IMG/VR virus record: IMGVR_UViG_3300012352_000154
Coordinates: 1 to 28,764 of that record
Length of the DNA stretch: 28,764 nt
Direction: 5' to 3' (one strand)
Source of the DNA: a virus
Lineage: Duplodnaviria; Caudoviricetes
Shown here: positions 1-28,764 of the stretch, piece by piece
Layout of the letters: every line of letters begins with the position of its first letter
Numbering within the stretch: the first letter of the stretch is position 1
Made by a program: the position numbers and the translations under genes
The notes under the pieces: generated by a model
What the model was told of the DNA's origin: nothing
Database searches by the model: none
What the model saw: only the letters and a program-made list of their open reading frames with translations

Positions 1-693
1 TTTATTGACCCAGAATACTTCAACGTTCAGATTGACGTTACAGCTTACTACAACTCTAAAGTTTCTGATAAAACCCCTGCTCAGTTAGAAACAATTATTC
101 GTGATGCAATTTATGCATATGATGATACTAACTTACAGAAGTTTGATGGTGTTCTACGCTATTCTCAACTAGTACGTCTAATTGACGAAGTTGACCAAGC
201 TATTGTAAACAACACGACAAAGATTTTAGTTCGTCGTGAATTTACTCCACGATATAACTTATCTTCAGAGTATAAGTTAAACATGATTAACCCAATCTTT
301 AACTCTACTATTCCAGCTGAGTCTGTTATTTCAACTGGATTCTATATCCCCAACACGTCAAACGTTCACTATATTGACGATGACGGTCAGGGTAACTTGC
401 GTTTATTCTACTTCGATGCGCAGCAGAATAAGTATATTGTAAATCCAAAAATTGGCGAAGTTAATTACTCAAAAGGTACTCTAATCGTTCGTAACTTGAC
501 TATCACTTCTATGGCTGATGCAACATTCGAGTTTGTTTTAAAACCAGAATCATATGACGTTGTTACAGCATATAACCAAATTGTACAAGTTGCTAGAAAC
601 TACTTAAATGTTAAGGTTGTAAACGATATGACTGCTGCTGGTTCTAACCAAGCTGGTAAGAACTATATCTTTACTTCTATCAGAAATATCTAA
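1..693 (+). CDS. gp6: Baseplate wedge subunit gp6-like, C-terminal part (5'-truncated by the window edge)
   Basis: Frame 1 is open from base 1 (FIDPEYFNVQIDVTAYYNSK...NLQKFDGVLRYSQLVRLID...) into the 283..693 ORF. DPEY, F.G..RYS.L...ID, DDDGQGNL and GEVNYSKG are motifs I recognise from T4-like gp6 C-termini. It lies directly upstream of the gp7- and gp8-like genes. Confidence 0.85.
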   Translation, partial: FIDPEYFNVQIDVTAYYNSKVSDKTPAQLETIIRDAIYAYDDTNLQKFDGVLRYSQLVRLIDEVDQAIVNNTTKILVRREFTPRYNLSSEYKLNMINPIFNSTIPAESVISTGFYIPNTSNVHYIDDDGQGNLRLFYFDAQQNKYIVNPKIGEVNYSKGTLIVRNLTITSMADATFEFVLKPESYDVVTAYNQIVQVARNYLNVKVVNDMTAAGSNQAGKNYIFTSIRNI

Positions 694-696
694 TGT

Positions 697-3111
697 ATGG
701 CTATCAAACCGCAGTTTAAACGAGTATCTACAAAAAATCTGGTAGCGAGTCAGCTGCCAGAATTTGTACAATCAGAATACCCAACATTTGTTGCATTCGT
801 TGAAGCATACTATGAATTTTTAGATAATCAAGGTGTTGATTTATATTCTCTTAGAGATATTGATACAACACTAGATGATTATATCAAATATTTCAAAGCG
901 GAATTAGCCCACAACTATCCAGTTGTTAGTAACAATTACGACACTGAACGCTTCTTATTAAAGCATATCAAAGAACAATACCTTGCAAAAGGTTCTGAAG
1001 CATCATACAAATTACTATTCCGTCTTTTATATGGTAAAGACGTTTATATTGATTACCCAGGACGTCAGATGCTTCGTATCTCTGATGGTCGTTGGACGCA
1101 AGACGTTTCTATCTTTGTTCAGGTGTTACAAGGTGATCCATATGATTTAATTGGTAAGAATGTAACAATTCAGACAGCTAAGAGAATTTTTAACTCAAAA
1201 GTTATTAAAAACGTTGACGCTGCAAGTACAATTACTGCTACAGTAGAAAAGGTATTAGTTGTAAACGAACAAGACAAAATTTATGAATTGTTTGTTAATA
1301 GAAATTTCTATGGTGATATTACACCTAAAGATTCTATTAAATATGGTTCAGTTTTCCAAGCACAAATTTTACCTTCAACTGTAAAGATTAAAATTAAAGA
1401 GGCTGGCAAAAACTTTAAACCAGGTATGGTTTTCCAGTTATCTTCTGGTGAAGGTACTCCTTTCTGGTTCAAAGTTTCTACAATTGATGGTAACGGTGGT
1501 TTAAAAACTATCGATGTTATCAAATTTGGTCTAAACTATAAAACAGACTTTTCAGCTACTGTTCTACCATCATCTGCGGTTTCAACTAGAAGAAAGATTG
1601 TAAAAGCAGACGGTTCTGGTTCTATTTCATATAATGTAGTCCAAGATAGATTAACAGTCGTATCAATTGATGATGAAGGTTCAGACTACACCCTTCCTCC
1701 TATTATTACAGTAGTTGGTGATGGTGAAGGAGCAACTGCTGAGGCAGTTCTTGGTACAGGTATTGATGCTGGTAAGGTTGTTGATATTAATATCACAAAT
1801 AGAGGTACTGGTTATACAGACATAGCATTCACCATTAATAATGCGCCAGGAGATACAACTGGATTTGGTTTTCAAGCTACTCCATATATTGGTGATGATT
1901 ACACATACTATTTTTCTGAAAAAATTAACGGTTTTACAGAGGGTGGTTATCTAAGTTCTGGCGATTATTGGGATATTACAGAACACGGTAGAGGTGCGTT
2001 TATTACCCCTGTTATGGGTACTGGTCAAAATGCTGGTAAAATAGTTTCTTTAACTGTGGTAAACGGTGGTTCGGGTTATACATTAAGTAAACCAACTATT
2101 GATATTCCACCGCCAGTAGATGTTAATGGGATACCTATTAATAATGCTGTAAAAGCACAGGCAACATTAACTGTTACTAATGGCGTTATAACAGCAGCTA
2201 CTATTACAAATCAAGGTTCTGGTTATCTTGAAGCACCACAAATTAAAGTTTATGGTTCTTATGGATATGCTAACGGTTCTTATGTTGGTACTATTCAGCG
2301 TCAATTCTTTATTAATGCTTCTGACACTCAAGGTAAAGACCCAGCATTATTAGACGTTTCTCTTGGTGCTGTTGTTAAGTATCCAGGATATTATAGAACA
2401 AACGATGGTTTCTTAAACGATTCCATGTTTATTCAAGACTCATATTACTATCAAGCATTTGCTTATGTTTTAAAGATTGACGAACAGTTACAATCATATG
2501 CTTCTGTCGTTCGCTCAATGTTACACCCTTCTGGCATGGCGATGTTTGGTGAGTATAGTATTAATAACAAAGTTGCATTATCTGTTGGTTTAGACGCTCT
2601 AGTAAAATCTCTTGGTGTTACTTTATACGATTCTGTGTATTTCTCTGAAATTGTATATTATAATTTTATCAAGGATTTATCAACAACTCAGAGTATTTCT
2701 GACTCTCTACAAAGAATTGCTTTCACAAAATACGTCGTAGACTCGTTCAGCGTTTCGCACACTGAAGCAGAATTCTCTAAAGTATTTAATAAGGCATTCG
2801 GATTTGATTCTGACGTTGCCAACCAACAAGCTCTTGTTACAGATTATCTTGTACAAACATTTACAAAGAGAACGACAGATGATACAGTGTCCACTGCATC
2901 AAATGAAGTATTTAACCAAACGTTCACAAAAGGTAGAACAGATTCTATTTCTCTTTTAGAAGATAGAACTCTGGTGGCAAGCCTAAATATGGATATTGAC
3001 ACACTTACTGCTGCTAATTTTGGTCATACTGGTTATATTACAGTAGACCCATACGATTTTGGTGGCTATTTTGAAGAACATTACGCAAATAGTAGACCTT
3101 CCACATGGTAA
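697..3111 (+). CDS. gp7: Baseplate wedge initiator gp7-like protein (804 aa)
   Basis: N-terminal QLPEFVQSEYPTFVAFVEAYYEFL, KGSEASYKLLFRLLYG and late IQDSYYYQAFAYVLK...HPSGMAMFGE are typical of gp7-like proteins of cyanophage-type T4-likes. It has internal GSGY..P repeats, and synteny after gp6 fits. Confidence 0.75.
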   Translation: MAIKPQFKRVSTKNLVASQLPEFVQSEYPTFVAFVEAYYEFLDNQGVDLYSLRDIDTTLDDYIKYFKAELAHNYPVVSNNYDTERFLLKHIKEQYLAKGSEASYKLLFRLLYGKDVYIDYPGRQMLRISDGRWTQDVSIFVQVLQGDPYDLIGKNVTIQTAKRIFNSKVIKNVDAASTITATVEKVLVVNEQDKIYELFVNRNFYGDITPKDSIKYGSVFQAQILPSTVKIKIKEAGKNFKPGMVFQLSSGEGTPFWFKVSTIDGNGGLKTIDVIKFGLNYKTDFSATVLPSSAVSTRRKIVKADGSGSISYNVVQDRLTVVSIDDEGSDYTLPPIITVVGDGEGATAEAVLGTGIDAGKVVDINITNRGTGYTDIAFTINNAPGDTTGFGFQATPYIGDDYTYYFSEKINGFTEGGYLSSGDYWDITEHGRGAFITPVMGTGQNAGKIVSLTVVNGGSGYTLSKPTIDIPPPVDVNGIPINNAVKAQATLTVTNGVITAATITNQGSGYLEAPQIKVYGSYGYANGSYVGTIQRQFFINASDTQGKDPALLDVSLGAVVKYPGYYRTNDGFLNDSMFIQDSYYYQAFAYVLKIDEQLQSYASVVRSMLHPSGMAMFGEYSINNKVALSVGLDALVKSLGVTLYDSVYFSEIVYYNFIKDLSTTQSISDSLQRIAFTKYVVDSFSVSHTEAEFSKVFNKAFGFDSDVANQQALVTDYLVQTFTKRTTDDTVSTASNEVFNQTFTKGRTDSISLLEDRTLVASLNMDIDTLTAANFGHTGYITVDPYDFGGYFEEHYANSRPSTW
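2982..2989 (+). promoter_or_regulatory. Possible T4-type late promoter variant (CCTAAATA) inside the gp7 3' end
   Basis: TAAATA core about 150 nt upstream of the ATG at 3135. The surrounding 13-mer TAAATATGGATAT recurs at 17192-17204. Confidence 0.3.
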
Positions 3112-3134
3112 GTCTCGAAAATAAAGGAGATAAA

Positions 3135-3596
3135 ATGACTGAACAGTTAATTGATTCTGGCGTTAAAGCCAAAGGTATGGTAAAAATTACCAAGACTAAT
3201 TTATTAGGTGAAGTGACTCAAGAATTTGAGGTTCCTAACCTAGTTGTTGCAACAGGAAAAATTTACATTGCTGGTAAAATGATTGCAGAAGCTGCAGACG
3301 TTCCAGTCCATATGTCACATATGGGTATCGGTACTGGTACTGCTTCCCCAGCCGATGCCGATACTACACTAGGTACTCAAACTGGTCGTGTACTATTATC
3401 TGGTGCTTTGCAAGAAAATAATGCTATCACTTATACTGCAACATTCCCAGCTGGTACTGGTACTGGTGCTATTACTGAAGCTGGTATTTTCAACGCTTCT
3501 GTTGGTGGTACTATGCTTTGCCGTACAGTATTCCCAGTTGTTAACAAACAAGCTGGTGATACTATCGCTGTTACTTGGAAAGTTACAGTAAACTAA
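3135..3596 (+). CDS. Small virion structural (baseplate/tail-associated) protein, 153 aa
   Basis: Start moved to ATG 3135 because of the strong Shine-Dalgarno AAAGGAGA at 3123-3130. Motifs NLVV.TG, MGIGTGT, ATFPAG.GTGAITEAG.F and VTWKVT are common in phage tail-associated proteins. Confidence 0.75.
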   Translation: MTEQLIDSGVKAKGMVKITKTNLLGEVTQEFEVPNLVVATGKIYIAGKMIAEAADVPVHMSHMGIGTGTASPADADTTLGTQTGRVLLSGALQENNAITYTATFPAGTGTGAITEAGIFNASVGGTMLCRTVFPVVNKQAGDTIAVTWKVTVN

Positions 3597-3649
3597 TATA
3601 AACTTTTTGTGATGATTTTAAGAAAAACAGTTATCGGATAATAAAAAAT

Positions 3650-6600
3650 ATGGCAAACGATTCAAAATTAGTAAAAACCATTCTGTATAAATCACTCGCA
3701 GAAGGTGTTTATAGAGACGTTGTTACTAAATCGTCTTCATACTATTATTTTTTAGGTCAAACATTACAATGGTCTGACGAAAATAATCCACCGTATCCTG
3801 TTGATAGTTTAACATACGAACACGATGTTCGTAATGAAATCATCACAATTAAAGAAATCAAACCATCAGACGTAGCATTCGTTATTCGTCGTTTAGACTG
3901 GGCATCAGACGTTGTATATGATATGTACGACGACAAGTATTGCGATCAAGTTCTTGGCGTTAATGTTATTTCTGGTGGTGCTGGTTATATTAACATTGAT
4001 GAAATCAATTTAGTTATTTCTGGTGGTGGTGGAACTGGCGCAACTGCAGTTGTTTCTGAAATTGCGCAAGGTCAAATTTCAGGTGTTATTCTAACATCTC
4101 CTGGAACTGGCTATACATCTGAACCAACAATTACTGTTGTTTCTCCTTCTGGTACTGGAGCAAACTTAAAGACTGTTATTGGTATTTCTTCAACTGGTAA
4201 ACAAAAACTAGAAGATTGTAATTTCTACGTTGTTACTGACGAATACAACGTTTATAAGTGCTTGGATAATAATAACGGTGCTTACTCTAGAAATAAACCA
4301 ACTGGAACTCAGTTAGAGCCAATTAAAACTGCCGATGGTTATGTTTGGAAGTTTATGTATAACATTCCAATTAACCTTCGTAACAAGTTTTACACAGACG
4401 AGTATATTCCTGTTGTTTCAGCTTTAACTAATCACTTCTACTCAAACGGTACTATTGATAACATCTATATCACTGGTCGTGGTCAAGGTTATTCAACTGC
4501 TCTTATTTCTGTTCTTGGTGACGGTTATAGAGAATCTGATCCAATCTATATTACTGCAGCTCAGGTTGTTGAAGAAGGTTCTGGTTATACAAACCCTTCT
4601 ATTGAGTTCAGCCCTCCGTTTACTACTGCTTCTGCTTTTATTCCAAACAGTAGTGTTAACCTTGGTCAAATTATCTTTAATGCTTCAACTAAAGATTATT
4701 ACGAAGTTATTACACCAGGAACTTTTGCTTCTGTAGCACCAACTCACAGAAACGGTACTGTTCTAAATGGTACTGCTGCTTTGAAATATAAAGGTACTAC
4801 ATTAAAAGGCACTGTTCATACTAGAAACGATAGAAATATTACTGAAATTACAGTAACTAATGCTGGTATTCAGTACACCTCTGCACCAACTGTAGCTATT
4901 ACTGATCCAACTGGCGTTGGTGCCAGTGCTGTTGCTTTAATTGGCACATCTGTTGTTAATGGTATTAATATTACCAATGGTGGACAAAATTACGTTTCTC
5001 CAATCTTAACAGTAACTGCTGGTGGTGGTACTGGTGCATTATTACAACCTATTGTAACAAACGGTGTAATCACTAACGTTCAAATTGTTTCTGGTGGTCA
5101 GGGATATACTTCCACACCAACAATTATCATTGAAGATCCTTCTGGTACTGGTGCTGCTATTAATGCTATTCTTTCTGGTTCTCCAGTGTTAGGCATTACA
5201 GTAACAAATGGCGGTAGTGGATATACTGACCCAACTGTAGCTATTACTGGTGGTGGCGGTGCTGCTGCAACAGCTGAAGCTACTGTTGAAACTGGAGTTA
5301 TTGACCACGTAACATTAAATGGTGGCGTCAGAGAAGTTGTTATTATTAATGCTGGTTCTGGTTATATTAAAGCACCAGAAATTACAATTACTGGTGGTGG
5401 CGGACAATACGCAACTGTTCGTTCTAAATTATATGCAGACCGTGTTCTATCAACAAACGTTATTGATTCAGGAGAAGGTTATACTAGTGCACCGACTGTA
5501 ACGTTTGGTACTCCATTTGAACAAGGTTTAGAAGTTTATACTAATGACCAGTTCTCTAACGGTACATTCTTGTATACAGTTGTAGAGTCTGGATTCTTCG
5601 GACATATTGCTCCTTCTTGGACTTCTGGTACTCAATACACTTCAGTTCCATGGGAATCATCTACTGAAGTTTTTGAAGGTGATACTGTATATTATGAAGA
5701 TAATGGTATTAAAAACCTTTATGAGATTCTTTCAGACGGTTATACTTCTACAACTGCTCCTACTTTTACTAGCGGAGATGGTTCTTCTGCAACATATGGT
5801 GTTGGTTTAAGATATATCGGTAAGGTTGCTTCTTTAAGAAAAGACGGAACTGTTGCAACTGGTTATGCAGTTTTAAGATATGGTGCAGGTTATGCTGTCA
5901 ACCCAACTGCAACTATCACTGATCCCACAGTTGTGAGTGATGCAGAGATTAACTTCTTAACAACAAAATCAGAAGCTAAGATTTCGTCTATTGTTGATAA
6001 CGGTCAATTAGTTTATCTAGTTGTTGATGATCCAGGTGTTGGTTACACAAAAGCTACTATTAACGTCACAGGCGACGGTGAAGGTGCTTCTCTAGTTGCA
6101 GATTTGAGCCTTGGTGCTATTTCTTCTCAACAAGCCAACAACGAAATTTTAACACCAGCTGGAACTGTTGACGCTATCCAAATTATTTCTGGTGGTTATT
6201 CTTATGGTGTTGCAAACATCGCTATTGAGGGTGATGGTGTTGGTGCGTCTGCTGAAGCTACAATTGACCCAATTACAAATGCTATTACTAAAGTAACAAT
6301 CACTAACAGGGGTGAGGGTTATACATATGCAAACGTTAAAGTTATTGGTAACGGTTATGCTGCTAACTTAAGAGCAATTATTTCTCCATATGGCGGTCAT
6401 GGTAAGAACTCCCCAGAAGAATTATTTGCACGTTCTTTGATGTTATACACTAACATTTCTAACGACCTTAACCAAGGTGTCGTGGTTGGAAACGACTATC
6501 GTCAAGTTGGTATTTTAAAAGACCCACGTGTATTTGACGGCTTTGAACGTTATCAAGGTTCTATCGGTTCTGCTTGTTACATTATTCAAGCACCTATTAA

Positions 6601-7078
6601 TACTGATAGATTTGCACGTGACGATGAGTTATACATTGAAAGAACTTATACACCAGACACTGAATGGGCACCGTCATTAAATATGACCCAAGGTCAGTTC
6701 GTTTGGTATCAAGATAGAATCTATACAGTAGTTGTCGCTGGTACTGGTGGTTCTACTCCTCCAACTTCTACATTAGGTTCTGAGGCAAACGGTTTTGCTG
6801 TTCTGACATATGTTGGTTCTACAAAATCTAAAAAGAGATATAGAATTATTTCTTTCTCTTCATCTTATGCGTTGGTTCAATCATTAGACAGCGATTTACC
6901 TCAACCAAATGATGTGTTTATTAAAACATCAAATATTACAGATAACTTTACTGTTATTTCTGCAGGTATGCCTAATTTTGACAAATTTTCTGGTCAAATG
7001 ATGTATATTGACAACAAACAAGGTTTCACTCCTTCTGGTGATGAAACAATTACTTTGAGAACTATTATCCAATTCTAA
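3650..7078 (+). CDS. gp8: Baseplate wedge gp8-like protein expanded with repeat modules (1142 aa)
   Basis: gp8-type motifs RRLDW...VYDMYDD, FYVVTDEYNVYKCLDNN, TADGYVWKFMY, ISPYGGHG, DYRQVGILKDP and terminal SGQMMYIDN...IIQF. These are interrupted by many (V/I)..GGxGY..P.(V/I).I.GGGG.GA.A.A repeats. Confidence 0.8.
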   Translation: MANDSKLVKTILYKSLAEGVYRDVVTKSSSYYYFLGQTLQWSDENNPPYPVDSLTYEHDVRNEIITIKEIKPSDVAFVIRRLDWASDVVYDMYDDKYCDQVLGVNVISGGAGYINIDEINLVISGGGGTGATAVVSEIAQGQISGVILTSPGTGYTSEPTITVVSPSGTGANLKTVIGISSTGKQKLEDCNFYVVTDEYNVYKCLDNNNGAYSRNKPTGTQLEPIKTADGYVWKFMYNIPINLRNKFYTDEYIPVVSALTNHFYSNGTIDNIYITGRGQGYSTALISVLGDGYRESDPIYITAAQVVEEGSGYTNPSIEFSPPFTTASAFIPNSSVNLGQIIFNASTKDYYEVITPGTFASVAPTHRNGTVLNGTAALKYKGTTLKGTVHTRNDRNITEITVTNAGIQYTSAPTVAITDPTGVGASAVALIGTSVVNGINITNGGQNYVSPILTVTAGGGTGALLQPIVTNGVITNVQIVSGGQGYTSTPTIIIEDPSGTGAAINAILSGSPVLGITVTNGGSGYTDPTVAITGGGGAAATAEATVETGVIDHVTLNGGVREVVIINAGSGYIKAPEITITGGGGQYATVRSKLYADRVLSTNVIDSGEGYTSAPTVTFGTPFEQGLEVYTNDQFSNGTFLYTVVESGFFGHIAPSWTSGTQYTSVPWESSTEVFEGDTVYYEDNGIKNLYEILSDGYTSTTAPTFTSGDGSSATYGVGLRYIGKVASLRKDGTVATGYAVLRYGAGYAVNPTATITDPTVVSDAEINFLTTKSEAKISSIVDNGQLVYLVVDDPGVGYTKATINVTGDGEGASLVADLSLGAISSQQANNEILTPAGTVDAIQIISGGYSYGVANIAIEGDGVGASAEATIDPITNAITKVTITNRGEGYTYANVKVIGNGYAANLRAIISPYGGHGKNSPEELFARSLMLYTNISNDLNQGVVVGNDYRQVGILKDPRVFDGFERYQGSIGSACYIIQAPINTDRFARDDELYIERTYTPDTEWAPSLNMTQGQFVWYQDRIYTVVVAGTGGSTPPTSTLGSEANGFAVLTYVGSTKSKKRYRIISFSSSYALVQSLDSDLPQPNDVFIKTSNITDNFTVISAGMPNFDKFSGQMMYIDNKQGFTPSGDETITLRTIIQF

Positions 7079-7086
7079 ACTAAATA
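7079..7086 (+). promoter_or_regulatory. Probable T4-type late promoter variant (ACTAAATA)
   Basis: TAAATA core in the short intergenic gap about 35 nt upstream of the ATG at 7122. It resembles the T4 gp55 late consensus TATAAATA. Confidence 0.55.
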
Positions 7087-7121
7087 AAGATATAGTTTAA
7101 CCTTTATAAAGAGAACAAAGA

Positions 7122-10100
7122 ATGGCACTAGACTTTAATACAGAACCGTATTTTGACGATTACGAAGCCAATAAAGACTTCTATCGAATCCTATTCCGTC
7201 CAAGCTACGCAGTTCAGGCTCGTGAACTTACACAGCTGCAAACAATTTTACAACACCAAGTTTCTAGATTTGGTAACCACGTATTCAAGAACGGTTCCCA
7301 AGTAATCCCAGGTTCTGTAAACGTTGATAACAAAGTTCATTTTATTAAACTTGAACAGTTTACTGGTACAATTGACGTTACAACATATATTGAGACATTT
7401 AAGAACAAAATTATCACTGGCGAAACTTCTGGTGTTAAAATGCGTGTTCTTGACACATCTGGTGGTTCTGCCGTTGTGGATGAACTAAGTTTCCCAACCC
7501 TTTATTGTAAAGTTGAAGGTACTGCACCAGACAATACAACTAACCGTCTACTTCCTGGCGAAAACATTATCGCTTATACTGAAGACAACTTAATGTCTAC
7601 TAACTTCAGATTAACTGAAGACCAATTAACTGATATTACTGCTATTGTTAAACTAACTGGTAACTCTGGTGAAACTCCAACAACATACACTGGTGATGCA
7701 TCTTCAGACGTTCTTGGTTATGGTTACAGCGTTGACGTTGCTGCTGGTATCTACTATGTTGATGGTACATTTGTTCGTAACGATGACTTAAAATTATACG
7801 TTGGTCGTTTCAATAACACACCTTCTTGCCGTGTTGGATTTAAAGTTACAGAAGAAACAGTGGCGCCAGAAGATGATGAGTCTATTCTAGATAATGCGAC
7901 TGGTTCTTATAACTTCGCAGCACCAGGTGCTCACCGTTATAAAATCTCTCTTTCTCTTGTTAAACTTGACCTAGTTTCAACTGATAACATTAAGTTTATT
8001 GAACTAGTTCGTATTAATAACGGTCGTGTTCAACAAAAGGTACAAAAATCATCATACGCTGAATTAGAGAAAACTCTTGCAAGACGTACATTTGATGAAT
8101 CTGGTAACTATGAAGTTAACAAATTCAAAATGTCAGTCCGTGAACATTTAAATAACGGATCTAACAATGGTGTATATACACCTCTACCAGATGGTACTTT
8201 ACCAACTGCTGGCGTAACATATGGTTCAGACGACAAATTTGTTTTAGTTGTTGATCCAGGAAAAGCATATATTCACGGATATGAAGTTGAGTCATCTACA
8301 TCAAACTTTATTGAATTTGACAAAGCACGTGAAATTGATGGTAACGAAGGTAACCATATTCAACGTACAACTTCTCAAACCATCGGTTTGAATATCGGTA
8401 ATTATGTTGATATTAACAACCTATACAAGTTTCCAAATTTAGACACATTTGAGAAAGTTTATCTTGTAAAAACTCTACAACCAAGAGTTGCTCAATGTAG
8501 AGCAGTTGTTTCTGGTGGCGTTATTCAATCTGTTATCGTTGATGATGGTGGATTTGGATACAGTGCAAGTTTCTCAACAGTTGCTGCTCAGGCAGACTTA
8601 AGATGCGGTGTAATTCCAGTAACTGCTTCTGGCTCTGGTGCTATTTTAAGTGTTACTGTATCTAACGGTGTTGTACAGTCAGTTGCAGTAACAAACGGTG
8701 GTTCTAGTTACTCATCTACAAACCCACCACAAATTAGATTGTTGAACAACCTTTACATTAACAACTCAACTGGTGGTGAAATTTCTAATGCTCCTCTTAC
8801 AACAAATATTGTTGGTACTGCAAGAGTTAGAGCTTTACAACTTTCAGACCCAGACACAATTTACACTAAAACAGAATATAAACTTGGTCTGTTTGATATT
8901 AACATGTTTAACGGTGGTTCTTTCGAACGTTCCGTTAAGAGTATTGTTGGTATCCAAGGTGGTTTAAACTTCTCTGCTAACATTTCTCCAACAACATATC
9001 AATTAGCTGGCACTGGTAATGCTTCTACTGCATCCAATGCTCTATCTGGTTACGGTACAACATTCTTGAACAATGTTCTACCAGGAGATATGATTTATCT
9101 GAATGATCAGTTAGCTGGTATCGTTTCTACAATCAATAGCGATTACAGTATTACCTTAACTGGTAACTCTTTAGTTAACCAAAGTAATGCAAGAATTACT
9201 GTGTTCACTGCTATGTTGCATGAACCACAATATGAAACATTACTGTTACCTGTTGGTCAATCAAACGTTAAAACTTTACGTGGATTCCAAAATGGTTCAG
9301 ATACAGTTAAGAGTACTGAGGTTGTTGTTCGTAGACAGTTTGCTGACATGGCAACGAACACTAACAAAGCATGGTTTGAAGTTACAAACGTTGATGAGAC
9401 TTTCTTATCAGATGCAGACTTAGAAAACTATGTTTTAATTAATAAAACAACAAACCTACCAGTTCCATTCTCTTCAGACGATACAACTGGCGTCTATATC
9501 ACTTTTGATAATGATACAATTAGAAAACAAGTTAACTTCTGGAACGTTCCTAACGATTCATACTACCTAATTGCTTCTGTTCAACAAGTTTCTGCAGCTG
9601 CTCAAGAGAAACCAAAAGTCTTAAATAAAGTTGACGGTGAGATGATTATCACCGATAAGAGAACTATCAACTCTAATACAATTGATTTAAACCACGGTGA
9701 TATTTTCAAACTTATAAAAATTGAATGCACACCTGATGGTAGCTATACATTTGACGAAGACAACGTTATCGACATTACAGATAACTATACTCTTGATAAC
9801 GGTCAAAGACCAACTTACTACACTTATGGTAAGATTAATCTAAAACCAGGATATCCTGTACCTAATGGTGCAATTCGTGTAACATACTGGTTCTTTACTG
9901 TTTCTGGTATTACTGATGGTAATTACTTCTCAGTTGATTCATATACTACTGCAAGTGGTATTGATTATTCTGAGATTCCTTCATTCTATACAACAGACTC
10001 TAATGGTAAACAAACTGAAACTAGTTTAACTGACGTTTTAGACTTTAGACCAATCTTGACTACAACTAATGGTTTCTATCCAGAACTACCTAAAATTGGT

Positions 10101-13100
10101 TCTGATGTGACAGCACCGAGAGCGACTTATGTTGGTCGTATTGATAAAGTTGTTTTGGATTCATTTGGTAAATTTAATGTTATCAAAGGTGTTCCAGGAT
10201 TTACAGCTAAGGAACCAGAAGATCCAAAAGAAGGATTAGTATTAGGTTCTGTGTATATCCCACCATATACTAAATCAGTTAGCCAAATCGTTCTTTCACA
10301 ACGTGATAACCGTCGTTACACAATGAATGACATTGGTAAACTAGAGCGTCGTATTTCCAACCTTGAGTATTATGTTACTCTTTCTATGTTGGAAAAAGAT
10401 ACAGCTCAGTTACAAATCGTTGATGAAAAAACTGGTCTAGATCGTTTCAAGAACGGTTTCATTGTTGACCAATTTACAGGTCACGGTATTGGTGATGTTA
10501 AAAACGAAGATTATAGAATTTCTGTTGATTCACAAAACAAGATTCTAAGACCAGCACATTACACTAATGCTCTTGAATTAGTTGAAGACTTAGTATCTGG
10601 TGCTGACCGTGGTAATAGATTGTACCAGAAGACTGGCGATCTTATCACTCTACCATACACAGAAAATTCATATATTTTCAATAACAATGCTACTCGTACA
10701 ATGGATATTCATGCCATTTCTATGGGTGCGTTCAGAGGTCAAATTCAATTATACCCAGAGGGTGATAACTGGAAATCTGTAAACCGTAGACCAGATTTGA
10801 TTCGCGTTGATGATAATAATTACGACGCTATTAAATTCATGGCTGATAAACTTGGTGTAACTGGAACTAAGTGGAACGAGTGGCAGACTAACTGGACTTC
10901 TATTACTAGTACATCAGTTCAAAGCGAAACACGTATCTTTGATAAGTTTGATGATACTTGGGGCGACTGGTTAAAAGTTACTGGTTACGAAACAACATAT
11001 ACTGATTGGACTGGTTATCAATCAAGAACTGGTGTTACAACTAATTTAAATTCTTCTGTCAACACTCAAAACTATGGTGACCGAATTGTAGATTTATCAT
11101 ATATCCCATATATGAGATCTCGCCCGATTACTTTTGTTGCTCAAAACTTAAAACCAAAAACTAAGTTCTATTCTTACTTTGATAACATTGCGGTTAACAC
11201 ATATGTTAAACCAGCGGACTTATTCAAAGTTACACGAGTTTCTAACTCTTTAATGTCTTTCAACTTCGAAGACCTACAGAACAATATTCTTTCTGATGAT
11301 CCAAGAAGAGAATATAATGACACTAGATTAACAACTGTTATTGGTGAAAATGGTGGTCGTGTTGAACCAGCGTTCGGTGTTGGCGACGTTCTAACTAACA
11401 CTACTCATGTTCCAACAAATATTGTTAGTATTTCTCACCTAACAACTGCAGCTGCATCTTTCAGCTTCGTTGTTCAAGACGCTAACAATATTAAACCAGG
11501 AAACCATGTTTTATTCTATAACATGAACTTCCATAACGGTATTGACTTGAGAACATATAACGACCACTCTGGTACAAGTATTGGTATCAGTTCAGGTATT
11601 GTTGATAACTCTGTAACATCTAAACAACTTAACTTAAAAGTGTTTAAGGTTATTGCTGTTTCTGGTGGTAGCATTACTGTTGCTAATCCAGATGGTTCTT
11701 TAATTCAACCATTTGATGCTTATACTCCAGGAACTGGTTATGAAGATAACCTAAAAGGTAAAGTATATCGTCTAAAAGCATCTGGCGTTGTTGTTCATAA
11801 CGATAATATTACATCGTTTGATACAATTGGACCAATTACTCAAGATATCTACGTTGCTAATATTAAGAATGGTTTTGCTATCGGTGAAACATTAACTGGT
11901 ACTGTTGCTATCGGTACTACTGGTTCGTTCAACGGTTTAACAGTTACTGAAATCAACGGTTCTAATATTTCAGCTAATGCGCCAACTATGAAATCTGTTG
12001 GCGACTCTATGATAACAAATAATGACGGTACTGCTGTTGGTGTATTCTACATCCCAGAAACTGAAGCATTATCTTTCCGTACTGGCGAACGTACTTTCAA
12101 ATTAACAGATAACTACACTAACAGTAATGCTTCTTTTGACTCTACTGGTTCTGCAGTTTACTACGCACAAGGTATCTCTTTAGATAAAGAACGTACTGTT
12201 GTTTCAAGCCGTGCTGTTGAGTTTGTTCAATCTTCTGCTTTCCAAGATTCTAGAGAACTAGGTTTACCACCTGTTCGTAGATCTACAGTAAGCTCTAAGG
12301 TTATTTACCAGTATGCTTATGACCCATTGGCTCAGACATTTACAGTTAACAATCCAGGTGGTGTTTTCTTAACATCTCTAGATTTGTATTTTATGGAATC
12401 TGGTAAGAGACCAATTTCTATTGAATTACGTCCAACTGATAATGGTGTACCTTCTTCAACAAAGACAATTCCTTTCTCTAAGGTAACTAAGACTGCAGCT
12501 GAAATTAACGTTTCTGATGACAGTTCTGCGGTAACCACATTCAAGTTCAAGTCCCCAGTATATTTACAAGATGGTGAAACTTATGCCTTCGTAGTTATGA
12601 CTGATGAACCAGGTGCTCAACTGTGGGTATCTGAGATGGGTCAACAGGATATCCTAACAGGTAACACTATTGCAGGTCAACCATTGACTGGTTCTCTATA
12701 TGCTTCTCAGAACGCACAAGAGTGGGAAATCCATACTCTGTTAGATATTAAGTTTATAATGAAGTCTGCTAAATTTAATACTAACACTATTGCAGAATTG
12801 TATTTAAGAAATACTCCACCTGAGATGGTAACCCTGCCAGTTGATCCATTTAGAATCACAACCAGCTCTACATATATTAGAGTTAATGCTCCAAATCATG
12901 GTATTTTGGCTGGACAAAAGGTTAAGATTTCTGGAGTGTCAGAAGGTTTGTATGGTGCTAATAGTACAACTCTTGGTATCCCACATACACTACTAAACAC
13001 TTCTCATGACGTTCTTTCTTTAGGACTAGAAAAAGATAGTTTCTTGATCAATCTAAAGATTACAGAAGATAGCACTGGTAATAACCTAATACAAGGTACA

Positions 13101-14438
13101 ACTGCTAACTTTGTAAACGGTCAATATGGTGGTGTAGGTATAAGTATTACTCGTGGTTATGCTATGGATATGTTATATCTAAAAACTTCTGATATTGTTT
13201 TCCCAGACACAAAGATTGATTACTATGTAAAAGGTTTAAGATCTGGAACAAGCACTTTCACAAATTATACTCCGTTTATTCCAAATAGTAACTACACATT
13301 CTCTACAAGAATAAACATTCCATCATATGATAACTATCCAGTTATTGATAACGTTGTAACTGCACCATTGACAGTTAGAGCAGTATTGCAATCTACAAAC
13401 GAGAACGTTTCTCCTGTTATTGACTTACAACAGTTATCAGCATATTCTGTTTCTAACCTTATCAACAAGACTTCTGCTTCTGTTGTAAACGTTCCAGAAA
13501 TTGATAGTCGTGTATTGTTAACACAGGGTGATATTACTAACGTTGACTTAGTATCAGATGGTACAGGTACTGTTTCTGCAGCGACAAACTCTACAACAGT
13601 TACTGGCGTTGGTACTCTATTCCAATCTCAAGTATTCTCTGGTAATATTCTATATAAGAAAGTTGATAATACTGTTATTGGAACTGTATCTACAGTTAAC
13701 TCCAACGAGTCTATCACTTTAACTGGTAATGCTCAAAACGCAGCAGCTGGCGAAGCCTTCTATATTAAGGCAGCTGGTAATCTGTATTTCGAGAACAACG
13801 CTGATGGCGATGCCACAATCAGAACAAATATTGACACTGCTGATAACTTATTAACATCAGCTCGTGTTGGTAAACAACTTAAGATTGAAGGTGTTGGTAA
13901 CGGAATCAATGGTACTTACATGATTAAAGATGTACAAACCGTTGAAGATAAAACTGTTTACGCAGGTAACGAAGAATTGGATGTTATCAAAGTTGTTCTA
14001 CAGGGTGCGTTTGCTACTACTGCAACAATTGATATGATCACTGATCCAGATTTCAAGATTACAATTTATGACCGTTTCGTAGACGACACTTCTCCATATG
14101 GTGTTTCTAACCAAGCCCAATATATTACAAGAACTCTATCTTTGACCCAGGCAGCTGAAATTATCAAAGTGTTGTTTGATGGTAACATTGTTAACAATAC
14201 TGAAGTTAAAGTATATTACAGAACTTGGTCTGGTAACGTTGACTTGAAGAAATTACGTTGGGTTGATACTGGTTTCGTATCTAATAACCAAGATACAGAG
14301 GGTACTTTCGTAGAACGTGATATAACTGTTCCTAATCTACAACCTTTCAATAATGTTCAGATTAAGGTCGTTATGAAATCAACAAACCCTGTGTTTGTAC
14401 CGAAACTAAGAAACTTAAGATTATTAGCATTGTCATGA
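7122..14438 (+). CDS. Large virion structural protein, VrlC-like / DUF4815 family (2438 aa)
   Basis: N-terminal FNTEPYFDDY...FYRILFRP..AVQARELTQLQTILQ, APGAHRYKI, LARRTFDESGNY, DNRRYTMNDIGKLERRI.NLEYY, RFKNGFIVDQF and DPLAQTF are characteristic of this family, which follows gp8 in cyanophage-type T4-likes. Confidence 0.8.
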   Translation: MALDFNTEPYFDDYEANKDFYRILFRPSYAVQARELTQLQTILQHQVSRFGNHVFKNGSQVIPGSVNVDNKVHFIKLEQFTGTIDVTTYIETFKNKIITGETSGVKMRVLDTSGGSAVVDELSFPTLYCKVEGTAPDNTTNRLLPGENIIAYTEDNLMSTNFRLTEDQLTDITAIVKLTGNSGETPTTYTGDASSDVLGYGYSVDVAAGIYYVDGTFVRNDDLKLYVGRFNNTPSCRVGFKVTEETVAPEDDESILDNATGSYNFAAPGAHRYKISLSLVKLDLVSTDNIKFIELVRINNGRVQQKVQKSSYAELEKTLARRTFDESGNYEVNKFKMSVREHLNNGSNNGVYTPLPDGTLPTAGVTYGSDDKFVLVVDPGKAYIHGYEVESSTSNFIEFDKAREIDGNEGNHIQRTTSQTIGLNIGNYVDINNLYKFPNLDTFEKVYLVKTLQPRVAQCRAVVSGGVIQSVIVDDGGFGYSASFSTVAAQADLRCGVIPVTASGSGAILSVTVSNGVVQSVAVTNGGSSYSSTNPPQIRLLNNLYINNSTGGEISNAPLTTNIVGTARVRALQLSDPDTIYTKTEYKLGLFDINMFNGGSFERSVKSIVGIQGGLNFSANISPTTYQLAGTGNASTASNALSGYGTTFLNNVLPGDMIYLNDQLAGIVSTINSDYSITLTGNSLVNQSNARITVFTAMLHEPQYETLLLPVGQSNVKTLRGFQNGSDTVKSTEVVVRRQFADMATNTNKAWFEVTNVDETFLSDADLENYVLINKTTNLPVPFSSDDTTGVYITFDNDTIRKQVNFWNVPNDSYYLIASVQQVSAAAQEKPKVLNKVDGEMIITDKRTINSNTIDLNHGDIFKLIKIECTPDGSYTFDEDNVIDITDNYTLDNGQRPTYYTYGKINLKPGYPVPNGAIRVTYWFFTVSGITDGNYFSVDSYTTASGIDYSEIPSFYTTDSNGKQTETSLTDVLDFRPILTTTNGFYPELPKIGSDVTAPRATYVGRIDKVVLDSFGKFNVIKGVPGFTAKEPEDPKEGLVLGSVYIPPYTKSVSQIVLSQRDNRRYTMNDIGKLERRISNLEYYVTLSMLEKDTAQLQIVDEKTGLDRFKNGFIVDQFTGHGIGDVKNEDYRISVDSQNKILRPAHYTNALELVEDLVSGADRGNRLYQKTGDLITLPYTENSYIFNNNATRTMDIHAISMGAFRGQIQLYPEGDNWKSVNRRPDLIRVDDNNYDAIKFMADKLGVTGTKWNEWQTNWTSITSTSVQSETRIFDKFDDTWGDWLKVTGYETTYTDWTGYQSRTGVTTNLNSSVNTQNYGDRIVDLSYIPYMRSRPITFVAQNLKPKTKFYSYFDNIAVNTYVKPADLFKVTRVSNSLMSFNFEDLQNNILSDDPRREYNDTRLTTVIGENGGRVEPAFGVGDVLTNTTHVPTNIVSISHLTTAAASFSFVVQDANNIKPGNHVLFYNMNFHNGIDLRTYNDHSGTSIGISSGIVDNSVTSKQLNLKVFKVIAVSGGSITVANPDGSLIQPFDAYTPGTGYEDNLKGKVYRLKASGVVVHNDNITSFDTIGPITQDIYVANIKNGFAIGETLTGTVAIGTTGSFNGLTVTEINGSNISANAPTMKSVGDSMITNNDGTAVGVFYIPETEALSFRTGERTFKLTDNYTNSNASFDSTGSAVYYAQGISLDKERTVVSSRAVEFVQSSAFQDSRELGLPPVRRSTVSSKVIYQYAYDPLAQTFTVNNPGGVFLTSLDLYFMESGKRPISIELRPTDNGVPSSTKTIPFSKVTKTAAEINVSDDSSAVTTFKFKSPVYLQDGETYAFVVMTDEPGAQLWVSEMGQQDILTGNTIAGQPLTGSLYASQNAQEWEIHTLLDIKFIMKSAKFNTNTIAELYLRNTPPEMVTLPVDPFRITTSSTYIRVNAPNHGILAGQKVKISGVSEGLYGANSTTLGIPHTLLNTSHDVLSLGLEKDSFLINLKITEDSTGNNLIQGTTANFVNGQYGGVGISITRGYAMDMLYLKTSDIVFPDTKIDYYVKGLRSGTSTFTNYTPFIPNSNYTFSTRINIPSYDNYPVIDNVVTAPLTVRAVLQSTNENVSPVIDLQQLSAYSVSNLINKTSASVVNVPEIDSRVLLTQGDITNVDLVSDGTGTVSAATNSTTVTGVGTLFQSQVFSGNILYKKVDNTVIGTVSTVNSNESITLTGNAQNAAAGEAFYIKAAGNLYFENNADGDATIRTNIDTADNLLTSARVGKQLKIEGVGNGINGTYMIKDVQTVEDKTVYAGNEELDVIKVVLQGAFATTATIDMITDPDFKITIYDRFVDDTSPYGVSNQAQYITRTLSLTQAAEIIKVLFDGNIVNNTEVKVYYRTWSGNVDLKKLRWVDTGFVSNNQDTEGTFVERDITVPNLQPFNNVQIKVVMKSTNPVFVPKLRNLRLLALS

Positions 14439-14683
14439 GTCTTGAAAAGGTAGAAGGTTTCTCTCAGTTTAAAAAAGACACCGCCAATGGTGGTGTCATA
14501 AATACTGATAAGAGATCGTTTGAAAATTATAAAATGGCTAGAATGCGTGCATTATCCAAAGCAAATGAACAAACGCATTTGCAGGATACTGTAAATGACC
14601 TACAACATGAAATAAATAACATTAAATCAGATTTAGGTGATATTAAAAGTATTCTAACTCAACTATTAGAAAAAGGCAAATAA
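14435..14683 (+). CDS. Small hypothetical protein with C-terminal coiled coil (82 aa)
   Basis: ATGA overlap with the upstream gene and TAATG overlap with the downstream gene. It has a heptad pattern (VNDLQHEINNIKSDLGDIKSILTQLL). Confidence 0.75.
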   Translation: MSLEKVEGFSQFKKDTANGGVINTDKRSFENYKMARMRALSKANEQTHLQDTVNDLQHEINNIKSDLGDIKSILTQLLEKGK

Positions 14684-15897
14684 TGGCTGTTATTCATTTA
14701 AGACAAGATAAAGAAAGACCGTTAACCATTGAAGAGGTTGACCATAATTTTGACGCACTTAATACAGAAGTTGCGGAGAAGTTAGATACTGCTTCTTTTA
14801 CTGCACCAAACATTTTATCTATTCTTGAAGGTAATGCAGGTATCGGTTCTACGCTAGACGCTGACATGCTTCACGGTAGATATCCGAACGTGCAAACTGC
14901 CCCGAATACGGTTGTTGTTAGAGACGCTCTTTCTAACATTTATGCAAACCAGTTTTATGGCGTGCACGTCGGTGCCGTCTTAGGTAACGTAACTGGAAAC
15001 GTTGTTGGTACTGTTACTGGTAACTCAACAAACGTTGATGGTGTTGTTCAGTTAGACCACGGTGGTACTGGTGCTACAACGGCTTCTGTTGCAAGAACTA
15101 ACCTTGGTTTAGGAACTCTGGCTATTCAAAATAAAAACCTAGTTGAAATTACTGGTGGTTCTATTTCTGGTATTACTGACATAGCTGTTGAAGATGGTGG
15201 CACTGGTGCTTCTAATGCATCTTCAGCAAGAACTAATTTAGGATTAGTTATCGGTGCGGACGTTCAAGCGTACCACGCAACTCTTACTGGTTTATCTGCA
15301 ACTACTGGTGGTGGCTTTTTAGTTAGAAAGTCTGACAACACTTCAGTTGTTCGTAAATTTGTTGCTGGTAACTCTATTGAAATTTCAAACGTTGATGCCG
15401 TTGCAGGTGACGTAACAGTTGCATTGACTTTACAACCAACTGTTTCTGCAATTCAAAAGGCTGGTAATAATTTAACTGGCGATATTGGTCAATCTGCAAA
15501 TAGATTTAACGTAATTTATGGTCGTTCAACATCAGCTACTTACGCTGACTTGGCAGAAAAATATAAAACAGATAAAGAATATGCACCAGGAACTGTAATG
15601 GTAGTTGCTATGGCAGGCGATGCTGAAGCTACTGCTTGTTTCCAGACTGGTCAGCGTGTTATGGGTGTTATTTCTACGAACCCTGCATTTGTTATGAACG
15701 ATGAAGCAGAAGGTCAAGCTATTGGTCTTACTGGTCGTGTTCCAGTTTTAGTTGTTGGTCCAATCCGTAAAGGTCAAACAATTATTTCAAATCAAGACGG
15801 TAAAGCAATCGCAGGCGACGGTCAAAATGTATTTGGACAGGCTTTAGAAACTAACTTAGATGCTGGTGTTAAATTGGTGGAGTGTTTTATTAAGTGA
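14683..15897 (+). CDS. Tail fibre protein (404 aa) with a probable C-terminal intramolecular-chaperone (Peptidase_G2-like) domain
   Basis: N-terminal anchor RPLTIEEVDHNF, LDADMLHG, G(N/T)V(T/V) repeats and two GGTGA..AS.ARTNLGL fibre repeats. C-terminal ATYADLAEKY...GVISTNPAFVMN...GLTGRVPV.V.GPI.KG domain. Confidence 0.75.
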   Translation: MAVIHLRQDKERPLTIEEVDHNFDALNTEVAEKLDTASFTAPNILSILEGNAGIGSTLDADMLHGRYPNVQTAPNTVVVRDALSNIYANQFYGVHVGAVLGNVTGNVVGTVTGNSTNVDGVVQLDHGGTGATTASVARTNLGLGTLAIQNKNLVEITGGSISGITDIAVEDGGTGASNASSARTNLGLVIGADVQAYHATLTGLSATTGGGFLVRKSDNTSVVRKFVAGNSIEISNVDAVAGDVTVALTLQPTVSAIQKAGNNLTGDIGQSANRFNVIYGRSTSATYADLAEKYKTDKEYAPGTVMVVAMAGDAEATACFQTGQRVMGVISTNPAFVMNDEAEGQAIGLTGRVPVLVVGPIRKGQTIISNQDGKAIAGDGQNVFGQALETNLDAGVKLVECFIK

Positions 15898-16418
15898 TAA
15901 CATTAGATGAAGTTGTGGGATTTTTACACAACCCCTTGCCTTATGAACAAAAGCTGGTTTCAATAATAAACGATAAGGGGGAGCAAATCCCCCTTAGTCA
16001 TTATAGCGAACTATATTCATACCAAAACAAAACTGTAAAGTTAGAAGGTATGGAAAAGTATTCACCATCAATTTTTTATAGATGTTCTTGGTATAAAATA
16101 AAACACGCTCATGCTGGTGCAGTTACTTGTCATGGTTTTATAGCACATGAAAATTCTCCAAGTTTTGGTATGCATACTGACCCAGACGATGTGATTATAT
16201 ACTGCGTTGACGGAGAGAAGTCTTTAATTATAGATGATAAATATACAACCCTAAAAGTTGGTGAAGAAGTTTTTATCCCAGCGAATACCCCACATATGGC
16301 TCTAAACGAGAAAAGTGCATTTACTTTGAGTTTTGGTCTTGAGAAATTTTTAATACATAAAGCGAAAAATTATGAACTGGATGCTATACCTGAAAACAAC
16401 AGAAACTTGCAATCTTAA
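15894..16418 (+). CDS. Minimal JmjC/cupin-fold Fe(II)/2OG-type oxygenase (ROX/Cupin_4-like)
   Basis: SFGMHTDPDDVIIYCVDGEK gives an HxD motif in the context seen in YcfD/NO66-like enzymes. A distal His in GEEVFIPANTPH completes a facial triad. The GTG start overlaps the fibre stop (GTGA). Confidence 0.7.
   Translation: MITLDEVVGFLHNPLPYEQKLVSIINDKGEQIPLSHYSELYSYQNKTVKLEGMEKYSPSIFYRCSWYKIKHAHAGAVTCHGFIAHENSPSFGMHTDPDDVIIYCVDGEKSLIIDDKYTTLKVGEEVFIPANTPHMALNEKSAFTLSFGLEKFLIHKAKNYELDAIPENNRNLQS
15974..15996 (+). terminator. Perfect 9-bp stem-loop (TAAGGGGGA-GCAAA-TCCCCCTTA); possible terminator, attenuator or mRNA-stability hairpin
   Basis: Directly visible inverted repeat about 80 nt after the tail-fibre stop, inside the cupin ORF. 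It lacks a clear U-tract. Confidence 0.4.
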
Positions 16419-17409
16419 TTGCAAGCATTGTTTTACCAACGGTATTGATGGTCCAAAGATATATTGGAATCACAAAGAAGTAATTAAGTGGTTAGATAAA
16501 TTCTCAAACAATATATCTAAAAATGATACAGTTCACTGCGAATTTCATGGCGGTGAACCTTTCCTAGTTGACACCTCAGAAATGAGAAATGTTTGGTTTT
16601 TTACTAAAAATAAATTACCAAACGCAACTTGGGGTGCAACAACAAACCTCGTATTTAAAATGTATGAGCGTCACTTCGGTTTAATAGAAGATGTTTTTAA
16701 TAGACGTATTGCGACTTCTTGGGATCCTAAGATTCGTTTCGCTAATAGAAAACAATATGAATTGTGGCACAGTAATGTAAAAGAATTATTAAGAAGAAAC
16801 ATTACTGTCCGAATGAATATCAGCGTTACAACCGACACTATTAATATTGAACCAATAGTTTTACTAAGGTGGATTCGTAGATTGGGTGTTCAAGAGGTTT
16901 CTTTTGAGCGTCTAACTGGCAATGGTTCAGCAAATAAACACCCAGAGATTTTCCCCACTAATAAAGACCAAGATGCTTGGTTCTTAAAAATGCATCAACA
17001 ATCTGAAAAATATGGTGCAAGAGATTGGTTTGAAAACGATTTTCTAGAGACGGTATATTCTAAATTCGAGACTGGTTTTACAAAGGGTGGTACTTTTTGT
17101 AGAGATTGTGAAGAAAAGATATTCACACTGAACGCTGATGGCTCTATTGCAGGATGCCCAAACTCAGCACCCGAACAACAGTTCGGGCACATAAATATGG
17201 ATATAGATGAACTTATAAATAACCCTATACGGATAGAAAATATAGCGTGTGAACGCAGCAGAAATCCACTTTGTTACAGTTGCGAGGTTTTTAGTTACTG
17301 TGGTGGTGATTGTCATCAGTTATCATGGCAAGATAATGTTTGCGGTGCACCTAAAAGTCTAATGAAACAACTAAGTAAAAAGAAAGTATGGATTCTTAAG
17401 GAACTATAA
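16372..17409 (+). CDS. Radical SAM/SPASM-domain protein 1 (345 aa)
   Basis: CNLNCKHC (CxxxCxxC), FHGGEP, and C-terminal CRDC...GCP...CYSCEVFSYCGGDC...C (Cx2Cx5Cx3C SPASM pattern). Confidence 0.92.
   Translation: MNWMLYLKTTETCNLNCKHCFTNGIDGPKIYWNHKEVIKWLDKFSNNISKNDTVHCEFHGGEPFLVDTSEMRNVWFFTKNKLPNATWGATTNLVFKMYERHFGLIEDVFNRRIATSWDPKIRFANRKQYELWHSNVKELLRRNITVRMNISVTTDTINIEPIVLLRWIRRLGVQEVSFERLTGNGSANKHPEIFPTNKDQDAWFLKMHQQSEKYGARDWFENDFLETVYSKFETGFTKGGTFCRDCEEKIFTLNADGSIAGCPNSAPEQQFGHINMDIDELINNPIRIENIACERSRNPLCYSCEVFSYCGGDCHQLSWQDNVCGAPKSLMKQLSKKKVWILKEL
17214..17221 (+). promoter_or_regulatory. Canonical T4 late promoter TATAAATA inside rSAM1, upstream of the 192-aa gene
   Basis: Exact consensus about 190 nt before ATG 17409. 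A second variant, CATAAATA (17190-17197), is preceded by the hairpin CCCGAAC-AACA-GTTCGGG (17170-17187). Confidence 0.5.
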
Positions 17410-17987
17410 TGGCATTAACCGATCCAATTACAAGACAGAATATTGTAGACCGTTTTGCAGAATATGTAAGAGATTCAGCCAACCCAGGAATTTCTTGGGG
17501 AACTAACGCATGGCCATTTGGTGAATTTGGTGGGTATGCGTATCTTTTTGGTGGAGATACTGGTGGTAAAGGTATTCAAATTGATGGTAATAGTATCGGT
17601 ACAAATGCCGATGGTGATATTACTGCTCAGAATATTTACGACACATTAATCACTGAGACATACAGATATACTAAAATTAGAACAATGCGAGCTGTATTGT
17701 TCGTAGACGGTGGTGGCGGTAATACAGGTTCTCGACCAACTCCTGGTGTTGTATATGACCAAACTGCTATCGCTTACATGAATGATAATTATTTACAAGG
17801 TGTTAGTGCTGGTAGAGATAACGTTTATGCTGGTAACATTGTTACTGCAGGTGGCTTAGAAGTTATGTTTGCGAATATGCGTGCTGCATATAATGGAGCA
17901 AGGGCTGTCAAGGCTGGGGATTACCAAGTGAACGTTTGTCACGCTTCTTGTCATTCATCATGTCATAGTTCTAGAGGAAGAAGATAA
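17409..17987 (+). CDS. Virion-like protein with C-terminal (CHxS)3-RGRR tail; putative substrate of the radical SAM cassette (192 aa)
   Basis: Gly/Ala/Thr/Asn-rich body with no Cys or His, then CHASCHSSCHSSRGRR at residues 177-192. It is coupled by TAATG overlaps to both neighbours. The CDS is secure, while the substrate role is inferred. Confidence 0.7.
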   Translation: MALTDPITRQNIVDRFAEYVRDSANPGISWGTNAWPFGEFGGYAYLFGGDTGGKGIQIDGNSIGTNADGDITAQNIYDTLITETYRYTKIRTMRAVLFVDGGGGNTGSRPTPGVVYDQTAIAYMNDNYLQGVSAGRDNVYAGNIVTAGGLEVMFANMRAAYNGARAVKAGDYQVNVCHASCHSSCHSSRGRR

Positions 17988-18703
17988 TGAATATTGTTGA
18001 AACTATTGCGCCAATTTCTATTGATAATTTGAAAAAGTATTTTACAGATAAAAGTACATTTTTTGTTCTAAATTATAAAGACAGTTCTTTAAAAGGTGCA
18101 AAACTTTTAACATATCTTTCAAATTTAGATGTCCCATGTGATATCAACGTTACTGGTTGTGAAGAACAAGAAGTTTATGATTTGATAAGAGATTATTTAA
18201 ATACAACTATGTTGGTAAATGTACCATCATTAGAAAAAGCTGTAAATCATATCTTACATCAAACAAAGGGTTTAATTCCTTTAAACGATGAACAGTTTAT
18301 TTTAGACAATAAAGAGATATTGTCGATTTGGGTTTCTAAATTAGAAAGTTTATCACTATACAACATGTATATTGTTGGTGGTGAATCTTTTAAAGAATTT
18401 GCAGAAAAATTTGAAAAAGACGATACCGATGAACTTGTTGGTATCAATTTTATCAGCTTATTAAAGAATGAATATTTTTATTCGTTTTACGAAAACACTA
18501 ACCCTGATAATCTAAAATTTTATACTCGCTATTTTGATGATTATATGTTCAGAGGTAAGAACATGTATTCGTATTGGGCTAATGAGAATAATCCATTATT
18601 TTTATTGACTTACGGAATTGCTGAAGGAATGATAACAGGTGAAACTTATATTTCAGCTAAACAAAAAACGATAGAGGAATTAGCAAATGCTACACCTGTT
18701 TAA
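17987..18703 (+). CDS. Hypothetical protein of the rSAM cassette (238 aa)
   Basis: Long ORF with TAATG coupling to the 192-aa gene and no motif I can recognise. Confidence 0.75.
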   Translation: MNIVETIAPISIDNLKKYFTDKSTFFVLNYKDSSLKGAKLLTYLSNLDVPCDINVTGCEEQEVYDLIRDYLNTTMLVNVPSLEKAVNHILHQTKGLIPLNDEQFILDNKEILSIWVSKLESLSLYNMYIVGGESFKEFAEKFEKDDTDELVGINFISLLKNEYFYSFYENTNPDNLKFYTRYFDDYMFRGKNMYSYWANENNPLFLLTYGIAEGMITGETYISAKQKTIEELANATPV

Positions 18704-19781
18704 CAAAGTATATTTAGAGTTTGATGATAAAATTGAAATTAATTTCGACAGAGTTGTAATCTCTGAGCGATATGGCGTTTCAATGTACAAAGAATTAGAT
18801 AAAGTCGCATATGGCGAGTTAATCACATATAGCCAATCTTATGACGATATTGTTAAAGATGACTTCGCTGGATTCATCGCTTCAATAAAAGATTTCGCTA
18901 ATAACTCAAAAAAGAAAGTTATAATCTACTGCGATAAGTCATCTTATAAAAAGTTTATGGCTCAGTGGTTTAAGGTTATTCTTCCAAATTTAGATTTTGA
19001 AAGTTTCAAAAAGATTGTAGACTTTACAATCTATAATCAACGTATAGTTTCGAACACTCAACTATCTTCCGTTTACAGTGTAAATTTAAATTCTCTATGG
19101 GAAGGTGTTGGTGATATTAAAGAAGTTTGGGAGCAAGCTGAAGAAATTGACCCAGTACTTTTTGAAAACATGGAATTAAACTATTCCTATGAGTTTTTAT
19201 TTGCAACATATTTGTCTGGCGATTCTTCTAGAAAAGAAGAACTGCGCAAGACTCTACATATGTTCTTAAGACGTTGGTTAAAAGAAATGTTTACTGATAA
19301 CCGTCAAATGGTCTTATTGAATATCACTAATCATAAATTTTTAAGTACATTTAATATTGATCCAGAATTAGTTGATATTACTTTATTAGATCCTCTTGCT
19401 CCAATCCCACAACTAGAGTCTTATGCCGATGATGAGATTTGGGAACGTGACCAGAATCAATATGGTGAATGTAAACTTGAAGGTTTGAGCGAAGAAAAAG
19501 CAATAAAATTAAAAGATACTCTACTATCAATATTTGGTCAGTTTGAGGGTATGCAAACTAATCAAACTGTTTTTGGAACTCTTGATTATGTGACTGCTGC
19601 ATGCGCTGACAAATTATCTGACGAAGATATGGATAGTATTATTGACTATATTACTAGAGAACCGTTCGACACAGCAATTGTTCCAAGATTTGATTTCCAG
19701 AATGTAAACTTCCCACTTTTACAATTCTTCTTAGCAGAAAAATTTAACGAAAGAGATCTATCGAAATATAGATTACTATAA
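18687..19781 (+). CDS. Hypothetical acidic protein of the rSAM cassette (364 aa)
   Basis: Long ORF with an upstream GAGG Shine-Dalgarno, overlapping the previous gene. KKVIIYCD weakly resembles a phosphatase/rhodanese-type strand but there is no CX5R. Confidence 0.75.
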   Translation: MLHLFNKVYLEFDDKIEINFDRVVISERYGVSMYKELDKVAYGELITYSQSYDDIVKDDFAGFIASIKDFANNSKKKVIIYCDKSSYKKFMAQWFKVILPNLDFESFKKIVDFTIYNQRIVSNTQLSSVYSVNLNSLWEGVGDIKEVWEQAEEIDPVLFENMELNYSYEFLFATYLSGDSSRKEELRKTLHMFLRRWLKEMFTDNRQMVLLNITNHKFLSTFNIDPELVDITLLDPLAPIPQLESYADDEIWERDQNQYGECKLEGLSEEKAIKLKDTLLSIFGQFEGMQTNQTVFGTLDYVTAACADKLSDEDMDSIIDYITREPFDTAIVPRFDFQNVNFPLLQFFLAEKFNERDLSKYRLL

Positions 19782-19782
19782 C

Positions 19783-20847
19783 ATGCGTGAATTTATTATT
19801 GATCGCAAACGTGACCCTGAACAAGAATATACGTTACATCTATTTGAGTATTGTAATTTAAGATGTTCGTTTTGCTGGCAAGACCACGAGAATAGAATTG
19901 GTATTAATACGGTTTCAGAAAAACTGAAACCGATTGAAGAGTTTCTAAAAACAGAACCTCGCGAATCTGTTGTATTTAATGCAATGGGTGGCGAGGTTTT
20001 TGCACCTGAGATATTTGATACTCATCTGCTTTTTGAATACAAAGCGTTAATTGCTGGGATTAGAACCCTTGCTGTTCGTTACAATAAAAAAGTAAAGATT
20101 AACTGGGTCACCAACTTAGTAACAAATAAGATTGCCCTTATAGAATCTTTATTGTCATATTCTGAATCTGTTGGTGTAGAATCAAATCTTGTTACTTCTT
20201 ATGACCCACGTGGTCGTTTTAATGTAAATGATTTAATGGTGTTCAAAAAGAATATGGAGTATTTCGGTAAACGAATTACTTGTATTAGCATGCTTTTGAG
20301 TTCCCCAAACATTGACTATATTTTAAAAGATAAAGACAATTATTTCAAAAAGTTATACAATGAAGGATATTATATCTATTTTGATTATTACATGCCAGAT
20401 GAATCCGCTGAGTTTCAAGCACCCAGCGATATGCAACTGAGAGATGTTTTTAAACATTTAATAGATAATTACCCAAAGGTTCATCCAATAGCTGATTGGA
20501 TTGAGAATGATAAAAACTATGCATCTTGTCGTTCAAGTAAGTTAATACTTGCAGACGGTACAATGTGTCAATGTGGTAATCTAGTACAGGATGAAAAGGT
20601 TATTAAGTTTTATTCTTCTAAGATTGAAAAGATGGATAACTCTGCAATCGAAAATAGTTTCTTAGAAAAATATGATTGCGTTTCTTGCGAGTATCTAGAG
20701 CGATGCAGTTTTAGTTGTTTTATGCAACATGATTATAAGTTCAGGGAAGAATTACATGAATGTGTCTACAAAATTACGCACCGATATATCGACAATGTAC
20801 GATTACTCAGAAGAACCAACTATTCTTCCACCAAAAACGCCATCTGA
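19783..20847 (+). CDS. Radical SAM/SPASM-like protein 2 (354 aa)
   Basis: CNLRCSFC, MGGEVF, and C-terminal C...MCQC...CVSCEYLERCSFSC...C (Cx2Cx5Cx3C). Confidence 0.9.
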   Translation: MREFIIDRKRDPEQEYTLHLFEYCNLRCSFCWQDHENRIGINTVSEKLKPIEEFLKTEPRESVVFNAMGGEVFAPEIFDTHLLFEYKALIAGIRTLAVRYNKKVKINWVTNLVTNKIALIESLLSYSESVGVESNLVTSYDPRGRFNVNDLMVFKKNMEYFGKRITCISMLLSSPNIDYILKDKDNYFKKLYNEGYYIYFDYYMPDESAEFQAPSDMQLRDVFKHLIDNYPKVHPIADWIENDKNYASCRSSKLILADGTMCQCGNLVQDEKVIKFYSSKIEKMDNSAIENSFLEKYDCVSCEYLERCSFSCFMQHDYKFREELHECVYKITHRYIDNVRLLRRTNYSSTKNAI

Positions 20848-21337
20848 TGTTGAAGTTCAATTAGATAATTTACGTGTAACATATCCAGTAGTTCCTAGAA
20901 TTAGCGAAAGAAGAGCATACTTTTTTATATGGTTTAGCGATAAAAATATAGATCCAGACTTATACCATGATAGTCAAAGAAGTAAATATGATGTTCAATG
21001 GGTTCATTGTAAAAATAAAGAACATATAGAAAAAGGTGTTGCGATGATTCATATCTACGACGATGAGGTTATCATAGGAACTATAAAAACCGCAGGATAT
21101 ATGAATCGAAAAAGTAACATTGAAGTTAGAGCATTCATTCGTAAAATGTGGGGTGACATAATTTTAATGTTCGGTGATAAAAGTATTATTTGCCCTTCTG
21201 GGTCATACTTAGAGTGTCTACATTTAGTTATGAATCAAAGAAGAATAACACATGAACCGTATCACCGTGAAGTTATGAAACAGTTTGGATTTAAACGTGA
21301 TGGTGATTATTGGGTGAGGTATGGATCTAATAATTAA
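20795..21337 (+). CDS. Hypothetical protein, possibly a degenerate GNAT-like fold (~180 aa; start uncertain: 20729, 20756 or 20795)
   Basis: The ORF fills the gap between rSAM2 and rSAM3 and overlaps both. C-terminal YHREVMKQFGFKR resembles GNAT motif B (Y.k.GF), which is weak evidence. Confidence 0.6.
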   Translation: MYDYSEEPTILPPKTPSDVEVQLDNLRVTYPVVPRISERRAYFFIWFSDKNIDPDLYHDSQRSKYDVQWVHCKNKEHIEKGVAMIHIYDDEVIIGTIKTAGYMNRKSNIEVRAFIRKMWGDIILMFGDKSIICPSGSYLECLHLVMNQRRITHEPYHREVMKQFGFKRDGDYWVRYGSNN

Positions 21338-22379
21338 ACCAACCGAAAAGTGCAACTTTAAATGTACATTTTGTTCTTCCACTCATATCACTGAAGATAA
21401 GAGTCAAGAACTAGACCATCAATACATCTTTGATTTCTTAAAACGATTCCCAGAAACAAATACAATTATCGTTAATGGCGGTGACCCTTTAATGATGCCT
21501 CCAGAATATTACTGGAAGATTATTCGCCATCTAGACGAAATAGGTTCACACGCTAGTATTTCGATAGGTTCACACGCTAGTATTTCGTTTACAAGTAATC
21601 TATGGCCATTTTATAAAAACCCAGAGAAATGGGTTGACCTTTTCAACCACCAAAGAATGGGTATCACTACATCATTCCAATATGGTGGCGGGAGATTAAA
21701 GGGTGATTTATCAGAATTCACTGAAGAAGATTTTTGGGATGTTTCAGACGCTATGTTTAAACACTGCGGTTATAGACCTGACTTTATTTCTGTAATCACA
21801 GAGGAAAACGAACATCTTGCAATTAAAAATGTAGAGCTTGCAAAACGAATGGGTGTTGAATGTAAATTAAATTATGCGTTCTCATCTGGACCACCTGTTA
21901 AGTTTAAAAACATTATTATGGGTCAAGAAGGTAAACCATATCTTCTAGCCGATATTTACGAGATATACATAGAAATATGGAAGCGTGGTTTAGCACCCTG
22001 GGAATTTAATACCAAACAGATGATGAAACGTCTAAAGGGTAAAGCTACTTGTTGCCCTCAGAATAGAGAATGTGATGGTGGTATTCGTACACTACAACCT
22101 TCTGGAGATTATTATTCTTGTGGAGCATTTGGAGACGACAGACAGTTTCCGATAGATTTTAAAACAGAGATGGTTGGAGAAAAAGTATTTCCCATCCGCC
22201 ACGTAATGGAATTACAAACTATGAATGGAGAAGGTTGTTATACCTGTCCAATGTTCGAGATTTGTAATGGGTGTAAAAAGACTATTAAAGACCATAAGGA
22301 TTATGGTTTGAATGAGGTTCATTGCCGTAAAATGAAAACTCTAGCTGAGGATATTATTCGTGCTAACGAAACTAATTGA
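21321..22379 (+). CDS. Radical SAM/SPASM-domain protein 3 (352 aa)
   Basis: IIKPTEKCNFKCTFC, NGGDPL, and C-terminal CCP...EC...YYSCG...CYTCPMFEICNGC...HC. GAGG Shine-Dalgarno just upstream. Confidence 0.92.
   Translation: MDLIIKPTEKCNFKCTFCSSTHITEDKSQELDHQYIFDFLKRFPETNTIIVNGGDPLMMPPEYYWKIIRHLDEIGSHASISIGSHASISFTSNLWPFYKNPEKWVDLFNHQRMGITTSFQYGGGRLKGDLSEFTEEDFWDVSDAMFKHCGYRPDFISVITEENEHLAIKNVELAKRMGVECKLNYAFSSGPPVKFKNIIMGQEGKPYLLADIYEIYIEIWKRGLAPWEFNTKQMMKRLKGKATCCPQNRECDGGIRTLQPSGDYYSCGAFGDDRQFPIDFKTEMVGEKVFPIRHVMELQTMNGEGCYTCPMFEICNGCKKTIKDHKDYGLNEVHCRKMKTLAEDIIRANETN
21540..21587 (+). repeat. Perfect 24-bp tandem duplication (ATAGGTTCACACGCTAGTATTTCG x2), in frame, encoding IGSHASIS twice
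   Basis: Directly visible at 21540-21563 and 21564-21587. Confidence 0.95.
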
Positions 22380-23418
22380 TTTTAATTTAGAAGTTACTAA
22401 TGGTTGTCAATTTAATTGCACTGGTTGCAATGTTGATAAAGAGGGTAACTCATATCCAAGCGAAGAAGACTTTGATCGCATGGAAATTCTTATTGATGAC
22501 CTAAACAATAATGGTTTCCCAGCTATGAATTTAGCACTTGGTCCAACAGATATTATGACAAGTATTAATAGAGATAAAATCCTATCTAGCGAAAGGATAA
22601 AATCTTTATCTAAAAAGTTCATGAAGACTGCTATCAACTGCGCATTCTTAGACCCATTTGACGAAAACTATATTAGGCTTGGTAAACAATTAAACTGGTT
22701 GCTTGCTGGTAAAATGGTAAAATTTGTAATACCATTTGAAGCGTACCATATAGATAATAAACAGTATATTGATAGAATTAGACGTCGTAGAGATTTAGTA
22801 TTAAGTCAAATGCCAGACGTAACTCATACCAAAACTTATCTTATTGTAAATTATGAAACAACTTCTATTTACGATAAAGAGAACGATAAAAATATTACAG
22901 AACAGCTAGTTTTAAAGGTATATAATTCTCCACTTCTTGAAGACTTTGCAGTTGATTTAGTATTAGGTCATGCAAGGGCAAACCTTCGCGAAGAAGATAA
23001 TTCTACAAAGTTTATAGATTCTGCAAAGAGATTAAAAAGTATAATGGCATCAGCCAGAGAGAAATATGGTAACTCTGTAGATATCGCTGAAGTAAAAGAT
23101 TCAGAAGGTAGAGATTGGGATATATTTTATAAAGCTGGTAAGTTATATCTAACGCCATTTATTCTAGAAGGTTTAGCCAACTTCGATGAGTTGTTTGAAA
23201 TTAAAAACGACTGGACGTTATCTGGTGTTTATGAAAGTTATAATAGTGGATTTGTAGAACAATTAGAATTTGCTATGCAAGCTAAAGAATGTAAATCTTG
23301 TCAGTTTGTTGCACAATGTGCCGAACGAGGTGTTCATACTTTAATGAAGATTATGAATACTGAAGATTGCATCAGTCCAGCAAAAGATGTTGCGAAAAGT
23401 ATAAACTGGCATTTATGA
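22360..23418 (+). CDS. Divergent radical SAM-like protein 4 (352 aa)
   Basis: CQFNCTGC (CxxxCxxC without the usual aromatic residue) and GGE replaced by LGPTD. C-terminal CKSCQFVAQC...C. GTG start with upstream GAGG. Confidence 0.75.
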   Translation: MLTKLIDFNLEVTNGCQFNCTGCNVDKEGNSYPSEEDFDRMEILIDDLNNNGFPAMNLALGPTDIMTSINRDKILSSERIKSLSKKFMKTAINCAFLDPFDENYIRLGKQLNWLLAGKMVKFVIPFEAYHIDNKQYIDRIRRRRDLVLSQMPDVTHTKTYLIVNYETTSIYDKENDKNITEQLVLKVYNSPLLEDFAVDLVLGHARANLREEDNSTKFIDSAKRLKSIMASAREKYGNSVDIAEVKDSEGRDWDIFYKAGKLYLTPFILEGLANFDELFEIKNDWTLSGVYESYNSGFVEQLEFAMQAKECKSCQFVAQCAERGVHTLMKIMNTEDCISPAKDVAKSINWHL

Positions 23419-24335
23419 TTCTATCTATCAACCCTACATATTATTGTAATTTTCGTTGCGATTTTTGCTACCTTACAGAGTCGCAATTATCTGATAGAAA
23501 ATTATTAAAGTTATCTAGATTAGAAGAAATGTTGGGAGAGATAACATCATCCGTGAAAATTGACATGGTTGATATTTATGGTGGTGAGGTTGGATTAATC
23601 TGTAAAGATTATTGGAATAAACTAATTGAAATATTACAGATATATGGAATTGAAGACATCAATCTGATAACAAACCTTTCGGCTGTTAATGATATTACAA
23701 CAGACCCAAGAGTTTATACTTCGGTTTCTTATGATTTTGAAGCTAGAGAAGAACACGAAAGAGTTTACAGAAATATGGCTCTTTTAAATAAACCGTTTTC
23801 TATTCTTATGCTCGCATCTCCAAAGTTCTTAGAGTTAGATACTGTTGAAATGATTGAGTCGTTAAACTTATTACCCAATCTAGAGTCAGTAGAGATAAAA
23901 CCGTATAGTTCTAATCAGTCAAACACCCACACCGTATTATATACTGAGTATGAAAATAAAGTCAAATCTTTTTTACAGTATTCTAATAAGAAGTTTGCAT
24001 TTGTAAATCAACACCTTTTGGACACTGTAGTTTCCAAAGAAAGAAATAGTTTTTCAGACGACCATATCTATATAACACCTCATGGTAAGTATGCAGTGTT
24101 GGAATTTGATTTAAACGATAATGAATTCTTTTTGGAATACGATAACTTAGACCAATATTGGGATTGGTGTAAGAAAGAAAAGGATCGTGTAAGTAAGAAT
24201 AAATATTGTTCGAACTGCGAGTATTATGGGAACTGTTTATCTGAGCATCTTAGAGAAGTTAAGAGTTTAGATAATAGTTGTAATGGTTTTAAACATTTAA
24301 TTGACTGGTATAAAAATGAACGAGTGGCGAGTTAG
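23415..24335 (+). CDS. Radical SAM protein 5 with C-terminal Cys cluster (306 aa)
   Basis: Start moved to ATG 23415 (ATGA overlap with the rSAM4 stop). CNFRCDFC, YGGEVG, and C-terminal CSNCEYYGNCLSEH...SC. Confidence 0.88.
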   Translation: MILSINPTYYCNFRCDFCYLTESQLSDRKLLKLSRLEEMLGEITSSVKIDMVDIYGGEVGLICKDYWNKLIEILQIYGIEDINLITNLSAVNDITTDPRVYTSVSYDFEAREEHERVYRNMALLNKPFSILMLASPKFLELDTVEMIESLNLLPNLESVEIKPYSSNQSNTHTVLYTEYENKVKSFLQYSNKKFAFVNQHLLDTVVSKERNSFSDDHIYITPHGKYAVLEFDLNDNEFFLEYDNLDQYWDWCKKEKDRVSKNKYCSNCEYYGNCLSEHLREVKSLDNSCNGFKHLIDWYKNERVAS

Positions 24336-24711
24336 GCAAGAAGTATATCATCGTTTGAGAGAAGAAAACCCAGACGATTTAAATAATATTGATATACAGA
24401 TGACGGAAAACGTTGTCGAAGAAGCTATTGATTATTTTAAAACCAAAAATAAAGGTTGGATTTATCCAGCCAAAAGTTACATGGTTGGAATATGTTACAG
24501 TAAGTGGTTATCTGAAAGGTTTGGGGATACACCCCTGAGTTACTTAGATAACCCAAACTTATTATATTCCAATGATCCATTCTTTGTACCATATAGCGAA
24601 GATAAAGAAACATATGATAAAATCCTAGAAACTGTTACTTGGGATTTTGACAAACAACAAGGTATGTGTCCTGATGTTTGGGTATATTTTATGGATGAGT
24701 TTTTACTATGA
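24316..24711 (+). CDS. Hypothetical protein of the rSAM cassette (131 aa)
   Basis: ATG 24316 overlaps the end of rSAM5, and there is an ATGA overlap with the next gene. No recognisable motif. Confidence 0.7.
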   Translation: MNEWRVRQEVYHRLREENPDDLNNIDIQMTENVVEEAIDYFKTKNKGWIYPAKSYMVGICYSKWLSERFGDTPLSYLDNPNLLYSNDPFFVPYSEDKETYDKILETVTWDFDKQQGMCPDVWVYFMDEFLL

Positions 24712-25283
24712 TACAACATTTATGGTCAACACCTTTCTCTAAAACTAAAATGGGTTCAGAGATTTCAAGTAGTGTTGCAAACTTATTATTTACAGAATAT
24801 GATTTAATGTCTCCACCGAACGATTTTGGTTCTAGGAATATACTGGATAATAAGTCTGAAGTTATGCAGGAGTTTAAAGAAACTGTCGTCATTCCTTCTT
24901 TTAATTCTTTTCTTAGAAACACCATAGGAAAGGAAATATCAGATTGGAAAGGTGGTTATAGACTTAATGGTTGGGTAGCTGGTAAAGGAAATGATTATAC
25001 CATAAACTACCATAACCATAGTGGTGCTCAACTATCTGCAGTTTTCTATATTATGTGCGAAGAATACAATTCTGGTGGAGAGATATCGTTTACTGACCCT
25101 CGACAGAATGCCAATAGAGGTTATGATAATAACTTCTCAGAGTGGTTTAAGCACCTAAGATTTACACCAGAAACTGGGGATATTGTGGTATTTCCCAGCT
25201 TTCTTTACCATTTTGTGTCCACATATCAGGGAAATATAAGGTTGGCTATCCCCGTAGACCTCTTTCTATTTGCAAATAGCTGA
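24708..25283 (+). CDS. Putative 2OG-Fe(II) oxygenase (TIGR02466 / 2OG-FeII_Oxy_5-like, 191 aa)
   Basis: LWSTPF N-terminus, HNHSGAQLSAVFYI, GGEISFTDPR, PETGDIVVFPSFLYHFV and terminal R.AI match the pattern of this phage-abundant DSBH family. Confidence 0.82.
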   Translation: MIQHLWSTPFSKTKMGSEISSSVANLLFTEYDLMSPPNDFGSRNILDNKSEVMQEFKETVVIPSFNSFLRNTIGKEISDWKGGYRLNGWVAGKGNDYTINYHNHSGAQLSAVFYIMCEEYNSGGEISFTDPRQNANRGYDNNFSEWFKHLRFTPETGDIVVFPSFLYHFVSTYQGNIRLAIPVDLFLFANS

Positions 25284-25293
25284 TGCTAAATAA

Positions 25294-25301
25294 TATAAAT
25301 A
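25294..25301 (+). promoter_or_regulatory. Canonical T4 late promoter TATAAATA (with a tandem variant GCTAAATA at 25285-25292)
   Basis: Exact consensus in the intergenic gap 36 nt upstream of the tail-fibre ATG at 25338. Confidence 0.8.
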
Positions 25302-25337
25302 TAACAGTTGAAAAACTTTCATTTTAGGGAAAGATAA

Positions 25338-27578
25338 ATGGCTCTTATTACCACACGTGTCACTAATGCATCCGTTGCGGGTGTAGGCACTATAACATGT
25401 TTAACGTCAAGCCCAACAATCACTGGGGTTGGTACTTCATTCTTAACTGCAGTAATTATTGGTCAACAGATTACCAATAGCGGAGGAACCTTAATTGGTA
25501 CTGTTCTTACTGTAGATTCTAATACGCAGATTACACTAGTTTCCAATGCAGCCGTGGCAGTTACTGCTGATGCATTTAACGTTGTTTCTACTGGTATTAC
25601 CACAAAAGGTTCTCCTTTAAGTAATTCTGAAATTGATGCTAACTTCATTAATTTGAACAACGCAGTTACTGCTGGTGCAAACTCTTCAGTAAATAACGTA
25701 GCAAATACTCTAGTTAAGCGTGGTCCAAGTGGAGAATTTTCCGCAGGTGTAGCGACCCTTACTGGTGCCAACGTTGGTGGAACAACTGTTCCTACCGCAA
25801 ATGCTTCTCAAGCACAAATGGAAACTGGTACAGATACTACTACCAGATATATGAGCCCAAATAACATCAAACAAGCTATTGATGTTCTTGCTATGCAAAC
25901 TGTTGGTTCAGTAACAAAAGATATGACTGGATTCGAGTCAATTTCTGGATCATCAATATCTTATGTTGACGCAACTAGAGTTTTCACTTTAGCACCTTCT
26001 GGTACTACTGCAACTTCTAAGACTTTTAATGTAACTGCTTCTGGTGGTAAGTTTTATATTGATGGAGTTATGCAAGCAACTCTAGAACTTATAGAGGGTG
26101 GTACATATACTTTTGATCAATCAGATGCATCTAATACTGGTCACCCATTAAGATTTTCTATTACACCTAATGGAACTCATGGTGGTGGTGTTGAATACAC
26201 AACCAACGTGACAACTAGCGGAACACCAGGACAAGCTGGTGCTTATACCAGAATTGTTGTTGCCGCAAGTGCACCTACATTATACTACTACTGTGTAAAC
26301 CACTCAGGTATGGGTGGAACTGCAACAACAGTTCAAGGTTACTTTGTTTGGTATAGAGGTAAGAGAACTTTCATGACTACCGCTCTTACTACAACTTTAG
26401 CTGCAACTCCTGGTAATCACTATATTGGTATTAACCCAACAACTATGACATTAGAAGTATTCAATACTGCTTCTGATACTCTTTTCTCTGATACAATTTT
26501 AGTTGCCAATATTTACCTAGATACACTTACATCTAAAGCACTCATCGTTGGTGATGAAAGACACTCATCTTCTAGAGATACTTCTTGGCATATCTCTCAA
26601 CATAATAATATGGGTGCTATTTGGAGATCGGGTGGCGCACTAACATTTACAGCAAATAATGATTCTGCGGTTGGTCTGTCTTTCACTACTCCAATTTTCT
26701 TAGCTGATGAAGACTTGGTTCACACAATTAACCATGCTTCTTCTCCAAACGGTTATTTTCAACAGGTACTAAACGGCACTGCTAATATTCAAACATTGTA
26801 TTTAAATGGTACAACTTACTCTTTGAATAAAGAATCCACAGTACCTTGGGTTGCTGGAACTGCAACAGCAGCCATTAACACAGTTACATCTGGTAATGGT
26901 TCTTTAGCAGATGCTGGTGAAGGTAAGTTCTTAAACTATTGGATTGTTGCAACTAACGATAAGAACAGCCCTGTTAAAGCTATTATGGGTCGTGTTTCTT
27001 ATAACTCAGTGACTGAGTCGATGAACGAGCAATTCCAAGATTATGGATTACCATTCTTAGAATTTGCACCAATGTATAAAGTTACTTTACAAACTAGTGG
27101 CTCTTATACTGGTAACGTTGCTAAAGTTAGAATTGTAAGTGTAAGAACCGTTTCAATGAGACAGTCTGCGGTTAATCAAACATTTAAAGAACCTGCTCAT
27201 AGCGAATTATCTAATTTAGGTTCTGACGATCACAGCCAATATGTTCATATTAGCAATGCTAGAACTATTTCTGCTAATCACACATTCAGTGGTAACAATA
27301 CGTTCCAAGGAACACAAGGTTTTAATAACATAACAGTTGCTGGCGTAGGTTCTCATATGGTACCAACTGCAGCTTCTACATATGACCTCGGATCTACTAC
27401 GATGGCATGGCGTCACGTTTACACTTCTGACTTGCACTTATCTAACGAGAAACATGAATCTGGAAACGTTGTTGACGGAACTCGTGGTAACTGGACAGTA
27501 CAAGAGGGCGCAGATGAATTGTATATCATTAATAACAAAAACGGTAAGAGATATAAGTTCTCTTTAGAGGAAGTCTAA
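25338..27578 (+). CDS. Mosaic tail fibre protein (746 aa) containing a cupredoxin-like module
   Basis: KGSPLSNSEIDANF anchor, ASQAQMETGTD...MSP fibre motif, HPLRF...YYYCVNHSGMGG module and HSELSNLGSDDHSQY motif. C-terminal YDLGS...WRHVYTSDLHLSNE...VDGTRGNWTVQEG domain is typical of aquatic T4-like fibres. It sits behind a late promoter. Confidence 0.8.
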   Translation: MALITTRVTNASVAGVGTITCLTSSPTITGVGTSFLTAVIIGQQITNSGGTLIGTVLTVDSNTQITLVSNAAVAVTADAFNVVSTGITTKGSPLSNSEIDANFINLNNAVTAGANSSVNNVANTLVKRGPSGEFSAGVATLTGANVGGTTVPTANASQAQMETGTDTTTRYMSPNNIKQAIDVLAMQTVGSVTKDMTGFESISGSSISYVDATRVFTLAPSGTTATSKTFNVTASGGKFYIDGVMQATLELIEGGTYTFDQSDASNTGHPLRFSITPNGTHGGGVEYTTNVTTSGTPGQAGAYTRIVVAASAPTLYYYCVNHSGMGGTATTVQGYFVWYRGKRTFMTTALTTTLAATPGNHYIGINPTTMTLEVFNTASDTLFSDTILVANIYLDTLTSKALIVGDERHSSSRDTSWHISQHNNMGAIWRSGGALTFTANNDSAVGLSFTTPIFLADEDLVHTINHASSPNGYFQQVLNGTANIQTLYLNGTTYSLNKESTVPWVAGTATAAINTVTSGNGSLADAGEGKFLNYWIVATNDKNSPVKAIMGRVSYNSVTESMNEQFQDYGLPFLEFAPMYKVTLQTSGSYTGNVAKVRIVSVRTVSMRQSAVNQTFKEPAHSELSNLGSDDHSQYVHISNARTISANHTFSGNNTFQGTQGFNNITVAGVGSHMVPTAASTYDLGSTTMAWRHVYTSDLHLSNEKHESGNVVDGTRGNWTVQEGADELYIINNKNGKRYKFSLEEV

Positions 27579-28723
27579 TGGCATACTATGTAAATAACGT
27601 TCTAGTCAAAGAAGTCCCGTCTACACCAGACGCATCTCGTGGTGCGTTTTTAGTTTCAATTGGTTCAGGTGGTTATAACTGGGCATATATGGGAACTTCA
27701 ACTGCTGGTATTGCAATTGACAATAGCCAGTGGAGATATCGTTCAATCTATACGCACGGTTATGTAGCTTGCGGTTACAAGGGTTCAAATCCATGGCGTT
27801 CTGTAAATAAAACTTGGCACCCAACAGATACTACTTTATATTGCGGTGAACAAATTATGAATACCATGGCATACACAAATGGTTTCTATTCAGATTATAA
27901 CGGTTACATTATTGCCAACGGTGGTATGTCTGGTTCTGGTTCAGTGGTTGCTTCTTATGGCTTACATAACGGAACTTGTCGTATGTACTCTGGTGATGGA
28001 TATTCATCTTCTGGCGTGACGTATGGATATCAAGGTAATGACCCAAAGAACGAAGGTATCTCTTATGGTACTGCTGGATATGGTTCTCACGTTGGTGGTA
28101 TGAGAATGCAAACAAACCGTGTTGACCCTCCAGCTACCCAAGACATTAAAGGTCAATCTGGTTGGTTTAATGGCGGTGGTTCTTCTGACACTTCTCGTTT
28201 ACACTTCCCAACTGAGGTTATGTATGCTGGTTGGGATTCTGGTTCTGATGGCATCGGTGATGCAGCTGGCGGGGAATTTAGAGGTTACTTTGCATGGGCT
28301 GGAACATATCGTTACGTTACATGGTCTAACTCAACATGGTCTGGTACAGGAGCATGGGGTAACTGGGGTAGAGACGGACATTGTAAAAACCAGTCAACTA
28401 AATGGGGTCATCATTACATCGGTACTGGTAATAACGTTACAATAGGTAAGTCTAAATTTAGAGATTCAGATGGTGCAACATTATCTAATTTTGATAAAAT
28501 TAGAGCGTATGGTGAAGACAACGTTGAGGAAGGTCAAGACTGGGGATATATCATGGGTCACTATGATAATCAACAGAATAATCATACAATTAAACAATCG
28601 CATTCAACTGACACTGAGGTAACAATGGGTGCAGCGTGTATGCCTAAGGGACATTATGGTTTATCTTCTGGTGCATGCTCAACAGGAGCTGCAACTGTAA
28701 CTGCCACTGGCGTAGGAATGTAA
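27578..28723 (+). CDS. Gly/Tyr/Trp-rich virion protein, probably beta-rich (possible fibre-associated adhesin), 381 aa
   Basis: TAATG coupling to the fibre gene. Repeated GY..GG/GW..GG kelch-like units (GYVACGY, GYIIANGG, GWFNGGG, GYFAW, GYIMGHY). Confidence 0.6.
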   Translation: MAYYVNNVLVKEVPSTPDASRGAFLVSIGSGGYNWAYMGTSTAGIAIDNSQWRYRSIYTHGYVACGYKGSNPWRSVNKTWHPTDTTLYCGEQIMNTMAYTNGFYSDYNGYIIANGGMSGSGSVVASYGLHNGTCRMYSGDGYSSSGVTYGYQGNDPKNEGISYGTAGYGSHVGGMRMQTNRVDPPATQDIKGQSGWFNGGGSSDTSRLHFPTEVMYAGWDSGSDGIGDAAGGEFRGYFAWAGTYRYVTWSNSTWSGTGAWGNWGRDGHCKNQSTKWGHHYIGTGNNVTIGKSKFRDSDGATLSNFDKIRAYGEDNVEEGQDWGYIMGHYDNQQNNHTIKQSHSTDTEVTMGAACMPKGHYGLSSGACSTGAATVTATGVGM

Positions 28724-28724
28724 A

Positions 28725-28764
28725 ATGTCATTTTATAAAGCAAATGCTTTATTACGATCTATAC
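28725..28764 (+). CDS. Start of the next gene (MSFYKANALLRSI..., truncated by the window edge)
   Basis: ATG one base after the previous stop, with upstream AGGA, and the frame stays open to the window end. Confidence 0.4.
   Translation, partial: MSFYKANALLRSI

What the first reader, a model, noticed from the sequence alone, without database searches (positions are those of the whole stretch)
15894..25283. Phage-encoded RiPP-like modification cassette (5 radical SAM + 2 Fe/2OG oxygenases + CHxS-repeat substrate) embedded between tail-fibre genes
Seen in sequence: 12 co-oriented genes with overlapping or abutting starts and stops, flanked by tail-fibre genes. Five carry CxxxCxxC plus C-terminal Cys clusters, two carry DSBH oxygenase motifs, and one has a (CHxS)3 tail. 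I see no recognisable protease or transporter. Established: rSAM-SPASM enzymes install thioether (sacti/ranthipeptide) and aromatic-Cbeta (triceptide) cross-links in RiPPs, often with Fe/2OG hydroxylases. Bacterial His-Xaa-Ser (HxsA-D) and CXXX-repeat systems pair multiple rSAMs with repeat-bearing targets. Inference: this is a dedicated pathway that chemically matures a virion or tail component, affecting receptor binding, stability, metal capture or anti-defence, rather than making a secreted peptide. I do not know of a characterised system like it.
Basis: partly seen in the sequence, partly recalled or inferred. Interest (0 to 1): 0.95.

Follow-up and report, generated by a model that had tools for sequence, protein, structure and literature searches.

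The report
Radical-SAM kit tailoring virion protein tail
Between two tail-fibre genes this T4-like phage carries five radical-SAM enzyme genes and two predicted iron-oxygenase genes around a small protein that ends in an almost invariant Cys-His-x-Ser repeat; a relative of that protein was detected in a phage-particle preparation, and the enzymes likely rebuild its tail chemically, which would be an undescribed way of finishing a virus particle.

Summary
Confirmed: 12 co-oriented genes (five CxxxCxxC radical-SAM genes, a JmjC-like cupin, a 2OG oxygenase, four unknowns, a 192-aa protein ending (CHxS)3-RGRR) between fibre genes of a T4-like phage. The tail-gene product is likely a virion part. 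Its Atu_ph07 homologue gp170 is in a PEG-purified particle proteome (32 kDa, yet peaking in the top gel band). A T4 late promoter precedes the gene in 80 of 134 upstream regions, and a self-cleaving fibre gene lies upstream in 64 of 80 loci. The His+2 position is never Gly, Thr, Val or Ile (0 of 1011), fitting His-to-Cβ cross-links. The kit also sits beside S74 fibre genes in predatory-bacterium genomes; a distant version follows pilin genes on Pseudomonas megaplasmids. It works like HXS/triceptide maturation but fails their membership tests. No modification has been measured. Ten literature searches found no description of it. This scan already reported the system on other DNA; here I re-tested those leads.

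The parts
14683..15897 (+). Fibre protein (404 aa) with a C-terminal intramolecular-chaperone (self-cleaving) domain at about residues 277-404; the most constant structural neighbour of the tailed gene
   Evidence: PHROG tail-fibre hits; PF11962 Peptidase_G2 E 2e-4, 21.2 bits, below the cut-off of 25; homologue upstream of the tail gene in 64 of 80 loci; Atu_ph07 homologue gp176 in the particle proteome
15894..16418 (+). JmjC-like cupin, predicted Fe(II) oxygenase (H94-x-D96...H134)
   Evidence: Cupin_2 35.5 vs 27.2 bits; JmjC_2 24.1 vs 22; homologue in 54 of 80 tail loci, many cut short
16372..17409 (+). rSAM1, radical SAM/SPASM enzyme; directly upstream of the tailed gene in the standard layout
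   Evidence: CxxxCxxC at 13; TIGR04085 passed; best models PapB 52.6 and DynA 41.5 bits, far below their cut-offs; upstream in 26 of 26 loci
17214..17221 (+). T4-type late promoter consensus TATAAATA inside the rSAM1 gene, 195 nt before the tailed gene
   Evidence: One of two + strand copies in the window; within 300 nt of tail genes in 80 of 134 distinct upstream regions versus 0-16% for other genes; synonymous codons fixed at the site. The consensus is recalled.
17409..17987 (+). Tailed protein, 192 aa: folded body (about residues 1-176) plus exposed tail; predicted substrate and virion component
   Evidence: No Pfam, NCBIfam or PHROG hit; AlphaFold mean pLDDT 89, last two blocks 54-55; fold match to Atu_ph07 gp170 E 2.3e-6; 811 clusters at 50% identity
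17937..17984 (+). (Cys-His-x-Ser)3-Arg-Gly-Arg-Arg tail, residues 177-192; predicted site of modification
   Evidence: All 8 invariant columns of the 120-sequence alignment lie in it; full tail in 138 of 150 profile hits; His+2 is S/N/A/D/Q only
17987..18703 (+). Conserved accessory protein, 238 aa, unknown function; follows the tailed gene in the standard layout
   Evidence: phrog_20767; confident model without a clear structural match; Atu_ph07 homologue gp169 not in the particle table
18687..19781 (+). Conserved accessory protein, 364 aa, unknown function
   Evidence: Homologue in 46 of 80 tail loci by blastp; no family, PDB or Atlas assignment
19783..20847 (+). rSAM2, radical SAM enzyme with SPASM-like Cys set
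   Evidence: CxxxCxxC at 24; phrog_1802 E 4e-51; own clade in the tree
20729..21337 (+). Variable accessory protein, about 200 aa, unknown function
   Evidence: In 21 of 80 tail loci; no family hit
21321..22379 (+). rSAM3, the most conserved enzyme (59-62% identical in cultured jumbo phages)
   Evidence: PF04055 passed; best model DynA 40.5 bits vs 450
22360..23418 (+). rSAM4, divergent radical-SAM-like protein with a reduced Cys set; 0 to 5 paralogues per locus
   Evidence: CxxxCxxC at 16; phrog_31457; copy numbers
23367..24335 (+). rSAM5, radical SAM enzyme with a reduced auxiliary Cys set
   Evidence: CxxxCxxC at 27; phrog_1802 E 1e-38; own clade
24301..24711 (+). Conserved small accessory protein, 136 aa, usually at or near the end of rSAM5; possible partner by analogy to HxsD
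   Evidence: phrog_20737; 52 of 80 tail loci; no TIGR03976 hit
24708..25283 (+). 2OG-Fe(II) oxygenase (H102-x-H104...H168), variable in copy number
   Evidence: PF13759 46.2 vs 27; phrog_81; 28 of 80 tail loci
25294..25301 (+). Second late promoter consensus, in the 54-nt gap that ends the cassette
25338..27578 (+). Downstream tail-fibre-like protein (746 aa); a boundary, not a conserved part
   Evidence: PHROG tail-fibre hits; downstream neighbours vary

Best explanation
This is a conserved enzyme kit that likely rebuilds the exposed (Cys-His-x-Ser)3-Arg-x-Arg-Arg tail of one small, probably late-expressed protein, which is then likely built into the phage particle as a partner of the neighbouring self-cleaving fibre. 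Shown: gene content, two-way co-occurrence, tail invariance, the conserved promoter motif, and a homologue in a particle preparation. Inferred mechanism: in the infected cell four distinct radical-SAM enzymes (rSAM1, 2, 3, 5, helped by the accessory proteins and rSAM4) abstract H from the Cβ of the residue two after each His and close His-to-Cβ rings, triceptide-style. Some probably act on the Cys thiols (thioethers), and the cupin and 2OG oxygenase probably add hydroxyls. No protease or exporter is needed because the product stays on its folded carrier and leaves with the virion. Inferred purpose: a rigid, cationic, possibly metal-binding tip or lock used in gripping the Gram-negative cell surface. 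My odds by step: tail is the substrate 0.85; protein is a virion part 0.8; it sits on or next to that fibre 0.5; His-Cβ cross-links are among the changes 0.45; role in host attachment 0.4.
For: Co-occurrence: 26 of 26 loci found with the tailed protein have rSAM1 beside it. Of 80 loci found with rSAM3, 60 hold a tail gene and the other 20 end before the place where it lies in their layout. 80 of 80 flanked loci found by the tail pattern alone hold an rSAM. Tail versus body: all 8 invariant columns are in the tail while bodies fall to 17-25% identity; the tail is unstructured in the model; it is kept at protein level, Ser in both TCN and AGY codons. His+2 is S 903, N 88, A 17, D 2, Q 1 of 1011, never Gly, Thr, Val or Ile, whereas His+1 is Gly 157 and Thr 56 times. 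Precedent: His-C2-to-Cβ links on H-x-x motifs (PMC11499958, passages) and an rSAM-dependent +8 Da change on SHRSS of HxsA (PMC13128918). Four enzyme clades each span phages and bacteria. Virion: Atu_ph07 gp170 (31.89 kDa, mass checked; body-only profile E 1.2e-7; fold match) has 8 peptides and 35% coverage, and gp164-169, 171 and 172 are not listed (PMC6102473 Table S5). It peaks in band 1 of 13, the only one of 31 proteins of 25-40 kDa with at least 4 peptides to do so (my hand count). Late promoter motif in 80 of 134 versus 0-16% for other genes, with Ile codon ATA in 53 of 54 at the site against 54% elsewhere. Fibre link: homologue upstream in 64 of 80, abutting in 24 where the enzymes have moved away; S74 fibre genes beside the kit in 5 of 6 bacterial loci; one homologue is fused to a glycine-rich domain PF21722.
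Against: No modified peptide has been observed for any member. No enzyme reaches a curated cut-off of a known peptide maturase (best 52.6 vs 340 bits), so the chemistry rests on motif and analogy. A (CHxS)3 repeat could be invariant as an unmodified metal or Fe-S ligand. The Atu_ph07 preparation was PEG-purified only and holds some non-structural proteins (RecA-like, ribonucleotide reductase); the giant structural gp180 is missing from the table, so absence of the enzymes proves little. The loading buffer as written has no reductant, so disulfides alone can explain band 1, and two poorly covered 32-36 kDa proteins (gp321, gp616) also peak there. 14 of 80 loci with at least 3 kb upstream, among them the chimallivirus-type phages, lack the fibre homologue. 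The phage and the five bacterial tailed proteins show no strongly hydrophobic N-terminus, which leaves export in bacteria unexplained. The locus sets overlap and hold close relatives, so the counts are not independent events.
Confidence: 0.62

Rival explanations
1. The kit converts tail Cys or Ser into reactive groups (formylglycine-type aldehydes or dehydro residues) or a protein-derived cofactor that covalently locks the protein to itself, to the fibre, or to the host surface, rather than making small rings.
For: gp170 peaks at the top of the gel and smears over bands 1-9. The anaerobic sulfatase maturase model is among the top hits of rSAM1 and rSAM3 (35.3 and 32.1 bits). C185 and R189 have the C-x-x-x-R spacing of the sulfatase motif (motif recalled). 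The HXS change (+C, -4H) is not a plain cross-link.
Against: Scores are a tenth of the cut-off (349). The motif's Pro is absent (that position is G, S or N). Ala, Asn and Asp at His+2 cannot give formylglycine. Non-reducing buffer can explain the gel.
Confidence: 0.15
2. The tailed protein is not a particle part but an infection-stage effector, a phage version of HXS: matured HxS repeats bind DNA or the envelope to block superinfecting phages or to counter host HXS defence.
For: HxS repeats plus Arg resemble HxsA, whose matured form binds DNA and delays phage DNA entry (PMC13128918). The plasmid version has a hydrophobic N-terminus. Bacteria carry the kit. The proteome was PEG-purified only.
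Against: No signal-like N-terminus in the phage proteins, whereas HxsA needs periplasmic export. Late promoter motif and position inside the fibre module fit a structural gene. No Hxs model is reached.
Confidence: 0.1
3. The tail is an unmodified metal or Fe-S binding motif (a cluster donor or scaffold for the enzymes, or a structural metal site), and the enzymes act on something else: the fibre, host lipids or LPS, or a small molecule.
For: Three Cys and three His are good ligands. Glycosyltransferase-like and B12-rSAM genes lie near some bacterial copies. rSAM cassettes were noted as variable parts of the host-recognition island of pelagimyophages (PMC7029224, passage).
Against: Ligation does not explain the ban on Gly, Thr, Val and Ile at His+2 or the terminal Arg-x-Arg-Arg. 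The protein, unlike the enzymes, is listed in the particle proteome and has its own promoter motif. The fibre bodies vary widely while the enzymes are conserved.
Confidence: 0.1
4. The enzymes make a modified DNA base or cofactor and the tailed gene is a bystander.
For: Weak hits to QueE, MoaA and viperin models; two dihydrofolate reductase genes interrupt the RSF1 cassette.
Against: Those hits cover only the N-terminal motif, at 16-30 bits against cut-offs of 180-284. The kit lies in the virion module. Two-way co-occurrence with the tail gene is complete in informative loci.
Confidence: 0.03

Closest known systems
HXS / His-Xaa-Ser system (HxsA-D; TIGR03976-03979; Li et al. 2026, PMC13128918, parts 1-5 of 9 read)
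   Same: Several rSAM enzymes plus small partners next to a folded protein with basic His-x-Ser repeats; rSAM-dependent covalent change on an HxS repeat; product stays a protein.
   Different: No Hxs model reached (HxsC 27.7 vs 267.9 bits; HxsA and HxsD no hit). Repeats carry Cys and are C-terminal. No signal peptide or peptidoglycan-binding domain. Four to nine rSAM-like genes plus oxygenases instead of two. Phage virion module instead of host defence operon.
His-type triceptide cyclophane synthases (HaaB, HtkB, YhhB; PMC11499958, passages read)
   Same: rSAM/SPASM enzymes without an N-terminal recognition domain acting on repeated H-x-x motifs whose third residue gives Cβ.
   Different: Models not reached (YhhB 27.1 vs 445; AmcB 22.3 vs 425; FxsB 20.1 vs 370). 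The substrate is a 190-aa folded protein, not a short precursor; no protease or transporter.
Ranthipeptide maturase PapB, dynobactin maturase DynA, CXXX-repeat system (TIGR04115)
   Same: Best-scoring models for rSAM1 and rSAM3; Cys every fourth residue in the tail; SPASM-type Cys pattern.
   Different: 52.6 vs 340, 41.5 vs 450 and 23 vs 350 bits. No released peptide is evident. The PapB Cys-to-Asp motif and the DynA His-to-Tyr link are recalled, not read here.
T2/S16 gp38-type adhesins on chaperone-cleaved gp37 fibres (recalled) and Bdellovibrio S74 MAT fibres (PMC10769870, passages read)
   Same: A small protein gene tied to a trimeric fibre that ends in a self-cleaving chaperone; one homologue is fused to a glycine-rich domain.
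   Different: No sequence or fold match to any solved adhesin was found; neither system is known to me to involve rSAM tailoring.

Membership tests
HXS / His-Xaa-Ser system | Target protein with His-x-Ser repeats | tested here: met
   Three H-x-S in residues 178-188
HXS / His-Xaa-Ser system | rSAM pair passing HxsB (TIGR03978) and HxsC (TIGR03977) | tested here: not met
   HxsC 27.7 vs 267.9 bits; HxsB not among the listed rows, whose lowest scores are about 19 bits, vs cut-off 370
HXS / His-Xaa-Ser system | HxsA (TIGR03979) and HxsD (TIGR03976) homologues | tested here: not met
   No hit at E 0.01 for the tailed or accessory proteins
HXS / His-Xaa-Ser system | Signal peptide and peptidoglycan-binding domain on the target | tested here: not met
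   No hydrophobic N-terminus; no Pfam domain
HXS / His-Xaa-Ser system | +8 Da change and block of phage DNA entry | not testable with these tools
   Needs MS and infection assays
Triceptides (His class) | Aromatic-x-X3 motif with an available Cβ at X3 | tested here: met
   X3 is S, N, A, D or Q in 1011 of 1011 positions
Triceptides (His class) | Maturase of a known cyclophane-synthase family | tested here: not met
   YhhB 27.1 vs 445, AmcB 22.3 vs 425, FxsB 20.1 vs 370, GrrM 21.8 vs 310 bits
Triceptides (His class) | Short leader-core precursor with protease or transporter | tested here: not met
   192-aa folded protein; no protease or transporter family among the 12 genes
Triceptides (His class) | His-to-Cβ cross-link | not testable with these tools
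   Needs MS/MS and NMR
Ranthi/sactipeptides and CXXX-repeat system | Cys-rich core with regular Cys spacing | tested here: met
   C177, C181, C185 invariant in 120 aligned sequences
Ranthi/sactipeptides and CXXX-repeat system | Maturase passing PapB, SCIFF or TIGR04115 models | tested here: not met
   52.6 vs 340, 21.2 vs 425, 23 vs 350 bits
Anaerobic sulfatase maturase (anSME) | TIGR03942 cut-off and a C/S-x-P-x-R target (motif recalled) | tested here: not met
   35.3 vs 349.45 bits; no Pro in the tail
Base- or cofactor-forming rSAMs (QueE, MoaA, viperin) | Family model cut-offs | tested here: not met
   QueE 16.2 vs 260.1, MoaA 27.5 vs 284.05, viperin 29.9 vs 180 bits
Radical SAM superfamily | CxxxCxxC motif and model match | tested here: met
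   Motif in all five; PF04055 E 3e-9 to 5e-3, above the gathering score for 21321 only
gp38-type fibre-tip adhesins | Fold, and binding to the mature fibre tip | tested here: inconclusive
   Gene linkage is present; structure searches did not settle the fold; binding not tested

The most novel reading that the evidence does not exclude
Phages, predatory bacteria and conjugative megaplasmids share an ancient device: a RiPP-like, radical-SAM cross-linked Cys-His peptide displayed on a surface fibre or pilus as a chemical warhead for gripping Gram-negative cells (a rigid β-strand mimic, metal-bridging or covalent adhesive), that is, a receptor-binding determinant written by enzymes rather than by the gene sequence.
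Probability: 0.25. Interest if true: 0.95.

Novelty: new variant of a known kind. Interest (0 to 1): 0.8.

Why it matters
If the tail is modified, this would be radical-SAM tailoring of a virus particle protein, for which my ten searches found no report, and a new set of four or more enzyme families acting on one 16-residue core. It would give a function to rSAM blocks that jumbo-phage and megaplasmid papers list as unexplained (PMC11898562; bioRxiv 10.64898/2026.03.27.714766). It is directly testable in cultured phages, and it offers a second route to HxS-repeat chemistry, which the HXS authors could not reconstitute. It would also mean that attachment in several biocontrol phages may depend on chemistry that standard proteomics searches miss.

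Tried and rejected
tblastn of the tailed protein against cultured phages gave no match, although homologues exist there; they were found through rSAM1. No solved-structure match for the tailed protein: profile search best E 0.12, Foldseek none at E 0.001, VIA best Z 3.6; this does not show that the fold is new. Accessory proteins stay unassigned: 238 aa (Atlas lead at 0.90 with only 142 shared features; Foldseek none; VIA best Z 5.0 over 55 residues), 364 aa, 136 aa, 202 aa. PADLOC gave only weak motif-level viperin and 2OG hits. No complex prediction was obtained because the queue was full, so oligomer state and fibre binding are open. A DNA or RNA element behind the tail is rejected: codons vary freely. 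Coding constraint as the source of the promoter motif is rejected: synonymous sites are fixed and the motif also occurs at other distances. Iyer et al. 2021 on jumbo phages has no occurrence of 'radical', 'rSAM' or 'SPASM' in the main text (supplements not read). No open RSL2/RSF1 virion proteome was found. Three of the nine genome-contig loci (L111-L113) look like phage contigs binned into MAGs and were not counted as bacterial.

Full report
Setting. The window is a 28.8-kb virus record covering a T4-like baseplate and tail region: baseplate wedge genes, a 2438-aa structural protein, then fibre genes. The block 15894-25283 lies between a 404-aa fibre gene and a 746-aa fibre gene.

Observation. 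All 12 genes are present and tightly packed. Five have CxxxCxxC near the N-terminus, which leaves no room for an N-terminal recognition domain, and a C-terminal CxxC-x5-C cluster; rSAM4 and rSAM5 have reduced Cys sets. The cupin and the 2OG oxygenase pass Pfam cut-offs and keep their metal ligands. No curated peptide-maturase, Hxs, CXXX-repeat, QueE, MoaA or viperin model is reached.

Spread. rSAM1 and rSAM3 each hit the same 15 records of 50,697 cultured-phage records. I opened four (RSF1, Atu_ph07, Phosso, pPa_SNUABM_DT01). In all four a cupin and rSAM1 are followed by a gene whose product ends in the same tail on a divergent body. These include both phiKZ-related and T4-like jumbo phages, so the kit moves as a module. 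A profile search found 811 clusters at 50% identity; 138 of the 150 listed have the full tail and the other 12 carry variant Cys-His repeats.

From the tailed protein: 26 of 26 loci have rSAM1 adjacent. From rSAM3: the best 80 of 169 loci were kept; 60 hold a tail gene and the other 20 end before its expected place. From the tail motif alone: 120 loci, of which 80 came with flanks; 80 of 80 hold an rSAM, and the 40 short ones were uninformative. A second layout has two shorter tailed proteins directly behind the fibre and up to five rSAM4 paralogues. These sets overlap and hold relatives, so they show a rule, not independent trials. rSAM1, 2, 3 and 5 each form their own clade across phages and bacteria (62 sequences from 13 loci, the window and one plasmid; rSAM4 left out), which points to four separate conserved jobs.

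The tail looks like a substrate. All 8 invariant columns of a 120-sequence alignment are in the last 16 residues. The model shows a confident body and a low-confidence tail. Among 337 full tails (of 351 distinct proteins, selected by homology or by motif) the residue two after His is Ser, Asn, Ala, Asp or Gln in all 1011 positions. The residue right after His is freely Gly or Thr. An unbranched Cβ at His+2 is what His-type triceptide synthases use (PMC11499958, passages). The HXS paper (PMC13128918; abstract, results, discussion and part of the methods read) shows that rSAM enzymes are required for maturing a folded HxS-repeat protein, with a +8 Da change on SHRSS whose chemistry is unresolved. 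That the phage tail is modified remains an inference.

The protein is likely in the particle. Atu_ph07 gp170 is homologous by body-only profile (E 1.2e-7) and by fold. It is in Table S5 of PMC6102473 with 8 peptides and 35% coverage; the kit's enzymes are not listed (passages and supplement parts 2-3 read; identity checked by mass). It peaks in the top band although it is 31.9 kDa, alone among 31 proteins of 25-40 kDa with four or more peptides (hand count; gp321 and gp616, with 2 and 1 peptides, also peak there). Caveats: PEG purification only, and no reductant in the buffer as written. The T4 late consensus (recalled) occurs twice on the + strand of the window, at 17214 and 25294. It lies within 300 nt of tail genes in 80 of 134 distinct upstream regions against 0-16% for 14 other gene types, with none within 300 nt on the opposite strand. 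Inside rSAM1 it is held by fixed synonymous codons. This fits a structural gene expressed above its enzymes.

Link to fibres. A homologue of the upstream fibre's chaperone domain lies upstream of the tail gene in 64 of 80 loci and abuts it in 24; 14 with enough DNA lack it. Of nine loci from bacterial genome bins, six are bacterial in context (four labelled Bacteriovoracaceae, one Pseudobdellovibrio, one Flavobacteriaceae; one lies beside prs and rplY). Five of these six have a tail gene (the sixth is cut) and five have Peptidase_S74 fibre genes with pilin-like starts nearby (no S74 candidate was tested in L115). S74 fibres are prey adhesins in Bdellovibrio (PMC10769870, passages). rSAM3 also hits 134 plasmid records, the listed ones at about 24% identity. 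I opened two: six rSAM genes and a 124-aa protein follow pilin genes; in L122 it ends in a four-repeat Cys-His tail on an unrelated body with a hydrophobic start. The common thread is an appendage that contacts Gram-negative cells. This is a pattern, not a mechanism.

Verdict on mechanism. Most likely the kit cross-links and hydroxylates the tail in the cytoplasm late in infection, and the matured protein joins the particle near the fibre (0.62 for substrate plus virion part; finer steps are lower). Rivals: reactive-group or covalent-lock chemistry (0.15), an HXS-like exclusion or counter-defence effector (0.10), an unmodified metal-binding tail with another substrate (0.10), nucleotide or cofactor chemistry (0.03).

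Novelty. It works like HXS and triceptide maturation but fails membership in both. Ten searches found no paper describing the system. Papers seen as passages only mention the genes as annotations or unexplained cassettes: PMC11898562, PMC8066314, PMC7029224 and bioRxiv 10.64898/2026.03.27.714766. PMC5468394, PMC12801897 and PMC10135246 (passages) added nothing on it. The library lacks most subscription journals, and bioRxiv supplements were closed. This scan has reported the same system on other DNA many times; those notes gave me the leads on the particle proteome, predatory bacteria, megaplasmids, late expression and the triceptide paper, each of which I checked here.

Noticed in passing
window 21540-21587: Perfect 24-nt tandem duplication inside rSAM3, adding 8 residues to a span that is 25-26 residues in 91 homologous ORFs; a recent duplication or an assembly slip.
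   Followed up: partly
P0152 (453 aa): Tailed protein fused behind a glycine-rich domain (PF21722, E 7e-11) of the kind seen in phage receptor-binding proteins.
   Followed up: partly
BFVD entries A0A8S5USJ7, A0A8S5USJ8, A0A8S5USV2 (Myoviridae sp. ctijX18): Three proteins of 504-660 aa share the fold of the tailed protein's body; whether they have tails or a kit was not checked.
   Followed up: no
L116:15597-16265, L117:2762-3391, L118:3712-4326, L119:2384-2983: A gene of about 200-220 aa of no known family lies beside the pilin-S74 fibre genes in four bacterial loci; at least three end in the same short motif.
   Followed up: no
L027:20500-21789 (Ralstonia phage RSF1): An HNH gene and two dihydrofolate reductase genes interrupt the cassette.
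   Followed up: no
L119:6956-7492; P0159, P0190, P0225, P0252, P0267: Natural tail variants: a two-Cys short tail, tails with His in place of a Cys, and tails ending in glycine-rich stretches instead of Arg-x-Arg-Arg; useful for mapping which enzyme does what.
   Followed up: no
L118:14105-15832, L115:12328-13881, L116:11906-13426: A B12-binding rSAM-like gene and GT8-like glycosyltransferase genes sit in bacterial copies of the kit; unassigned 500-590-aa ORFs occupy similar places in many phage copies.
   Followed up: no
L111, L112, L113: Contigs in Rhodobacteraceae and Rickettsiales genome bins carry T4-like structural genes and look like mis-binned phage DNA.
   Followed up: partly
window 27578-28723: 381-aa Gly/Trp-rich protein (phrog_1417, unknown function) directly after the downstream fibre; a candidate adhesin.
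   Followed up: no
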